Assembly (NCBI GenBank): GCA_965207225.1 | Contig: CBDBLV010000005.1 | Span: 1,600,001 to 1,664,000 of the forward strand | Length of the DNA stretch: 64,000 bases | Origin: Dehalococcoidia bacterium | Lineage (GTDB): Bacteria > Chloroflexota > Dehalococcoidia > Plut-88900 | Direction of reading: 5' to 3' | Shown: positions 1 to 64,000 of the stretch, piece by piece | Position numbering within the stretch: the stretch's first letter is position 1 | Layout of the letters: every line of letters starts with the position of its first letter | Translations under genes and position numbers: made by a program | The notes under the pieces: generated by a model | What the model was told of the DNA's origin: nothing | What the model saw: the letters and a program-made list of their open reading frames with translations, nothing else | The model's database searches: none

Positions 1-1291
1 GGTTAGGGGGCCTGCTCCCCTGGATGGCCTTGGCAATGTGGAATCATTGGATAATCTGTTTCCTTGCTCAGAGGTGCGATGGAATAGGAATCGAAAGTCG
101 GGAGGGGAGTTGCACAGGACGCCGTTGCAGGGGTTGAGGGTACTTGACCTGTCCGCGTACATAGCCGGACCCCTGGGACCGATGGCGCTTTGCGATCTCG
201 GGGCGGAGGTGGTGAAGGTGGAACCGCTGCACGGCGAGGGCGGACACAGTGTGCCGATGCTCATACTGGGCTCGAACAGAGGCAAGAAGGACCTTGCCAT
301 GGACCTCAAAGTGCCCGAGTCCAGGGAAGTGCTGAGGAGGCTGATCGAAAGGAGTGACGTGCTGGTGCACAACATGAGGGTCGGCGTGGCGGAGCGGCTT
401 GGAATCGACTATGAGTCGGCGCGGAAGATACGGCCGGACATCATTTACGTACACAGCACGGCATACGGGCCGACCGGTCGAGAGGCGAAGAAACCGGGTT
501 TTGACCCACTTTTCCAGTCGATGTCGGGGCTTACGGCATGGAACGGGGGAAGGTCGGGCGGGCCCATATTCCTGAGGACCGCGATCTGCGACGACACGAA
601 TGCCCTGATGCTGGCCGTGGCTGTGCTGATGGCGCTGAATCACCGGGACAGCACAGGTCAGGGGCAGAAGGTCGATCTGAGCCTGATGAAAACCGGTGCG
701 TTGGCGACTTCGGACGATTTTATGCGGTACCCAGGGAAGAAAGATAGGCCATTGGCGGATACGGATGTGCACGGGCTTTCGGCGCTGTACCGGTTGTATG
801 AGACGAGGGAGGGATGGGTGTTCCTCGGGTGTGTGCAGGAGAAGGAGTGGGAGCGGCTGAAGGGGGCACTGGAAGGAGATTGGGAAGAGCCAAGGGTGAC
901 CTTTGAGGAGGCGTCCGCAATGGATCCGTGGAACGAGGAACTATGTGAGGCCCTCGGTAAGGTCTTTGCGAGGGACACGGCCCGGGACTGGGAGGCGAGG
1001 CTCGTTCAGAAAGGTGTCCCGTGCGTCAGGGTGGCAGAAGGAAATTTCGAGGGATTCTACGAGAACGAGCACGCACTTGCGGAGGGGATGGTCTATGAGG
1101 GCGAACACCGGACTTTCACGGGGTTGAGGCAGCCCGGGGTGCTGGTGCATTTTTCAGAGACGCCTACGGGGGATAACGCGGCCGCAGCGGTGTTGGGGCA
1201 GCACACGGTGGAGGTGCTGGGGGAGGTGGGATACTGTTCGGAGGAGATCGAGTGGATGATAGAGGCGGGGATAGTAGCAGTCCCAGACTAG
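1..1291 (+). CDS. Family III CoA-transferase (CaiB/BaiF), 5'-truncated by the window edge; possibly the C-terminal half of a tandem fusion
   Basis: LQGLRVLDLSAYIAGP, DLGAEVVKVE, NRGKK, candidate catalytic Asp in TAICDD, LGQHT. The frame is open from base 2 (VRGPAP..., resembling the end of a preceding CaiB domain). Confidence 0.9.
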   Translation, partial: VRGPAPLDGLGNVESLDNLFPCSEVRWNRNRKSGGELHRTPLQGLRVLDLSAYIAGPLGPMALCDLGAEVVKVEPLHGEGGHSVPMLILGSNRGKKDLAMDLKVPESREVLRRLIERSDVLVHNMRVGVAERLGIDYESARKIRPDIIYVHSTAYGPTGREAKKPGFDPLFQSMSGLTAWNGGRSGGPIFLRTAICDDTNALMLAVAVLMALNHRDSTGQGQKVDLSLMKTGALATSDDFMRYPGKKDRPLADTDVHGLSALYRLYETREGWVFLGCVQEKEWERLKGALEGDWEEPRVTFEEASAMDPWNEELCEALGKVFARDTARDWEARLVQKGVPCVRVAEGNFEGFYENEHALAEGMVYEGEHRTFTGLRQPGVLVHFSETPTGDNAAAAVLGQHTVEVLGEVGYCSEEIEWMIEAGIVAVPD

Positions 1292-1359
1292 CTAAGCTGC
1301 CTAGAGCCTCTCCCCAAAGATAAGACGGAACACCGAGACCATAGGGTAGACTTACCCCC

Positions 1360-2589
1360 ATGGCCCGGACGACGTACGCAGCGCCCACCGGTCCCTGGGC
1401 GGCTTTCAGCTTTCGAGACTTCCGCTTTTTGTGGGGCGGAGGCGTTTTCCACGCGCTGAGCTGGGGCATGGAGATGGTGGCCCTGGGATGGCTGGTCTTC
1501 GAAATGACCGACGATCCCTTTCTTGTCGGGGTGGCGTTTGCGGCAGGCATGGTCCCGTTCTTCTTCCTGGGGATAGTGTCGGGGTCCGTGGCGGACAGGG
1601 TGAACCGGCGCATGTTTCTGCGTTTCATATACGTCGGGGCGGCAATCTGGGCCGGGACAATGGCAACGCTTATGTTCCTGGAAGTGGGCCAGGTCTGGCC
1701 GATCATCCTGCTGGCTGGGGTGTCGGGATGCCTGAAGGCGTTCTTTGGAACGACCAGCCAGGCCTACGCGTACGACATCGTGGGCCCGGAGAGGAGCTTG
1801 AATGGGCTTGCGCTGATGTCGTCTAGCCACCGGGTCGGGGCACTGTTGGGGTCGCTGAGTTCGGGGTTCATGATCCGTGAGGTTGGGATCGGGGGGGCGT
1901 ATGTATTGATAGGTGCTACCTATCTGGTGGGTCTGACGGTGCTGCTGGGAACACGAGATGTCGGGCAAGCTGCGCCAGCCAATCGGCAGCCGGTATTTGA
2001 AAACCTGGTGGGTTGGGTACGGCTCATCCGGCAGAACCGGGTGTTGTTGGCCCTGATGTACCTGGCGGCGATAACCGAGATCTTGGGGTTCACGCACCAG
2101 AGCGTACTCCCGGTCTTCGCCAAGGATGTATTGGGGGTGGGGTCGGTGGGGCTGGGGGTGATGGCGGCTACGAGCCAGATTGGAGGACTGTTGGGGTTGC
2201 TAAGCTTGGCAAGGCTGAGAAACTCTGGGAGGAAAGGGTTGTATGCGTTCATCACGGCGGGAGGGTTCGGCATCTCCCTCATGGCCTTCTCCTTATATGA
2301 GAACTTCATGTTCTACCTGTTCGTGATTCTGGTTGTAAATGCGTGCGCGACTGCGGCGGATACGCTCTACAAGACGCTGATGCAGGAGAACGTTCCGAAC
2401 GAACAGCGGGGACGGGCGATGGGTTCCTGGGTGCTGGCGATCGGGACGGCGCCGACGGGTCACCTGGAAGTGGGTTGGGTTGCGGGGCTGCTGGGAGCGC
2501 CGAGGGCGCTGTTGATCAACGGAGGAATACTGGCAATGGCGAATCTGGTGTCGGGGGTCGGGATGCCGAGGATTCGGAGGTTGCCCTGA
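1360..2589 (+). CDS. MFS transporter
   Basis: About 12 hydrophobic segments, motif A GSVADRVNRR, QENVPNEQRGRAMG. Confidence 0.92.
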   Translation: MARTTYAAPTGPWAAFSFRDFRFLWGGGVFHALSWGMEMVALGWLVFEMTDDPFLVGVAFAAGMVPFFFLGIVSGSVADRVNRRMFLRFIYVGAAIWAGTMATLMFLEVGQVWPIILLAGVSGCLKAFFGTTSQAYAYDIVGPERSLNGLALMSSSHRVGALLGSLSSGFMIREVGIGGAYVLIGATYLVGLTVLLGTRDVGQAAPANRQPVFENLVGWVRLIRQNRVLLALMYLAAITEILGFTHQSVLPVFAKDVLGVGSVGLGVMAATSQIGGLLGLLSLARLRNSGRKGLYAFITAGGFGISLMAFSLYENFMFYLFVILVVNACATAADTLYKTLMQENVPNEQRGRAMGSWVLAIGTAPTGHLEVGWVAGLLGAPRALLINGGILAMANLVSGVGMPRIRRLP

Positions 2590-2659
2590 GGGGTATGATT
2601 CATCCTCACCCCAGCCTTCTTCCGTCAAGGGAGGTAGGTATTGAGGAAAGGAGAACAAG

Positions 2660-3907
2660 ATGAGCAGCAATGGAGTCCCGACGATTATCAAGATAGGGAG
2701 GTTGGCGGATGGCGTGAGTGGAGATGTCAGGAAGAAGATGGCGGTCAAGGTGTCAGGGGGAGGGGTGGAGTGGGTGTCCCGGCAATCGGACCTGTCACAG
2801 AGCGGGGATATGGAGGGTGTGGTGCTGGACTTTCCGGGCGCTACGCTCATGCCGGGGCTCATAGACTGCCACACGCACACGAACATGCCGGGGACTGGGT
2901 TGTCGGTGGACGAGGTGCACGAGGATGGGGACGACATTCACCTGATGGAAGCAGTGAAGAGCGCGAGGATAGCGCTGGAGAGCGGCGTAACGACTATGAG
3001 GGACAACGGCGGGTGGAACAAGGTGGTGTTTTCGTTGATGGAGGGGATTCGCCGTGAGATAGTTCCCGGGCCCCGGATTGTGGCCTGTGGCAACCCGGTT
3101 ACCGTAACCGGCGGGCACTGCTGGATGATGGGCGCCGAGGCGGACGGTATAGACGGGGTCAGGGCGGCGGTAAGACGTATGGTGAAGAACGGAGCGGGAT
3201 TCATCAAGGTGATGACGAGCGGGGGCACGACCCGCGGGAGTATGCCGGAGCGGGCAGCCTACACACTGGATGAACTGAAGGTGATAGTGGAGGAGGCGCA
3301 TTACAGGGGCCGGCTGGTGGCGGGTCATGCGATTTCGACGCAGTCGATAGTGAATTGCCTCGATGCTGGCGTGGACATGATCATCCACTGCAATTTCTTG
3401 GACGAAGACGGGGTTAGCAGGTGGGCCCCGAGAATCGGGGAGCGGATCGCGAAAACGGGAGCATGGGTCAACCCGACCATTCACATACGTCGGGCGGCGA
3501 CACTGACACTGGAGGCAAAGAGAGAGGACGGGACGATATCGGAGGAGGAAAGGCTGGAACTGGAGGAGAACGAGGAGACCATTCGGCAGCGGGGCGAAGT
3601 GTTCAGGGAACTGGTATCGGCGGGGGCGAGGATGATCGGGGGGTCAGATTGCGGGTGGGGGGCCTACCCGTTCGGGCAGTTCCACAGGGAGCTGGAGTCT
3701 ATGGTTGAGGTCGGGATGCCGACGGAGCAGGCCTTTCTATCCGGAACGAGGGAGGCGTCGAAGGCCCTGGGGTTGGAGGCGGAGGTTGGGACGGTGGAGG
3801 CAGGCAAAGGGGCGGACCTTCTGCTGGTGGAGGGAGACCCGACGCGTGACCTAAGGGCGCTGGAAAAGATAGTGGCCGTGTTTAGGGCCGGGGAAAGGGT
3901 GCGCTAG
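2660..3907 (+). CDS. Metal-dependent amidohydrolase (prolidase-like subgroup)
   Basis: PGLIDCHTH, FIKVM, VAGHA, IIHC, GGSDCG, GTVEAGKGADLLLV; AGGAG RBS. Confidence 0.92.
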   Translation: MSSNGVPTIIKIGRLADGVSGDVRKKMAVKVSGGGVEWVSRQSDLSQSGDMEGVVLDFPGATLMPGLIDCHTHTNMPGTGLSVDEVHEDGDDIHLMEAVKSARIALESGVTTMRDNGGWNKVVFSLMEGIRREIVPGPRIVACGNPVTVTGGHCWMMGAEADGIDGVRAAVRRMVKNGAGFIKVMTSGGTTRGSMPERAAYTLDELKVIVEEAHYRGRLVAGHAISTQSIVNCLDAGVDMIIHCNFLDEDGVSRWAPRIGERIAKTGAWVNPTIHIRRAATLTLEAKREDGTISEEERLELEENEETIRQRGEVFRELVSAGARMIGGSDCGWGAYPFGQFHRELESMVEVGMPTEQAFLSGTREASKALGLEAEVGTVEAGKGADLLLVEGDPTRDLRALEKIVAVFRAGERVR

Positions 3908-3911
3908 CAGC

Positions 3912-5351
3912 TCAGGCGATGGAGGCCTGCAGGGCTGCAAACTCTGCTGAATCGGGGTCGTGGTTGGAGGCGGTCCAGGCCTGGTTGGCCTGGTGGAAGT
4001 CCTTTTGCGCAGCGTCGGCGTTGCCCAGGGCGGCCTTGGACTTGGCGAGCCAGAAGAGGTCTCGGGTGGAGGGGCGGCGGGAGAGGCGGGTGCGGAGCAT
4101 GGTCTCGGCCTGCTCGAAGCGGCCGGTCTCGATGTAGCAGGCCACCAGGGTGTCTTCCAGGACCTCTCGCTGGGCGTGGCTGCCGCCGATGCGGGCCAGC
4201 CGATCGAGGACTGAAGGGCCGAATAGGGGGTCGAGAAGTTCCAGGGCCTCCTCGGCCTTCTCGGCGGCGAAACATTCCAAGCCCATGAGTAAGGGGACCA
4301 TGATCTCGGAGGCCAGTGCTTCGCCGTCGGCGGCCCGGGCCCGCATTCGAGCAAGCAGGCCGGTCATCCTGCCCCAGTGATTGGCACCCGCTAAGGCAAG
4401 GGCGGCGTGTACGTCCCGGTAAGCGGTGCCCTCGGTATGGATAGCGGGTTCGGCCAGGTCTGAAAGCGCCTGCCAGTCGATATCCGGGACGGTATTGGAA
4501 TAGAGCATATATCTCCAGGCGAGGGCTGCGGCGTCGGCGAGGGCGCCCCCGTCACCCGCGGCAACGGCGGGCTGGATACGGCGTTTGTAGAGGTCCATGA
4601 CCTTGCCGTAATGGCCCTGGGAGAGCTCGAAGAGAGCGTAGTGCCAGGCAAGGTGGACGTAGAAGGGGGCCCGGGGGTCGTAGTCCTCGGTCCACTCGTC
4701 TAGGAACTGGGCCCCGTCGCGGGCCTCTCCCCTTTCGAATAAGACGTGGGCGACGGAGTGGGAGGCGTCGGCGTTGTCAGGCCGAGTCTTTAGGGAGGCT
4801 TCGGCGAGGCGCAGGGACTCGTCGAGGATTCCGGACTCGTGGTACGCGAAGGCGTAGCGACTCTGGAATGCCCAGTCATCACCGTAGTGGGAAGCTACCC
4901 CACCACACAGGGCCAGCTGGTCTGCAGGAAAGCTCTTCGAACCGCCGCCGCTGCAGCCGTAGAAGAGGAGGTTGTTGGCGATATAGAGGATGAGGATGTC
5001 CCTGGGGTACTCCCTCAGGTATTCGTGCATGAGGGAGAGGGCCTGGGGCCCGGGGCTGTGAATATAAGCGTGGATAACTGCAACGTAGAGACGCTCCCGA
5101 CGGGGAAGTCCCTCGGCCCGGGCCTCCGCGAGCTTGATGCTGTCTCGGGCCTCCTTGACCTTGCCCTCATACATGTAGCGGTAGGCCAGTGTGGCATGAG
5201 CTACAGCGAAGGAATCGTCGGCTTCGATAGCCTGGGAGATTCGCTCAAGAGAGCCGTGATTCATGGAGAGCAGGATATCCAGGCCATCCACGAAGATGTC
5301 GGCGGAGTGGGGGGAATTGGTGGTAATGGAAAGGCCGTATCTGTCCTGCAT
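3912..5351 (-). CDS. TTC38-like tetratricopeptide-repeat protein
   Basis: HSVAHV, HLAWHYAL and IGGSHAQREV motifs typical of TTC38 homologs. Confidence 0.8.
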   Translation of the reverse strand: MQDRYGLSITTNSPHSADIFVDGLDILLSMNHGSLERISQAIEADDSFAVAHATLAYRYMYEGKVKEARDSIKLAEARAEGLPRRERLYVAVIHAYIHSPGPQALSLMHEYLREYPRDILILYIANNLLFYGCSGGGSKSFPADQLALCGGVASHYGDDWAFQSRYAFAYHESGILDESLRLAEASLKTRPDNADASHSVAHVLFERGEARDGAQFLDEWTEDYDPRAPFYVHLAWHYALFELSQGHYGKVMDLYKRRIQPAVAAGDGGALADAAALAWRYMLYSNTVPDIDWQALSDLAEPAIHTEGTAYRDVHAALALAGANHWGRMTGLLARMRARAADGEALASEIMVPLLMGLECFAAEKAEEALELLDPLFGPSVLDRLARIGGSHAQREVLEDTLVACYIETGRFEQAETMLRTRLSRRPSTRDLFWLAKSKAALGNADAAQKDFHQANQAWTASNHDPDSAEFAALQASIA

Positions 5352-5422
5352 GGGCTAAGGTAAGTTTAGGTGGTCGGGGGAGGTAGTTTCAAGGCATTTT
5401 CAACCAAAGAATGGGCCAAGAA

Positions 5423-5463
5423 TTTGATTGCTTTGCAATTTCAAGCACGGGTTTGATTGTTTA
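5423..5463. repeat. 41-bp AT-rich dispersed element (copy 1; copy 2 at 54615-54655)
   Basis: 36/41 ungapped identity to 54615-54655; TTTGATTG direct repeats 29 bp apart. Confidence 0.75.
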
Positions 5464-5696
5464 GCGAAGAAACTTCTGTTAAGGAGGTGAGAGATTCGGT
5501 GCCCGCAAGCGAAACGGACCCCAAGGGGCGGTCAGCGCTACGGAGGGCACAGAAATACTTAGACTGTACATTCGTTGGGGATAGGCGTCCGTGGTGGTCG
5601 GGGCAATGGACGGATGACACACTCTTGAGGGAGCGGCAGTGCCCCGAGAATCCGGTTGCCTGCGCAGAGGGGTGCGGATATATTGGCGGCGGTAAA

Positions 5697-6968
5697 ATGC
5701 CTGTTACGCATAACAATGGCAATCTGCCCCAGGCCCTGGCCACGATGAAGGTCTTGGACCTTACCCACTATGTGGCCGGGCCATTCTGCACGAAACTGCT
5801 TGCCGACTACGGTGCAGAAGTAATCAAGGTGGAACGCCCCGGCCAGGGTGACCCGGGGCGAAGGCTGGGCCCTTTCCCCGAAGACAAACCCGGGCCCGAC
5901 TCAAGCGGCCTGTTTAGCTACCTCAACGGAAACAAGCTTGGCATCACCCTCGACCTGAAGCATGCAGCGGGCGTCGGGATTTGCAAGGAGCTTGTCGGGT
6001 GGGCCGACGTAGTAGTCGAGAGCTTCAGGCCGGGCGTGATGGCCGGCTACGGCCTCTCCTATAGCCAGCTTTCGAAGGCGCATCCCGGAGTGATAGTGAC
6101 GTCGCTCTCCAATTTCGGGCAGTCGGGGCCCTACAGGGACTACAAGGCCAGCGAGATCATCGAGTACGCGATAGGCGGCCCGATGCTGTTCACCGGCACA
6201 TCAAACAGGGAGCCGTTGAAGCTGGGGGGTCGGGTGGGGATGATTTTCGCCGGGCAGGAAGCGGCGATGGCGACGCTCATGGCGTTCTACAGAGAGATGG
6301 GAGGAGATGGAGGTGGGGACCACGTTGACGTTTCGATAATGGAGACCCAGGCAGGATCCATAGACAGGCAGACGGCGCTGCTGGTGAATTACCAGTACAC
6401 GGGCAACAGGTATTCGAGGCCCGACGCCTCGGAGGCCTACCTGGGCGGAGTCTATCCGGCGCTGGACGGCTATCTTGACGTCCAGGTGATTGAGAGATTC
6501 CCCCAGCTCCTGGCGGCCATGGGCCAGCCCGACACCATCACGGAGTCGGAGGCCGTCGAATTGGCGATTTTCCTGGACAAGTGGGAGAACGCAGACGGCA
6601 ACCCCCTGGAGAGCGGCGAGCTTATCAAGGATCTGGGCGTGATGTTGGAAAAGTGGGTCCGGGCCCGACCCATGGGCCCGGCCTGGGCCCAGTTCCAGAG
6701 GCACGGGACGCTATCGGCTGCATTTAACGACGCTGCGGGTGTCTACCGGGACCCGAGTTTCAGCCTGCGAGGACTTTGGACGAAGGTGGAAGGCGCGGAG
6801 TCAGGGGTGAGGCGTTTGCCCGGGCGCATTTCGATACTGGAGCGTACGCCCTGGCAGGCGCGGAGACCGGCCCCGGGCCTGGGCGAGCACAACAACGACG
6901 TTTACGGTGGGATGCTGGGGTACAGCCGCCGGGAGCTTGCAGGGCTAAGGCAGATGGGGGTCATTTAG
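5697..6968 (+). CDS. Family III CoA-transferase, subunit apparently lacking the catalytic Asp (BbsE-like)
   Basis: VLDLTHYVAGP, ADYGAEVIKVE, NGNKLGITLDL; GGRVGMIFAG where the partner has YLADAVGG. Start ATG 5697, with an alternative GTG at 5499. Confidence 0.9.
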   Translation: MPVTHNNGNLPQALATMKVLDLTHYVAGPFCTKLLADYGAEVIKVERPGQGDPGRRLGPFPEDKPGPDSSGLFSYLNGNKLGITLDLKHAAGVGICKELVGWADVVVESFRPGVMAGYGLSYSQLSKAHPGVIVTSLSNFGQSGPYRDYKASEIIEYAIGGPMLFTGTSNREPLKLGGRVGMIFAGQEAAMATLMAFYREMGGDGGGDHVDVSIMETQAGSIDRQTALLVNYQYTGNRYSRPDASEAYLGGVYPALDGYLDVQVIERFPQLLAAMGQPDTITESEAVELAIFLDKWENADGNPLESGELIKDLGVMLEKWVRARPMGPAWAQFQRHGTLSAAFNDAAGVYRDPSFSLRGLWTKVEGAESGVRRLPGRISILERTPWQARRPAPGLGEHNNDVYGGMLGYSRRELAGLRQMGVI

Positions 6969-6973
6969 GCGAT

Positions 6974-8296
6974 ATGAGTGGGCGAAGGCTGCCCCTGGAC
7001 GGGGTCCGGATAGTCGACCAGACGTTGGCGTGGGCCGGGCCTTTCGGGGCACAGCTGCTGGCCGACTGGGGGGCTGAGGTGATCAGGGTCGAGCCGCTCC
7101 AGTTCATGCAGCGGGCGACCCGGGCCCCGAACATCAGGCCCTTCAAAAGACCAACGTCAAACTGGGCCAACGACTATCCAGACGGAAAACCGGGTGAACG
7201 CCACTGGAACAGGCACCTGATGTTCCAGGTTCACGGACGCAACAAGCTGAGCATCACCTCGGACCTCCCCGATCCCGGCTGCATGGAAGCCTACCTGAAG
7301 CTTGTGGCCGTGTCGGACGTTGTGGTGGAGAACAACGTGCCCCAGACCTACGCGAAGTTCGGGGCTAGCTACAAAACCCTCCGGCAGGCCAGACCCGACA
7401 TAATCCTGGCCAGGCTTCCGGCCTATGGTCTGGACGGCCCCTACGCCACATACCGGGCGGCGGGCCGTCAGATGGAGTCGCTGGCAGGTCACAACTGGCT
7501 GCGAGGATACAGGGACGAATCGACAGACGAGGCGAGTGACCTGATATCCGTGCGCGGCACAACTTACCTGGCCGACGCCGTGGGAGGTGCGAGCCTCGCG
7601 TTCGCCATCATGGGCGCCCTTTGCCATCGGAAGGCCACGGGCGAAGGGCAACTAGTGGAGGTCGCATCCGCCGAGGCAGTGGTCCACCACGTCGCCGAGT
7701 CCGTAATTGACTACGAACTGAACGGGCGTATCCAGGGGCCCCTGGGCAACGGGCATCCATCGAGGGCGCCCCAGGGCTGCTACCGTTGTAAGGGAGATGA
7801 CAACTGGCTGGTGGTCTCGGTGGGGAGCGATGAAGAATGGACGGGGCTTCTACGCGTGATGGAGGATCCGGCGTGGGCCCATGATTCCCGTTTTGCCACA
7901 ACGCTCGGGAGGCACCGTTGGCAGGACGAGATTGATGAACATATCTCGGCGTGGACCCGAGACAAGGACCACGTCGAGCTAATGCACGTTCTGCAGGCAG
8001 AAGGGGTGGCCGCGGCGCCCGTGCATGACCAGGAAGAGCTGTTCGATGACCCGCACATGAGGTATCGGGGGTTTTTCCAGGAGGTGCACCAGCCTTCTAC
8101 CGGGACCCACATCTATCCCGGGATGTCCTGGCAGATGGCCGGGACTCCGAACCCGATCAGGCGGCCATCCCCGATGCTGGGCGAACACAACGAGACGGTC
8201 TACAAGGAGCTGTTGGGGCTAACGGCGGAGGAATACGGCAGGCTGGAGGATGCGGGCCACATCGGGATGGACTATCCGGCGCACCTGTATGGCTGA
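6974..8296 (+). CDS. Family III CoA-transferase, catalytic-type subunit (BbsF-like)
   Basis: LDGVRIVDQTLAWAGP, GRNKLS, YLADAVGG, PMLGEHN. Confidence 0.92.
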   Translation: MSGRRLPLDGVRIVDQTLAWAGPFGAQLLADWGAEVIRVEPLQFMQRATRAPNIRPFKRPTSNWANDYPDGKPGERHWNRHLMFQVHGRNKLSITSDLPDPGCMEAYLKLVAVSDVVVENNVPQTYAKFGASYKTLRQARPDIILARLPAYGLDGPYATYRAAGRQMESLAGHNWLRGYRDESTDEASDLISVRGTTYLADAVGGASLAFAIMGALCHRKATGEGQLVEVASAEAVVHHVAESVIDYELNGRIQGPLGNGHPSRAPQGCYRCKGDDNWLVVSVGSDEEWTGLLRVMEDPAWAHDSRFATTLGRHRWQDEIDEHISAWTRDKDHVELMHVLQAEGVAAAPVHDQEELFDDPHMRYRGFFQEVHQPSTGTHIYPGMSWQMAGTPNPIRRPSPMLGEHNETVYKELLGLTAEEYGRLEDAGHIGMDYPAHLYG

Positions 8297-8342
8297 GGCA
8301 AGGGCCAGCGCAATGCAGGCCCGAGCCTGAACACGAAGAGGC

Positions 8343-9275
8343 TTACCTGACTCTAGGCAGGACCTCTTTGGCAAAGGTCTCGTACAAATCCTCTATCTGT
8401 TCGGCGGGGCACTTTGCCGTAATGATGATATGGGTAAGGCCCGCGTCAATGTAACGTTGGATGCTCTCGGAGCAGTCATCCACCGTACCGAAGGCATAGC
8501 AGCCTTCCCCGACAGGTCTCGGGTCCCGCCCTGCGCCCTCCCGCACCACCCGACTCAACGTCTCCCACGCCTTTTCCCGTGACTCGCCGAGGCACGTGTA
8601 CATCAGGCATGCCCAGTCCATCCCCTCCGGCTCTCGTCCGAAGGACAGAGCGTAATCTGAGATTTTATCCATGCAGTCCTTGTAGATCTGCGCAGGAGCG
8701 CTATTCAGGAATCCATCGGCAAACTTTCCGGCCCGCCTCAGAGGGCCTTCCCTCAGCTTTCCGTCCCAGAACGCCGATGTCCAGATTGGCAGGCTGTTCT
8801 TCTGCACGGGTCTGGGCAGGACGGTGAGTTCTTCGAAGCTGAAGTGGTCACCGCGATGCGTTACGTTTGTTTCATGGACCAGCCTGCGGAGCACTTCGAG
8901 GGCCTCGTCATTGATCTTCGCCCTGGAAACGCCGCCCACCTGTGCCGCCTGCAGGTCCTTCTGGAAGACCCCGAGCCCCGTCCCCAGAATGAACCGGCCA
9001 TTGGACATGGCATCCAGGGAGAGAGCGGTCTTTGCCAGCTGGACGGGAGGCCTGGCGGGAAGAATCAGGACGCTGGTCCCGAGCCCGATGCGGCTTGTCC
9101 TCGCCGCCGCCCCCGACATGATTACCAGGGGGTCTAGGTCGGGGGTGGTGAGGAGGTCGGGGGCCCAGAAGGAGTCATAGCCCCAGCCCTCCAGCTTTTC
9201 GGCGAGGGTCGCCGGGTCAACAAGGGTCGGGAGAGTCGACCTAGGGTAGGTGGCCCCAAACCGTATTGCAGGCAT
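8343..9275 (-). CDS. LLM-class (luciferase-like) flavin/F420-dependent oxidoreductase
   Basis: GYDSFWAPD, AARTSRIGLGTSV, LDAMSNGRFILG, PRPVQ, FAKEVLP. Confidence 0.9.
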   Translation of the reverse strand: MPAIRFGATYPRSTLPTLVDPATLAEKLEGWGYDSFWAPDLLTTPDLDPLVIMSGAAARTSRIGLGTSVLILPARPPVQLAKTALSLDAMSNGRFILGTGLGVFQKDLQAAQVGGVSRAKINDEALEVLRRLVHETNVTHRGDHFSFEELTVLPRPVQKNSLPIWTSAFWDGKLREGPLRRAGKFADGFLNSAPAQIYKDCMDKISDYALSFGREPEGMDWACLMYTCLGESREKAWETLSRVVREGAGRDPRPVGEGCYAFGTVDDCSESIQRYIDAGLTHIIITAKCPAEQIEDLYETFAKEVLPRVR

Positions 9276-9299
9276 CGGCAAGCGGGTAGGCCGGTACCC

Positions 9300-10994
9300 C
9301 TAGCCGACCATATCGCGGCTGCGGAGGAGATGGCCGGGCAGTGCGCCCGTGCAGTCGTTCCCTTCGAAGGTGACCTGGCCGTTTACTATGGTGTAGCGGA
9401 GGCCGGTCGGTTTCTGGATAAGGCGGCGCTCGTCACCCGGGAAGTCGTGGGCAAAGATCACCTTGTCGTAGAGGAAGCCCAACTCCTCAAGGTTGTAGAC
9501 CATGATGTCGGCCCAGTTACCGACCTGAAGTGTGCCGCGGTCCTTGAAGTCTGCGAACCAGGCGGGCATGGTGCTCATCTTGTAGTGGGCCTGCTCCAGC
9601 GACATGATCTCCCTGTCTCTGATCCAGAACATGAGCCAGTAAACGGGCCACGTACTTCCGGTGGCAAACCTAGTGTGGGCACCACCATCGGAAACGGAGA
9701 TGTGACCGTAGGGGTCCTTGAACCGCCGGGCGGCCTTTTCTATGACGTCCTCGGAGCGCATGGTGGGGAGGGCGAAAACAGTTTCCAGGTCTTCGTCCAA
9801 GGCAAGATCGAGGAAGGCGTCGACGGGATGCTTGCCGGTCATTTCGGCGACCTCGCTGATGGTCCTGCCCTCGAACTGGACGTTGCGCTCGTGTTCCGTC
9901 TCCAACACCTTGACGATGTTCCAGGTGGTGCGGAAGTGGGGGATTTTCTCCACGTCGTCCTTCATAGCCTGGCGGGTCTCCGGGACTCTTAGCTTGGCGG
10001 CGCGTTCCTCGGGGCTGCCGACGAGGGGTTGCACCCAGTTGGGCATGTAGTCGTAGAGGTTGTACTCGGCGAGCTTGAACTCGCTGTCGAAGGGGGTGCA
10101 GACCAACTGGGTGACGAGGGGTAGGTTATCGGCTCGACAGGCCTTCAACCAGTCCCTGCCCTCGCCTAACTGCGCATCCAGCAGATGCAGGGGGCGACCG
10201 CTCCTTCTCATCAACTGTTCGCTCAGGTCACGGGCTCCGGTGCGTTCTTCCAGCGTGAGACCTGATCCAATGGTGACTCCGATATGACCCACTCCGAAGC
10301 CCCGCATGACGTCTGCCAGGGCGAGGAATTCTTCATCTGAGGCGACGACGGTCGGGAGGACGCTGCCGTCTTCGGCACGGTCTTCGAGGTTCTTGTCCAG
10401 GGCGAAGCCGAATGCGCCTGCCTGCATGGCTTCGTGGAAGATTTGCTTCATTTCGTTCAGTTCGGAGTCGGTGACGGATGTGCGTTCCCGTGCGGGATAC
10501 ATTCCCAGGACATATCCGCGCATGGGGGAGAAGGGAAACAGGGCCCCGACATTCAAACCGAGACCCTGTTTTTCAAGGCTGTCGAGATATTCCGGGAAGG
10601 TCTCCCAGTCCCAGCGCATTCCGAGGCGCATGGACTTGAGGGGTATGGCCTCGATGCGGTCCATCATGCGCATATTGAGGTCCCGGTCCTCGGGGCGGGT
10701 GGGGGCGAAGCCGAAGCCACACTGGCCGATGGTGAGGGAAGTTACGCCGAACCAGCCGGAAAGGGAGGCGTAGGGGTCCCAGTTGAGTTGTGCGTCGTAG
10801 TGGGTATGAAGGTCTATGGCCCCGGGGGCGACGTAGCAGCCCGAGGCGTCGATCTCTTTTGCGGCGCCGGCAGGGATGTTGCCGCTGATCATTGCGACCC
10901 GGCCGTCCTTCACGGCCACGTCTGCCCGGTGCCGGGGGACGCCCGTGCCGTCGATAACCGTGCCGCCCCTGATAACCAGGTCGTACTCTCTCAT
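9300..10994 (-). CDS. N-acyl-D-amino-acid deacylase family amidohydrolase
   Basis: YDLVIRGGTVIDGTG, PGAIDLHTHYDAQ, GQCGFG, SDGGAH; ATG with an AGAGGA RBS. Confidence 0.9.
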   Translation of the reverse strand: MREYDLVIRGGTVIDGTGVPRHRADVAVKDGRVAMISGNIPAGAAKEIDASGCYVAPGAIDLHTHYDAQLNWDPYASLSGWFGVTSLTIGQCGFGFAPTRPEDRDLNMRMMDRIEAIPLKSMRLGMRWDWETFPEYLDSLEKQGLGLNVGALFPFSPMRGYVLGMYPARERTSVTDSELNEMKQIFHEAMQAGAFGFALDKNLEDRAEDGSVLPTVVASDEEFLALADVMRGFGVGHIGVTIGSGLTLEERTGARDLSEQLMRRSGRPLHLLDAQLGEGRDWLKACRADNLPLVTQLVCTPFDSEFKLAEYNLYDYMPNWVQPLVGSPEERAAKLRVPETRQAMKDDVEKIPHFRTTWNIVKVLETEHERNVQFEGRTISEVAEMTGKHPVDAFLDLALDEDLETVFALPTMRSEDVIEKAARRFKDPYGHISVSDGGAHTRFATGSTWPVYWLMFWIRDREIMSLEQAHYKMSTMPAWFADFKDRGTLQVGNWADIMVYNLEELGFLYDKVIFAHDFPGDERRLIQKPTGLRYTIVNGQVTFEGNDCTGALPGHLLRSRDMVG

Positions 10995-11117
10995 GCCGTT
11001 CCTCTTATTACTTTCTTCTCGCAACGTTCCACTTCAATGCTGTGGGCAAGCTCATGTTAGCACATGCCGCGAATGAGCCGTGCGGAGCACCCCGCAAGCC
11101 GGGAGACCACCCGAGAC

Positions 11118-12194
11118 TTAGCCTCCCACATCCTCAAAAAACACCTCATCACAAGGCTCCCCCTCCTCCCTTAACGCCGCCTGCGACACCCTTATCCCCC
11201 GCCCGACAATCTTCGCCATCATCTCCACGAAGCCAAACATCGCATGGTGTATTTCGACCGGCGCTTTCTGTGCTTCAAATAATCGCCTGCGGGTTGTACG
11301 CAGGACGTATTTGTCCGGGGAGGGCGAAAATAGCTCGGACTCGTCTCCGGCCATGTCGGCTAGATGCTTCATGAACGTTGCCATAGACCTGGCGTTGGAG
11401 CCTTCTACATCCATTTCTGACAAGAGCTCCCGCCCGTACTGGATAGCGATGCCCTCGTATGACTTGCGGACGATCCGGGCAACGGTATCGAGGTCCAGGA
11501 TATCCAGCAGGGAGAGGACGGACTCCTCGACGTACCCCCGACCAAAATTCCTCTTCGACTTGGCTATCCGGTCCGGAGGCCAGACCTCTGGGTCCAGTTT
11601 CGGCGCAGTCTCCGGGTCAAACGGAGGCATCGTCTCCGAGGGATCGAACCTGAATCGCTCTTCGGGCGTGAGTTCATGGTCGTATTCCATGAAATAGCCT
11701 TCGGCGTATGGTTCACCGTCGGCAAACCCCCGACACAACACGAATCCAAGTTTCGGCTTGTTGAGCCGCACCCCGTTGTACGGGTGCCACCCCTCGAACG
11801 GCGCCCGACCCACGCTCGCCGGATTTGCAAGCCACCCCGTCCCGTCCGGAACGTAGGGCGAGTTGTATCGTATCCATGCCTTCTTCGGCGATTCCACCAC
11901 CATCTCTAGGTCAATCCCACCGAGCCCGTTGGAGAAGTAGTGGTACTTCGCGGCGACCACCGCAGGAGGTTCGGTGTCCGGGTCAATGCCCAGCTTCTTC
12001 AGCCCTTCGATGAAATGCCCTGACTGGTGTCGGTTGAGCATCTTGAAACGCCAATCGACGACGGTATCTTCGCCATGCCGGAAGAGTGTGACCACGGTCA
12101 TGCCTCCGACCCAGAGCCAGTAAAGATTGGAAATGAAGTCGCATTTACGCTGGAGCGACCACTGGTCGGGGGTGGGGGTGTTATCGAGTGACAT
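11118..12194 (-). CDS. Conserved-looking hypothetical protein
   Basis: 358-aa globular ORF within the operon, with RBS; motif AKYHYFSNGLGG...ESPKKAWIRY. Confidence 0.8.
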   Translation of the reverse strand: MSLDNTPTPDQWSLQRKCDFISNLYWLWVGGMTVVTLFRHGEDTVVDWRFKMLNRHQSGHFIEGLKKLGIDPDTEPPAVVAAKYHYFSNGLGGIDLEMVVESPKKAWIRYNSPYVPDGTGWLANPASVGRAPFEGWHPYNGVRLNKPKLGFVLCRGFADGEPYAEGYFMEYDHELTPEERFRFDPSETMPPFDPETAPKLDPEVWPPDRIAKSKRNFGRGYVEESVLSLLDILDLDTVARIVRKSYEGIAIQYGRELLSEMDVEGSNARSMATFMKHLADMAGDESELFSPSPDKYVLRTTRRRLFEAQKAPVEIHHAMFGFVEMMAKIVGRGIRVSQAALREEGEPCDEVFFEDVGG

Positions 12195-12242
12195 CTCTGT
12201 TCCTGCTTCTTCGCACGGACCACATATTTCCAGCTGAGACCA

Positions 12243-13550
12243 TCATACAGGCGGCCGGGTCACCATCAGCCCGGCTTCCTTTAGCCTGTCGATCTCTGCG
12301 TGCTTCATCCCCAGCAGCTCCCTCGCCACATATTCGTTGTGCTCACCGAGCATGGGGGCGGCCCTGTGCAGCACAACCGGAGTCTTCGACATCTGGAACG
12401 GAGCCCCGAGAAACTGCTGCGTCCCCGCTTTGGCATGGGGGACATCCCAGATGTAGCCCCGGTCCTTCAGGTGAGGGTCCTCCGCCACGTCCTGGTTGGT
12501 AAACACCGCTGCGGCGGCTATCCCCCTCGCCTGTAGCGAATGCATTACTTCCTTGTAGTCCTTGTCAGCCGTCCACCGCGAGATGTGGGAGTCCAGTTCG
12601 TCATAGTTGGCGCGTCGGCCTTCCTGGGTTGCGAACTTGTCTGAGCGTGCCCATTCAGGACCCCCGACCACCTCGCAAAACGACTCCCATTCCTCCTCAC
12701 CCTCCACCGAGATTGCCACCCACTTGTCCTCCCCCCGACACCTGTAACACCCGTAAGGAGCGAACTCTGAATGCCTGTTCCCGATTCTCTCAGGCTCTTC
12801 TCCGTTCATGCTGTAGGCCACGATGTGCTCCCCTATCAGCCCGATCATCGACTCGCTCTGCGCCAGGTCCACGTACTGCCCCCGACCTGTCCGACGCCTA
12901 TAGAACAAGGCAGTCAGAATGGCCTGGGCGGCGTGTACGCCCGCGCTCGGGTCTGCGTATGCTTCACCGTGCCGCAAGGGCCCCGACCCCTCGTAACCCA
13001 TTAGATTGGTGATGCCCGCGTTCGGCTCTATGTCGCTGCCGTAGCTCACGAAGTGGCCCTGTGGCCCGTAGGTCCCGAAGCCCGGCATCGACACCATGAT
13101 TATGCCCGGGTTCAGCTTCCTCAGCGACTCGTAGTCAAACCCGAAGTTCCTCATCACCCGTGCGCTGTAGTTCTCCAGCACCACGTCCGAAATCAGCACG
13201 AGGTTGCGGAATATCTCCTTGCATTCCTTGGCGGTCAGGTCGAGCGTGAGGCTCAATTTGTTGCGGTGATATTCGTTGAAGGCGCCATAGCGGTTGTAGG
13301 GTTCGTCTCCGGGGTCGTTGTCGGGATAGGCTGCATGGACGACGCGCATGTATTTCAGGGGTTGAGGTGGGTCGACACTCGCCAGCCCCCGACCCGTCGG
13401 CGCTTCGACCTTGATTACCTCGGCCCCGAAGTCGGCCAGGAACCTGCCCCCGATCGGCCCCGCCCAGCCCCGGGTCAGGTCCAGCGCCCGTATACCACTC
13501 AGCGCCGACTGTTTTGCTCCATTTCTAATGCGTGAAGCAGTTCGTTCCAT
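12243..13550 (-). CDS. Family III CoA-transferase, catalytic-type subunit
   Basis: LSGIRALDLTRGWAGP, HRNKLS, GEAYADPSAG, APMLGEHN. Confidence 0.92.
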   Translation of the reverse strand: MERTASRIRNGAKQSALSGIRALDLTRGWAGPIGGRFLADFGAEVIKVEAPTGRGLASVDPPQPLKYMRVVHAAYPDNDPGDEPYNRYGAFNEYHRNKLSLTLDLTAKECKEIFRNLVLISDVVLENYSARVMRNFGFDYESLRKLNPGIIMVSMPGFGTYGPQGHFVSYGSDIEPNAGITNLMGYEGSGPLRHGEAYADPSAGVHAAQAILTALFYRRRTGRGQYVDLAQSESMIGLIGEHIVAYSMNGEEPERIGNRHSEFAPYGCYRCRGEDKWVAISVEGEEEWESFCEVVGGPEWARSDKFATQEGRRANYDELDSHISRWTADKDYKEVMHSLQARGIAAAAVFTNQDVAEDPHLKDRGYIWDVPHAKAGTQQFLGAPFQMSKTPVVLHRAAPMLGEHNEYVARELLGMKHAEIDRLKEAGLMVTRPPV

Positions 13551-13566
13551 GCCATGCCATGCAGAC

Positions 13567-14841
13567 TTAGATTACCTTGGATGCTCCAAGCCGGGACATA
13601 TCGTCTAGGCTCATACCCAGGATATTGGTGTAAACGTCCTCGTTATGCTCCCCGAGCAGCGGCGCCCGGGCCAGTTGGTACGGCGTCTCGCTCATCTTGA
13701 ATGGTGCGCCGGGGTAGGTCTGCCGGCCGGCATACGGGTGCTCAACGTGCATCCAGAAGTCACGGGCAGAAAGCTGGGGATCGGTCATCAGCTGCCCGCA
13801 GTTATTGAATCTTCCGGACGGAATCCTCAACTCCTGCGCCCGACCTACTATCTCGTCAGCCGTATGCTCCATGAGCCACAGCAGCAATATCTCGTCGAAT
13901 TCATCGGCAAGGTTCCACCGATCGTGGCGGTCTGCATACCTGGGTTCGTCCAGCAGGTCGGGTCTTTCTATGAGGAGCATCAGGTTGTCGTACTGGTCAG
14001 GAGTCGCCACGCTGATCGACACGTAACCGTCCTTGCACGGGTAGAGTGACAGGGGATGAATCCCGACCGGGTGTCGGTTCCCTGCTCTTTCGTTAAGGAT
14101 CCCGACGTGAGTCCATACAACTATGGCGAATTCGTGGAAATAGGCCATGGTCTCCATCACGGAAACGTCGATGTACTGCCCCTCCCCCGTGCCCTCCCGC
14201 CAGAATAGCGCGGCGGCAATCGCATTGTAGGCGTGAATCGCTGCTTCGTACTCCGGGATGTGGCCGCTGCCGGTAAGCGGCTCCTTGTCGGGTTCTCCGT
14301 TCATGTACATCAGGCCCGTGACCGCATAGCTGATCATGGAGTTGGATTTGTAGTCCCGGTACGGCCCCGACTGCCCGAACCCCGTGATCGAACCCATGAC
14401 GAGGCCCGGGTTGGTCTCCTTGAGGCTTTCGTAGGACAGGCCCATTTCTGCCATGCAACCGGGCGGCAGGTCCTCCACCAGGACGTCGGCCTTCTCCACC
14501 AGCCTTTTGAATGTCTCCACCCCGGCTTTCGACTCCAGTTCAAGGGTGATGCTCTTTTTACCGGTGTTGAGGTAAAGGAAGGGTGCGCTGGTCTCCGGGT
14601 GGGGTGTGTCGTCGAGAAATGGCCCAGACCGCCGGAAGGCGTCTCCCTGCGTCGGAGGTTCGACTTTGACGACCTCCGCACCGAAGGCTGCCAGGTTCCT
14701 CGTGCAATAGGGAGCGGCCAGCCCCCGGCCAATTTCCAGCACCCTTATTCCTTCCAGGGCCTGGGGTATGGGTGCCTTCATTTCGCTCAACCGTTGCCTC
14801 ATCCCTGGAAAGCGACGGGGCCGGGCGTCCCATCGTGACAC
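13567..14841 (-). CDS. Family III CoA-transferase, subunit apparently lacking the catalytic Asp (start uncertain)
   Basis: LEGIRVLEIG, NTGKKSITL, GHIPEYEAA at the Asp position, APLLGEHN. Confidence 0.9.
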   Translation of the reverse strand: MSRWDARPRRFPGMRQRLSEMKAPIPQALEGIRVLEIGRGLAAPYCTRNLAAFGAEVVKVEPPTQGDAFRRSGPFLDDTPHPETSAPFLYLNTGKKSITLELESKAGVETFKRLVEKADVLVEDLPPGCMAEMGLSYESLKETNPGLVMGSITGFGQSGPYRDYKSNSMISYAVTGLMYMNGEPDKEPLTGSGHIPEYEAAIHAYNAIAAALFWREGTGEGQYIDVSVMETMAYFHEFAIVVWTHVGILNERAGNRHPVGIHPLSLYPCKDGYVSISVATPDQYDNLMLLIERPDLLDEPRYADRHDRWNLADEFDEILLLWLMEHTADEIVGRAQELRIPSGRFNNCGQLMTDPQLSARDFWMHVEHPYAGRQTYPGAPFKMSETPYQLARAPLLGEHNEDVYTNILGMSLDDMSRLGASKVI

Positions 14842-14897
14842 CCGACCCCACCGGTTCTTTCTATTACCTTGAGAGCAACTCTCTGCTGCTTGACCTG

Positions 14898-16307
14898 CTA
14901 TTCAGACTGCCAGGCTACGAAGCGCTCGATCTCCGCACCCTGGGCTCTGGCCTGCCATACTTCGTCCACGAGCCAGCCATATTGGGCGTTCTCGGGGGAG
15001 GTGGGCAAGAACTGGCGGTCGTCTTCGAATTCAGGGCCGTCAAGGAGCGCCCAGGAGTCCTGGTTGATGGGCGAATACTGGATCTCACCGGAAATTCGGA
15101 CGTTTATCTCCGGGAAGGAGAGCCAAGCCATCACAAGCTGGGTGAGTTCAAACGCCTCGGGGTCCGCCTGCTTCAAGCCACCGGGTATAACCTGCGCGAA
15201 GGTGGTCATCAGGTGGCCGGCTTCCCAGGACATCTGCAGGGGGTCGCCGTTCAGGATGGCGGCCCCGAAACGCCCGTTGCCGGTGAGGCACATGTCCACC
15301 TCTCCGATGATGAGGAACGTGGGACAGTCGGAGGATGACGCCGCCCAGACGTCGATGTGAGGCTTGATGGCATCCAGGTACATGTAGGCCTCATCGATCT
15401 GCTCTTGGCTCAGGGTTCCCTGCGTCGTACCGATGTGCTCGGGGTTTTCACTCCAGTAGGCCGCCGTCACATAGCGCAACCAAGTCCAGCCTCGGCTGTC
15501 CAGGGCCCGGACGCCGGGGAAGTTCTCCACGTCGAAGAAGTCCTTCATCGTTCTAGGCCGGGTCTCTTCCGTGTACGTGTTGGTGCTGTATGCCAGGGGC
15601 TCGGAGGCTATGCCGCCCACTCCGGCGAAGTAGGGGTGGTTCCTCAGAATTCCGGCAAAGTTACGATTATCCACGACGCTCTTGTCGAGAGGTTCTAGGA
15701 GCCCGATCTGGCCAAGTTCGGCGAAGACGGGCGTAGTCCCGAGGGCGAAGGTCCACTCGAAGTTCTGGGTCTCCGCAATCAGCCGCAGTTTCGTGTTCGG
15801 GTTGGCTGTGCCATCCGCAATGACTTCGATCCCGAACTGGTCGGCGATGGGGTCGAAGTAGGCCTTGTTCTCGCCAGCCGTGTAGGCACCGCCCCAGGTG
15901 CCGTAGCTTATCGTCGATCCCCGGAACTTCTCCAGCTCCGCTTCAATCTCTTCTCGGGTTGCCGGGTTGTCGACAGTCCACTCTGCCGGGGGCCTCAGCT
16001 GGGACACGGGCTCCGGCGTGGCAGTGGGCGGAGGCGGTACGGGAGTCGGGGGGACGGGGGTGGGAGGAATTGGGGTTGCCGTCGGCAGGGGGTCCTCACC
16101 TGCTGCAGGCCCTTGCGGGCCCTGGGGTCCGGCGGGTCCGGCGTCTCCGGTGGGGCCAGCGGGTCCGGCGGGGCCAGCGGGTCCGGCAGGACCGGCGGGG
16201 CCAGCAGGGCCTTCACACGCCGCGAGCACCAGCAGCAATGCCAGCATCACGCCGAGCATTCCAATGATAACGCGCCCCTTAGTCATCTTTCGTCCAATCC
16301 TGAGCAT
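14898..16307 (-). CDS. PotD/PotF-like ABC substrate-binding lipoprotein with collagen-like and Pro-rich stalk
   Basis: Lipobox LAAC, 12 Gly-X-Y triplets, PTPVPP linker, then TWGGAY...DFFDVENFPGVRAL...NGRF; GGGAGG RBS. Confidence 0.85.
   Translation of the reverse strand: MLRIGRKMTKGRVIIGMLGVMLALLLVLAACEGPAGPAGPAGPAGPAGPAGPTGDAGPAGPQGPQGPAAGEDPLPTATPIPPTPVPPTPVPPPPTATPEPVSQLRPPAEWTVDNPATREEIEAELEKFRGSTISYGTWGGAYTAGENKAYFDPIADQFGIEVIADGTANPNTKLRLIAETQNFEWTFALGTTPVFAELGQIGLLEPLDKSVVDNRNFAGILRNHPYFAGVGGIASEPLAYSTNTYTEETRPRTMKDFFDVENFPGVRALDSRGWTWLRYVTAAYWSENPEHIGTTQGTLSQEQIDEAYMYLDAIKPHIDVWAASSSDCPTFLIIGEVDMCLTGNGRFGAAILNGDPLQMSWEAGHLMTTFAQVIPGGLKQADPEAFELTQLVMAWLSFPEINVRISGEIQYSPINQDSWALLDGPEFEDDRQFLPTSPENAQYGWLVDEVWQARAQGAEIERFVAWQSE
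16104..16211 (-). repeat. Collagen-like (Gly-X-Y)12 coding repeat
   Basis: GPA x6, GPT, GDA, GPA, GPQ, GPQ, GPA read from the DNA. Confidence 0.95.
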
Positions 16308-16414
16308 AATCCCTCCCATATCATAAAGACCGGCTGTTCCCTGGGCACAAGTCGGCATTATGATGGGGCACAGGCCGAGGGGTCAAGCCTACACATCCGG
16401 CCGTATGCCTCCTC

Positions 16415-16800
16415 CCCCTTCTCCCCTGTCATTCCGATGCCCCGCGAGGAATCTGGGGCTGGCAGGGAGGCTGGTCCCCTCCCCTGGGCCGAGGGGCCGC
16501 TCGTGCTGAGGCTACTCGAAGTATGAGCGGAGGGGAGGCCCACGCCTTGCCAACCCGTCTCATTCCTCCATCACCAACCACCCCCTTCTCCCCTGTCATT
16601 CCGATGCCCCGCGAGGAATCTGGGGTTGGGAGGAGGCCGGTCCCATTTCCTGGGCCATGGGGCCGCTCGTGCTGAGGCCCTCGAAGTATGAGCGGGGGGT
16701 GGCCCACGCCTCTCCAAATAGTCACCTCAGTCTGCCATCCACCCACGCGCCTAACTGTCATTCCGATGCCCCGCGAGGAATCTAGGACTTGTCCACTCAC
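16415..16800. repeat. BIME-like mosaic of alternating palindromic repeats X (CTGTCATTCCGATGCCCCGCGAGGAATCT) and Y (GCCGCTCGTGCTGAGGCnnCTCGAAGTATGAGCGG)
   Basis: X identical at 16426, 16593 and 16755; Y near 16495 and 16661; unit period about 165 bp. Confidence 0.9.
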
Positions 16801-16816
16801 GCCTTTTACCTCCTCC

Positions 16817-16948
16817 CCCCTTCCTCTCCCCAGTACTGAACTAGAGGCAGAGGTTGGTGCTTTAGCGCCAACCTCGGCCTCTGTTATTCTCTCCCCCTCT
16901 CCCTTAAAGGCCCTAAGGGAGAGGGGGATAAAGGGGGTGAGGGTTCCC
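16817..16948 (+). repeat. Dispersed double-hairpin element Z (copy 1)
   Basis: CCCCAGTAyTGAACTAGAGG, an 18-bp hairpin, CCCCCTCTCCC..GGGAGAGGGGG, AAGGGGGTGAGGGTTCC; other copies at 17938, 18135, 54671 (reverse) and 35960 (reverse, partial). Confidence 0.9.
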
Positions 16949-16989
16949 CTGTGGGGCCGGGGGGCATCCTCTCCTCCCAAATGGGACAT

Positions 16990-17018
16990 TTGCACTACCT
17001 GAACCCCCGTGCTATACT
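16990..17018 (+). promoter_or_regulatory. Sigma70-type promoter (extended -10)
   Basis: TTGCAC-17-TATACT with TG two bases upstream of the -10. Confidence 0.6.
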
Positions 17019-17263
17019 ACACCCCAGGCCGCCGACCTCACACCTCGGCGCCCATCACAATGCAGGATCAAAGGAGTCCCATGAGCCGCATAAGCCTATA
17101 TAGGCCCCGTCTCAGCCGAGCGGTATCCCGCCGCCCGGCCACCGGCACGCGCCTCCTCCTAACTCCCTTTTCATTCCCCGTCCTGCACCCCAACACCCAC
17201 AACAAGCGCTGCCCAAAGGCCCAACGCCTGGGCCTTCGCAGCGATCAATCACCGCCCCGCCCT

Positions 17264-17722
17264 CAATACTGCCTGGTCCCCGTGACCGGCAACGGAAGGT
17301 TCCTTAACTCAAATCGGCTAGCTCTACTTCATGGCCAACACCGTAGAATCAGCGCCCCCGTTCCAGGTCGAATCTACGTAGCCGGCATCGACCTCGCCGG
17401 CGAATCGGAACAACCGGGAGACGTCCGTCTCCAGGGCTTTAAGCCCACCCAAGATTCCACCGTCGTAACTATCGGCGAACTCCAAATGCTTGATGACGGC
17501 CTCGGCTCCAGGCTCCCCGCCCTCTCTGTCGTCGAGCGCCATTGGTGGACGGGGAAGCCCCACACCGAGACCTTTTCGGGCCTTGTCCACCTTCTCAAAG
17601 ACGTTTGGGGCTGCCGCAGGGTGGTCGTCGACGCCATTGGCATTGGCGCAGACGTAGCCGCCTTCCTGCCTAAGACCATAGGACCTTCCATCGTCGTTCC
17701 CCTCACCTTCACCGCCCCGACC
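17264..17722 (+). pseudogene. Phage terminase large-subunit C-terminal (RNase H-like nuclease) fragment
   Basis: YVAGIDLAGE...DSTVVTI...RVVVDAIGIGADV...VPLTFT; no ATPase domain; truncated by repeats. Confidence 0.7.
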
Positions 17723-17937
17723 ATTTGCCCCCCCACCCCAATCGGGAATCCATCTCGAGGGGTGGAGCGGCCGGCCTCCGTAATGACTACCGGCGGGTCG
17801 CCCACCCCAGGGGAGGGGTCGCTCACCCTGAAGCCCCTCGAAGAGCCTGCCCCGATTCCCTCGAGGGGGTCGAGCGGGGTGGCCCACCCCCGACTGTCAA
17901 ATCTCGCCAGTCATCCCCGCCCACCCTATGCCGTCCT

Positions 17938-18262
17938 CCCTTCCCCTCTCCCCAGTATTGAACTAGAGGCCGAGGTTGGCGCTAGAGCGCCAACCTCGGC
18001 CTCTGTTATTCTCTCCCCCTCTCCTGTAGAGCCATCAAGGGAGAGGGGGACCAAGGGGGTGAGCGTTCCCTTCCTTCTTCTGAGACTGAGGCGCCCCTCT
18101 CTGTCGTCCCCGACTCCGGTCAAGAATCCCTCCTTTCCTCCCCCAGTATTGAAACTAGAGGGAGCAGTTGGCGCAGGCGCGCCAACTGCTCCCTCTGTTT
18201 TTCCTTCCCCCTCTCCCTTAAAGGCCCTAAGGGAGAGGGGGATAAAGGGGGAGAGGGTTCCT
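17938..18262 (+). repeat. Element Z, copies 2 and 3
   Basis: Same termini as copy 1 with covarying 18-bp stems. Confidence 0.9.
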
Positions 18263-18270
18263 TCCCCGCC

Positions 18271-18365
18271 CCCTGCGACACGCGAAGTCCCCGGAAATCC
18301 CTTTAAGCGTCGTTCAATCAAACCAGCTACGAGTTCAATCAACCTTCAATCAACGTTCAATCAAA
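18271..18365 (+). repeat. Dispersed element W with TTCAATCAA tandem units (copy 1)
   Basis: Homologous to the reverse complement of 54341-54464. Confidence 0.85.
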
Positions 18366-18508
18366 ACCCCCCACCCCCAACCGAACAAAAGCGGGGTGCG
18401 TCACTGCCCAACAAGGGCAGGCTGTTGACGCAATCTCCTTTTGACATTACCTTGTCGGAGCAATTGCCGGACTGAGAGACCCCAACACAACAACTTGGGA
18501 GAAGCACT

Positions 18509-19750
18509 ATGGGCAGGTCATTTCCAAAGACGGGCGCCAACTGGGACGAGCTCAAGGCTCGCCTGACCGAAGGCCGGCAGGAAGACGTCGACTGGCGCAC
18601 CGGGAAGATATCCGGCCTCCTCTACTACGCCGGCGAAGACGTTATAAAGGTCGCCCATGACGCCTACGCCATGTACTTCAACGAAAACGCGGTCTACCCG
18701 AAGGTGTTTCCCAGCCTTGCCAGGATGGAGGAAGAGGTAATCGACCTGAGCCTGGCGCTCCTGAACGGAGGAGAGCAGGCATCCGGGAGTATGACGACGG
18801 GAGGCACGGAAAGCATCTTCCTGGCCATCAAGACGGCCCGGGACTGGGCCCGGGCCAACAAGCCGCCCAACGGGACCCCCGAGATATTGATGTCCAGGAC
18901 GGCCCACCCGGCCTTCGACAGGGCCGCCGAGCTGATGGACCTTAAGGTCGTGCGCCTTGACCCGGGCCCCGACTTCCGCGCCGACGTTGACGCCATGTCC
19001 GACGCTATCACCGATAACACCATAATGATGGTCGGTTCCGCTCCCGAGTACCCCCACGGCATCGTCGACCCCATCACAGAGCTCGGCAAACTCGCCCAGT
19101 CCCGAGACCTATGGCTCCACGTCGATTGCTGCATTGGCGGCTTCATCGCCCCCTTTGTAAGGAAGCTCGGCTACCCCATACCCGACTTCGATTTCTCGGT
19201 GCCTGGGGTCAGGTCCATATCGGCGGACGTGCACAAGAACGGCTACGCGGCCAAGGGCGCCTCGACCGTCCTCTACAGTAATGCCGAATACCTGCAGTAC
19301 CAGGGGTTCGAGTTCGACCAGTGGTCGAAGGGCTACTACGGGACGCAGACGTTCGTTGGGAGCAGGCCGGGAGGGGCGGTGGCCTCGGCGTGGGCAGTCA
19401 TGAACTACCTTGGAGAAGAGGGTTACATGCGGATTGCCCAGGACGTAATGCACATCCGGGAAGCACTGATGGACGGTGTGAACCGGATAGGTGGGCTGGA
19501 GACCTACGGCGACCCCCAGCTGACCATCTTCACCTACGGGTCGAAAGAGTTCGACATCTTTGCGGTGGCGGACGGGATGGTGGATGCGGGGTGGTACACG
19601 AGCAGGATTCAAGAGCCCAATGCAATCCACATGATGCTATCGTTGATCCAGAAGCCGGTCGTGGAGGAGTACATCAGTGACCTTTCCTACGTGGTGAGCA
19701 AAGTACGGGAGGGTGGTCTGGTGTCGGAGAACAGGAAGATCATCTACTAG
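18509..19750 (+). CDS. PLP-dependent group II decarboxylase, sphingosine-1-phosphate-lyase-like
   Basis: TTGGTESI, AHPAF, WLHVDCCIGGF, SISADVHKNG, GSRPGG. Confidence 0.9.
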   Translation: MGRSFPKTGANWDELKARLTEGRQEDVDWRTGKISGLLYYAGEDVIKVAHDAYAMYFNENAVYPKVFPSLARMEEEVIDLSLALLNGGEQASGSMTTGGTESIFLAIKTARDWARANKPPNGTPEILMSRTAHPAFDRAAELMDLKVVRLDPGPDFRADVDAMSDAITDNTIMMVGSAPEYPHGIVDPITELGKLAQSRDLWLHVDCCIGGFIAPFVRKLGYPIPDFDFSVPGVRSISADVHKNGYAAKGASTVLYSNAEYLQYQGFEFDQWSKGYYGTQTFVGSRPGGAVASAWAVMNYLGEEGYMRIAQDVMHIREALMDGVNRIGGLETYGDPQLTIFTYGSKEFDIFAVADGMVDAGWYTSRIQEPNAIHMMLSLIQKPVVEEYISDLSYVVSKVREGGLVSENRKIIY

Positions 19751-19944
19751 GGCGGGATGGGGGGTGGGGATATGGTTGCGGCCGTTGGATACCGGCGGCC
19801 TCGACATCAGGACGACTCTTACTCCACGCCAGATTCCTCACGGAACATCGGGATGACAGTAATGCGTGAGTCCCGGTTTGGGAGAGTGGCGAAGGCACAA
19901 AATGAAAAGGTAGAATGGCGCATTACTTTTGCCGGAGGGCAACG

Positions 19945-20943
19945 ATGGCCAAACCGAAAATTTATGTAACACGACAGATATTCGACGAAGCCGTAGAGAA
20001 GCTGCGCGATGCCACGGAGATGAAGTACTGGGACTCCGAGATGCCGCCGCCCAGGGACGTTCTCCTGAAGGAGGTGCAGGACATCGACGGGCTGTACTGT
20101 CTCCTGACGGAGAAGATAGACGCGGAGCTGTTTGATGTGGCGCCGAACCTGCGAGTTGTGAGCAACATGGCAGTCGGGTTCGACAACATAGACATCGCCG
20201 AGGCGACGAAGCGAGGGATACCGGTAGGGAACACCCCCGGGGTACTGACGGAGACTACGGCCGACTTCGCATTTGCGCTGCTTATGGCGGCGGGCCGGAG
20301 GGTGTCGGAAGGCGATCGCTACACGAGAGCAGGCAAATGGAAGACCTGGGGCCCGAAAGTGCTTTTGGGACAGGACATCCACGGGTCCACGCTGGGGATC
20401 ATCGGGTTTGGGCGAATCGGGATCGAGATGGCGAAGCGGGCAAGGGGTTTCGGGATGAGCATCGCCTACTACGACATATTCAGAAACGAGGCGGCGGAAA
20501 AGGAATACAACGCCACGTATTGTACGGACCTCAAGGACCTTCTGGGACAATCGGACTTCGTGAGCGTTCACGTTAACTTGACCCCCGAGACCCGGCACCT
20601 GATCAACAGCGACACTCTGGGGGCGATGAAGTCTACGGCGGTGCTGGTGAACACGTCTCGAGGGCCGGTAGTGGACCAGGCTGCCCTATACCATGCGCTA
20701 AAGGACGGGACAATAGCGGCGGCGGGGCTGGACGTCACGGAGGTGGAGCCGATCTCGATGGAAGACCCGCTCCTGACGCTTGAGAACGTGATAATTGCGC
20801 CCCACATAGCCAGCGGCAGCGTTGTGACGAGGACCAAAATGTCGTTGATGGCGGTGGACAACCTGATGGCCGGGCTTAACGGGGAACCGCTGCCCAACAC
20901 CCCCAACCCCGAGGCCCGGGACGTCAGGGCGAAGATGGGTTGA
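19945..20943 (+). CDS. gyaR: D-glycerate dehydrogenase / glyoxylate reductase (D-2-hydroxyacid dehydrogenase)
   Basis: AVGFDNID, NTPGVLTETTAD, GFGRIG, NTSRGPVVD, GLDV, PHIAS. Confidence 0.9.
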   Translation: MAKPKIYVTRQIFDEAVEKLRDATEMKYWDSEMPPPRDVLLKEVQDIDGLYCLLTEKIDAELFDVAPNLRVVSNMAVGFDNIDIAEATKRGIPVGNTPGVLTETTADFAFALLMAAGRRVSEGDRYTRAGKWKTWGPKVLLGQDIHGSTLGIIGFGRIGIEMAKRARGFGMSIAYYDIFRNEAAEKEYNATYCTDLKDLLGQSDFVSVHVNLTPETRHLINSDTLGAMKSTAVLVNTSRGPVVDQAALYHALKDGTIAAAGLDVTEVEPISMEDPLLTLENVIIAPHIASGSVVTRTKMSLMAVDNLMAGLNGEPLPNTPNPEARDVRAKMG

Positions 20944-23150
20944 CTGGAGACCTCGGGCGCCGAATGAGGTCGGGGGGCGGGGGATGGTGGAGAGTTTTGC
21001 TTGCGCCATTGGTCCTGTTTGTCCTGGCAGCGCAAGTTTCATGTATCGCGTCGGTGGAGGCCACGGGTGACGAGGAGGACTGGGTAGAGGTTAGGCTGGA
21101 CGCCTACTTCACGCTGTTCAACGTCACCTCCGAGGGTAGGGATGTGGTAGAGACGCTGGATTTCAGGCAGATGGAGGGGCGGCCGGCCTGGTACGGGAGC
21201 ACAGGGTATCGAGGGTTTACGGGGGTCGGACAGGCTCGGCCGGACGCGGTGGCACATGAACTAGGGCACGCCTATTGGGGGGCGTTTCCGGTTACGGGAC
21301 ACCCTGAACTATCGTGGGACGTAGCCCCGGGCGCTAACCTATCTACAGCGATGGCCCGTTACCACGATGACCTTGTCAAATTCATGCTTCAGCCACCGGA
21401 CAGGTACGAGCCGCTGAGGGAGCGGTTCAGGAACTTCCCGAATCTCACTAAAGGTCGAATCCCGGACCTGATACACGCGGGAGAAGCGGACATACCGCGC
21501 TTTACTGCGGGAGACTTGGGTCTGGTGCCACCCATCTTGAGAAAGTACTTCGACAGGTATCTGTCAGATGGAGGGCTTGAAACATGGGCTGACCTTATGG
21601 GCTGGTACGCGGCCCTTGAGCCCGGCGACAGGCGCCTGGCCGACACTTATCTTCAAATTGCACATATTCCAAGGGACGCCTATTCGGGGGTGGAGCGGGA
21701 AGAAGGTGCGATGCTGGATGATGCATTGAGAGAGACGCTGGTCGGGGAGGAGAGGCAAAGGCTAATCGACTTTGTTGAGCAGTTCGATGCTGTGCTCAAA
21801 AACGACGACAGCCTGAAGGATGCGGTGAACGTGGATAGGGGATTCCCGTTCTGGCGGAGCTATTTGAGGGAAATGTTCGCATTTCACAAGCGATATCCGG
21901 AAGTGGTGGGGGAGTACGAGGCCACTGATAATGACGGCTCCATAGAGTCGGCGTTTGAGGCACTGGAGTCAGCGATGGCTCTAAGCCATGATAGGGCAGT
22001 CGGATTTCTGACCGACAGGCTGGAAGAAGACTCTTTCCTGTACAACTTCCTGCCGATTCTGGACGACAAACTTCTCTTGGCAGTGCTGGAGCCGGAAACG
22101 GAAGGGACTCCTCCTCATGAGTTGCCGAAAGGTGCGGACGCCTTCGTGGAGGAACTGAGGCACTTCATTGCGGACGTGGAGAAGATTGTCGAGGTGGGGA
22201 GACGGGAGCCGGCGGAGGGCGCCATAGTCGCAGAACAACTTGTTGCGAGATACGAAATAGAAAGTCCGACTAAGCTACAACAAAGTGTGGACACTTTCAT
22301 TGATCTGCTGTTCAGCACCGACAGGCGGGTTGCCAGGGAAATTATGGCCAACCTTCCCGATGACCTCGCCGTGGCCCTGCTGGAACTTACGCCGGCCAAG
22401 GCTCGGCTGAGTTTGCAACCTGTCCAGCTGGTCGACGCACTGGGGATTCAGGAAGATGCTGATCGAGAGGTGTTTACGGAAGGGCTAGGGACACTATTCG
22501 AGAACAGTTCCGGAAACTTCGAAATCGACGTGCGTACGAATGAAGCAGCGTATGACCGGATCGCTGCGAGAGGGTCGAGGGACCCGCAAGGGACGTTAGA
22601 GATCCTCAGGGATGTGCAGCCCCGGGTTAGGGAATTTATCGCCTACAAACCGGAGGAAACGGTGGCGATTCTGAGTTCAGATTTGCAGACTACGCTGGAC
22701 CTGGTGCTGGAGTCAGGGCCGGTGCGGACGCCACCGGCGCGACTGATATACCAGATCGCCTATTTCGATGTGGATTTCGCAGCGGAAATTGTTTCGGGGC
22801 TGGGGAGGAGGGGAGAGGATGAGGTAGTGCAAGAGAGCCTGGCGTATTTTGCGTATGATCTGGAGAGGTCTCGGGACTACCCGGAACAAAGGATATCGCT
22901 GGAGAGGGACGGAGAGTTTCTGTCGGGGCTGATGGAGAGGAACGGATCGTGGTGGCTTATCAGGATGTTAGCAGGAGCGGTAGAGAAGTATGGGCGGGAG
23001 GTCTCGATGGGGAATGTAGACAGAGACTTTCTGGAAGCATTCAAGGAGACACTGGGAGCGGCGGTGACAATCATTGAGGGACCTTGGGAGAAGGAGAGGT
23101 TGGGTCGGGTGGTTGAGGAGGCGTTCGGGGTAGGGAGGCCGCATCTTTAA
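20940..23150 (+). CDS. Exported hypothetical protein with HExxH zinc-binding motif
   Basis: Signal-like hydrophobic N-terminus ending VSC; VAHELGHAYW; 736-aa ORF overlapping the upstream stop. Confidence 0.75.
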   Translation: MTGDLGRRMRSGGGGWWRVLLAPLVLFVLAAQVSCIASVEATGDEEDWVEVRLDAYFTLFNVTSEGRDVVETLDFRQMEGRPAWYGSTGYRGFTGVGQARPDAVAHELGHAYWGAFPVTGHPELSWDVAPGANLSTAMARYHDDLVKFMLQPPDRYEPLRERFRNFPNLTKGRIPDLIHAGEADIPRFTAGDLGLVPPILRKYFDRYLSDGGLETWADLMGWYAALEPGDRRLADTYLQIAHIPRDAYSGVEREEGAMLDDALRETLVGEERQRLIDFVEQFDAVLKNDDSLKDAVNVDRGFPFWRSYLREMFAFHKRYPEVVGEYEATDNDGSIESAFEALESAMALSHDRAVGFLTDRLEEDSFLYNFLPILDDKLLLAVLEPETEGTPPHELPKGADAFVEELRHFIADVEKIVEVGRREPAEGAIVAEQLVARYEIESPTKLQQSVDTFIDLLFSTDRRVAREIMANLPDDLAVALLELTPAKARLSLQPVQLVDALGIQEDADREVFTEGLGTLFENSSGNFEIDVRTNEAAYDRIAARGSRDPQGTLEILRDVQPRVREFIAYKPEETVAILSSDLQTTLDLVLESGPVRTPPARLIYQIAYFDVDFAAEIVSGLGRRGEDEVVQESLAYFAYDLERSRDYPEQRISLERDGEFLSGLMERNGSWWLIRMLAGAVEKYGREVSMGNVDRDFLEAFKETLGAAVTIIEGPWEKERLGRVVEEAFGVGRPHL

Positions 23151-23216
23151 CTGAAGCAGCGGCTGTGTAAACCAGTCATATAATTGCGACAGGGGGGCGA
23201 CAAAGGCAGGAGTGAT

Positions 23217-23898
23217 TTGAGCAATTCTAACGGCAGATCGTACGTCAAATATACGTTTTTCAAAGCGGACAAGGAGTGGCGGAGACTATCGGGTGGCGAG
23301 AGGATGCAGGGGAGAGAACAGTTCGCTGCGATTCTGGATGAGTGCTCGGACAGGTTGATGGTCGGTCGGAATCCGGGGGGATACCGATCTGCTGATCTGG
23401 AATGCGTGCGATGAACTGGAGCCGATACAGCAGTTGACGGCGGCGCTTTTGGGGTCGGGGCTGGGGAAGCACCTAGATATCCCGTATTCGTACCTGGCGA
23501 TGACCCGGAAGTCGATTTACACGGAGAAGCACCGGCACCCGGGGCAGGAGGGGAACAGGCTGAAGATCACTCCAACGGGAGCCCGGTACCTGTTCGTCTA
23601 CCCGTTTGTGAAGACCCGGGCGTGGTATATGCTGGACAAAGCGGAGAGGCAGCGGATGATGGATGCGCACATCACCACGGGGCACAAGTACCCATCGGTG
23701 AAGATCAACACCAGCTACTCCTTTGGGTTGGACGATCAGGAGTTCATGGTCTCCTTCGAGACGGACAGCCCGTCGGACTTCCTGGACCTCGTGATGGAGC
23801 TCCGCGGGACGGAGGCTAGCAGCTACACACTGCGGGACACGCCGATTTTCACGTGCGTATCCATGAGTCCGATGGAGGCGCTGGAGATGCTGGGCTAG
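23217..23898 (+). pseudogene. Chlorite dismutase/coproheme decarboxylase family protein, frameshifted at about 23364
   Basis: N-half YVKYTFFK..WRRL in one frame; VGIRGDTDLLIW..YSYLAMT..VYPFVKTRAWY..SFGLDDQEF in the next frame; TTG start after AGGAG. Confidence 0.8.
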
Positions 23899-25052
23899 CC
23901 GACTGCTGCCTGCTGCCGGGACTCTACGAGGGGGATGACCCTCTCCGCGAACAACTCGATGGAGCGCATGACGTGGCGGTGGTCCAGACCCGGCATGGCC
24001 ATAAGGGTCAGCAGGCTGTCCAACTGATACTCCTCATCAAGCTCGCGGATCTTGGCGGCGACGAACTCGGGATCTCCGATGAAGAGGTGGTTTTTCTCCA
24101 TGAGGAAGTCGAACCAGGGTTTCACCTTGTCCTCTTCGGTGAGCTCCTCGCCGGGTTCGAGGTAGATGGAGCGGGGTCTGGCGCCGCTGGTGTACTGAGC
24201 CAGGGCGTTTAGGGGGCCTTCGGCGATGCGCCGGGCCTCTTCGTTGGTCTCGGCGACGAAGGTTGTGCGGAGAAGGGCGCAGTCCTCGCCGAGAGCCATA
24301 GGCCGACCATTGACCCGGGTTGCGGCCTCCTGGTAGGTGGAGAATACCTCCCAAAGGCTGCCCCGGGCCCTGAGCCAGGTCATAGGTTTGAGCCCGAGCT
24401 CGGCGGCGACGACGAAGCCAGGGGTCTTGTCGACGACGTTCCAGAGAGGGGGGTGGGGGGACTGGAAGGGCTTGGGCTGGATGGACATGCCGATATACTC
24501 GCCCTCTTCGGAGCGGTACCTGGGGTCGCGCTCGCGCCAGGAGTGGCTGTCTTTAACGCCGGGGTGGGGGAAGCTGTAGAACTCTCCGTCGTAGGTGAAG
24601 GGGTCCTCGGTCCAGGCCCTTTTCATAATATCTACGGTCTCGGTGAAGACGCGCCAGTTCTTCTGCTCGTTGCGGCGGTCTGCTTCGATGTTCAGGTTGG
24701 TGAGCTCCCGGGGGAAGATGCCGCGCCCGACGCCGCACTCGACGCGTCCGCCGCTGAGCTGGTCGAGCATGGCGACGTCCTCGGCGACGCGGAGGGGGTG
24801 CCACTGGGGGACGATGAGCGCTGCAAGGCCAAGCCGGACATCGGTGGTCTTGGCGGCCAGATGGGAGAGGATCATCATGGGGTTGGGGATCCCGTCGAAA
24901 CCCTCGCCGCCGAAGTGGTGCTCGCCGAGCCAGACGGCGTTGAAGCCCGCCTGCTCGATGGCGAGAGTCTGCTCGGTGAGTTCGGAGAGGATCTGGTTGT
25001 ATGGGAGTCGGAGGTCGGGGTTGTCCAGAGTGGAGAAGAAACCGAATTTCAA
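23895..25052 (-). CDS. LLM-class flavin-dependent oxidoreductase
   Basis: GFNAVWLGEHHF, WHPLRVAEDVAMLDQLSGGRVECGVGRG, PKPFQSPHPP. Confidence 0.93.
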   Translation of the reverse strand: MKFGFFSTLDNPDLRLPYNQILSELTEQTLAIEQAGFNAVWLGEHHFGGEGFDGIPNPMMILSHLAAKTTDVRLGLAALIVPQWHPLRVAEDVAMLDQLSGGRVECGVGRGIFPRELTNLNIEADRRNEQKNWRVFTETVDIMKRAWTEDPFTYDGEFYSFPHPGVKDSHSWRERDPRYRSEEGEYIGMSIQPKPFQSPHPPLWNVVDKTPGFVVAAELGLKPMTWLRARGSLWEVFSTYQEAATRVNGRPMALGEDCALLRTTFVAETNEEARRIAEGPLNALAQYTSGARPRSIYLEPGEELTEEDKVKPWFDFLMEKNHLFIGDPEFVAAKIRELDEEYQLDSLLTLMAMPGLDHRHVMRSIELFAERVIPLVESRQQAAVG

Positions 25053-25235
25053 GATCAGACTCCTGCTGCCTTGTGTAATCGGGCCTCAGGTTAGCACAGG
25101 CGGGAAAGGGAGTCTATCAGCAGGGGGGAGATGAGATGAAGGTCGGTCTGGGTGTTGTGGGGGGAGGGGTGGGATTATGGGCTAGCGGGGCAGGTCCTTT
25201 CTATGGGCGGGACCCGCCACGCCCCCGCACCGCCC

Positions 25236-25401
25236 TGGATTCCCGACTGCTCGGGAATGACGGATTGGGAAGGGATGGATTCCGGCTCGGGGGCCGGAAT
25301 GACGGAAAGGGGAGGGGTGAGTTGCGGGGTCAGGGGTGAGTGTTTCGGAGGGATGGATTCCTGCCTCCGCAGGAATGACGAAGAAGAGGCGGGAATGACG
25401 G
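25236..25401. repeat. Cluster of X-family palindromes (TGGATTCC-N-GGAATGAC)
   Basis: Copies at 25236, 25276 and 25354 plus a half copy near 25390; inner stems differ but stay paired. Confidence 0.85.
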
Positions 25402-25546
25402 TGTAAAGGGAGGGGAATGCCAGCGCCCCCTCATCGGCGTAAGCCGGGGCGTCGGGGACCGGAACGTGGGCAATCGCCTGGGCGTTGGCCCGGGCAATCT
25501 TCGCAAGGCCGGGTAGGGCGTTGCGGGCGTACCTCCGCGCAAAGGC

Positions 25547-25681
25547 GCGGGCATCCACAGCGGAGGGGAAAGCTCGCAAAGGGTTAGCTGTGGGAAATAC
25601 ATCTGCGGCGAGCCTGGGCAGGCATCCACGGCGGAGGGGGGCACTCGCGGGGGTTAGCCGTGGGAACATCTGCAGCGAGTG
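25547..25681. ncRNA. Putative tandem pseudoknotted RNA motif (2 copies), unassigned
   Basis: Two ~70-nt units, each with two crossing stems showing compensatory changes. Confidence 0.45.
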
Positions 25682-26032
25682 AAAGCAGGCATCCATCCGT
25701 ACGCCGCTATGGGCGCAGGTGGGGTCCTTCCGCGGAAAACCGCGGGCATCCACGTCCGGGTGGGGCAGCAAGGGAAGATGCGGCTCCTTAGTGACGCCGG
25801 ACGGCAGTAGTCGAGAGGGGGCGCTGGGCTTTGAACTTCCACGGGGGAAGGGTGAAGGGCTGAGGGACACGGTAGGCGGAAAGGTAGTGGGGAGGAGGTG
25901 CGTGTCGGCAGAGGGTCGGTCCCATACCGACCGGGTGCGACGGGGCCATGTGAGGCCTATGCGGCTCATGGGACTCCTTTAGTCCTTTCCTGGTTTGGTG
26001 GCCCGGGTAACGAGGCCGGTGCCACGAACATA

Positions 26033-26060
26033 AGTATAGCACATACATTTACAAAATCAA
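26033..26060 (-). promoter_or_regulatory. Sigma70-type promoter (extended -10) facing the 25.4-26.0 kb non-coding region
   Basis: TTGATT-16-TATACT with TG two bases upstream of the -10, minus strand. Confidence 0.55.
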
Positions 26061-26116
26061 TAGGTGGGGGTGGTAATGGAGGAACGCGACGGATTGCAAA
26101 AGCGTGGTCCGCCCCT

Positions 26117-26291
26117 GCTCATACTTCGAGTGGCCTCAGCATGAGCGGCCCAACCCCAAGAAGGAAACTCCCTCACCCCGCCCCAGATTCCTCGCGGGGC
26201 ATCGGAATGACAGGGGAGAAGGCTGTGGGTGGGGTGAAGGATGGTTGTGGGTTGGCGGGCGTGAGAGATCTTTCGCGGGGCATCGGAATGG
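26117..26291. repeat. Y + X + X repeat mosaic
   Basis: GCTCATACTTCGAGTGGCCTCAGCATGAGCGGC near 26118; AGATTCCTCGCGGGGCATCGGAATGACAG at 26185; degenerate X at 26266. Confidence 0.85.
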
Positions 26292-26365
26292 GATAAAGGG
26301 AGTAGGGTAGGGGGCTGTGCTAAAATCGGCGAATCCGGGCATTGAAGAGCGAGGCATTTACGCGC

Positions 26366-27130
26366 ATGCAGCTACCTCACATAGGACTGGATATTGACGG
26401 ACCGGTGGCCGTTTTGACGTTGAGGGGAGAGGATGAGTCCAATCGTGTGACGGCGGCAATGGGGGAGGACATGGCGGCGACGGTTGAATGGGTCAGGGAC
26501 GACGAGAGTGTGCGGGTTGTGGTGGTGACGGGGGAGGGTGCGGTGTTCTCCGGGGGGACAGAGGCGGCGGTGAGGGAGGTCGTGGGCAGGGGTGTTGACA
26601 GGGCGCCGGGCGCGGCCCGCCATATCGCTCAACTGGCTTTACCGGTGATTGCGGCAGTCAATGGGGATGCGCTGGGGTTGGGGCTGGAGCTGGCGCTGGC
26701 CTGTGACCTTAGGGTGGCGAGCGAGGAAGCCGTTTTCGCGATGGACCAGATCAAGTACGGAATGATGTCGTGGGACGGCGGGACGCAGCGTTTGCCGAGG
26801 CTGGTGGGCCGGGGGCGGGGGGCGGCGATGGTTTTAACCGGGATGGAGGTGGATGCCGAGAGGGCGCTGGAGATGGGGTTGGCGCACGCCTTGTTTCCGA
26901 GGGAATCGGTGGTGAAGGAAGCCATTGCGCTGGCGCACAGAATTGCGAACCATGCCCCCGTGGCCCTGGAGTATGCAAAAGAAACGATAAACAAGGGGAT
27001 GGACATGACGCTGGACCAGGGGCTCAGGCTGGAGCAGGACCTGACCGTGATATTGCAGTCGACGGCAGACCGGGCCGAGGGAATCCGGTCTTTCCTGGAG
27101 AAGCGCAAGCCAGAATTCCGCGGCGAATAG
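26366..27130 (+). CDS. Enoyl-CoA hydratase/isomerase family protein
   Basis: PVIAAVNGDALGLGLELALACDLR, GGTQRLPRLVG, FLEKRKPEF. Confidence 0.92.
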   Translation: MQLPHIGLDIDGPVAVLTLRGEDESNRVTAAMGEDMAATVEWVRDDESVRVVVVTGEGAVFSGGTEAAVREVVGRGVDRAPGAARHIAQLALPVIAAVNGDALGLGLELALACDLRVASEEAVFAMDQIKYGMMSWDGGTQRLPRLVGRGRGAAMVLTGMEVDAERALEMGLAHALFPRESVVKEAIALAHRIANHAPVALEYAKETINKGMDMTLDQGLRLEQDLTVILQSTADRAEGIRSFLEKRKPEFRGE

Positions 27131-27137
27131 GGGCGGT

Positions 27138-27869
27138 ATGGAGAGTTTCGAGACGGTTATCTTCGAGATACGGGACTCGGTGGCGTGGGTCACACTTAAC
27201 AGGCCCCGGGTGCTGAACGCTTACAACGTCCAGATGCGGGACGACCTGTATGAGGCATTAACTGCGGTGTCGTGGGACTCGGAGATCAGGGCGGTGGTGA
27301 TATCGGGGGCCGGGGACCGGGCGTTTTGCGCAGGCGCCGACCTGACGGAGTTCGGGACTGCGCCATCGCAGAGGATTGCACGGCAGGTGAGGTGGGAGAG
27401 GGACGTGTGGGGCTTGCTTATGGATTTGCCCATCCCGACGATTGCGGCGATGCACGGGTACGTTTTTGGGTCGGGCCTAGAGATTGCGCTGTGCTGCGAT
27501 ATCAGAATCGCGACGCCGAATGCAATCTTCGGGCTGCCGGAGACGTCGTTAGGTTTCATACCGGCGGCGGGGGCCACTCAGACTTTTCCGAGGGCGGTCG
27601 GGACCGGGCAGGCATTGTGGACGCTGTTGACCGCAGAGCGGATGGACGCTAATCGGGCGCTCTCAATGGGGCTGATCAGCGAGATAGTGCCGGAGGGTGG
27701 ATTGAAGGCCCGGTGCGGGGCTTTGGCGGAGGGGTTCTTTAGGTCGGGGACGCGTCCCCTGGCGGCGGCGAAGGCAGCGATGCGTCGGGGGCTGGACCTG
27801 CTCCTGGAAGAGGGGCTGGGGGTGGAGTCGGGGCTGGCGCGAGAGCTTATCCGAGCCGGCAATAGATAA
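27138..27869 (+). CDS. Enoyl-CoA hydratase/isomerase family protein
   Basis: VTLNRP, AFCAGADL, GSGLEIALCCDIR, FGLPETSLG. Confidence 0.92.
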   Translation: MESFETVIFEIRDSVAWVTLNRPRVLNAYNVQMRDDLYEALTAVSWDSEIRAVVISGAGDRAFCAGADLTEFGTAPSQRIARQVRWERDVWGLLMDLPIPTIAAMHGYVFGSGLEIALCCDIRIATPNAIFGLPETSLGFIPAAGATQTFPRAVGTGQALWTLLTAERMDANRALSMGLISEIVPEGGLKARCGALAEGFFRSGTRPLAAAKAAMRRGLDLLLEEGLGVESGLARELIRAGNR

Positions 27870-27925
27870 ACGTTGAAGGGCGCGATAGAATAGTGGCCCA
27901 AAGCCTAGAAACAGGGGAACGGTGA

Positions 27926-29500
27926 ATGAACACGCCTGAATTTCTTCTTATCTCCAGCTCGATATGTCCCGACCGGGAAGCGATCATATTCGAGGGACAT
28001 CGGTGGACTTTCTCGGACTTGGCTGAACGGTCGAACCGCCTCGCCAATGCTCTGGCGGGGATGGGGGTGGGGCAGGGAGATAAGGTGGGAATGTTGCAGG
28101 TCAACTGCAACGAGTGCATCGAGGTCTATTTTGCCACGGCCAAGCTGGGGGCTACTTACGTGCCACTGAACTTCCGGGCGAAGGCCGACGAGCTGGCTTA
28201 CATGGTCAACTTCTCGGAGTCGTCGGTGATCTTTATCGGTGGCAGGTACGTGAAGCTGGTGAATTCGTTAAGGGACGAGATGCCGGCGTTGAAGCACGTG
28301 GTGTCGGTGGAGGGGCCGGTGGAAGGGATGCTGGAATATGAGTCAATAATCGCCGAGTCGGACCCCGAGGAGGTGTTCACGGATATAGACGACAACGACA
28401 CGTCCATCCTGATGTTCACCGCAGGGACCACGGGCCAGCCGAAGGGCGTGATGCTCACCCACGACAACCTGGCCACCTACGTGCTCAACAACGTAAGCCC
28501 CGCGGACCCAGAGATAGAGGAGAAGAATATCCTGACCGTGCCGCTGTACCACATCGCAGGGATGCAGGCGGTGCTGGCGGCGGTGTACGGGGGTCGGACG
28601 CTGGTGGTGCAGAGGCAGTTCGAGGCGAGCGACTGGATGAAGCTAGTGGAGACGGAGCGGGTGACCCGAGCGATGATGGTGCCAACGATGCTAAAGGGGC
28701 TGATGGAGCACGAAGAGTTTCACGACCGGGACCTGAGCAGCCTTCAGGTCATCACGTACGGGGCGGCCCCGATGCCCGTGGAAGTCATCACCAAGGCGAT
28801 CGAGGAGCTGCCCGGGACCCGGTTCATCAACGCATTCGGGCAGACGGAGTCGGCTTCCACGATTACGATGCTGACGCCGGAAGACCACGTGATAGACGGG
28901 ACACCTGCGGAGAGGGCGCTGAAGCTGAAGAGGCTGGGGTCGATTGGCCGGGCGCTGGGGGACACGGAGGTGAAGATCTTCGACGAGGATGGGAACGAGG
29001 CTCCTACTGACGAGGTCGGAGAGATCGTGGCCCGCGGGCCGAGGGTGATGAAGGGTTACTGGAAGGCGGACGAGGCGACGAACACGACCATCCGCAATGG
29101 CTGGTTGTACACGGGCGACATGGGATACATGGACGAGGCGGGGTACATCTTCCTTTCGGGTCGGGCGAAGGACATCATCATCCGGGCCGGAGAGAACATT
29201 TCGCCGGAGCAGGTGGAAGCGACGCTGCATTCGCACCCGGCCATCGACGAGGCTGCGGTTATCGGGGTGCCGGACCCGCAGTGGGGCGAGACGGTAAGGG
29301 CGATTGTGGCGTTGAAGGATGGTGCGCAGGCCTCTGAGGACGACATAATCGAGCACTGCCGGGGACAGCTGGCGAGCTTCAAGAAACCGGAGTCGGTTAT
29401 TTTTGTGGACTCCTTGCCGAGGAACCAGATGGGGAAGGTGCTGAAGAGGGTGCTGCGGGAAGAGTACGGGCAGGCGGACGTTCCGATGATGGGGGCTTAG
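27926..29500 (+). CDS. Acyl-CoA synthetase (AMP-forming, long-chain fatty-acid--CoA ligase family)
   Basis: FTAGTTGQPKG, FGQTES, TGDMG, GRAKDII, PRNQMGKVLK. Confidence 0.95.
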   Translation: MNTPEFLLISSSICPDREAIIFEGHRWTFSDLAERSNRLANALAGMGVGQGDKVGMLQVNCNECIEVYFATAKLGATYVPLNFRAKADELAYMVNFSESSVIFIGGRYVKLVNSLRDEMPALKHVVSVEGPVEGMLEYESIIAESDPEEVFTDIDDNDTSILMFTAGTTGQPKGVMLTHDNLATYVLNNVSPADPEIEEKNILTVPLYHIAGMQAVLAAVYGGRTLVVQRQFEASDWMKLVETERVTRAMMVPTMLKGLMEHEEFHDRDLSSLQVITYGAAPMPVEVITKAIEELPGTRFINAFGQTESASTITMLTPEDHVIDGTPAERALKLKRLGSIGRALGDTEVKIFDEDGNEAPTDEVGEIVARGPRVMKGYWKADEATNTTIRNGWLYTGDMGYMDEAGYIFLSGRAKDIIIRAGENISPEQVEATLHSHPAIDEAAVIGVPDPQWGETVRAIVALKDGAQASEDDIIEHCRGQLASFKKPESVIFVDSLPRNQMGKVLKRVLREEYGQADVPMMGA

Positions 29501-30174
29501 TCGTCTTCGGCTAGTTCTCGGGCGCGGGCTAGGTCGGCCTTAGCGTTTTCACCTTCGCCGAGCTTGTTGTACAGGCTTGCGCGGTCTTCGTAGGCTTCGG
29601 CGTAGTAGGCGTCCAGTTTGATGGCGTAGGAGAGGTCGTCCAGAGCCTCGGGGAGGCGGTCCTGGGCGGCGAACAGCAAACCCCTGTGATGGTATGCCTC
29701 GGGGAGGCGGCTGTCCTGGAGGATGGCGTTGTCCAGGGACTCGAGGGCCCGGGCAGCGAGACGGGGCCTGGAGCGGGGTGGGGCCGACTCGGACTGCTTG
29801 GCGTAGACGATCCCGACGTTGAGGAGGGCACGGGCGTCTCGGGGGTTGAGCTTTAGAGCCTGCTTGTACTGCTTCAGGGCGGCGGCAAGCTGTCCTTTTC
29901 TCAGGTAGCAGGTGCCGAGGTTCGAGAGCAGGGCGCTGTCTACGGGGCCGAATTTCCTGGCGGAGTTCAGGTCGCGGATGGCGGCGTTAAGGTTGCCGAG
30001 GCCGCCGTGGGCGAGGCCCCGGTAGAAATAGGCGTGGGCGTCCCTGGGGTTCTGAGCGAGGGCCTCGTCGAGGTGGGCCAGGGCGTCCTCCCAGCGGCCT
30101 TCCTTGACGGCCTTTTCGCCCTTTCGGGAGCCGACGACCCAGCCGAGTCCGCGTAGTTTGTCTAGGATTCCCAT
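29497..30174 (-). CDS. Tetratricopeptide-repeat protein
   Basis: Repeated TPR units (AYFYRG, NLGTCY, AYHHRG, AYEDRA). Confidence 0.88.
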   Translation of the reverse strand: MGILDKLRGLGWVVGSRKGEKAVKEGRWEDALAHLDEALAQNPRDAHAYFYRGLAHGGLGNLNAAIRDLNSARKFGPVDSALLSNLGTCYLRKGQLAAALKQYKQALKLNPRDARALLNVGIVYAKQSESAPPRSRPRLAARALESLDNAILQDSRLPEAYHHRGLLFAAQDRLPEALDDLSYAIKLDAYYAEAYEDRASLYNKLGEGENAKADLARARELAEDD

Positions 30175-30238
30175 AAGAGGTGTAGTTTAACTGAAGGTGA
30201 GGGAGGCCTGTCCCAGGGGAAGGCAGCGACGAGTGCCT

Positions 30239-31240
30239 CTATGATGGGGTGGTTACGTTGAAGATGCGGGGGGCGATGTGGGCGAGGAGGAGGTCGGTGG
30301 ACATGATCATTGAGCGGCCGGAGGGGTCGATGCGGGGGGAGACCTCGACGAAGTCCATGGCGCCGATGGGGTAGCTGGAGAGAATGCGGAGTATGGTGGC
30401 CATGATGTCGGGGGTGATGGCGTCGTTGACGACAGAGCCGGTGGCGGGAAAGAACCCGGTGTCTATGAAGTCGATGTCGACGGACATGTAGATGAAATCG
30501 CAGCCGGCGGAGGCGCGCTCGCCGGCCTGGCGGGCGACCTGCTCGGGGCCAATGCGGAGGACGTCGGCGGCGGTGAAGATGAGGCCGTTGTTGGAATCGA
30601 TAGCGCTGACGGGTTCCTCGTCGGACCAGCCCTGGATGCCGATCCAGACCATGTTGGAAGGGCTGACAAGGTCGAGCTCGGAGATGCGGCGGGCGTTGGT
30701 GCCGTGGTTGTACTTGCCCCAGACGGGGGTGTCGTCCCGGAAGTCGAGGTGGCCGTCGATGTGGATGTAGCCGATCCTGGGCTTTGGGGAAAGCTCGGTG
30801 ACGGCACGGGTGTAGCCCAGGCAGGAGGGGTAGCCGACGTAATGATCGCCGCCGAGGCAGACGGAGAAGCCTCCCCGCTTCACGACCTCTTCGACACCTC
30901 CGGCAATGCCTTCCGTGGACTTCATTACGTCGGAGGGGTAGACGTTGTAGTCGCCGACATCGACGAGGCGGTTGGTATCGGGGAGGGTGAGGCGGTCGCC
31001 GGAGGCGACATCGAGGATGCCGTCGGGGCCCGATTCGTGGATTCGCTGGGCCATGGCGAGGGAACCGTCCCTGATGCCTCGGGGGCCCATTCGAGTGCCG
31101 AAGCGGCTGGTGTGGGTGCTGTCGTGGGGGGCGCCGCCGATGACGACCATGCCGCGTTCGACCTTGTCCATGGCCACGTAGGGCGAGCCGAGGAAGGTGG
31201 AGGCGCCTATATCCACCAATTGGTGTGCTTGTTCACTCAC
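30239..31240 (-). CDS. Ureohydrolase (agmatinase/arginase family), intact dimetal site (A2)
   Basis: GGDH, HIDGHLD, NHGT, SVDID, VEVSP. Confidence 0.92.
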   Translation of the reverse strand: MSEQAHQLVDIGASTFLGSPYVAMDKVERGMVVIGGAPHDSTHTSRFGTRMGPRGIRDGSLAMAQRIHESGPDGILDVASGDRLTLPDTNRLVDVGDYNVYPSDVMKSTEGIAGGVEEVVKRGGFSVCLGGDHYVGYPSCLGYTRAVTELSPKPRIGYIHIDGHLDFRDDTPVWGKYNHGTNARRISELDLVSPSNMVWIGIQGWSDEEPVSAIDSNNGLIFTAADVLRIGPEQVARQAGERASAGCDFIYMSVDIDFIDTGFFPATGSVVNDAITPDIMATILRILSSYPIGAMDFVEVSPRIDPSGRSMIMSTDLLLAHIAPRIFNVTTPS

Positions 31241-32244
31241 TTGTAGCTCCCGGTGAGCCTGATCTTTTCGTCTATGAAGCGGATGAGCATTTCGACACCG
31301 CAGCGTTGCCCGGTCTTGACGAGGCTCATTGTTTCGATGAGGGGATTTAGGCCGCAGAGGCTGATGCCGCCGACCGGGCCACGGGCGAGGAGGGGCATGG
31401 CCTCGAAGAGCTCGACGTTGCGGAGGCCGTCGAATCGGGGGGTGCCGGTCATGGCGACGTAGCCGCCGTCCATTACGTCTATGTCGATGCCCACGAAGAT
31501 GCCGGAGCAGTTGTGGGAGGCGCTGTCAAGGGCTTCGGAGATTACGTCAGGGATGCCGCGGGTGTGGACCTGTTCGGCGGTGATGACCGTGGCCGGCAGC
31601 CTTTCGGCCATCTGCCACTGCTCCAGGGGTATGTAGCCATTGGCGCCGATAAAGACCATGTTTTCGGGGCGGACTGTTTCGGAGTCCAGGAGGCGTCTAG
31701 CGGTGGCGCCGCGCCAGACGTCTCCCCAGACCGGGTCCCGGGACCCGAGGTCAAGGCGGCTGGAAAACTGGATGTAGCCCACGGAGCCGCCGTCCGATTC
31801 ACGGAGGGCTTCCAGGTATCCCTGGACCAAGGGATAGGTGATGAAATGGTCGCCGCCGAGGGCCACGGGGGTAGCGCCCCGGAAGGTTATGTCTCGGGCG
31901 GCGTTGTGGAGGGTGGAGGACATGATATCCCAGTCGACGTGGGAGACGGGCAGGTCGCCGAGGTCCCGGACCAAGTTGCGGACGACATTGGTGTTGGTTG
32001 TGAGGCGGGAATTGATCTCAACCAGGGTAGCGTCTTGGGCGGTCATCATCTGGAAGTAGGTGGAGGTCTCCCGGTAAGCCTTGGGTGCGACCCGCGGGCC
32101 GATCTGGTCGGGGCTGGAAACGTCGTAAGGAACGCCAAAGATGCCGAACATGCTGGGTGTCAGTTCGTCGATGACGCCCGTGGGTGCCCCGATGAAGGTC
32201 ATCAGGCCGCTGGTCTTGGGAATGGGGCCTCTGCGGATGGGCAT
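31237..32244 (-). CDS. Ureohydrolase-fold protein with degenerate metal site (B2)
   Basis: GGDH and DID kept; QFSSRLD replaces DxHxD; CGLNP replaces VExxP. Confidence 0.88.
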   Translation of the reverse strand: MPIRRGPIPKTSGLMTFIGAPTGVIDELTPSMFGIFGVPYDVSSPDQIGPRVAPKAYRETSTYFQMMTAQDATLVEINSRLTTNTNVVRNLVRDLGDLPVSHVDWDIMSSTLHNAARDITFRGATPVALGGDHFITYPLVQGYLEALRESDGGSVGYIQFSSRLDLGSRDPVWGDVWRGATARRLLDSETVRPENMVFIGANGYIPLEQWQMAERLPATVITAEQVHTRGIPDVISEALDSASHNCSGIFVGIDIDVMDGGYVAMTGTPRFDGLRNVELFEAMPLLARGPVGGISLCGLNPLIETMSLVKTGQRCGVEMLIRFIDEKIRLTGSYK

Positions 32245-32245
32245 A

Positions 32246-32638
32246 TCAGATGCCTACTTCCCTGGAACCGCTAACACCGTTGCCGGTTGCAGAGTCGGGC
32301 TTTGGATCTCGTTTTCTTGCCCTGCCGCCTATTTTGACGACTTTGACAAAGGCAGATGTCAGAGAAACTACCAGGGCGTACAGCAAGTCTGTGAAGGACT
32401 TAAAGAGCATCATCAGAATAGTTATCAGAAAAGCCACGATAGTAACAGCGAGGGACGTAAACAAAAGGTAGTCACCCAAGGTGTAGGGCAGTGAACGATA
32501 AACATCCGTTGTACCCGGCACCAATTCAAGCCTGTCAATCCTCAAGGCGACAGTTATAGCCAAGATGACGTTTAGGACAACTATGAAACCGAGAACCAGA
32601 AATAAGATATTCCAGCTAGCGAACCGGGGTGGGGCCAA
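32246..32638 (-). CDS. Small membrane protein (2-3 TM)
   Basis: Hydrophobic segments; TTG start after AGAGGAG; lower GC than flanks. Confidence 0.65.
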   Translation of the reverse strand: MAPPRFASWNILFLVLGFIVVLNVILAITVALRIDRLELVPGTTDVYRSLPYTLGDYLLFTSLAVTIVAFLITILMMLFKSFTDLLYALVVSLTSAFVKVVKIGGRARKRDPKPDSATGNGVSGSREVGI

Positions 32639-32717
32639 ATGTGAACTCCTCTTCTGAATGTCCTTTATGTGCCTTTGGACTATCCGCTCTCGGGAGGCCA
32701 GGAATTGAAGCGTATTA

Positions 32718-32930
32718 TCAGGTCTTTCGCCAAATTAGATTGAAGAATTTGAGAGCCATAAGCAGGACGGTAAGGAGAAATGCCAGCATGGTGAGTACGG
32801 AGGCGAGCAGCAGGGAAATGCCCACGCTGTCGTGGAGCAGGACGTGGAGAATCCAGAGGATGATGCTGGCAACCAGGAACAGAACCTGGGCTGCGAGCAG
32901 CTTGAGCCAGGTGAAACCGCTTAACTTCAT
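32718..32930 (-). CDS. Small 2-TM membrane protein
   Basis: 70 aa, two hydrophobic helices, starts 18 nt after the upstream stop. Confidence 0.6.
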   Translation of the reverse strand: MKLSGFTWLKLLAAQVLFLVASIILWILHVLLHDSVGISLLLASVLTMLAFLLTVLLMALKFFNLIWRKT

Positions 32931-32948
32931 ATCGATTCACTGATGTGT

Positions 32949-33920
32949 TCAATAGACCTCAAAGATTTTGAGGGTGATGAGCTTTATGAGGGCCTCGGCG
33001 GCGAAACGGGGTGTACGGCTGCTGGGGTCGAGGGGTGGGGAGGTCTCGACGAGGTCCATGGAGCCGATGGGGAACTGGGACAGGGGCCCGAGGATCCGGA
33101 AGAGGGTCGAGGCGGTCATAGCTCCCATGGTGACGGAGCCGGTGCCATCGGAGAAGCCAGCGTCTATCACGTCGATGTCGAAGCTCATGTAGATGGTGTC
33201 GCAGCCTCGCATGGCCAGCTCTCCGGCGCGGTAGCCGACGGTCTCGGGACCCATTTCCTCAACGTCTTCGCTGGTGAAGATGGTGCCTCCGTAGCGCCGG
33301 ATAAGCTCGACCTGGTCGAGGTAGCAGGGGCCCTGGATGCCGATGAAGACCATGTTTGCGGGCTCCATGGCATCGAGTTCGGAGATGCGCCGGGCGTTGG
33401 TGCCGTTCATGTACTTGCCGTAGGGGCCGTAGGAATCGGCGAAGTCCAGGTGTCCGTCGATGTGGATGTAGCCGACGCGGGCGTTGGGTCTAAGTCGGCC
33501 CAGGGCCCGGGTGTAGCCAAGGCAGGATGGGTAGCCGACGTAGTGGTCGCCGCCCAGGCAGACGGAGAATCCGCCCCGCATCACCACCTCAGAAACACCG
33601 CCGGCGATACCCTCGGTGGCCTTCATCACGTCGGAGGGGTAGGAGTTGAAGTCTCCGACATCGACGAGGGGGAAATCGTTGGGGCGGATTAGGGTGTGGC
33701 CAGTCGTTACGTCTATGAGGCCCTCGGGGGCGTGGTCGAACTTCTGGGAGACGTTAAGAGAGTGGTGGCGGATGCCCCGAGGGCCGTAGCGTTCGCCGAA
33801 GCGGTCCCGGAGGCTGTGGGGTGCGCCGCTTATGACGGTCATGCCGGGCTGTACGTCGGAGAGGCCGACGAGGGGAGCGCCCATGAAAGTCGGGGCTGAG
33901 GTATGTGCGTAGTCCTGCAT
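32949..33920 (-). CDS. Ureohydrolase, intact dimetal site (A1)
   Basis: GGDH, HIDGHLD, MNGT, SFDID, VETSP. Confidence 0.92.
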   Translation of the reverse strand: MQDYAHTSAPTFMGAPLVGLSDVQPGMTVISGAPHSLRDRFGERYGPRGIRHHSLNVSQKFDHAPEGLIDVTTGHTLIRPNDFPLVDVGDFNSYPSDVMKATEGIAGGVSEVVMRGGFSVCLGGDHYVGYPSCLGYTRALGRLRPNARVGYIHIDGHLDFADSYGPYGKYMNGTNARRISELDAMEPANMVFIGIQGPCYLDQVELIRRYGGTIFTSEDVEEMGPETVGYRAGELAMRGCDTIYMSFDIDVIDAGFSDGTGSVTMGAMTASTLFRILGPLSQFPIGSMDLVETSPPLDPSSRTPRFAAEALIKLITLKIFEVY

Positions 33921-33933
33921 GGTGTTTGGGGCG

Positions 33934-34917
33934 CTAAGGGTAGGCGAGGGCCTCCCCGGCGAGGAAACGGATGACTATCCAGGCCCCGAGCCGTTGTCCT
34001 GTGGCGGAGACCATGTTGATGGTCGGGTTCATGCCGACGAGGTCAAGGGCCCCGGCCTTCTTGCGGCGAAGGATGTCTACAGCTTTCAGTAGCTCGACGT
34101 TGGTGAGGCCATCGAAGCAGGGGTCGGCGGTGGCGGCGACGATGCCGCCATCCATCACGTCAAAGTCAATGCTGACGTAGACGGAATCACAGCCGTCACC
34201 GGCGATGGCCATAGCCTCTTCGACCACGGGCTGGAGGCCCCGTTGCCGGATGTCGGCGAGGGTGAAGACGGAGAGGTCATTTTCTCGGGCGTAGTCCCAC
34301 TCCTCTCGGCGGACGTAGCCGTTGACGCCCACCCAGACCATGTTCTTCGGGGAAACGGCGCCCGAATCCAGGATGCGTCGGGCGGTGGCGCCGCGCCAGA
34401 CGTCTCCCCAAACGGGATCACTTGACCCGAGGTCGAGGCGGCTGGAAAGCTGGATATAGCCAACGCTGCCGCCCGAGCGTTCGCGCACGGCATCGGCGTA
34501 GCCGAGGCAGAGGGGGTAGGAGATGAAATGGTCGCCGCCGAGGACTACTGGGGTCGCACCCGTGGAGGCTACTTCGTAAAGAGAGCGTCGCAACTCCTTC
34601 TCGGTGCGGGGCCAGTCGAGGGGATAGGCGTTGAAATCGCCGAGGTCGAGGATCTGGGAGCGTCGGGCGCCGCTCATGCGGTCCCCGGTGGTGATTTCGA
34701 CTAGGTCGTTGCGGGAGAAGGCGCCGGCGTAGTAGGAAGCGCTGTCTCGAATGGCCCGGCCTCCGAAGCGCGAGCCGATGCGGGAGGTGCAGGATAGATC
34801 GTAGGAGACGCCGCAGATGGCAACCATGCCCTCTCTGAGGTGCTCAAGGTCCCCGCGGGGCAGGTCCATGAAGGTGGTAATGCCCGGCGTGGAAACGGGT
34901 GCGGATTGCGTAGTCAT
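33934..34917 (-). CDS. Ureohydrolase-fold protein with degenerate metal site (B1)
   Basis: GGDH, QLSSRLD, SIDFD, VGMNP; close paralog of 31237-32244. Confidence 0.88.
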   Translation of the reverse strand: MTTQSAPVSTPGITTFMDLPRGDLEHLREGMVAICGVSYDLSCTSRIGSRFGGRAIRDSASYYAGAFSRNDLVEITTGDRMSGARRSQILDLGDFNAYPLDWPRTEKELRRSLYEVASTGATPVVLGGDHFISYPLCLGYADAVRERSGGSVGYIQLSSRLDLGSSDPVWGDVWRGATARRILDSGAVSPKNMVWVGVNGYVRREEWDYARENDLSVFTLADIRQRGLQPVVEEAMAIAGDGCDSVYVSIDFDVMDGGIVAATADPCFDGLTNVELLKAVDILRRKKAGALDLVGMNPTINMVSATGQRLGAWIVIRFLAGEALAYP

Positions 34918-34931
34918 CAGGGTGTCGGGGG

Positions 34932-35912
34932 TCAGGCGCCGAAGACCCGGGGGGCGATTAGCTCGATGATGCACTGGGCGGCGAGGCGCTCGGAGCGGCC
35001 CCGGACGTCGAGGCCCGGGGCTACTTCCACCACGTCCAGGGCGGCGATCTCGGAGGAGGTGGACAGGGCGCGCATGAGAGCCAACAGGTCTCTGGGGACG
35101 ACGCCACCGACCACTATATCGGCGGTGCCGGAGGCGTAGCCTGAGTCTACGACACCGATGTCGAGGCTGACGTAAATGGCGTTGCAGCCGTCTCCGGCGA
35201 GGTCAAGGGCTCGTTGGGCAGCGGCCTCGGAGCCCTGTTCTTTCAGGGAGTCGGCGGTGATTACGGTGACTCCCTGGTCTCGGGCGTGGTCCCATTCGCG
35301 GTAGGGTATGTAACCCTGGACGCCGATGCACACGGTGTTCCTGGCCTGGACGTTGCCAGCGTCGAGGATGCGATGGAGGGACGCACCTGTCCAGTCGGGG
35401 CCGTGGGAGGAGTCGGGATTGGCGAGGGAAAGCTGGCCGGATAAACGGATGAGGCCGACATTTTGTCCCAGGCCTTCGGCCAGGCCTCCGACCAAGGGGA
35501 AGGTGATGAAGCGATCGCCGCCGAGGGCCACGGGGAAGCCGCTGGATTTCGAGATACGAGAGAAGGCATCGGTGCAGGCATCAATGACGCCCTGTGAGTC
35601 CAGGGGGGAAGACTGGAGGTCACCGAGGTCTACGAGGGCATTGGTACTGGGGGTGTTGAGAACTCGGCCGGAGATGACGTCGATGAGGGCGCCGGACTGG
35701 GAGGCCTGGAGGTCGTAGATGAAATCTGCGCTGGCTTCGCGGATGGACCTGGGGCCCTGGCGAACGCCCTGCCGGGAGGTGGATGCGCCGTCATAGGGGA
35801 TGCCGACGACGGCGACGGCACCTGGCTGGATGTCGTCGAAGTCGGCTCTCGGGGCACGGGCGAAGGAGTTTATGCCGGCGAACGAGGGTAAGAGGTCTCG
35901 CTGGTAGGGCAC
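34932..35912 (-). CDS. Ureohydrolase-fold protein with strongly degenerate metal site (C)
   Basis: GIPYD, GVRQGP, DLGD, GGDR, RLSGQLSL, SLDIG, VEVAP; GTG start after AAGGAGG. Confidence 0.88.
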   Translation of the reverse strand: MPYQRDLLPSFAGINSFARAPRADFDDIQPGAVAVVGIPYDGASTSRQGVRQGPRSIREASADFIYDLQASQSGALIDVISGRVLNTPSTNALVDLGDLQSSPLDSQGVIDACTDAFSRISKSSGFPVALGGDRFITFPLVGGLAEGLGQNVGLIRLSGQLSLANPDSSHGPDWTGASLHRILDAGNVQARNTVCIGVQGYIPYREWDHARDQGVTVITADSLKEQGSEAAAQRALDLAGDGCNAIYVSLDIGVVDSGYASGTADIVVGGVVPRDLLALMRALSTSSEIAALDVVEVAPGLDVRGRSERLAAQCIIELIAPRVFGA

Positions 35913-35937
35913 GGGGGCCTCCTTTCAGGGGGATTGG

Positions 35938-35946
35938 ATTATAGCA
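35938..35946 (-). promoter_or_regulatory. Extended -10 promoter of the ureohydrolase operon
   Basis: TGCTATAAT about 25 nt upstream of the GTG start. Confidence 0.6.
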
Positions 35947-35959
35947 TGGGGGTGGGAAA

Positions 35960-36020
35960 GGAACCCTCACCCCCTTTATCCCCCTCTACCTCTAGTTCAA
36001 TACTGGGAAAAAGGGAGGGG
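35960..36020 (-). repeat. Internally deleted element Z
   Basis: GGAACCCTCACCCCCTTTATCCCCCTCT joined almost directly to CCTCTAGTTCAATACTGGG. Confidence 0.75.
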
Positions 36021-36125
36021 GAGAGGTTGTTCGTTGACTGGGGTAGGGGGTTTGCCTACACTACGATAGAATCTTGAAACAGTTTCAACAAAACGCAAGG
36101 GTCCTGGGTTAGAGAAAGAGCAGAT

Positions 36126-38783
36126 TTGAGGAGCGATGAGCTAAGACGGGAATTCCTGTCTTTCTATGAATCCAAGGGACACCTGGTCATACCCAGTTCG
36201 TCCCTCATTCCCATCGGGGATCCGACACTGCTGCTTACGAGCGCGGGGGTGGTGCAGATCAAGCCGTTCTTCACTGGTGAGGCGAAGGCGCCCGCGCCCC
36301 GGATTGCATCTTGCCAGAAGTGTTTCCGGACGACGGACATTGACTCGGTGGGGGATGCGGACCACCTGACATTCTTCGAAATGCTGGGTAATTTCAGCGT
36401 TGCAGACTATTTCAAGAAGGAAGCGATAGAGTGGGCCTGGGAGCTGGTGACGGGGCGGCTGAAGCTGCCGCCGGAGAGGCTGTGGGTAAGCGTTTTCCTG
36501 GATGACGACGAGTCGTACGAATACTGGCGGGGGCTGGGGGTGCCGGAGGAGCGGATGGTGCGGTACGACGAGAGCGAGAACTGGTGGGGGCCTCCTGGGG
36601 ACTCGGGGCCGTGCGGTCCATGCACGGAGATCTACTACGACTTCGGTGAAGAATTGTCGTGCGGCAAGCCCGACTGCGGCCCGGCCTGCGACTGCAACAG
36701 GTTCACGGAGTTTTATAACCTGGTGCTAACCGAATACTACCAGGACACCGAGGGCAACCGGACGCCTTTGCCCAACGGTAACATCGACACGGGCATGGGG
36801 CTAGAACGGACGGCGGCGATCCTGCAAGGCGTGACGAACGTCTATGAGACCGACGGTTTCCAGGCGATCATGGCGAAGGTGTCGGAGGTGACAGGACGGA
36901 GGTATGGGGCGGACCGGGATAGGGACGTGGCGATGCGGGTGCTGGCGGAGCACGGTCGGGGGACGACGTTCCTGGTCTGCGATGGAGTAGTGCCGTCCAA
37001 CGAGGGTCGGGGGTACGTGCTGAGGAGGATATTGCGTCGGGCGGTGACATACGCGAGGAAGTTGGGGGTGCGTAGACCGGTGCTAGTAACTATAGCGGAG
37101 ACGGTCATCGATAATATGAAGGAAGCCTACCCGGACCTGGAGCGGAACCGGGAGTTCGTGCTGAAGGTGATCGAGCAGGAAGAGGACCGTTTCCATGACA
37201 CCCTAGACGCGGGGATGGCTGAACTCAAGGCGATCATGGACGGGCAGTCTCGGGTGGAGGCGGATGGCCACATAACGATAGTCGATGATGAGATCAACCC
37301 CAGCACGGTATTCATGTTGTATGACACTTACGGATTTCCTGCCGAGCTTACACAAGAGTTTGCTGCCGAGCGCGGGTTTCGGGTGAACATGGCCGGATTC
37401 AACAGGGCGATGGAGGCGCAGAGAGCCAGGAGCAGGGCCGCCAAGGGGTTTGGCAGGGACAAGACCGCGGAAGCCTATGCAGCAGCGGGGGTGTGGACTA
37501 CCGAGTTCACGGGTTACGAGAACCTGGTCGGGGATTCGGTGGTTGTGGGGCTGTTGAGGGAGGGGGTGTCGGTGCAGAGGGTGGGAGAGGGTGAAGAGGT
37601 GGAAGTGGTGACTATGGAGACGCCGTTCTACGCCGAGGGCGGAGGCCAGGTCGGGGACAGGGGAGAGATAACAGGCGTGAGCGGGCGATTCTTGGTTGAA
37701 GACACGCAGGCGACTCAGCTTGGGTTCTACGTACACAGGGGGAGGGTAGTGGATGGCGAGATGGGTGTCGGGGAGCCGGTGAAGATGACGGTGGACCCGG
37801 GGCACAGGAGGGAGTCGACGCGGAACCATACAGCTACACACCTGCTGCATGCAGCGTTGAGGCAGGTACTGGGACAGCATGTCCGGCAGGCGGGGTCGCT
37901 GGTTGCGCCGGACAGGCTGAGGTTCGACTTCACGCACCCGGTGGGGTTGGGTCGGGGGGACCTGCAAAGTATCCGGGACCTGGTGAATGACAAGATTCGC
38001 TTGGACTTGTCGGTATCCAATGACTCGGCGCCTTATTCGGAGGCGATTAGCAGGGGGGCGCTGGCGTTCTTCGGGGACAAGTACCCGGACGTCGTGAGGC
38101 TGGTGTCGATGGGCGAGGGTAACGACAGGTTCAGCTTCGAGGTGTGCGGCGGGACGCACGTGGGCCGGACAGGAGAAGTTTGGAACTTCCAGGTTACGGA
38201 TGAAGGGAGCATAGGGTCGGGGCTGAGGAGGATTGAAGCGGTGACCGGGGCGTCGGTGCAGGAACTGCTGGCAAAGCGGTACGACCTGGTCGACGAGATA
38301 TCGGCGCAACTGCAGTCGGCGCCGGATGATATTGCGAAGAAGATAATGTCGTTGATGGAGGAGCTGGAAGCACAACGTAGGAGAGCTGATCGGCTGGAGC
38401 GGGATGCGGGGCGTCGGGAGGCTGAGGACCTGCTGACGCAGGTACAGGACGTTGACGGGGCCAAAGTGGTCGCAGCACGAGTTGACGCCCCGAATATCGA
38501 GACTATGCGGGAGATGGGAGACCTGCTTAAGGCGAAGCTGGGCAGCGTGTTCGTGGTGCTGGGGTCGGTGATCAATGACCGGCCAGCGTTCATAGCAATG
38601 GCCACACCCGACCTGGCGGCAAGGGGATTGCACGCAGGGAATATCGTGAAGCAGGTGGCCAAGGTTGCGGGAGGGGGAGGGGGAGGAAGTGCGGAGATGG
38701 CACAGGCGGGTGGGAAGGACAAGAGCAAGGTGTCGGCGGCGCTGGAGGAGGTGGCGAGGTTGGTTAGAGAGGGTGGGGGGTAA
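36126..38783 (+). CDS. alaS: Alanine--tRNA ligase
   Basis: DPTLLLTSAG, HLTFFEMLGNFS, IDTGMGLER, NHTATHLLH, CGGTH, GGGG...AQAGG. Confidence 0.99.
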   Translation: MRSDELRREFLSFYESKGHLVIPSSSLIPIGDPTLLLTSAGVVQIKPFFTGEAKAPAPRIASCQKCFRTTDIDSVGDADHLTFFEMLGNFSVADYFKKEAIEWAWELVTGRLKLPPERLWVSVFLDDDESYEYWRGLGVPEERMVRYDESENWWGPPGDSGPCGPCTEIYYDFGEELSCGKPDCGPACDCNRFTEFYNLVLTEYYQDTEGNRTPLPNGNIDTGMGLERTAAILQGVTNVYETDGFQAIMAKVSEVTGRRYGADRDRDVAMRVLAEHGRGTTFLVCDGVVPSNEGRGYVLRRILRRAVTYARKLGVRRPVLVTIAETVIDNMKEAYPDLERNREFVLKVIEQEEDRFHDTLDAGMAELKAIMDGQSRVEADGHITIVDDEINPSTVFMLYDTYGFPAELTQEFAAERGFRVNMAGFNRAMEAQRARSRAAKGFGRDKTAEAYAAAGVWTTEFTGYENLVGDSVVVGLLREGVSVQRVGEGEEVEVVTMETPFYAEGGGQVGDRGEITGVSGRFLVEDTQATQLGFYVHRGRVVDGEMGVGEPVKMTVDPGHRRESTRNHTATHLLHAALRQVLGQHVRQAGSLVAPDRLRFDFTHPVGLGRGDLQSIRDLVNDKIRLDLSVSNDSAPYSEAISRGALAFFGDKYPDVVRLVSMGEGNDRFSFEVCGGTHVGRTGEVWNFQVTDEGSIGSGLRRIEAVTGASVQELLAKRYDLVDEISAQLQSAPDDIAKKIMSLMEELEAQRRRADRLERDAGRREAEDLLTQVQDVDGAKVVAARVDAPNIETMREMGDLLKAKLGSVFVVLGSVINDRPAFIAMATPDLAARGLHAGNIVKQVAKVAGGGGGGSAEMAQAGGKDKSKVSAALEEVARLVREGGG

Positions 38784-38918
38784 GATGTTGGCTGAACAAT
38801 TCACCGTCACCCCACCCCTTCCGCTCTTGAGACCCTTCGACTCCGCTCAGGGCGAACGGAATGCCCTACACCACGGATTGGACGCGGGTCGGGTGTTGGA
38901 TAAGGTAAAGAGGGCGGA

Positions 38919-39344
38919 ATGCGGTTGATGGGGTTGGACGTGGGGGACGTGAGGATTGGGGTGGCGGTGAGCGATCCGACGGGTGTGGTGGTCGAGCCCA
39001 GGGATGCTGTGAAGGCTGGGACACGGGCGGGAGCCATTGAACAGATAGCTCAGTTAGTTGAGAGTGAAGAGATTGGTCAGGTTGTGGTTGGAATGCCGGT
39101 GTCGCTGGACGGGGGGGTGGGGAGGCAGGGGGAGAAGACGAAGGTGTTTGTGGAGTTGCTTGAAGAGCGGATATCGATTCCGGTGCGGACCTGGGACGAG
39201 AGTTACTCCTCGCTGGCGGCGGATGGGATTATGAGGGAGTCGGGGAGCAGGAAGGGACGGAGGACGGAGAGGCGGGACTCGGTGGCGGCAGCGGTGATAC
39301 TGGAGGAATACCTCAAGGGACGCGTAAGGGCACCGAACCCCTAA
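38919..39344 (+). CDS. ruvX: YqgF/RuvX-like nuclease
   Basis: GLDVGDVRIGVAVSD, VVGMP, WDESYSS, DSVAAAVIL; follows alaS. Confidence 0.95.
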   Translation: MRLMGLDVGDVRIGVAVSDPTGVVVEPRDAVKAGTRAGAIEQIAQLVESEEIGQVVVGMPVSLDGGVGRQGEKTKVFVELLEERISIPVRTWDESYSSLAADGIMRESGSRKGRRTERRDSVAAAVILEEYLKGRVRAPNP

Positions 39345-39361
39345 TCACTGGGTGATGTTCG

Positions 39362-40204
39362 ATGGGCAAGTCTCTAGGAATAATCGGCTACCCATTAGGG
39401 CACTCGATTTCTCCGATTTTCCAGCAGGCGGCATTGGATGCCGAGGGCATCAACGCGACTTACGAAGGCTGGGAGACGGCACCCGAGGACCTGGATAGCC
39501 GGCTGGAGAGCTTTCGGTCGGAGGGGTTTGTCGGGGCGAGCGTGACGATTCCACACAAAGAATCGGTGATGCCTTTACTGGACGACGTGAGTGAGACGGC
39601 AAGGCTGATCGGCAGTGTGAACACGATAGTGCACCGAGATAGCAAACTGTCTGGGCACAATACGGATGCGCCAGGCTTCCTGCGAGGGTTGAAAGAGCAA
39701 GGCGGTTTCGATCCGAAAGGGAAGGATGTTGTTGTAGTGGGGACAGGAGGGGCGGGTCGGGCTGTGGTATTCGGGCTGGCGGGGGAAGGGGTATCGTCGA
39801 TGATGCTGGTGAACCGGACGTTGAGTCGGGCGGAGAGGCTGGGGGAGGAGGTGTCGCAAGCGTTTCCGGCGTTGAGGTTGTCGGTGGAAGGGGAGATACC
39901 CGAAGGCGCTGAGTATGATTTGCTGGTGAATGGGACGTCTGTGGGGATGAGGCACACGGCGATGGAGGATGCGTCGCCCGTGCCACGGGAGCGGCTCGTG
40001 CCGGGGTCGCTGGTCTACGACCTGATATATAATCCTGAGGAGACGGCGCTGCTGAAGCTGGCTAAAGAGGTCGGGGCGAAGACCCTGGGTGGACTGCCGA
40101 TGCTGGTGTTCCAGGGGGCCGAGGCTTTCGAGCTGTGGTTTGGGCGCCGGGCCCCGGTGGAGGCGATGTTCAAGGCGGCACGAGAAGCGATGGCAAATAG
40201 ATGA
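39362..40204 (+). CDS. aroE: Shikimate dehydrogenase
   Basis: HSISP, VTIPHK, VNT, NTD, GTGGAGR, DLIYNP. Confidence 0.97.
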   Translation: MGKSLGIIGYPLGHSISPIFQQAALDAEGINATYEGWETAPEDLDSRLESFRSEGFVGASVTIPHKESVMPLLDDVSETARLIGSVNTIVHRDSKLSGHNTDAPGFLRGLKEQGGFDPKGKDVVVVGTGGAGRAVVFGLAGEGVSSMMLVNRTLSRAERLGEEVSQAFPALRLSVEGEIPEGAEYDLLVNGTSVGMRHTAMEDASPVPRERLVPGSLVYDLIYNPEETALLKLAKEVGAKTLGGLPMLVFQGAEAFELWFGRRAPVEAMFKAAREAMANR

Positions 40205-41391
40205 GTAATATCAGGTTCCTGACCAGCGGAGAGTCCCACGGACAGGGGCTCTCAATCATTATTGAGGGAATCCCCGCGGGGATAGCCGTGGACGAGGACT
40301 ACATCCGGGTAGACCTGGCGCGCCGTCAGAAGGGGTACGGGCGGGGGGGCCGGATGCAGATAGAGAAGGACAGGGCGCTTATTAAGTCGGGGGTGAGGCA
40401 CGGGGTCACGCTGGGGAGTCCAATCGGGATGTGGATAGAGAACAGGGACTGGGAGAACTGGCAGGAGGTGATGGCGGTGGAGGAGGTGAACGGGCAGGTG
40501 AAGAAGGTGACCCGGCTGAGGCCCGGCCACGCAGACATGCCCGGTATCCTGAAGTACAAGCAGGACGATGTCCGAAACATCCTTGAAAGGGCCAGCGCCC
40601 GGGAGACGGCGGCGCGGGTAGCTGTAGGGGCGGTGTGCAGGAAGCTGCTTGGGGAACTGGGCATTGCAATACATAGCAACACGCTGTCTATCGGGGGGCA
40701 CGAAGTCAGCAAACCGATGCCGGAGGACTGGGGGGTCGTGGAGGAGTCGGTGGTGCGGTGCCACGAGCCGGACGTCGAGGCGAAGATGATTGCGGCGATA
40801 GATGCTGCGAAGGAGTCGGGGGACACGGTGGGCGGGGTGTTCCAGGTGGTGGCTTCGGGGGTGCCGATAGGCATCGGGAGCCACGTACACTGGGACAGGA
40901 AGCTGGATGCCAACCTGGCGCAGGCGATGATGAGCATAAACGCTGTGAAGGGAGTGGAGGTGGGGCCGGGGTTCGAGCAGGCGCAGATGCTGGGGTCCCA
41001 GGTACACGACGTAATCGAGCCGTTCGACGGGCGCCGGGGGCGGACGTGGAAACGGATATCGAATCGGGCGGGGGGAATCGAGGGGGGGATGAGCAACGGT
41101 GAGGATATCGTGGTGCGGGTGGCGATAAAGCCGATATCGACGCTGGCAAAGCCTTTGCCGTCGGTGGACCTGGTCACGGGAGAGAAGATCCAGGCGCACT
41201 ATGAACGGAGCGACGTTTGCCAGGCGCCACCGGGAGGAATTGTGGGCGAGGCTATGATGGCTATAGTCCTGGCGGATGCAGTGATGGAGAAGTTCGGGGG
41301 GGACCACATCGAAGAGACTGTGCGGAACATGAAGTCGTACGTGGAGACGGTGGAAGGGCCCGTAGAAGCCGGAGCCTCAGTCGACTCCTAG
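40201..41391 (+). CDS. aroC: Chorismate synthase
   Basis: TSGESHG, RPGHAD, ERASARETAARV, GGIEGG, KPISTL, ERSD. Confidence 0.98.
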   Translation: MSNIRFLTSGESHGQGLSIIIEGIPAGIAVDEDYIRVDLARRQKGYGRGGRMQIEKDRALIKSGVRHGVTLGSPIGMWIENRDWENWQEVMAVEEVNGQVKKVTRLRPGHADMPGILKYKQDDVRNILERASARETAARVAVGAVCRKLLGELGIAIHSNTLSIGGHEVSKPMPEDWGVVEESVVRCHEPDVEAKMIAAIDAAKESGDTVGGVFQVVASGVPIGIGSHVHWDRKLDANLAQAMMSINAVKGVEVGPGFEQAQMLGSQVHDVIEPFDGRRGRTWKRISNRAGGIEGGMSNGEDIVVRVAIKPISTLAKPLPSVDLVTGEKIQAHYERSDVCQAPPGGIVGEAMMAIVLADAVMEKFGGDHIEETVRNMKSYVETVEGPVEAGASVDS

Positions 41392-41458
41392 ATCGGCCCC
41401 GACTACAGATGTGACCCATATCAACTGTTAGATTCGTTTATGTTGATAGTAGTCACTC

Positions 41459-43207
41459 ATGAATAACCGGCAACATACAAAAATCGGGGACTGGAACGTG
41501 TACCTGATCGGGTTTTCGGGGAGCGGGAAGTCGGCGATAGGGCGTCGGCTGGCGCGGAGGCTGCGTAGGCAGCACCTGGACATGGACGATGAGATCGCGG
41601 CTCGGGCGGGGGCGCCGGTCCCGGAGATATTCAGGCAGGAAGGGGAGCAGGGGTTCAGGGCCAGGGAGAGGGGTTTGCTGGAGGAGATCAGTGGAAGGAA
41701 GCGGCTGATAGTGTCGACGGGGGGTGGGGTGCCGCTGGACCCCGACAACCGGGCGGCGATGGCCGCGAGTGGGGTGGTGGTCTGCCTAGAAGCCAAGCCA
41801 GATTTCCTGTTCGGGAGGCTGAAGAGGCACCTGGGGAACGAGTCCAAGGGGCAGGTCCGGCCGCTGCTGGAGGGGGACGACCCGAAGAAGAGGATCGAGG
41901 CGCTCAAGGAATACCGCCAGCGGTTCTACGCGACTGCCGACTGGACCGTACACACCGATGATCTTACTTCGGACGAAGTCGTGCGGGAAGTGATCAGGGG
42001 GGTGAGGTATGGGCAGCGGAAGTTTGACAGGGACAAGGCACATACAACCGTGTTCCCGCCGGTTGAGGTGAGGGGACGAGAGGCTAATGCGCCGTACTGC
42101 CGAGACATGGGTGCGTCGTTCGTTGTGGAGACGCCCGGGGGCCGGTACCCGGTGTTTGTCGGGTGGGGGAACCTGTCGGAGATAGGGCAGCGGATGCGCA
42201 ACCTGGGATTGTCTGGGAAGGCGGCAGTGATTGCCGATGCGGGGGTGTTCGACATTCACGGGGAGAAGACCCTGGCGTCTCTGACAGCGGCAGGGTTTGA
42301 GGCTTCGGCTTACTCCGTGCCGTCGGGCGAGAGGAGCAAGTCAGAAGAGGCGCTTTCCAGCATGTACGACTGGATGGTTGAGCAAAGGCTGGAGCGAGGC
42401 AGCTCGGTGGTGGCGCTGGGAGGTGGGGTGGCGGGAGACCTGGCCGGCTACGCTGCGGCGACGTTCCTGAGGGGCGTCCCACTGGTACACGCCCCGACAA
42501 GCCTGCTGGCGATGACGGACTCGGCGATCGGGGGGAAGGTGGCTATAAACCACCCTCGTGCGAAGAACCTGATAGGGGCTTTCTACCAGCCGAGGCTGGT
42601 GCTTTCGGACGTGGAGACGCTGGGAACGCTGCCGCCTCGGGAGCTGGCGTCGGGGTGGGCGGAGACGATAAAGCACGGGATGATCATGGACCCGGACTTG
42701 CTGGACACGCTGGAGCGGGACATGGACAGGGTGCTGGCCCTGGACCCGGAGATGACCACGGAGATAGTGAAACGAAGTTCAGGGCTGAAGGGTAAGGTCG
42801 TGGGGGGGGACGAGAAGGAAGCCGGGTGGCGGATGATACTGAACTTCGGGCACACGATAGGGCATGCGCTGGAGGCGGCCACTGAGTACGGCGAACTCCT
42901 GCACGGGGAAGCGGTGTCTATTGGGATGATAGGAGCGGCAAGGCTGAGCCAGAAGCATGCGGGCCTGGGAGATGAGGCCGTGATCCGGATGTCGAACTTG
43001 CTGAAGGGATTTGGGCTGCCGTTCTCAATGCCTGAGCTTGACCCGGAGAGGCTGATAGAAGCGATGTTCCTGGATAAGAAGGTCCGGGGTAAAGCGATTC
43101 GCTGGGTGTTGCTGGAGGATGTCGGGAAGCCGGTGATCCGGGACGATATACCGATGGAGTCGGTGAGAGAGGTGTTGGCGGGGCTCGCGACAAGAGACAA
43201 TTCCTAG
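41459..43207 (+). CDS. aroB: Fused shikimate kinase / 3-dehydroquinate synthase (AroK-AroB)
   Basis: N-terminal GFSGSGKS, STGGG, RPLL; C-terminal GGGVAGDLAG, DSAIGGK, KNLIGAF, LNFGHTIGHALE, HGEAV. Confidence 0.95.
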   Translation: MNNRQHTKIGDWNVYLIGFSGSGKSAIGRRLARRLRRQHLDMDDEIAARAGAPVPEIFRQEGEQGFRARERGLLEEISGRKRLIVSTGGGVPLDPDNRAAMAASGVVVCLEAKPDFLFGRLKRHLGNESKGQVRPLLEGDDPKKRIEALKEYRQRFYATADWTVHTDDLTSDEVVREVIRGVRYGQRKFDRDKAHTTVFPPVEVRGREANAPYCRDMGASFVVETPGGRYPVFVGWGNLSEIGQRMRNLGLSGKAAVIADAGVFDIHGEKTLASLTAAGFEASAYSVPSGERSKSEEALSSMYDWMVEQRLERGSSVVALGGGVAGDLAGYAAATFLRGVPLVHAPTSLLAMTDSAIGGKVAINHPRAKNLIGAFYQPRLVLSDVETLGTLPPRELASGWAETIKHGMIMDPDLLDTLERDMDRVLALDPEMTTEIVKRSSGLKGKVVGGDEKEAGWRMILNFGHTIGHALEAATEYGELLHGEAVSIGMIGAARLSQKHAGLGDEAVIRMSNLLKGFGLPFSMPELDPERLIEAMFLDKKVRGKAIRWVLLEDVGKPVIRDDIPMESVREVLAGLATRDNS

Positions 43208-43220
43208 GAGGCCAAACTTA

Positions 43221-44954
43221 ATGTCACTGAGCAGCAAATTAAGGGTCAGCAAGGACGAGGTGGTCGCGGAGAACGGCGTTGTGGCAGCAAATCATGCCCT
43301 GTCCTCGGAGGCGGGGCTGGAGATGTTGAAGGCTGGTGGGAATGCCGTGGATGCGGCGGTGGCGACGGGAGTCGTGGCGTGCGTTGTGGAGCCGATGATG
43401 ACCAGCATTGGCGGGTGCGGGTTCATGCTGATACACCTGGCGGGCGAAGGGAAGTCTGTAGTAATAGAGTTCAGCCCCCGGGCCCCAGGGGCGGCGACTC
43501 TCGACATGTATACGGTGACGGAGTCGGCGATCATGGACATCGGGCTGCAGAGCGTAGCCAACGGCGAGAACATAATCGGCCCGAAGTCGGCAACCGTACC
43601 CGGATCGATTGCGGGGTTCTGCATGGCGCACAGCAGGTACGGGTCTCTGCCGCTGGAGCAGGTGCTGGAGCCGGCCATCCACATGGCGGAAGAGGGTTTC
43701 GAGGTGGACTGGTATACGGCGGCTTCGATATCCGACGAAATGGAGAGGCTGGTCAGGTATCCGGGCATATCGGGGCTGCTGTTGAACAGGGGATTTCCGC
43801 CGACAGTCGGGTCTAGGCTGGTCCAGAGGGAGTTGGGTCAGACGCTGAGGGCAATTGCGAAGTCGGGACGGGATGCGTTCTACAAGGGAGAGATTGCAGA
43901 GGCGATTGTCAAGGAGGTGCAGTCGGGCGGGGGCGTATTGTCGATGGAAGACATGGGGAGGTACGAGGCGGAGGAGGTGGAACCGGTCTCGGTGTCGTAC
44001 AGGGGGCACACGTTGCTCGGGGCGAGGGCGGTGAACGGCGGCACGACGGGGATGGAGACGCTTTCGATATTGAACAACATAGATCTCGGGGCGCGGGGGC
44101 ACAACAGTGTGGAGGCATTGCACCTTTTTATAGAGGCGACCCGGCACGCGTTTGCGGACCGGTACCGGTTCCTCGGGGACCCGGAGTACGTTTCGGTGCC
44201 GTTGAAGGGGCTGCTTTCCACGGGATACGGGGCTGCGCTGGCGGCGGAGATGGACCGGGTGAACGCCCGGCTGGAGGCCGAGGGGGACACCCCGCCTTGG
44301 CTGGCCTACGCGGACACGGCCATCCACGACCCGTGGGCCTTCGACCCGGGACAGGACGGCGCAGGCTACTCGATGTCGGGGCCTTCGCCGAAGTCGAGTA
44401 CGACACACCTGAGCGTGATAGACAAGGACCGGAATATGGTGTCCTGCACGCATACGATGGTGAACAGCTTCGGGTCGATGACCGCGTGTCGGGGGACGGG
44501 TGTGATACTGGCGGATGGCATGCTGTGGTTCAACCCGAGCCCCGGGCGTGCGAACTCGATAACGGGTTGGAAGAGGCCGCTGGTGAATATGTCGCCCATG
44601 CTGGTCCTGAAGGATGGTAAGCCGCTGATGACGGTCGGGGCGCCGGGAGGGCGGAAGATCATCAATGCGGTGACACAGGTTGTGATGAACGTGGTGGACT
44701 TCGGGATGGGGATGCAGGACGCGATAGCGGCTCCGAGGATCGATGCCAGCGGCCTGGATACCGCGTACCACGAGGCCATTGACCCGGATACGGTGGAGGC
44801 GTTGAAGGCGCGAGGACACCGGATGGTGATAGGGCCGGAGGACTATGCGAACCATAGCTTTGCGCGGCCCACCGGGGTGCTGGTAGACGAGGAGTCGGGG
44901 AGGTTGAGGGGAGGGGTGGACCTGCTGCGCCGTGCGGAGGCGAGGGGGTACTAG
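43221..44954 (+). CDS. ggt: Gamma-glutamyltransferase family protein
   Basis: GGNAVDAAVA, TVPG, TTHLSVID, NMSP, GAPGG. Confidence 0.93.
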   Translation: MSLSSKLRVSKDEVVAENGVVAANHALSSEAGLEMLKAGGNAVDAAVATGVVACVVEPMMTSIGGCGFMLIHLAGEGKSVVIEFSPRAPGAATLDMYTVTESAIMDIGLQSVANGENIIGPKSATVPGSIAGFCMAHSRYGSLPLEQVLEPAIHMAEEGFEVDWYTAASISDEMERLVRYPGISGLLLNRGFPPTVGSRLVQRELGQTLRAIAKSGRDAFYKGEIAEAIVKEVQSGGGVLSMEDMGRYEAEEVEPVSVSYRGHTLLGARAVNGGTTGMETLSILNNIDLGARGHNSVEALHLFIEATRHAFADRYRFLGDPEYVSVPLKGLLSTGYGAALAAEMDRVNARLEAEGDTPPWLAYADTAIHDPWAFDPGQDGAGYSMSGPSPKSSTTHLSVIDKDRNMVSCTHTMVNSFGSMTACRGTGVILADGMLWFNPSPGRANSITGWKRPLVNMSPMLVLKDGKPLMTVGAPGGRKIINAVTQVVMNVVDFGMGMQDAIAAPRIDASGLDTAYHEAIDPDTVEALKARGHRMVIGPEDYANHSFARPTGVLVDEESGRLRGGVDLLRRAEARGY

Positions 44955-45026
44955 GCAGAGAGCCTCGGGAGTCTGATATAGTAGCGGGCCGAGGGTCTAC
45001 AAGAGTCTGAGAGACGGGGAGTCGAC

Positions 45027-46220
45027 ATGCGCTTCGACAGCAACATCTATTACCACGAGGTCGAGCAGTACCCGGCGGATAAGCTGACGCAGGAGTGGAA
45101 GGAGACCGCGCTTCTTTACGACCAGACCGACTTCACGGGTGTCTGGGTGGGCGAGCACCACTTCTGGTACAGCGGGTGGCCGGTGGCGGCGCCGAACCCC
45201 GTGCAAGTGTGCACTTTCTTCGCGGGGCTGACGGAGCGGATCAGGGTCGGGCAGACGGCGTGCATACTGCCGGACTGGAACCCGATCAGGCTGGCGGAAG
45301 AGCTGGCGATGCTGGACAACATGTGCAAGGGTCGGCTGGACGTGGGCATAGCTAGGGGCACGGACAGCACAGCGAGCATCCAGTTCAACGTCAATGCCAA
45401 CCGTCGGGACCGGGAGACCAACTACGCACTGTTCAGCGAGACGCTGGACATATTGCTTAAGGCCTGGGGTGAGGGCGCGTTCAGCCACGAGGGCCGGTTC
45501 TACACGTACCCGGTGCCGGGGTGGAAGGAGAAGGACCCAGAGATCTACTCAGGGGACCCGACCCACTTTGCGGAGGACGGCGAGTTGATAGGCCTCCACG
45601 TGATGCCGAAGCCGTACCAGAAGCCCCGGCCTCCGATCTACCAGGCCGCGGACAGCACAAGCTCATACACGTTTGCGGGGAGTCGGGGGATATGCACGAC
45701 AACGGTGGGCAGGACGTTCGAAGGGGTGAGGGAAGCTTGGTATGCGTACCAGGAAGCAGCGACTAATGCGTCGGGGCAGGATATCCAGTTTGCGAGGACG
45801 CCGGACGGGTTGAGCCTTAACGTTATGAGGCTTACGCACGTGGCGGAGACGCAGGAGCAGGCTGAGAAGGAGGCGAGGGCGGGGGTCAATGCGTTCTTCC
45901 GGGCTGCGGTTGGTGTCAACGACCGATGGGGTCGGAAGGGATCGGTGGCGGAGGGCGAGGAACTGACGGACGACGACCTGAACATGGACTGGTTCGACTT
46001 TGCGCAGAAGAAGGAGATTATCTGGGTCGGGTCTCCGGATTACGTGGCGGAGAAGATTGCGCACCTGCAGGAGGACCTGGACTGCCAGCACGTGACCCTA
46101 TGGCCTAACCCCGGGTTCGTGCCCTTCTCTACGGTATATCACAGCCTGGAACTGTTCAACGAGCGGGTGATTCCGCAGTTTGCGCGGGCGGGGAGTCGGG
46201 CCCCTGTGGCGGCTTCGTAG
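45027..46220 (+). CDS. LLM-class flavin-dependent oxidoreductase
   Basis: VWVGEHHF, WNPIRLAEELAMLD, GRLDVGIARG, PKPYQKPRPP. Confidence 0.93.
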   Translation: MRFDSNIYYHEVEQYPADKLTQEWKETALLYDQTDFTGVWVGEHHFWYSGWPVAAPNPVQVCTFFAGLTERIRVGQTACILPDWNPIRLAEELAMLDNMCKGRLDVGIARGTDSTASIQFNVNANRRDRETNYALFSETLDILLKAWGEGAFSHEGRFYTYPVPGWKEKDPEIYSGDPTHFAEDGELIGLHVMPKPYQKPRPPIYQAADSTSSYTFAGSRGICTTTVGRTFEGVREAWYAYQEAATNASGQDIQFARTPDGLSLNVMRLTHVAETQEQAEKEARAGVNAFFRAAVGVNDRWGRKGSVAEGEELTDDDLNMDWFDFAQKKEIIWVGSPDYVAEKIAHLQEDLDCQHVTLWPNPGFVPFSTVYHSLELFNERVIPQFARAGSRAPVAAS

Positions 46221-46247
46221 GGTCTTTCGCCAACAACGCTTGAATAC

Positions 46248-46280
46248 AAGCGCCGTACGCTATTGGAGCGTACGGCGCTT
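46248..46280. terminator. Likely bidirectional terminator hairpin
   Basis: Perfect 14-bp stem AAGCGCCGTACGCT/AGCGTACGGCGCTT between convergent genes. Confidence 0.7.
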
Positions 46281-46319
46281 CAATTTTGTAGCAGCTTGAA
46301 CGGTCGTGGGTCTCACTCC

Positions 46320-46470
46320 GCTCATATCCTTCGACAGAGCTCAGGACATGCTTCGAGTGGCCTCAGCATAAGCGCCCCCTCCCACAAGGAAATATGATGA
46401 GTGTATATGCCTAGAAGTCTGCGGTGAGCAGGCAGGCATTTGAGATCCCTCGCGGGGCCTCGGGATGAGA
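46320..46470. repeat. Degenerate Y and X repeats
   Basis: CTTCGAGTGGCCTCAGCAT at 46351; AGATCCCTCGCGGGGCCTCGGGATGA at 46443. Confidence 0.75.
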
Positions 46471-46488
46471 CAAAGATTTGTGGGGGGG

Positions 46489-46764
46489 TTAGCCGCCGGC
46501 TACGGCGGGGACGATGCTGACTTCGTCGCCGCTGCTGACGGTGGTGGTTATGCCGTCCTTGAAGCGGATGTCCTCGCCGTTGACGTAGACGTTCACGAAG
46601 CGGTGGAGTTCCCCACTATCAGCGACGAGTCGGGCCTTGATCCCAGGGTGCTGTGCATCGAGCGAGTCGATACACTCCCTGATGTTCGTCCCTTCAACGG
46701 TGGCGCTGCTCTCTCCGTTGGTCATGCGACGAAGGGGGGTAGGGATCTTAAGGCTGACGCTCAT
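46489..46764 (-). CDS. MoaD/ThiS/CysO-like ubiquitin-fold sulfur carrier
   Basis: KIPTPLR, FVNVYVNGEDIRF, C-terminal PAVAGG. Confidence 0.93.
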   Translation of the reverse strand: MSVSLKIPTPLRRMTNGESSATVEGTNIRECIDSLDAQHPGIKARLVADSGELHRFVNVYVNGEDIRFKDGITTTVSSGDEVSIVPAVAGG

Positions 46765-46806
46765 TTAGGGGACCTCCTGAGTTCTTTTCCGCAAATCCGT
46801 ATGAAA

Positions 46807-47049
46807 TTAACCTTCTACAATGTCTCCGACAATGGGGTCGACGCGGACGCCGCTTTCGGCCACCCAGGCAAGGCCGCTGTTGATCTGCTCTTCCTCACCT
46901 TCGAGTTCGAGGATAACCCAGCCCTGCGTGGCGGTGACATCCGCCCGGCGGATGTTGGTGACGACATCGAAGTTCTTGCCGAGGCCGTAGATGACGGGCT
47001 CGGTGACGAGCTCGGTGGGGAAGGTGAATTTGGCTTTCATCTTGACCAT
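46807..47049 (-). CDS. NIL domain protein
   Basis: EPVIYGLGKNFDVVTNIRRADV...GWVILELEG. Confidence 0.85.
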   Translation of the reverse strand: MVKMKAKFTFPTELVTEPVIYGLGKNFDVVTNIRRADVTATQGWVILELEGEEEQINSGLAWVAESGVRVDPIVGDIVEG

Positions 47050-47072
47050 CTCCCTGATCCTTCCAAATCCGG

Positions 47073-48323
47073 CTAGGCGATAGCGGTGGCCCGGATGCCG
47101 TTCCCCCGGGCCTCCAGGGCGTCTTCGAAAGAGCTGATGGTAGGTTCAACCATGACAGGGTCCACAATGTCGCTGACGGGCTCCTGGGTCTTGAGACCCG
47201 AGCCGGTGATGTAGGCGACGGTGAGGTCGTTGCGCTTGATGACACCGGCCTCAGCGAGCTTCTTGAGCCCGGCGATGGTAACACCGCCTGCGGTCTCGGC
47301 GAAGATGCCTTCGGTACGGCCGAGAAGGGTCATTCCTTCGACAACCTCGGGGTCGGTAGCAGCGACACCGGCGCCGTCGGTCTCCTTGATGGTCTTGAGG
47401 GCATAGTAGCCGTCTGCCGGGTTGCCGATTGCAAGGGACTTAGCGAGGGTGTTAGGCCTGACGGGCTTGATGTCCATGCGACCGTCTTCGTAGGCGGTGA
47501 TGATGGGAGAGCAGCCTCGGGCCTGGGCAACGGCCATCTTGGTGTGCGGCACGTCGGAGAGGCCGACCTGGGCGAACTCGTTCATGCCCTTCCAAATCTT
47601 TGTGTAAAGGGATCCGGAGGCAGCGGGCACGACGGCCCAGTCGGGGCAGCGCCAGCCCAGCTGTTCGACGACCTCGAAGCCGAGGGTCTTGGAGCCCTCC
47701 GAGTAATAGGGGCGCATGTTGATGTTGGCGAAGGCCCAGTAGTACTTGTCGGCGAGTTCACTGCAAAGGCGATTGACCTCGTCATAGTTGCCCTTGACCG
47801 CCACGAGGGTCGGGCCGTAGACGGCGGCGGAGAGGACCTTGCCTCGCTCCAGGTCGGCGGGGATGAAAACGTAAGCCTTGAGGCCGGCCCGGGCGGCGTG
47901 GGCTGCAACGCTGCCGGCGAGGTTGCCGGTGGAGGCGCAGGCGAAGGTGTCAAAGCCGAACTCCCGGGCCTTGGTGGATGCGACCCCGACGACCCGGTCC
48001 TTGAAGGAGTGAGATGGGTTGCCGCAATCGTTCTTGATGTAAAGGTTGTCGAGGCCCAGCTCCCGGCCAAGGTTGTCGGCTTTCAGTAGGGGGGTAAGTC
48101 CGGTGCCCAGGTCAACGACGTTGCCGTTGACGGGCAGAAGGTCCTTGTAACGCCACATGGTAAGGGGCCCGGCCTCGACGCTCTCGCGGTTGAGAGTTCG
48201 GGCCACGGCGGCGTAGTCGTAGACGACTTCGACGGGGCCGAAGCACCATTCGCAAACGTTCATGGGGTCAAGGGGGTATTCCTTGCCACATTCCTTGCAG
48301 CGAAGCGCAATGGCGTTAGACAT
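47073..48323 (-). CDS. thrC: Threonine synthase-like PLP enzyme
   Basis: CxxC/CxxC N-terminus, NPSHSFKDR, ASTGN, EGSKTLGFE, SLAIGNP, ITGSGLK. Confidence 0.9.
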   Translation of the reverse strand: MSNAIALRCKECGKEYPLDPMNVCEWCFGPVEVVYDYAAVARTLNRESVEAGPLTMWRYKDLLPVNGNVVDLGTGLTPLLKADNLGRELGLDNLYIKNDCGNPSHSFKDRVVGVASTKAREFGFDTFACASTGNLAGSVAAHAARAGLKAYVFIPADLERGKVLSAAVYGPTLVAVKGNYDEVNRLCSELADKYYWAFANINMRPYYSEGSKTLGFEVVEQLGWRCPDWAVVPAASGSLYTKIWKGMNEFAQVGLSDVPHTKMAVAQARGCSPIITAYEDGRMDIKPVRPNTLAKSLAIGNPADGYYALKTIKETDGAGVAATDPEVVEGMTLLGRTEGIFAETAGGVTIAGLKKLAEAGVIKRNDLTVAYITGSGLKTQEPVSDIVDPVMVEPTISSFEDALEARGNGIRATAIA

Positions 48324-48414
48324 GCTGGCCTTCTGGCGAACCTGGTGAATAAGGGGCGTTAGGGAGAAACTCTTCCCGGATGGTCTTTGAATTACAGGTT
48401 AAAATCCGCGCTAG

Positions 48415-48443
48415 ATGCTAGCAAGGGGCAGGGGTAGTGTCAA
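48415..48443 (-). promoter_or_regulatory. Sigma70-type promoter of the thrC operon
   Basis: TTGACA-17-TAGCAT with extended TG. Confidence 0.6.
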
Positions 48444-48444
48444 G

Positions 48445-48482
48445 GAAAAACAGTCACGGGCAGGCTTCACGCCTGCCCGTGA
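48445..48482 (-). terminator. Intrinsic terminator of hsp20
   Basis: 12-bp stem TCACGGGCAGGC/GCCTGCCCGTGA followed by CTGTTTTT on the minus strand. Confidence 0.75.
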
Positions 48483-48509
48483 TGGGCAACTGGGTCCAAG
48501 GGTCCGGGA

Positions 48510-48965
48510 TTAACCGGCCTTGATCTCAATGGTCTTGGCCTGAGGCTTGACCTCCGGAACCCGGGGCAAGGTGAGGGTGAGGACGCCGTTTTCGAATCGG
48601 GCCTCTACGCTGTCATCCTGCAAGTCTTTGGGAAGGGCGAGGCTGCGGTAGAAAGAGCCTGAGTGGCGCTCGCGGATTACGTACCCCTCCTTCTCGGTCT
48701 CCTCGACGGGATTGACCTGTCCCTCAATGGTGAGGCGGTTGTCCTCGATGGTAACGTTCACGTCCTCGGGCTTGACGCCCGGTAGAGAGGCCTGGATGAC
48801 GACCTGCTTTTCATCGGCGGTTACGTCGATGGGCATGGGGTTGTCCCGCCTTAGTTGGGAGGTGTAGCCGTGGAATCCCCAGAAGGGGTCGTCCCAAAAG
48901 CGGTCCATGAGCCTTTTCATGCCGTTGAATCCTGCGAACGGGTCTCGCTTCACTATTGCGTTCAT
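48510..48965 (-). CDS. Hsp20/alpha-crystallin small heat-shock protein
   Basis: LPGVKPEDV, RERHSGSFYRSLALP, FENGVLTLTLP; AAGGAGG RBS. Confidence 0.96.
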   Translation of the reverse strand: MNAIVKRDPFAGFNGMKRLMDRFWDDPFWGFHGYTSQLRRDNPMPIDVTADEKQVVIQASLPGVKPEDVNVTIEDNRLTIEGQVNPVEETEKEGYVIRERHSGSFYRSLALPKDLQDDSVEARFENGVLTLTLPRVPEVKPQAKTIEIKAG

Positions 48966-49037
48966 ATAGTTCCTCCTTGTAACTGGTTCCTGATGCCTGT
49001 CCTGTGCCTGGGGCCTAGGGATCCCGGGCCGGGTTTC

Positions 49038-49151
49038 CTAGAAGTACCTGATGCCGATTCCCGTGACCTGAGCGACGTCCCCGAGAATGCTCATGAGTGT
49101 CTGGAGGGGCTGCCGACGAGCGGATGTTCGAGCGGTCCTCTTGATGGCCAT
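49038..49151 (-). CDS. Putative 37-aa small protein upstream of hsp20
   Basis: AGAAAGGAG RBS, then ATG; first ORF after a near-consensus promoter. Confidence 0.5.
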   Translation of the reverse strand: MAIKRTARTSARRQPLQTLMSILGDVAQVTGIGIRYF

Positions 49152-49193
49152 GTGGGCTCTCCTTTCTACAACAGCGTTGTCAACTATGGTGAT

Positions 49194-49222
49194 ATCATAA
49201 GACCCAACAAATGCATTGTCAA
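49194..49222 (-). promoter_or_regulatory. Sigma70-type promoter for the small ORF and hsp20
   Basis: TTGACA-17-TATGAT. Confidence 0.75.
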
Positions 49223-49275
49223 GAACATCAGCAATAAGTATGCCAAATACTTCATGTATTAATATAACAATAGCA

Positions 49276-49304
49276 TTGACATATCTGCAGGCAAACACTA
49301 ACAT
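49276..49304 (+). promoter_or_regulatory. Sigma70-type promoter for dnaJ-hspR-clp
   Basis: TTGACA-17-TAACAT. Confidence 0.65.
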
Positions 49305-49338
49305 ATAAGCGTCCCAGGAGATCCGAGGGGCAAACTGA

Positions 49339-50247
49339 ATGGCAAAGCGCAGTTACTACGAAATCCTGGGCGTCAAGAAAGATGCCACGCAAGAAGAGCT
49401 CCGACGCGCCTTCAGGAAGTTGGCCCGGGAACATCATCCGGACGTGAATCCGGGAGTCGCGGATGCCTCGGAGAAGTTCAAGGAGATAAACGAGGCGTAT
49501 CAGACGCTTTCAGACCCGGAGGCGCGGAAGGAATATGACGAGGGTGGCCGGGTGTTCCGGGGTGGAGGTTGGAGCGGAGGAGACGGGTTCACGCGGACGT
49601 GGTCATTCTCAACCGGCGAGGCCGGGCCGTCGGGCTTCGGGTTTGGAGGGGAGCCGTTGGATGAGATATTGCAAGGGATTCTCGGACGAAGGGGCGGAGG
49701 CCCGAGCCCCTTTGCAAGGTCTGCACCCCGGGAGCATACGCTGGACGTCAGCCTGGAGGAGGCATACCGGGGAACGACTCGACTGGTGGAGATGTCGGGG
49801 ATGGATGGGAAGAAGCGAAGGCTGGAGGTCAAGGTGCCGGCGGGTGTTTGGACGGGTTTTCGGATGTCGGTTGACCCGGACAAGGGTCGGCCCGGGGCAG
49901 GACAGGGTGAAATCATTTTCTCGATCAGCGTGCTTCCCCACGACAGGTATAGGAGGGTGGGGAATGACATTCACGTGGAGACCCCCGTGTCCCTGTACGA
50001 CGCCATGCTCGGAGGGGAAGTGAAGGTGCAGACGTTAAAGGGTTCGGTGGCGCTGAAGCTGCCGCAGGGGACTCAAAATGGGCAGAGCTTCCGGCTGAAG
50101 GGTCGAGGGATGCCCGTTTACGGGGGGTTGGGGGTGGGGGACGCGTATGCGACGGTGAAGGTGATGCTCCCGACCGACCTCTCACAAAGAGAATCGGAAC
50201 TCGTTATTGAACTAAAGGAAATGAGAGACCGAAGGGGGTCCAAGTGA
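49339..50247 (+). CDS. dnaJ: DnaJ-class co-chaperone without Zn finger (CbpA-like)
   Basis: J-domain with HPD, G/F region, C-terminal domain, no CxxCxGxG repeats. Confidence 0.93.
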
Positions 50248-50612
50248 ACCGATACAGCGAATCGGAGCCGCTTTATGGCATTAGCGTGGCGGCGCGAATG
50301 GTGGGTGTACACGTCCAAACATTGCGCTACTACGAGAGAGCTGGACTGATAAAGCCCTCCCGGTCCGGGGGCAATACGCGCTTCTACTCGGACAGGGATG
50401 TGGCGCATTTGCAGAGGATAAGGTCCTTGATTGACGACCTGGGGGTGAACCTTGCGGGGGTGGATGTGATTATGAGGATGTCAGAGCGGATGCTGGAGAT
50501 GCAGAAAGAGTTGACAGCGCTAAAGGAAGAGCTGAACCAGCTGATGTCCGGGTCCCGGGGCACGGGGAACCGGGTGACACGAGTCCAGGATTCAGGGAGT
50601 AAGAGATGGTAA
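50244..50612 (+). CDS. hspR: MerR-family heat-shock repressor
   Basis: [42 protein letters not shown]. Confidence 0.9.
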
Positions 50613-53053
50613 TGAGACCTGACAGATACACGGAACAGGCCCAGGAGGTCTTGCGGACCTCCCAGGCCTTGGTAAACGAGATGCGCCACACCCAGTGGGA
50701 CGTTGAACACTTGGTGCTAGCCATGCTGGAGCAGGAAGGCGGCCTGGCGCCTGAAATTCTGGAGAAGCTGGGCACTGCCCCTCACGGGGTGGCGAAAAGA
50801 TTCAGGCAGGAACTGAAAAAAACACCTACGGTCGCCTACGCTGGTCAGAATATTTACATAACTCCTCGCATTTCGAAACTGCAGGAACGGGCAGTAGCGG
50901 AGATGACCCGTTTGAGGGACGATTTCATTGGAATCGACCACCTACTGGTGGCTGCGGTGGAGGAAAAGGAGGGGGACGCACCGGTCATCTTCCGGGAGTT
51001 TGGCATCGAGAAGGAGAAGGTGTACCAGGCGCTGCAGGAGATCCGGGGCACGAGCAGGGTCGCCGACCCCCGGGCAGAAAGCCGGTACCAGTCCCTACAG
51101 AAATACAGCACGGACCTGACGGCGCTGGCCCGGGAGGGTACGCTGGACCCGGTTATCGGGCGGGAGGTGGAGATCAGGCGAGTGATGCAAATCCTGACGC
51201 GCCGGACCAAGAACAATCCCGTCGTCATAGGAGAGGCGGGTGTTGGAAAGACGGCCATCGCCGAGGGGCTGGCCCAGCTGATAACCGCAGGGGATGTTCC
51301 GGAATCGCTGAAGGGGCGTCGGGTGATATCGCTGGACATGGGGTCGATGGTGGCGGGGAGCAAGTTTCGCGGGGAGTTCGAAGAGCGGCTGAAAGCGGTA
51401 ATGGAGGAGATCCGGAAGGCGCGGGGGGAGATCATCCTGTTCATAGACGAGATACACCAGGTGGTCGGGGCAGGGAGCGCAGAAGGCGCAATAGATGCGA
51501 GCACGTTGCTGAAGCCGGCGCTGTCCCGGGGCGAATTGCAGTGCATCGGCGCGACGACGATGGATGAGTACCGCAAGAACATCGAGAGGGACGCCGCCCT
51601 GGCGAGACGTTTTCAACCTGTGCTAGTCGAGGAACCGTCAGTTGAGGACACGATTGAGATTCTGAGAGGGTTGAAGCCGAGATACGAGGCCCATCACAGG
51701 ATCACCATCGCGGACTCGGCGTTGACGGCGGCGGCGAGGCTGAGCCGTCGTTACATCTCCGATCGGTGCCTGCCGGACAAGGCGATAGATCTGATAGACG
51801 AAGCCTCGAGTAAACTGAGAATCGACCTGGAGGGGGCGCCAGAAGAGGTCAAGGAGATGGAAAAGGAAGTGCAGCACCTGTCCGACCGGGAAGAAAGCGC
51901 ATCCCAGCGGGAAGACTTCCAGAGGGCTGCCGAGATCAAGTCTGAGAGGCTGGTCCTGGAGGAACGCTACCAGAAGGCCCGGAACGAATGGCTCACCAGC
52001 GAAAAGCTCGACGGAACGGTAGACGAGGAGGACATTGCGGAAACGGTGGCCCTGATGACCGGTATCCCCGTGTCCCGGATGCTGGAAGGTGAAGCCGAGC
52101 GGCTTCTTCACATGGACAAGAGGCTGAAAGAGAGGGTGATCGGCCAGGACGAGGCGATCGAGGCGGTATCCGAGGCGATCAGGAGGGCGCGGGCAGGACT
52201 GAAAGACCCGAAGCGGCCGATAGGGAGTTTCATATTCCTCGGGCCGACGGGAGTGGGGAAGACGGAACTAGCCCGAGCCCTGACGGAGTACCTGTTCGAC
52301 GATGAAGAAGCGATGGTACGAATCGATATGTCCGAGTACATGGACAAGCACACGGTCTCCCGGATGATCGGGGCGCCACCGGGATACATCGGGTTCGACG
52401 ACGGGGGCCAGCTGACGGAAGCGGTACGGAGACGACCCTACAGGGTGCTGCTGTTCGACGAAATCGAAAAGGCCCACCCGGACGTGTTCAACGTTTTGCT
52501 GCAGCTGCTCGAGGACGGCAGGTTGACGGACGGCCAGGGGCGCACGGTGAACTTCGCGAACACCGTGGTGATAATGACGAGCAACCTAGGGACGTCCCGA
52601 TTCCAGGAGGACCCGGTCGGGTTCCTGAGACAGGGCTCCTCCGAGGCAGACGATGCCGACATCAAGCGGAACGTGGAGCGGTCTCTGAGACAGGCCTTCA
52701 GGCCAGAGTTCCTGAACCGGATAGACGAGACCGTTATCTTCAAGTCGCTGGGCAGGGAAGAGATGGTCCAGATAGTGGACTTGCTGGTCGCGGAGGTGCA
52801 GGAGCGGCTGTCCGACCGGGAGATCACGATAGAGTTGACGCAGGAAGCCAAGGAATGGATTGCGGACAAGGGATACGATCCGCAGTTCGGGGCCCGGCCG
52901 CTGCGCAGGACGGTGCAAAGATACGTCGAAACACCGCTTGCGCGAAAGGTGCTGACCGGCGAGATCGGGAAGGGCGGCAGCGTCAGGATCGACGAGAGCG
53001 ACGGTGAGATCGTGTTCGACAGGTCGGCAGTGCAGGCGGAACTTCTGGTATAG
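50606..53053 (+). CDS. clpC: Clp/Hsp100 AAA+ ATPase, ClpC-type
   Basis: Clp N-domain, [16 protein letters not shown], short UVR-like middle domain, VGF loop. Confidence 0.9.
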
Positions 53054-53179
53054 GTCTGCAGGGGCGAAAGGCTTGGGGCCCGGCGGATGGGATGTCCGCC
53101 GGGCCCTTGATTTGCCTGTGATATCATCGTCGGGTGGAGGGGCGGAGACACAGCTTCCGGAGTTAGGAGAAATTCAACG

Positions 53180-54322
53180 ATGACACCAGGCAACGATGCC
53201 TCGGGGGTGTACAGCGCTCTCGGGATCAGGACGATTATCAACGCGACCGGCACTACGACCCTTTACGGCGGCACCAAGACCAGGCCCGAGGTAATAGACG
53301 AGATGGCGCGCTCGGCGAGGGTGATGGTGAACCTTGACGACCTGAACCGGGCGGCCGGAAAGATAATCGCTGAAGTTACGGGGGCGGAGGCGGGGCTGGT
53401 TACGAACGGAGCGGCAGCGGGCCTTGTATTGCAGGCGGCGGCATGCCTCGCGGGGTCGGACCCGGTGAAGATGGCCCAACTGCCGGACACGAGCGGTATG
53501 AAGAACGAGTTCATCATCCAGAGGTGCCACAGGTTCCCGTACGACCAGGCGTACCGGGTGGCGGGGGCCAAGCTGGTGGAGATCGGAGATGGGCGAAGGT
53601 GTGCTCCGTGGCAACTGGAGGCGGCGTTTACGGAGAACACGGCGGCGGTGGCCTATCTTCACGCTAACTTCGTGTCCAAGCGGGCGATACCCCTGGACCA
53701 GGTCTGCGAAATAGCCCACGCCCGGGGGGTGCCGGTGATAGTAGACGGGGCGTCGATGCTGCCGCCCCGGGAGAACCTGCGGAAGTACATCGCCGAGGGT
53801 GCAGACATGGTGATATTCAGCGGAGGCAAGGGGGTCAAGGGGCCGCAGGGGTCGGGGATACTGGCGGGGCGGGCGGACCTGATAGACGCTGCTTTCGGGC
53901 ACGCCAGCCCGCACCAGTTCATCGGCAGGCCGATGAAGGTGGCCAAGGAAGAGGTGATGGGCCTGCTGGCTGCCCTGCAGATATTCGTAGAAGAGGACGA
54001 GGAGGAGGAGAACGAAAGGTACCGGGTGATGATGCAGAGGGTGGTGGATGCGCTCATCGAGGTGCCGGGCCTGCACGTCCAGCTGGAGCACGACGGGTAC
54101 GACTTCACGGTGCCCTCGGCGCGGATCAACTTCACGGAGGACTGGGCGGGCCCGACTCCCAGGGAGGTCTTCGACGCCATGGCCTCGGGGCCGGAGCCGA
54201 TTTACCTGAGCGACCTGGGTGACCCCGACGACTTGACGGTGGTCCCGACGAACCTCGATGACGCAGAAGTCGAGAGGGTGATTGTGAAGCTCCGGGAGGT
54301 GCTGATGGGGGGTAGGGGGTGA
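53180..54322 (+). CDS. SelA-like PLP-dependent enzyme (DgaE-related)
   Basis: INATGTTTLYGG, VIVDGAS, FSGGKGVKGPQGSG, IGRPMKVAKEE. Confidence 0.88.
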   Translation: MTPGNDASGVYSALGIRTIINATGTTTLYGGTKTRPEVIDEMARSARVMVNLDDLNRAAGKIIAEVTGAEAGLVTNGAAAGLVLQAAACLAGSDPVKMAQLPDTSGMKNEFIIQRCHRFPYDQAYRVAGAKLVEIGDGRRCAPWQLEAAFTENTAAVAYLHANFVSKRAIPLDQVCEIAHARGVPVIVDGASMLPPRENLRKYIAEGADMVIFSGGKGVKGPQGSGILAGRADLIDAAFGHASPHQFIGRPMKVAKEEVMGLLAALQIFVEEDEEEENERYRVMMQRVVDALIEVPGLHVQLEHDGYDFTVPSARINFTEDWAGPTPREVFDAMASGPEPIYLSDLGDPDDLTVVPTNLDDAEVERVIVKLREVLMGGRG

Positions 54323-54340
54323 GGGTGTTGTGGTGGTCGA

Positions 54341-54464
54341 TGATTGAAGGTAGATTGAAGTTGATTGAGTTTGATTGAAGAATGATTGAACGTTGATTGA
54401 ACTCGTAGCTGGTTTGCTTGAATGACGACTAAAGGGATTAGGGGGAATTTCGCGTGGCGCAGGG
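54341..54464 (-). repeat. Element W copy 2 (six TTCAATC-like units)
   Basis: Reverse-complement homolog of 18271-18365. Confidence 0.85.
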
Positions 54465-54522
54465 GACAAGGGGGAGAGGCAGCAGGGCCACACGAGACGG
54501 ATTGACGAATCTCGGCCCCCCA

Positions 54523-54803
54523 CTCGCACTTCGAGAGCCTCAGCACGAGCGGCCCAGCCCCCGGGCATGGGTTCCCGATCGGGGTCGAGAATGACGAAGG
54601 GGAGGGGGCGGGTTTTTGATTGTTTTGCGATTTCAGGCATTGGTTTGATTGTTTAAGAAACGGGGAGGGCGGAACCCTCACCCCCTTGATCCCCCTCTCC
54701 CTCAGGGCCATTGAGGGAGAGGGGGAGACAAAAACAGAGGCATGCACATGCGCCTTGGCGCATGTGCATGCCTCTAGTTCAATACTGGGAAGAGAGGAGG
54801 GGA
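54523..54803. repeat. Mosaic of Y, X, the 41-bp AT-rich element (54615-54655) and element Z (54671-54803, reverse)
   Basis: Direct sequence similarity to the copies at 16.4-18.3 kb and 5423. Confidence 0.85.
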
Positions 54804-54904
54804 AGGTTGGGTTGTTCGGGTGTTGGGTCTGGGTTTGCATTTTGTCTGTTGGGTTGTGGGTGGCGATGGAAGACACTTTCTGGACTTTGCCCCTGTTCCT
54901 ATCC

Positions 54905-55410
54905 AGGCAGCTTGTAGGTGTCCTGGGGTCGGGGGACACCTGCCGCCGGCAATTGCTATGCCTCCACGTACTAAGTACGGGCTGCAAGCCAAACAGGCCG
55001 CGAGCAATCGCCAGCTTCCTCGTACCAAGCAAGTACGGGCCGCAAGGCCACTTACGCCGGTGAGTTCAACGGCCAGGCCCAGCTCCCTGAGGGAGCGGCA
55101 GCATTGGGCTGCCGTCGGAACGGCTATGACATGCCCTGCCGCCAGAGCGCATCTAGGCGCTCGGCCCGCCTCAAACGACGTCGAAAGGACTCGCAGGGGG
55201 GCCAGCCCGACCCTCACGTATGGGAGGGGAAGCCAAGGCCTCGACCCTCATGCACTGAGGGGGAGGCCGGACGGGAACGGTGTAGACCAGAGCGTCTATC
55301 CATCGCCTAGATGATCAGGGAAGGGGCACGGGACCCGGGTGGGGTCGGGTGGGCTTCCCTGGGTTTTTGGTTCCTCCCTTGATGATGTGAGTTAGTGTTC
55401 GATCGAATGC
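54905..55410. ncRNA. Putative large structured non-coding RNA, unassigned
   Basis: Long-range 10-bp helix, two internally duplicated hairpin modules, no credible ORF, adjacent promoter. Confidence 0.4.
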
Positions 55411-55415
55411 AGGAT

Positions 55416-55444
55416 ATGATAGTATGATCGGACAGGTGTGTCAA
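55416..55444 (-). promoter_or_regulatory. Sigma70-type promoter facing the 54.9-55.4 kb region
   Basis: TTGACA-17-TATCAT on the minus strand. Confidence 0.65.
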
Positions 55445-55513
55445 GAGCAAATGTGCGGCTTTGAGGGGTGAGGGGTAACATACGTGACGAATTGGCAAGG
55501 CGTGGGCATCCCC

Positions 55514-55710
55514 CCGCTCATACTTCGAGTGGCCTCAGCATGAGCGGCCCCGCCCCAGGACGACCCGCCGGTCGCCCCTACGGGGAGGGGACTGGACACC
55601 CCGCACTACCACCTCCCTGGATTCCCCCCGACTCCTCGGGAATGACGAAGGGGAGAGGGGAGGGATTCACGCCATAGGCGCATTTTCGACCCGGTCGCGG
55701 TCGGGAATGA
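55514..55710. repeat. Y and X repeats upstream of prs
   Basis: GCTCATACTTCGAGTGGCCTCAGCATGAGCGGC near 55516; TGGATTCCC..GGGAATGACG at 55618. Confidence 0.8.
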
Positions 55711-55735
55711 TGGGGAGGAGGGGGGTGGGGGGCTA

Positions 55736-55744
55736 TGCTATAAT
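55736..55744 (+). promoter_or_regulatory. Extended -10 promoter of prs-secA-polX
   Basis: TGCTATAAT. Confidence 0.6.
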
Positions 55745-55835
55745 CGGGGGGACAGGCGGAGACCATTCCCATAGGCGCGATCCTCTTTTCCCGCTGATCA
55801 AGCGATAACTTAATCTGTTTCGAGGGAGTGACGGG

Positions 55836-56777
55836 GTGAGAGATGAACTCAAAATCTTCACCGGCAATGCCCACCCGCAACTAGCCGAGGATATCTGCAA
55901 GTACCTCGGCATCAACCTCGGACAGATAGAAGTCTTCGAGTTCAAGAACGAAAACATATTCGTCCGCATCCAGGAGAACATCCGGGAGAGGGACGTTTTC
56001 CTGGTCCAGCCCGTAGTATCCCCGGTCAACAACAACCTGATGGAGCTGTTGATCATGATAGATGCGGCGAAACGGGCGTCGGCGGGGCGGATTACGGCGG
56101 TGGTGCCGTATTATGGATACGGGCGTACGGACAAGAAAGACCAGCCCCGGGTTCCGATAACGGCCAGGCTCGTTGCCGACCTGATCACGGTGGCGGGCGC
56201 CGACCGGCTGCTAACCGTGGACCTGCACGCCGGCCAGATACAGGGGTTCTTCAACATCCCGGTGGATGAATTGACGGCACTTCCCATTATTACCGGCTAT
56301 TTCGAGGAGAAGGCGCTGGATGACGTGGTTGTGGTGGCGACGGACGTCGGGATAGCGAAGAAGGCCCGAGACATGGCGGAAAGGCTGGATGCGCCGCTGG
56401 CGATCATCGAGAAGAGGCGGGTCGGGAACGGGAATCCGGCGGAGAGCCTGAACGTTATAGGAGAGGTCCGGGGCAAGACGGCGATCACCTTCGATGACGA
56501 GATTGATACGGGAGGCTCCCTGGTCTCGGCGATTGATGCGCTGAAGGCCATGGGCGCCGAGGACGTATATTCAAGCTGCACCCACCCGATTTTCTCCGGG
56601 GATGCCACAACCGCTCTTGCAGACACCAGTGTCAAGGAATTCGTAGTGACCGATACGGTGCCCGTGCCCCAGGGCAAGAGGAACGGAAAGGTGACCTGCC
56701 TGTCCATGGCGCCGTTGCTGGGAGAGGCGATAAGGCGGATCCACGGCGGGGAGTCGGTGGGGGCCTTGTTCGGGTGA
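55836..56777 (+). CDS. prs: Ribose-phosphate pyrophosphokinase
   Basis: NNLMELLIMIDAAKRASA, DLHAGQIQGFF, DDEIDTGGS. Confidence 0.98.
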   Translation: MRDELKIFTGNAHPQLAEDICKYLGINLGQIEVFEFKNENIFVRIQENIRERDVFLVQPVVSPVNNNLMELLIMIDAAKRASAGRITAVVPYYGYGRTDKKDQPRVPITARLVADLITVAGADRLLTVDLHAGQIQGFFNIPVDELTALPIITGYFEEKALDDVVVVATDVGIAKKARDMAERLDAPLAIIEKRRVGNGNPAESLNVIGEVRGKTAITFDDEIDTGGSLVSAIDALKAMGAEDVYSSCTHPIFSGDATTALADTSVKEFVVTDTVPVPQGKRNGKVTCLSMAPLLGEAIRRIHGGESVGALFG

Positions 56778-56787
56778 AGGCCGGTAG

Positions 56788-59436
56788 ATGCTTAAATGGT
56801 TGTCAAAACTGGCAGGGGACAGCAACGAGGCGGACTTACGAAGATTTCAGCCGGTGGTGGAGGCGATCAACGGGCTTGAGCCCGAGCTAGAGAGCCTGGA
56901 AGACCACCAGCTGAAGGCTAAAACGGAAGAGTTCAGGGCCCGCCTTGAGGAAGGGGAGTCCCTGGACTTTTTGCTTCCCGAGGCCTTTGCGCTGGTAAGG
57001 GAAGCGGCCAAGCGCACCCTGGGACAGCGTCACTTCGACGTGCAGCTGATGGGCGGTATGGCGTTGCACGCCGGCAAGATCGCCGAGATGAAGACGGGCG
57101 AGGGGAAGACTCTGGTGTCGACGCTGGCGGCATACCTGAACGCACTAGAGGGGAGGGGTGTCCACTTAGTCACGGTGAACGACTACCTGGCGCGTAGGGA
57201 CTGCCAGTGGATGGGCCCGATTTATCACCTATTGGGCCTGACGGTGTGCTGCCTTCAGCATGAGAATGCCTTCCAGTTTTCGCCGGGCTCAGGGGAAGGG
57301 GCGTACGAGAGTCTGGAGTCGGTAGCAAGGCGAGACGCCTACGGCGCCGACATAACATACGGGACCAACAACGAATTCGGGTTTGACTACCTGCGGGACA
57401 ACATGGCCGGAGACCTATCGCGGACGGTGCAGGGGGAGCGGGCCTACGCGATCGTCGACGAGGTGGACAACATCCTGATAGACGAGGCCCGAACACCCCT
57501 GATCATAAGCGGACAGGCGGACGAGTCGACGAAGCTGTACACGACCTTCGCTCAGCTGGCGCCGCGGCTCAAGCGGGAGTCGGACTATACGGTTGACGAG
57601 CAGCACAAGTCGGTGGCGCTCACGCCGGTCGGGTATGCCAAGGTCGAGAGAGCCCTGAACATCGACAACCTGTACGACCCGAAGTACTACGCCCTGACTC
57701 ACTACCTGGACAACGCGCTGAAGGCGCACGTCTTCTTCGTGCGGGACAAGGACTACGTGGTGAGGGACGGGGAGGCGACGATAGTAGACGAGTTCACGGG
57801 CAGGATGATGCCTGGGAGACGGTACTCGGACGGGCTTCACCAGGCGATAGAAGCCAAGGAGAAGCTGGAGATCCGTCGGGAGAGCGTGACCCTGGCCAGC
57901 ATCACCCTACAGAACTACTTCCGGCTGTACGAGAAGCTGTCCGGTATGACGGGAACGGCGATCACCGAGGCGGAGGAGTTCTACAAGATATACAAGCTGG
58001 ACGTGGTGGTAATTCCGACCCATAAGGAGATGATCAGGGACGACATGGCGGACCTGATCTTCAAGTCGGAGAAGGGTAAGTTCGATGCGCTGGTGTCGGA
58101 CCTGAAGGAGCTCAATGAGTTGGGGAGGCCGGTGCTAGTCGGCACTACTTCGGTTGAGAAATCGGAGGGCCTTAGCCAGAAGCTGATGCGGTCAGGAATA
58201 CGGCACGAGGTGTTGAATGCCAAGCACCACGAACGGGAGGCGGGGATAGTGTCGCAGGCGGGCCGGATTGGGGCGGTGACGGTGGCGACTAACATGGCAG
58301 GCCGGGGGACTGACATCATTCTCGGGGGGAACCCCGAGGGCCGGAACGAGGGCGAATGGGAGGAGGAACACCGCAAAGTCGTGGAGATGGGTGGGCTGCA
58401 CATAATCGGGACGGACAGGCACGAGTCGCGAAGGATAGACAACCAGCTGAGGGGTCGGGCGGGGCGGCAAGGGGACCCGGGGAGCAGCCGGTTCTACATC
58501 TCGGTGGAAGACGAACTGATGCGCCGGTTCGGGGGGGACAAGATAAAGACGGTGATGGGATGGGCGGGGCTGGATGAGTCGACGCCCATGGAGCATTCGT
58601 GGATCACGAAGTCGGTGGAGAATGCCCAGAAGAAAGTAGAGGGCATCAACTTCGACATCCGCAAACGGCTGGTCGAATACGACGACGTGGCGAACAACCA
58701 GAGGGACGTCATATATGAACAGAGACGGAAGGTGCTGGAGGGTGAAGACGTAAACGAGGTCATACAAGGCATGGTAGAGGCGGAGATCACGGAGACGGTA
58801 TACCGCCACCTGAAGGACGAACACGGGGACGAATGGGACCTGGAAGGGCTGCTGCCGGCGATAGAGTTGCTACTTCCCCTGCCCCCGGATGCCGACACTG
58901 GGGAATTGGGGCAGCTCCATCGGGACGAGGTGGTGAGCTTCTTCCTCGAGCATGCCGACAAGCGATACAAGGACATTGCGGACAAGCTGGGAGAGCAGGG
59001 TATGCGGGCCCTGGAGCGGCACGTGATGCTCAGGACTATCGATACGCACTGGATGGACCACCTGACGGCGATGGAGAATTCGCGGCAGAGCATAGGGCTG
59101 GAAGCCTACGGGCAGAGGGACCCGCTGGTAGCGTACAAGCGGCGCAGTCACTTGATGTTCGAAGAGCTCACGGCAAGGATCCGGATGGGGATAGTGCGCA
59201 CGCTGTTCAGAGTCGACGTTCGGGAGCGGGCGAGGGCGCAAGTTACCGCCGCACCAGCGACGACCTCCAACGGGCATGGGCAGGCGAATGGAGCCACGGC
59301 AAGTGCATCAAGGGCCGCGGGCCAAGGGAAGGTGAGGTCGAGGGACAAGGCGAAGGCCGTGGTGGGTAAGGTCGGGAGGAATGCGCCGTGCCCCTGCGGA
59401 AGCGGCCAGAAGTACAAGCGATGCCACGGGGCCTGA
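56788..59436 (+). CDS. secA: Preprotein translocase ATPase SecA
   Basis: [51 protein letters not shown]. Confidence 0.99.
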
Positions 59437-59442
59437 AGAGAC

Positions 59443-61188
59443 ATGGACAACGGCCAGATAGCAGCAATCTTCAACAACATCGGCGACCTTCTTGATCTGA
59501 AGGGCGAGGTGGTCTTCAAGACGCGCGCCTACAAGAAGGCGGCAAGGGCCATAGAGCACCATCCGACGGAGCTTTCGAGGATCTATCGGGAAGAGGGAGA
59601 GGAGGGGTTGAGCAAGGTCCCGAGTGTCGGGTCGGCGATTAACAAGAAGGTGCAGGAACTGCTTTCGACGGGAAAGCTGGAGTACTACGAGAAGCTGAAA
59701 GCGGAGTTCCCGGATGGCGTGGTGGAACTGAAGGACGTTCCGGGTGTCGGGCCGAAGACGGCGTTGAAGATAAGTCGGGACCTGGGGGTGAGGGACCTGG
59801 CGGGGCTGGAAGCGGCGTTGAAGGAAGGGGCGGTGGCGGCATTGCCGGGCCTGGGGGAGAAGGCGGCGGCAAACATATTGCGGCACCTGCAGACTCTGAG
59901 GACGAAGGACAGGCGGATCTCCCTGGGTCGGGCGATTTCGGTGTACGGAGATGTGGCGTCGGCATTGAGAGGCGTTCCGGGGCTGCACAGGCTGGAGGCG
60001 GCGGGGAGTCTACGGAGGCGTCGGGAGACGATTGGTGATATCGACTTGATGGGTACGGCGGAGGACCCGGAGCCCGTGCTTCGGGCGCTTACGGAATTGC
60101 CACAGGTGGCGGAGGTGCTGGTGCACGGGCCGAAGAAGGTGAGCGTTCTGCTGGATAGGGGAATCCAGGTAGACCTGAGGATAGTCGAAGAGAAGGTGTA
60201 TGGGTCGTTGATCCAGTATTTCACGGGGAGCCAGCAGCACAATGTCCTGCTCCGTGAGAGGGCCCGACGCCAGGGCCTAAGCATCAACGAGTATGGGATC
60301 ACGAATCTGGAGTCGGGGGAGGTGGAGGAGTTTGCGGACGAGGAGTCGCTGTATGAACGGCTGGGTTTGCAGTACATCCCGCCGGAGCTCCGGGAGGGCC
60401 AGCACGAGATTGAGAGGGCGGCGGAGGGATCGATTCCGACATTGGTGGAGACCGGTAACATCAGGGGAGACCTGCACGCGCACACGAACGAGAGCGACGG
60501 TCGGGACACGCTGATGGAAATGGCGCTGGCGGCCCGGGAGGTGGGACTGGAATACCTGGCTATCACGGACCACTCATCGGGGCGGGGGATTGCGAACGGG
60601 CTGAGCAACGAGCGGCTGCTGGAGCACATCGCCAATATCAGGGCGCTGAACGAGGACCTGGACGGGATAGAGTTCTTGACAGGTTCCGAGGTGGACATAA
60701 GGTCGGATGGGAGCCTTGATTACCCGGATGAAATTCTGGACCAGTTGGATGTGGTAGTGGCGTCGGTGCATTCGGCGATGGGGCAGGCGGAGGACGTGAT
60801 GACGGAGCGGATCATCAAGGCTATGCGGAACCCGAGGGTCCACGTTCTCGGGCACCCGACGTGTCGTTTAATCGGGGAGCGGGAGCCGGTGCAGATGGAC
60901 GTGGAGGCGATACTACAGGCGGCTCGGGAGACGGGAACGGTGATGGAGATAGACGCACAGCCCGGTCGGCTTGACCTGAAGGACAAGCATATTCACAGGG
61001 CTCGGGAGTTGGGGGTGGGGCTGGTCATTGACTCGGACTCCCATGCGACGGAGCAATTCGGGAACATCGGGCTGGGGGTGTCGATGGCGAGGCGGGGGTG
61101 GTGCGAGGCGAAGGATATTCTGAACACGTTGCCTCTGGAAGAGTTCAGGGCTGCATTGAAGAGCAGAAGGGCGGCGAGGGTCGGGTGA
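59443..61188 (+). CDS. polX: DNA polymerase X / PHP-domain exonuclease
   Basis: AGSLRR..GDIDL, YFTGS, GDLHAHT, TDHS, DSDSH. Confidence 0.96.
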   Translation: MDNGQIAAIFNNIGDLLDLKGEVVFKTRAYKKAARAIEHHPTELSRIYREEGEEGLSKVPSVGSAINKKVQELLSTGKLEYYEKLKAEFPDGVVELKDVPGVGPKTALKISRDLGVRDLAGLEAALKEGAVAALPGLGEKAAANILRHLQTLRTKDRRISLGRAISVYGDVASALRGVPGLHRLEAAGSLRRRRETIGDIDLMGTAEDPEPVLRALTELPQVAEVLVHGPKKVSVLLDRGIQVDLRIVEEKVYGSLIQYFTGSQQHNVLLRERARRQGLSINEYGITNLESGEVEEFADEESLYERLGLQYIPPELREGQHEIERAAEGSIPTLVETGNIRGDLHAHTNESDGRDTLMEMALAAREVGLEYLAITDHSSGRGIANGLSNERLLEHIANIRALNEDLDGIEFLTGSEVDIRSDGSLDYPDEILDQLDVVVASVHSAMGQAEDVMTERIIKAMRNPRVHVLGHPTCRLIGEREPVQMDVEAILQAARETGTVMEIDAQPGRLDLKDKHIHRARELGVGLVIDSDSHATEQFGNIGLGVSMARRGWCEAKDILNTLPLEEFRAALKSRRAARVG

Positions 61189-61967
61189 CGACGGTAGGCG
61201 ACAACGAACGAGTTGCGGCCGACGATCTTGAGGGCGAGGACATTGGGTCGCCGTTCAATGGGTCGGGGATGTCAGAGGAGGGAGTGCTGGCAGCGGAGGG
61301 TGCCATAGCGCACCTGCGGGAGTCGATAGCAGGAGGAAAGCACTGGTACCCGTCACTGTTGGAGGCGATTGGGATGTGGGCGGCGCCGGAGGAGGTGTAC
61401 CGGGGTGAGCCGCTGTGCTACCTGATAGCAGGAGAAGCGTTTGACTGGCTGCTCCTAGCCCGACGCCTTTGCGACAGTGTGAACGGCGTGATCCCCCAAG
61501 GAGAGATGAGAAGACTCCTGGAAAATGGCCAGGCTCCCGTAGATATCAGCGATGAGGAGTTCAAGAGGCTGGTGGGCGGGCAGAAGCACGGGGCGTTGCT
61601 GAACTACTGGTACGGCGTCGAGGTGGAGGGAGCGCTGGTTGAGGCGTTGGGGCAGTCGATCAGAAAGGAACGGACGGCTGCTGGGCTGGCCTCCAAGAGG
61701 GATGTGTCCGACCTGGCCTTTAAGAGGGCTTACGGGAGCAGCAGGGCGGCGCTGCTGGAAGAGTTCGGGAGGGGTCGGGAGGGGGGCGTTGGGGACAAGC
61801 TGTCGGGGACGGAGGCCAAGGAGTTCATCTACTGGCTGTTCAAGTACAGGCTGGCGAACCATGACAAGGCGAAGGTGGCGAGTGATACGAAGCGGGGGTT
61901 GCAGTACCTGAACAGGAAAGCTGCGAAGAGGACGGCGGCGCGGGCAGCGTCGAGCGCTAGGCGTTAG
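61185..61967 (+). CDS. Hypothetical protein coupled to polX
   Basis: GTGA overlap with the polX stop; motifs YLIAGEAFDWLLLA, LNYWYG, KVASDTKRGL. Confidence 0.75.
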   Translation: MTTVGDNERVAADDLEGEDIGSPFNGSGMSEEGVLAAEGAIAHLRESIAGGKHWYPSLLEAIGMWAAPEEVYRGEPLCYLIAGEAFDWLLLARRLCDSVNGVIPQGEMRRLLENGQAPVDISDEEFKRLVGGQKHGALLNYWYGVEVEGALVEALGQSIRKERTAAGLASKRDVSDLAFKRAYGSSRAALLEEFGRGREGGVGDKLSGTEAKEFIYWLFKYRLANHDKAKVASDTKRGLQYLNRKAAKRTAARAASSARR

Positions 61968-62707
61968 CGGCCTCTTCCACTGCGGATCTTTTCGGCGTTC
62001 TTCAGGGCCTCCCGGCGACTTAATGGGCTGATCCTGTCTTCATTGCGGGCTATGTAAGCCTCCACGGTGTCGAGGTCGGTCCAGGCGAGGGAGCGTAGGG
62101 CCCAGCCGATGCCCTTGCGGATGAAGAAGTCGGGGTCCGGGAGGTTGGGGTCTATGCAGTCGAAGAGGAGGGAGAGGTCAGTCTGATCCTTGCGGTTGAG
62201 CTGGCAGATGATGGAGGAGCGTCGTTTCCACTTGTCGGGGTCACGGCTCCAGGAGCGCATTTCACGGGCCATCTCCTCGGGATATTGCTCCAGGAGTTCA
62301 CGGAGTCGGTGGGAGGCTATGCCGTCGACGTAGTCCCACCAGGCTCCGGTAACTACAAGCTCTTCGAAGAGGGGAAGGGTGTCCAGGGTGCGGAAGGGCT
62401 CGTAGGGCTTGGCTCCGGCAAGCTCCAGGGCGGCGTATCGCTCTTCCCGGTACTCGGCGTTTCTCCATAAGTCCAGGAGGGCATTCTGCCAGACGCCCTT
62501 GTCGTCGATGGGATGTTTGCGGAAGAGGTCTTTACAGAGACGGCGGAGGAGGGGCGTCTGGACGCCGCGGTAGGGCATCTCCGACTTCATGTAGCGCTTC
62601 ATGCCCTCGGCCTTGGTCGGGTCAGCGTTGTCGGTGAGGGCTTGGTGGAGGGCGGTGACTAAGGGGTGGGGATGGGATGGTAGGCTATGAGGTTGGTGAG
62701 TGGGCAA
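61964..62707 (-). CDS. DNA alkylation repair protein (AlkD-like); start uncertain
   Basis: YMKSEMPYRGV, REERYAA, WWDYVD, FFIRKGIGWALR, LSRREALK. Confidence 0.9.
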   Translation of the reverse strand: MPTHQPHSLPSHPHPLVTALHQALTDNADPTKAEGMKRYMKSEMPYRGVQTPLLRRLCKDLFRKHPIDDKGVWQNALLDLWRNAEYREERYAALELAGAKPYEPFRTLDTLPLFEELVVTGAWWDYVDGIASHRLRELLEQYPEEMAREMRSWSRDPDKWKRRSSIICQLNRKDQTDLSLLFDCIDPNLPDPDFFIRKGIGWALRSLAWTDLDTVEAYIARNEDRISPLSRREALKNAEKIRSGRGR

Positions 62708-62840
62708 GTCCTAGACTCCTCGCGGGGCCTCGGAATGACAGGGGAGGGGGTTGGGTGGGGTCAGATGAAGTTGCAGAATCATGGGGCGTGGGCCACCCGT
62801 CAGCTCGACCCTTCGATTTTCTTCAGGATGAGCGGCCCTG
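62696..62840. repeat. X and Y-like repeats
   Basis: GTGAGTGGGCAAGTCCTAGACTCCTCGCGGGGCCTCGGAATGACAG closely matches the reverse complement of 16755-16800; CTTCGA..TCAGGATGAGCGGCCC near 62811. Confidence 0.8.
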
Positions 62841-62902
62841 CCCCGGAGACGGGGAGCGGGAAATCGTGTATGGATAGGCCTGGCAACTGTAGAAGCGGGC
62901 GG

Positions 62903-63970
62903 CTAGTTTGCGGAGGGGAGGCCGTACATGCGGCGGGTGTTGTCGGCGAGGATGCCTTTCTTGGCGCTGAAGCTGAGGTCTTCGCGGGTCCAGAACTGCA
63001 TTACATTGTCGGGGTATTCGTTGTCCCAGTGGGGCCAGTCTGAGGCGTAGAAAAGGGCGTTTTCGCCGAGGATGTCTACGACCTGGGGGATGAGGTCTTC
63101 CGAGGGCTCGGCGTGGAAGAAGACGTTGTCGGACTTGATGTACTCGCTGGGAGGGTTCTTGCAGTCGACGGCTTCCCGGTGGCCTCGCTTCTCCCACTCC
63201 TCGTCCATGCGGTTCATGAAGAAGGGCACCCAGGTGCAGCCCGTCTCCAGGTAGCCTACCCTAAGATTGGGGAACCTTTCGAAGATGCCCTCGTAGGTCA
63301 TGTGGACAAGCTGGAGCATGTTGGACATGGGGAAGGAGGCGGTGTGCTTCTGGATGAACTTGTTGAAGCGCATGTATTCGGGGGTGCTGCCGTGGACGGC
63401 GACCAGGCAGTCGAGGCTCTGGGCCTCTTCGTAGAAGGGGTCGTACATCCTGGCCCCGAGACCACCGAAGCCGTGGGCCGGAACCGTCACCCCGGAGAAG
63501 CCGAGCTCGGTGATGGTGCGCTTCATCTCCTTGATAGACGAGTCTACGTCGAGCAAAGGCATGAGGGAGACGGCCCTGAGCCGGGGACTTACCGAGAGCC
63601 ACTCGTCGGCGAGGTAGGAGTTGTAGGCGCGGCAAAGGGCGGACATGTAGTCGGGATCGAAGATGTCGCCGTAACCGAGGAGGTTGGTCGGGAAGAGGAC
63701 GGTGGTGTCCATGTTGCCCCATTCGAGGGCCTCGATCCAGTCGCTGGGGAATGGGTAGCCCGCTGGCCCGACGCTGCCCTTGGTGCCGCCCATTGTCGTA
63801 TCGACGAAGCTCTGCCCGCTGAGGCTGCTGGCATGGCCGACGCGGCCCTGCTTGTCGGGGATGCCCTGCCAGAGGTTGGCGTTGTACGGGGCCTCCATGT
63901 AGTCCCGGATGCGGGTAGTGTCCTCCGCGATGTGACCATCGGCGTCCATGACCTTAAAGGGCAGTTCCAT
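62903..63970 (-). CDS. Amidohydrolase_2 family protein
   Basis: DADGH, LFPT, AYNSYL, VAVHG, GIFERFPNLRVGYLETG, YASDWPHWD; GGAGGAGG RBS. Confidence 0.92.
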   Translation of the reverse strand: MELPFKVMDADGHIAEDTTRIRDYMEAPYNANLWQGIPDKQGRVGHASSLSGQSFVDTTMGGTKGSVGPAGYPFPSDWIEALEWGNMDTTVLFPTNLLGYGDIFDPDYMSALCRAYNSYLADEWLSVSPRLRAVSLMPLLDVDSSIKEMKRTITELGFSGVTVPAHGFGGLGARMYDPFYEEAQSLDCLVAVHGSTPEYMRFNKFIQKHTASFPMSNMLQLVHMTYEGIFERFPNLRVGYLETGCTWVPFFMNRMDEEWEKRGHREAVDCKNPPSEYIKSDNVFFHAEPSEDLIPQVVDILGENALFYASDWPHWDNEYPDNVMQFWTREDLSFSAKKGILADNTRRMYGLPSAN

Positions 63971-64000
63971 GATCGACCTCCTCCACTAAAGTCACCTGAG

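Follow-up and report, generated by a model that had tools for sequence, protein, structure and literature searches.

In the window, the whole 64,000-nt stretch of a Dehalococcoidia contig that was analysed, a luciferase-like oxidoreductase gene (23895..25052, minus strand) and an enoyl-CoA hydratase gene (26342..27130, plus strand) are 1.29 kb apart. The gap between them contains, at positions 25549-25694, two tandem units of 71 and 67 nt; where their complementary arms differ, the changes are paired. These units form the best-conserved interior of a cassette of ~650 nt, which extends on the minus strand from 26060 to ~25416 and has the following features, given in minus-strand order:

26033..26060, minus strand: predicted sigma-70-type promoter, with TTGATT, a 16-nt spacer containing TG, and TATACT (consensus scan)
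25876..26042, minus strand: 5' module shared by 17 cassettes of the genome, with AAGGAG (25974-25979) and ATG (25967-25969) (nhmmer)
26000..26023, minus strand: 5' hairpin just past the predicted transcription start (RNAalifold)
25175..25969, minus strand: ORF0, a frame of 264 codons open from the conserved ATG, with amino acids not conserved
25815..25827, minus strand: 5' arm of a 13-bp closing helix (inverted repeat I3, 100% complementary)
25730..25752, minus strand: GGAUGCC followed by a 6-bp hairpin (pair 434/439 of alignment A2: GC in 8, CG in 5, broken in 2)
25620..25694, minus strand: unit U2, unit 2 of the first-pass annotation, transcribed first (nhmmer and covariance-model matches, pair counts; 91.3% mean between-genome identity)
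25670-25673 with 25685-25688, minus strand: outer helix O of U2
25643-25648 with 25675-25680, and a seventh pair 25642/25681, minus strand: stem B of U2
25626-25632 with 25657-25663, minus strand: stem A of U2
25549..25627, minus strand: unit U1, unit 1 of the first-pass annotation (nhmmer and covariance-model matches, pair counts; 91.9% mean between-genome identity)
25603-25606 with 25618-25621, minus strand: outer helix O of U1
25572-25577 with 25608-25613, minus strand: stem B of U1
25555-25561 with 25587-25593, minus strand: stem A of U1
25535..25556, minus strand: GGAUGCC followed by a 6-bp hairpin that ends the unit array (A2 pairs 639-644/649-654 invariant in 15/15)
25433..25534, minus strand: 3' hairpins, one of which has 12 pairs, several of them compensatory (RNAalifold)
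25420..25432, minus strand: 3' arm of the closing helix; similarity is lost directly behind it, both among the three genomic copies and among the 15 homologues
25236..25410, no strand assigned: flanking short dispersed hairpin repeats of the GGATTCC...GGAATGACGG type, outside the cassette (genome-wide short matches)

The short dispersed hairpin repeats around the cassette are present in very many copies in the genome and are separate from the cassette; their motif occurs 16 times in the window, against 7.4 expected.

The tandem repeat was recovered by Tandem Repeats Finder at 25550-25695, with a period of 67, 2.1 copies, 77% matches and a score of 164. The letters of both units are those given in the first-pass annotation, with the arms one base further right than it quoted, and the compensating differences it described are present in both stems: stem A exchanges an A-T for a G-C pair between U1 and U2, and stem B a G-C for an A-T pair. 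The element GGCATCCAC, reported there to recur four times, is found as exact copies at 25550, 25621 and 25745 and with one mismatch at 25688. The statement that the units do not preserve reading frame is correct for each unit alone (71 and 67 nt) and fails for the two together, which span 138 nt, or 46 codons. The same annotation wrote the units out on the plus strand; the promoter, the Shine-Dalgarno sequence with its ATG and the maintained frame indicate that the transcribed strand is likely the minus, C-rich one.

On the C-rich transcript, each unit consists of a small hairpin O of 4-5 bp and a hairpin A of 6-7 bp, with an invariant GGAUGCC as the joint. CUCGC in the O loop is complementary to GCGAG in the A loop, and these loop sequences correspond to the crossing stem B proposed earlier. 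In an alignment of 42 homologous units (36 distinct) taken from 27 cassettes in nine genomes, the three helices O, A and B have 96.1% of 612 cells paired, as opposed to 19.6-48.0% when the partners are slid by 1-3 columns. Both-sided changes affect one pair in each unit helix: among the 36 distinct units, pair 8/24 of helix O is UA in 26 and CG in 10, pair 39/71 of helix A is GC in 21, AU in 14 and unpaired in one, and pair 15/58, the sixth pair of stem B, is GC in 14, AU in 12 and unpaired in 10. Because the swaps go with unit type, they count as few independent events. A wider test of stem A, based on 98 distinct units of all types, compared the tetramer running into GGAUGCC with the upstream tetramer; in this outer part of the stem GCGG occurs with CCGC in 42/43 units, GUGG with CCAC in 35/37 and ACGG with CCGU in 8/8, and non-matching partners are rare. 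Hairpin A and the outer helix O, both put forward from the two window units, have gained covariation support from further unit types.

Stem B is a different case. Five of its pairs are invariant in 36/36 distinct units, there is no covariation beyond the difference between U1 and U2, and CUCGC and GCGAG are constant in all 36 amid loop letters that vary, an invariance by which the pairing is neither proved nor disproved. What stands of the crossing stem proposed in the first pass is the complementarity of its arms and the sixth-pair swap between U1 and U2; against it, the sixth pair is unpaired in 10/36 distinct units. A pseudoknot formed through stem B is plausible, and the topology of the unit is better described as a loop-loop (kissing) contact of neighbouring hairpins than as a classical H-type knot. 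Invariant B arms amid variable loops would be expected of a tertiary loop-loop contact, and also of two protein-recognition sites. RNAalifold, which cannot draw knots, favours a nested alternative in which the 5' arm of A in U2 pairs with the 3' arm of A in U1, and the folding energy of the tandem is ordinary on both strands (z of -0.63 and -0.76).

The fold extends well beyond the units. RNAalifold on 15 cassettes predicted 141 pairs, 18 of them with compensatory changes; among these are pairs of the 5' hairpin, of the hairpins downstream of GGAUGCC and of the 12-pair 3' hairpin. In the 5' hairpin, A2 pairs 58-62/70-74 show CG/GC and AU/GC/GU exchanges; in the 12-pair hairpin, A2 pairs 695/718, 700/713, 703/710 and 704/709 have both sides changed in 3-4 sequences each. 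The 13-bp closing helix, which surrounds the two units and further hairpins on either side of them, is perfect in the window copy and invariant in 15/15 subfamily-1 cassettes, and subfamily 4 (described below) has one U-A pair where subfamily 1 has C-G. Cassette homology stops at about 25416. At the opposite end, the promoter consensus scan gave two sites against 0.4 expected from shuffles, and in aligned homologues the -35/-10 pair occupies the same position despite differing surrounding sequence. On the minus strand, AAGGAG is followed five bases on by the ATG at 25969; GGAGTCCCATGAG is invariant in 14/15 homologues, the remaining copy having A for the second G, and the ATG is replaced by ACG in 1/17 copies of the 5' module.

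The first pass could match the units to no known riboswitch or ribozyme, and the Rfam search agrees: there were zero matches at the gathering score across the whole window, and at E up to 10 over 24000-27500 the search returned two weak matches, both outside the units. The units are tandem and structured without being an isolated riboswitch or ribozyme, and form the core of a multicopy cassette driven by its own promoter.

A 161-nt query around the units matched three sites in the window's genome, with 100, 100 and 99% identity. BLAST and a three-way alignment defined the stretch shared by the three copies as ~650 nt (window 25416-26068) with sharp ends; identity to the window copy is 98.5% for one of the others and 91.8% for the second. 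The 5' module, which makes up the first ~167 nt, is more abundant, with 17 copies in the genome (nhmmer E of 7e-44 to 1.7e-39), a second of which lies inside the window at 17009-17173. These 17 copies split into subfamilies with different bodies, and no DNA similarity of the window's subfamily to the others was found beyond the 5' module. Full-length homologues of the window's subfamily, subfamily 1, number 15 in five genomes (G000, G008 and G005 with three each, G007 with four and G001 with two), with 73-99% identity to the window copy. Subfamily 4, sampled as 12 copies from G001, G002, G004 and G006, shares the 5' module and the closing helix with subfamily 1 and has one unit of the U1/U2 type followed by 3-6 tandem units of 57/60 nt.

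A BLAST search with the cassette gave matches in 8/8 other genomes of the genus and in 0/32 genomes outside it (three of the same family, 29 of the same class). A covariance-model search, a kind of check proposed in the first pass, was run on 151 genomes of the class: the unit model matched G000 and all five other sampled genomes of the genus, with one weak hit (E 0.003) outside. Among the genomes searched, this single genus of uncultured Dehalococcoidia was the only one in which the unit and the cassette family were found. A metagenome scan with a degenerate unit pattern yielded at least 120 loci, and among those listed none matched the unit or 5'-module HMMs. A scan of a genome collection with a 17-letter motif gave at least 110 loci, many being chance hits in unrelated phyla; the 5'-module HMM matched 47 of the motif loci listed, which among the titles shown were 'MAG: Dehalococcoidia bacterium' records and one Brevibacterium locus (L102). 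The stretch occurs in DNA runs with the labels sponge, coral or marine metagenome; the two runs compared with the window carry near-identical pieces, for example a 190-nt contig with 0 differences and a 322-nt contig with six.

The linker of the units recurs in other settings. Clusters of GGATGCC are present at ten places in the genome, five of which belong to another cassette family, the e-family (5 copies), whose promoter and leader differ and which has six tandem two-hairpin units of 60 nt. In the e-family the units continue in frame into a domain with a pN/pS of 0.35, a sign of purifying selection; the value is 1.1-1.3 for the other frames, and over the repeats it is 0.81. Several cassette families of the genus draw on modules built as 'GGAUGCC, hairpin, GA(U/A)GA, hairpin', in every case within an open frame, and the U1/U2 type is the module variant with two complementary loops. 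The window cassette has four GGAUGCC-plus-hairpin modules and sister cassettes up to six. For the sister copy at 17348-17740, 4/30 Atlas hits fall in clusters with 24% Terminase_6C members, which serves as a lead only; Pfam, PHROGs and PDB sequences gave nothing for this copy, and searches of Pfam and PHROGs for a terminase origin of the window's subfamily body were without match.

In eight orthologous pairs, the cassette diverges by 0.055-0.28 and the neighbouring gene by 0.10-0.95 at synonymous sites, a ratio of ~0.2-0.8 that could be affected by gene conversion among copies, which makes the effective sample smaller. Between genomes, identity amounts to 91-92% in the units, 73-77% in adjacent parts and 94-98% in the arms of the closing helix. 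Cassette copies cluster by genome and not by locus, to the extent that G001a and G001b are 97.1% alike at different syntenic loci, and this grouping by genome shows that the copies evolve in concert. The cassette is under constraint at the nucleotide level, and constraint at the protein level is absent.

The reading frame displays a second, distinct kind of conservation. No stop interrupts the span between the ATG and the far end of the 3' closing helix in 14/15 subfamily-1 and 10/12 subfamily-4 cassettes, while the other two frames contain 0-15 stops over the same span; in open cassettes the distance is always 2 mod 3, at lengths of 449-617 nt. Seven indel events or pairs within it preserve the frame and one breaks it. 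The frame-preserving ones are single indels of 6, 51 and 12 nt, two separate indels of 3 nt, a +2/+1 pair spaced 85 nt and a +1/-1 pair spaced 9 nt; the frame is broken by a 1-nt deletion in G007c, the only subfamily-1 copy with stops. Codons leave no such trace. Variable columns are spread evenly over the codon phases (79/79/75), dN/dS of ORF0 is 0.86-1.37 in eight pairs with the other two frames no different, the homologous units U1 and U2 are read in different frames, and in one genome pair 85 nt are read in another frame. ORF0 is 191-320 codons long in the 14 intact copies, ends 22-405 nt past the cassette in unrelated flanking repeats, and in 12/15 copies leaves 62-181 nt between its stop and the first start codon of the gene that follows. 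Neither ORF0 nor the sister ORF at 17081-18475 nor the e-family protein matched anything in Pfam or PHROGs. Judged from these patterns of change, the open frame itself is kept by selection without conservation of the amino acids, and its product resembles filler shaped by composition. The cassette is a nucleic-acid-level element and not a protein gene.

The genomic context would suit a leader. Within 1.5 kb downstream, the longest frame runs in the direction of the cassette in 13/15 copies and on the other strand in 2/15, and the longest upstream frame is divergent in 12/15. The 15 copies occupy eight syntenic locus types defined by flanking proteins, four of which recur in more than one species, with downstream proteins 84-99% identical. 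By Pfam, the genes downstream of the three genomic copies encode Bac_luciferase, Amidohydro_2 and AcetylCoA_hydro/_C (acetyl-CoA hydrolase/transferase), and the upstream gene encodes ECH_1. No intrinsic terminator was found between the cassette and the downstream gene; a Rho gene is present in the genome. Metatranscriptome contigs lie inside the cassette in two runs of two studies, at 25542-25957 (19 differences) and 25454-25708 (18 differences); being assembled from relatives (93-95% identity), strandless and without a DNA control, they give a weak indication of transcription. The flanking genes are uncovered by contigs in both runs, an observation uninformative on co-transcription because the holders are relatives and the records are assembled contigs.

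The reading that we favour, at a probability of about one half, is that the cassette is a promoter-driven, structured and ribosome-traversed leader of the downstream catabolic gene. The minus-strand promoter would start a transcript covering the cassette, and ribosomes would enter at the conserved Shine-Dalgarno sequence and ATG and traverse the leader. Ribosome entry is proposed because the frame is held open without conservation of its amino acids. More speculatively, translation of the leader could shield the C-rich transcript from Rho, and the tandem units might act as a recognition or roadblock module that tunes this protection. A more specific version, in which the kissing-hairpin units are a sensor or roadblock where a factor or ligand stalls or admits ribosomes and so decides Rho termination before the catabolic gene, we regard as a long shot; if true, it would constitute a new class of translation-coupled attenuator with some twenty concertedly evolving paralogues per genome in a single genus.

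Other explanations account for parts of the same evidence. The cassette could act in trans as a stand-alone structured RNA, for instance a protein-binding scaffold of GGAUGCC-hairpin modules, which would terminate at the closing helix and have the open frame as a by-product. Its own promoter, its sharp, helix-closed ends, the fourfold recurrence of the module here (up to sixfold in sisters) and RNA-library contigs that end within the cassette would all fit. We nevertheless consider such an RNA unlikely, as a purely non-coding molecule explains neither the frame-preserving indels nor the conserved Shine-Dalgarno sequence and ATG; in addition, the closing helix has no terminator behind it, a co-oriented gene follows in 13/15 copies, and CsrA, the obvious GGA-binding partner, was not found in the genome, which is 92% complete. 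The start signals and the open frame would be expected if the cassette were the gene for a disordered Arg/Pro/Ser-rich repeat protein, in which composition and length matter and the hairpins are secondary, and the e-family provides a precedent of GGATGCC units in frame upstream of a domain with a pN/pS of 0.35. A protein of this kind is quite improbable given a dN/dS of ~1 over the whole frame, substitutions without 3-periodicity, the different frames used by U1 and U2 and over 85 nt of one genome pair, a C-terminus located in unrelated flanking repeats 22-405 nt past the cassette, the lack of matches in Pfam and PHROGs, and hairpins that are kept by compensatory changes.

Selection might also act on DNA, the cassette being a selfish repeat akin to the REP-like hairpins around it or a DNA protein-binding array whose hairpins form in DNA or represent palindromic sites. 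In helices predicted on both strands, G-U and A-C mismatches number 34 and 38 in one comparison and 22 and 18 cells in the other; this shows no strand preference, so that selection on DNA hairpins or on both strands may be at work. The clusters of short dispersed hairpin repeats among which the cassette sits and the concerted evolution of its copies, typical of repeats, agree with this idea. The copies are, however, found at syntenic loci across species and are not scattered; the cassette ends are not mutual inverted repeats, as one arm of the closing helix (25815-25827) is internal; and the promoter, the Shine-Dalgarno sequence with ATG and the maintenance of the frame would go unexplained. 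We hold a DNA-level element to be very improbable. Tandem units with invariant loop letters and covarying stems, located upstream of metabolic genes, finally recall a ligand-sensing tandem riboswitch, a self-cleaving ribozyme or a type III antitoxin-like array. Rfam has no match over the units at any threshold, no toxin gene is adjacent, the units lie inside an apparently translated frame, and the downstream genes vary by locus, which does not suggest a common ligand; we would be surprised if any of the three proved correct.

If the translated-leader reading is true, an uncultured Dehalococcoidia group controls many of its expanded catabolic genes, among them luciferase-like oxidoreductases, amidohydrolases and CoA-transferases, by one reusable cassette, and would offer a clean natural case for the interplay of RNA structure, translation and Rho in a phylum without a genetic system. 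The cassettes also call for caution in annotation, as they give rise to 'hypothetical proteins' of 190-790 codons that probably have no sequence-dependent function.

No description of such an element was found in the literature searched, and for the combination of a promoter, a structured RNA core and a product-neutral open frame no counterpart was found in Rfam or in print. Several known systems share individual traits with it. The large RNAs OLE, GOLLD, ROOL and HEARO are several hundred nucleotides long, have many conserved helices and were without known function when discovered. The cassette is similar in size and in its number of conserved helices, but the Rfam models of these RNAs do not match it, and we know of no report that they keep an open frame or occur as 15-20 paralogous leaders per genome. 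REP/BIME and MITE repeats are, like the cassette, multicopy, hairpin-rich, intergenic and concertedly evolving; unlike them, the cassette is 650 nt long, has its own promoter and a Shine-Dalgarno sequence with ATG, is syntenic across species and lacks terminal inverted repeats. The repeated GGA-containing motifs beside hairpins recall the CsrB/RsmZ sponges, in which GGA is placed in hairpin loops, whereas in the cassette it falls in a stem and a linker; a CsrA sponge was dropped as a candidate, CsrA not having been found in the 92%-complete genome.

In the antitoxin array ToxI the repeat unit is 36 nt, and the cassette departs from such arrays in having only two units of about twice that length, set in an open frame and in a helix-closed domain, with no gene for an endoribonuclease toxin (ToxN, CptN, TenpN) downstream. 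The type III antitoxin RNAs (ToxI, CptI, TenpI) are described, in the passages cited, as tandem direct repeats that fold as pseudoknots (PMC3401426); the cassette has 2.1 tandem copies, in which the complementary but invariant helix B may form a crossing contact. In leaders of the mgtA/corA type and in Mbox leaders with an upstream ORF, as the cited passages present them, this ORF gates Rho-dependent termination (PMC5314796, PMC5021804, PMC12810186). Compared with what those passages describe, the cassette frame is 191-320 codons long rather than a short peptide, has no conserved codons and evolves at a dN/dS of ~1, and the cassette, confined to one genus, exists in multiple copies with concerted evolution. 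It shares with these leaders, as far as the same passages go, a promoter and a structured leader, together with an ORF that, if translated, could determine the access of Rho, present in the genome, to the polymerase, and, as in a leader attenuator, its promoter and leader lie upstream of and co-oriented with a gene in 13/15 copies.

Copies of the cassette, a promoter-driven structured element with tandem hairpin units at its core, evolve in concert: across 15 copies (loci L016-L043), similarity is 92-98% between copies that share a genome but occupy different syntenic loci, and 76-95% between orthologous copies from separate genomes. The labels of the public runs that contain the window stretch are sponge, coral or marine metagenome. 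The cassette family has a second member in the window, and related GGATGCC two-hairpin units occur elsewhere in the window's own genome (G000), as follows.

Window 17009-18475, plus strand: second member of the cassette family, with the same promoter and 5' module as the cassette
G000:C5:1273039-1273339 and four other places (L288): e-family cassette, with its own promoter, 5 copies
C5:673089-673241, 805218-805370 and 941488-941640: three more unit loci (unit covariance model, 46-50 bits)

The second window member carries a 464-codon open frame. Within it, a stretch of 131 residues (17348-17740) is similar to viral protein clusters of the Atlas (scores 0.94-0.96), 4 of the 30 matches lying in clusters with Terminase_6C on 24% of members; the same part has no match in Pfam, PHROGs or PDB sequences. 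Downstream, in the same orientation, lies a PLP-enzyme-like gene at 18509. In the e-family, six tandem 60-nt units lead in frame into a domain of ~170 residues that evolves under purifying selection (pN/pS 0.35) and is followed by an acidic tail. The e-family protein has no Pfam or PHROGs match, and no ATG, GTG or TTG start common to all five copies was identified upstream of the repeats. At the three further loci, an e-family-type leader precedes two diverged units and a paralogous coding region.

Other repeated sequences in the window comprise similar ORFs and short repeats.

30239..31240, 31237..32244 and 32949..33920, minus strand: three mutually similar ORFs of 323-335 residues
25236-25410, 26100-26300, 16426-16764 and 55639-55834: short, dispersed GGATTCC...GGAATGACGG-type hairpin repeats
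26175-26213: 33-39-nt repeat

Within the three-ORF region (30239-33920), DNA at 30629-30968 and 33330-33669 matches at 80.6%. Nearly identical copies of the 33-39-nt repeat are very numerous and occur on all five contigs. Both kinds of short repeat are grouped around cassettes and are REP-like in appearance.

Follow-up and report, generated by a model that had tools for sequence, protein, structure and literature searches.

An operon of catalytic-type and degenerate arginase-family paralogues in uncultured Dehalococcoidia, a candidate for mixed-subunit guanidino-group hydrolases

Arginase-family enzymes are homomers as a rule, and it is not obvious why a bacterium should keep three relatives with incomplete metal sites tightly packed with two that have retained every ligand. 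This question is raised by seven closely packed genes (30239-35912, minus strand, in the order C, B1, A1, m1, m2, B2, A2) in a 64,000-nt stretch of contig CBDBLV010000005.1 from a Dehalococcoidia bacterium (assembly GCA_965207225.1), here called the window, to which all positions refer. We consider it somewhat probable that the operon encodes hetero-oligomeric guanidino-group hydrolases, in which catalytic A subunits would be assembled with non-catalytic B and C proteins.

Gene anatomy and metal ligands

All five large genes matched the Pfam Arginase family (PF00491; E 7e-40 to 6e-56), with 190.3 bits for C, 158.0 for B1, 169.9 for A1, 137.6 for B2, and 184.1 for A2 against a gathering score of 22 bits, which places each of them in the superfamily and bears out the original prediction of a five-paralog ureohydrolase array (Table 1). 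Successive intergenic gaps measure 14, 13, 18, 79, and 1 nt and are followed by the predicted 4-nt overlap of B2 and A2 (31237-31240). For B1, the start at 34917 is the likely one, as inferred from the length of most homologues (327-329 aa), while that of the longest open reading frame lies at 34974.

Table 1. Features of the array and its upstream region (window positions)
Feature	Position	Strand	Length	Description
C	34932-35912	-	326 aa	Arginase-family; first operon gene
B1	33934-34917	-	327 aa	Arginase-family; longest ORF 33934-34974
A1	32949-33920	-	323 aa	Arginase-family
m1	32718-32930	-	70 aa	Hydrophobic, two predicted membrane helices
m2	32246-32638	-	130 aa	Hydrophobic; TTG start
B2	31237-32244	-	335 aa	Arginase-family; start 1 nt past m2 stop
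A2	30239-31240	-	333 aa	Arginase-family; GTG start
C/alaS divergent intergenic region	35913-36125	.		Presumed operon promoter region

The roles of the six binuclear-metal ligands and of the substrate-binding Glu are known from arginase I, and catalytic competence was judged by the presence of His, Asp-x-His-x-Asp, and Asp-x-Asp plus this Glu. Only A1 (GGDH, HIDGHLD, MNGT, DID, VETSP) and A2 (GGDH, HIDGHLD, NHGT, DID, VEVSP), which have GGFSVCLGGDHYVGYPSCLGYTRA in common, carry the full set of H-D-H-D-D-D plus Glu, as had been claimed. B1 (GGDH, QLSSRLD, DFD, VGMNP, and a WGDVWRGATARR loop) and B2 (GGDH, QFSSRLD, DID, CGLNP) fall short of it with H-S-R-D-D-D and Gly; in B1, DxHxD has lost its first Asp and its His, and the two proteins share DPVWGDVWRGATARR and the matching D-to-S and H-to-R replacements noted before. 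C (GGDR, RLSGQLS, DIG, VEVAP) also falls short, with R-S-Q-S-D-G, that is, five of six ligands replaced, and retains the Glu of VEVAP. Every motif quoted in the original prediction was found in the alignments.

In the A-search, 119 of the 120 matches listed read H-D-H-D-D-D. Among the 120 listed in the B-search, Ser occupied the position of the first DxHxD Asp in all, Gly that of the Glu of VExxP in 118, and the complete pattern H-S-[QR]-D-D-D was present in 82, with four of the six ligands (His, Asp, Asp, Asp) nearly invariant. The former active site of the B family holds a Trp/Arg-rich loop, W-G-x-V-W-R-G-A-T-A-R-R, that is likewise invariant or nearly so. Of 76 C-search matches examined, 33 had H-S-Q-D-D-D and 17 the further-degenerate type of the window. 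Judged by these alignments, C is no separate degenerate kind, the C proteins of distant species sharing the H-S-Q-D-D-D state of B, and its further ligand loss is confined to the lineage of the window.

Conservation, duplication history, and selection

The layout of the genes, the state of their metal ligands, their conservation and selection, and their evolutionary history can be read directly from the sequences. Our synteny sample comprised 18 B-holding loci (L001-L018) and, in addition, the more distant L021. In 18 of 18, the first B was directly flanked by a C gene before it and an A gene after it. The order C-B1-A1-B2-A2 was found in 12 of these loci and C-B-A-B-A-A in four (L011, L013, L014, and L016); in L012 the array was cut after the second B, L018 held a C-B-A trio, and L021 a C-like/B-like/A trio. 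The 4-nt overlap of B2 and A2 was seen again in L001, L003, L007, L008, and L009, and the fixed order and close spacing persisted across species down to 50-70% identity. Since identical gene order and substitutions recur in other species, the array is far beyond chance. Each of the 11 further genomes sampled from the family of the window had exactly three B/C-type matches, a count shared by only 1 of 289 genomes from other families of the class. Run X15, labelled as a sponge metagenome, contained a relative with about 93% identity.

The two membrane genes, rightly predicted within the array, are less widespread, and their dN/dS (0.09-0.35 for m1 and 0.20-0.35 for m2) is that of coding sequence. 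m1, with a conserved L-H-x3-H-D/E-S stretch between its two predicted helices, occurred in 6 of the 18 loci (L001, L002, L017, and L005-L007), all of them close relatives. m2 is a variable insert, present among the 18 loci only in L001, L002, and L017 and missing from the contigs of runs X13 and X15, which join 32244 directly to 32725. In the C/alaS intergenic region, an Rfam search gave zero matches, and the sole match of a sigma-70-like promoter search points toward alaS. A dispersed hairpin-type repeat with 115 blastn matches in the genome lies there at about 35950-35991. Read depth showed a spike in the bin 35812-36015. No conserved transporter, regulator, or riboswitch was found beside the array, and the context thus offers no pointer to the substrate.

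In the tree, all degenerate proteins fall on one side of the branch that separates active from degenerate forms (support 99/98), where B (100/99) and C (97/92) form separate old clades; the A clade is supported by 98/96. B2 (99/95) and A2 (95/92) are clades of their own, and the B1/B2 and A1/A2 splits lie at the same depth, both after divergence of the L018 trio. From these parallel splits it follows that a B-A pair was duplicated, as had been proposed, and that C remained single. On this tree the duplication is old rather than recent, and the C-B-A trios of two distant loci point to an ancestral unit with three subunit types. The difference in the active-site loop, Asn in A1 and His in A2, holds consistently within each of the two orthologue groups.

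One alternative is that the five proteins form independent homomers whose genes are merely clustered, with A1 and A2 as ordinary agmatinase- or guanidino-acid-hydrolase-type enzymes and B and C in unrelated moonlighting roles. It would agree with the family rule and with the placement of most of the genome's 15 PF00491 genes elsewhere and singly. However, it is at odds with an order and spacing fixed across such distances, with the parallel duplication of B and A, and with the finding that B/C-type genes always occurred together with A genes in the sampled loci, and we regard it as quite improbable.

Selection was measured as NG86 dN/dS over 56-62 of 78 pairs per gene (dS 0.05-1.5). Median values were 0.091 for B1, 0.184 for B2, 0.223 for C, 0.110 for A1, and 0.120 for A2, so that B and C are under purifying selection of a strength similar to A, and B1 is as constrained as the catalytic-type A1. 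The degenerate genes, described as full length in the window, were so in every locus examined. The loss of catalytic ligands, progressing in the C of the window's lineage, might be taken to indicate that B1, B2, and C are functionless decaying duplicates, pseudogenes in the making; yet with intact length, dN/dS of 0.09-0.22, where neutral evolution would have spoken against the original prediction, and old, widespread families (140 B-type and 77 C-type proteins at E<=1e-10), this is hardly credible. By these sequence measures, B and C are no relics but full-length degenerate paralogues that have been conserved under selection.

Conservation of this kind could also mean that B1, B2, and the ancestral C are enzymes or ligand binders themselves, with a remodelled site, acting as separate homomers in the pathway of A1 and A2. 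They might hold one metal on the retained His/Asp/Asp, together with the Trp-Arg loop, and act on the product or a related compound, or sense or carry the guanidino substrate. The near-invariance of four B ligand positions and of the loop, and a constraint on B1 equal to that on A1, are in favor of this explanation. The retained ligands and the loop would be needless in a pure scaffold, so B may indeed bind a metal or ligand or catalyze a reaction. Against it, the bridging Asp and His are gone from all 120 B-search matches listed, the substrate-binding Glu is gone from nearly as many, and C of the window's lineage remains under selection after the loss of three further ligands, which implies that at least one protein of the degenerate clade can do without the ligand residues. 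To our knowledge, no solved arginase-fold ureohydrolase functions with a B-type site. Altogether, we consider such an independent function of B1, B2, and the ancestral C unlikely.

A proposed mixed-subunit hydrolase

Of the original prediction, the conservation and selection of B and C, the B-A duplication, the loop difference between A1 and A2, the absence of hypAB from the window, and non-orthology to the known metformin hydrolases were borne out; the heteromers themselves, with their stoichiometry, the roles of B and C, the substrate, and the metal, are what we infer from this record. In the mixed-subunit hydrolase that we favor, A1 and A2 would be the catalytic, binuclear-metal subunits, and B1, B2, and C non-catalytic paralogues retained through assembly with them. 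By analogy with the partnership of MetCb/MefH-beta and MetCa/MefH-alpha, B and C may fill the remaining places of an arginase-type trimer or hexamer, maintain the solubility of A, and contribute to the shape of its substrate entrance. The ancestral C-B-A trio would have supplied a single catalytic subunit and two non-catalytic ones of different kinds, a 1:2 ratio as in the alpha1-beta2 trimer of metformin hydrolase. The later B-A duplication would then have given rise to two isoenzymes, one of A1 and B1 and the other of A2 and B2, differing in the Asn or His of their loops, and the single C would probably be common to both.

A more specific version, an obligate three-component (alpha-beta-gamma) ureohydrolase in which B and C fill two non-equivalent inactive positions and C serves both A1-B1-C and A2-B2-C, is a tentative idea that we deem possible but somewhat unlikely. 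If true, this would be a first for the arginase fold, an enzyme composed of three different paralogous subunits, and a case of pseudoenzyme subfunctionalization in nature, independent of the metformin and dimethylguanidine hydrolases. A fixed 1:2 ratio does not fit L011, L013, L014, and L016, where A genes and degenerate genes number three each, and the normality of homomers in the family and eight other intact PF00491 paralogues outside the array count against mixed subunits in general.

The substrate is probably a small guanidino compound. Its hydrolysis would yield urea and an amine, and the genome, which encodes urease alpha, could then free ammonia from urea; the operon points to guanidino substrates as nitrogen sources of these bacteria. 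The nickel chaperone genes hypAB are absent from the window, as originally stated, and HypA had no match in the 92.3%-complete genome; a single cobW-family match (C5:1698599-1699129) lies about 35 kb outside the window, past its last position, at a distance of about 63 kb from the operon. Mn is more likely to be the metal than chaperone-delivered Ni.

Comparison with known ureohydrolases

The best-scoring solved relatives of A, B, and C are the 'agmatinase 2' structures 7esr/7oi1 and 9fek, which we take to be the Ni-dependent guanidine hydrolase GdmH of the Sll1077 type. They share the fold with the array proteins and the metal ligands with A; however, the array proteins score far below family level, the active-site loop differs, and the deposited chains are single proteins without a degenerate partner. 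GdmH depends on HypA/HypB-like chaperones. With A1 reaching only 105.6 bits against the 'agmatinase 2' and guanidinopropionase structures, and HypA not found, membership in GdmH was rejected. Next in score are guanidinopropionase GpuA (3nip), guanidinobutyrase GbuA (3nio), and agmatinase SpeB; in the alignment, the A2 loop N-H-G-T-N-A-R-R resembles T-H-G-T-P-F-R-R of 3nip. When all five proteins were scored against curated NCBIfam cut-offs, the best values stayed below those for SpeB (104.1 bits versus 174.3 for TIGR01230 and 125.2 versus 302 for NF002564), formimidoylglutamase HutG (TIGR01227; 119.8 versus 229.15), and arginase RocF (TIGR01229; 77.7 versus 227.6). Behind the label 'agmatinase family protein' on the array genes there are probably three or more types of protein that differ in function.

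Heteromeric ureohydrolases with pseudoenzyme partners were reportedly first demonstrated in 2024, with a drug-degrading enzyme thought to have evolved recently, and the two inactive subunits of its trimer are said to be non-equivalent, one capping the active pocket and the other contacting the opposite face. Our comparators were MetCaCb/MefH-alpha-beta (MfmAB) and the precursor dimethylguanidine hydrolase DmgH (PDB 8x3g, 8ryi, and 8snf). As summarized in the published accounts, MetCaCb/MefH consists of two trimers, and each trimer combines one active subunit with two that lack metal; on its own either subunit is inactive, and the active one is then poorly soluble. MetCa and MetCb share about 33-34% identity, and the degenerate partners make up a conserved clade (PMC11271267, PMC11399263). 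Here, too, ligand-complete and degenerate genes adjoin (B1-A1 and B2-A2), identity of C to the other array members is 32-34%, and the 1:2 ratio has its counterpart in the C-B-A genes, as a ratio of genes. In contrast, MetCb shows R-G-Q-D-N-N, as aligned, versus H-S-Q/R-D-D-D here, MetCaCb comprises two genes and one degenerate family versus five genes and two such families (B and C), and hypA/hypB neighbor the known systems but not the array.

A1 scored 55-56 bits against MetCa/MetCb. B1 reached 68.5 bits with MetCb, 67.9 with MetCa, and 92.5 and 87.9 with 'agmatinase 2'; the C profile reached 96.9 and 77.5 with MetCb/MetCa chains versus 185.4 and 178. The A profile scored 148 and 144 with 'agmatinase 2' and matched neither MetCa nor MetCb at E<=1e-20 among structures. 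As several single-gene ureohydrolases outscore MetCa/MetCb for A1, B1, and the C profile, membership in the MetCa/MetCb clade was rejected, and by this score comparison the array appears non-orthologous to MetCaCb/MefH, a check on which the original prediction had made itself dependent.

The 56 pairs of Li et al. are placed, in the account available, in Proteobacteria, Actinomycetota, Acidobacteriota, and Planctomycetota (PMC11271267), phyla that do not include the Dehalococcoidia host of the present array. Tandem ureohydrolase genes in Chloroflexota were stated in 2024 to have evolved independently of MefH (PMC11399263); they resemble the array in being tandem, and their brief description, on which this comparison draws, gives neither a function nor a third subunit type nor a five-gene array. 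Compared with these systems, the operon suggests that uncultured Dehalococcoidia evolved the architecture of a heteromer with pseudoenzyme subunits independently and at an early date. Fixed across one whole family and more elaborate, with two families of pseudo-subunits and a duplicated catalytic/pseudo pair, the array offers a natural system for asking why enzyme complexes retain inactive paralogues.

Conservation and anatomy of the array

At the level of sequence, our analysis establishes the array as a conserved and selected operon of two predicted catalytic and three predicted noncatalytic arginase-fold paralogs with a coupled duplication history. It comprises seven head-to-tail minus-strand ORFs bounded by alaS and a TPR gene: A1 and A2 with complete metal ligands, their metal-site-degenerate paralogs B1, B2, and C, and the small putative membrane genes m1 and m2. 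From C to B2, the genes are separated in order by 14, 13, 18, 79, and 1 nt, and B2 shares 4 nt with A2. The B1 start was preferred over an upstream GTG at 34974 because homologs are mostly 327 to 329 amino acids long. All five large proteins matched Pfam Arginase (PF00491; E values of 7e-40 to 6e-56), and none of them reached the NCBIfam cutoffs for agmatinase, formimidoylglutamase, or arginase.

Features of the array, its surroundings, and related genes (window positions, unless a contig, C1 to C5, of the source assembly or a homologous locus, L, is named)
Feature	Position	Strand	Remark
Adjoining ORFs	26342-29500	plus	two putative enoyl-CoA-hydratase-sized ORFs and a 524-aa ORF; names read from translations
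TPR gene	29497-30174	minus	21 TPR-type Pfam matches
A2	30239-31240	minus	ORF
B2	31237-32244	minus	ORF
m2	32246-32638	minus	ORF
m1	32718-32930	minus	ORF
A1	32949-33920	minus	ORF
B1	33934-34917	minus	ORF; start chosen from homolog lengths
C	34932-35912	minus	ORF
Repeat	35950-35991		intergenic between C and alaS; short, G/C-rich, hairpin type
alaS	36126-38783	plus	flanks the array
Urease alpha match	C5:611916-612269
Urease alpha match	C5:619856-620209
Paralog tandem	C2:327787-329900		intact
PF00491 pair	near C5:1904774-1908698		divergent
Odd-type paralog	C4:300311-301375		G-Q-N-S replacing GGDH
Odd-type paralog	C1:196036-197139		G-Q-N-S replacing GGDH
Second pair	L011 6895-8859
Second pair	L013 6703-8794
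Second pair	L014 6840-8907
Second pair	L016 6792-8895
Second pair	L018 13-1735

Scanning a single genome for each species yielded 71 loci, derived from MAGs, whose ORFs were compared by blastp. A true B-family gene was present in 18 of them (L001 to L018; 54 to 98% identity), and in all 18 C lies directly upstream and an A gene directly downstream of the first B. Exactly C-B1-A1-B2-A2 was found in 12 loci (L001 to L010, L015, and L017), and C-B-A-B-A-A with three more arginase-family genes upstream in L011, L013, L014, and L016; L012 is cut after the second B, and L018 carries a C-B-A trio. A more distant trio of C-like, B-like, and A genes occurs in L021 (Rokuibacteriota). Record titles assign L015 and L021 to Rokubacteria and all the other loci to MAGs of Dehalococcoidia or Chloroflexota. 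The L015/L061 contig, labeled Candidatus Rokubacteria, holds a complete C-B1-A1-B2-A2 array, 52 to 72% identical to that of the window and nested among Dehalococcoidia copies in the tree, which points to horizontal transfer or misbinning. Among 301 genomes of the class, which are kin and hence not independent observations, exactly three B/C-type matches were detected in 11/11 other genomes of the window's family, and any match at E<=1e-70 in only 1/289 genomes of other families.

The genes m1 and m2 are recent inserts within the operon. They were found in 6 and 3 loci, respectively, in close relatives only, and contigs of two metagenome runs (X13 and X15) are without m2, joining 32244 to 32725. 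Pfam and NCBIfam searches assigned them to no family, apart from a subthreshold DUF6479 match of m2; with dN/dS values of 0.09 to 0.35, both are evolving as coding sequence. A conserved L-H-x3-H-D/E-S stretch separates the two helices of m1, and that it could bind metal is pure speculation.

No conserved neighbor naming a substrate was found in nine representative loci or by a Pfam search with 10 genes flanking the array in distant loci. Beyond the array, nothing was common to more than three of the nine loci; a neighbor cluster spanning five loci consisted of antisense ORFs overlying the array. Counterparts of the adjoining plus-strand ORFs stand beside the array in L001, L003, and L009 only. 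Among the distant flanking genes, Pfam identified MoxR-type AAA, DUF58, and DUF4129 proteins in L010 and class-III and class-IV aminotransferases and a gamma-glutamyltranspeptidase in L018, the latter set fitting amine handling at this single locus; the four remaining genes were without match. Over 28000-38000, Rfam gave no match at E<=1, and therefore no guanidine or other known riboswitch is present in this region. Counts in a promoter and terminator scan were not above those of shuffles, and the only promoter-like site faces alaS. The repeat between C and alaS had 115 blastn-short matches over the source genome, and in four metagenome runs its bin reached a summed contig depth of 230 to 487, compared with approximately 5 to 50 elsewhere; the repeat resembles a dispersed REP-like element that is not operon specific. 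In the same genome (92.3% complete), HypA had no match, and the sole match to the cobW family (cobW/UreG-type GTPases) lies about 35 kb past the window end. Urease alpha is encoded there, with two matches of identical scores 8 kb apart, which reflect a genuine duplication or an artifact of assembly.

Degenerate metal sites, selection, and duplication history

Six ligand positions were scored (His; Asp-x-His-x-Asp; Asp-x-Asp), whose roles we take to be those in arginase I. A1 and A2 are H-D-H-D-D-D, B1 and B2 are H-S-R-D-D-D, and C is R-S-Q-S-D-G; the Glu of V-E-x-x-P is present in A1, A2, and C and is Gly in B1 and B2. Every motif quoted in the original prediction was recovered from the sequence. 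The A1 search returned 868 proteins, with H-D-H-D-D-D in 119 of the 120 listed. With B1, 140 proteins were found at E<=1e-10; among the 120 matches listed, Ser replaced the first Asp in all, Gly the Glu in 118, and Arg occupied the position of the A2 loop His in 117, while 82 were H-S-Q/R-D-D-D. Near-invariance of the residual ligands in B, together with its Trp/Arg loop, would be explained if the pocket of B had a function of its own, which we consider rather unlikely. The C search gave 77 proteins, 76 of which were classified, the remaining one (P0094) being already counted under B. They included H-S-Q-D-D-D (33), the further-degenerate type of the window (R/K/G-S/T-x-S/A-D-x; 17), H-A-x-D-D-G (11), and intact distant enzymes (3), the remainder being partial or other, and 67 of the 76 retained the Glu. 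Further ligand loss in C is confined to the lineage of the window (L001 to L008), and distant C orthologs are still H-S-Q-D-D-D.

Pairwise NG86 dN/dS was computed for the window and 12 loci (78 pairs per gene), retaining 56 to 62 pairs per gene with dS of 0.05 to 1.5, partly saturated. Medians were 0.110 for A1, 0.120 for A2, 0.091 for B1, 0.184 for B2, and 0.223 for C; the neutral evolution of B and C that the original prediction had named as counterevidence is not seen in these values.

A careful IQ-TREE analysis (LG+C20+F+G4) covered 44 rows selected from 186 arginase-family locus ORFs and the source genome, with more distant paralogs excluded and the root not inferred. One branch (support of 99/98) parts 24/24 ligand-complete rows from 20/20 degenerate rows, and B (100/99), C (97/92), and A (98/96) each form a clade. 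The B1 (99/97) and B2 (99/95) groups part after divergence of the L018 genes, as do the A1 (100/99) and A2 (95/92) groups, which bears out the earlier proposal that a B-A pair was duplicated as a unit. A quicker 62-row tree recovers the same groups. The simplest history is a single degeneration of the metal site, an early B/C split that brought the C-B-A trio into existence, and a later duplication of the B-A pair, C staying single. A recent B-A duplication was rejected, since each copy forms a separate clade across species.

The source genome (4.03 Mb) contains 15 PF00491 genes, an unusually large expansion, including a tandem of two intact paralogs, a divergent pair, and two odd-type paralogs. 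The latter retain D-x-H-x-D and D-x-D, have a motif ending in I-C-I-P-P, and form a long separate branch in the quick tree. A second, unrelated active/degenerate ureohydrolase pair adjoins the main array in five loci. Its intact member carries DFDAHxD and VE[IML]D[CP], and its degenerate member is G-D-R-D-D-S/T, with GGAG (GGDG in L018) and HFDSRSD; in the quick tree, the two members group as a clade of their own (support of 100). Such a pair suggests that these bacteria evolved pseudoenzyme partners on more than one occasion.

Possible assembly and comparison with known ureohydrolases

Metformin hydrolase, whose active and inactive subunits are MetCa and MetCb (also MefH, MfmAB), forms a dimer of trimers, and each trimer combines one active subunit with two that are metal free; the subunits are singly inactive, the active one is poorly soluble by itself, and the active site is capped by the N terminus of the inactive subunit (PMC11271267, PMC11399263). 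Given this precedent and the pattern of conservation and duplication, we lean slightly toward the view that the array products assemble into mixed oligomers. Complex prediction for A1, B1, and C with our own alignments gave a score of 0.07 (mark, 0.32), which has no bearing on binding in either direction. Trio loci have one catalytic gene for two degenerate ones (1:2), and the metformin hydrolase trimer has two nonequivalent places for inactive subunits; both features suggest a more specific A-B-C heterotrimer, in which a single C would be common to two isoenzymes. We regard this heterotrimer as doubtful. The A3:B2:C1 arrays of L011, L013, L014, and L016 do not agree well with its stoichiometry.

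In comparisons with PDB chains by phmmer or profile search, A1 scored 105.6 bits to "Probable agmatinase 2" (7esr) and equally to guanidinopropionase (3nip); its scores to the metformin hydrolase subunits were 55 to 56 bits. The A profile scored 148 bits to 9fek and 144 to 7esr, and metformin hydrolase chains were absent from its matches at E<=1e-20. B1 scored 92.5 bits to 7esr, 68.5 to MetCb, and 67.9 to MetCa, and the C profile 185.4, 96.9, and 77.5 bits, respectively. Because these scores favor 7esr, B and C are probably not MetCb orthologs, and the orthology to the characterized metformin hydrolase that would have spoken against a new system was not found. Unlike B and C, the MetCb chain reads R-G-Q-D-N-N at the six positions in the B1 search alignment. 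The 40 matches listed by plasmid tblastn for MetCaCb DNA were all ordinary speB or agmatinase-family genes, with no recognizable metformin hydrolase locus among them.

The 56 homologous pairs reported by Li et al. 2024 (PMC11271267) are spread over four phyla, with Chloroflexota not among them, and Sinn et al. 2024 (PMC11399263) briefly mention a tandem of independent origin in putative Limnocylindrales. We found no description of the Dehalococcoidia array in the literature; the supplementary tree and pair lists of both papers may include relatives. The array and the metformin and dimethylguanidine (DmgH) hydrolases are alike in design but unlike in descent.
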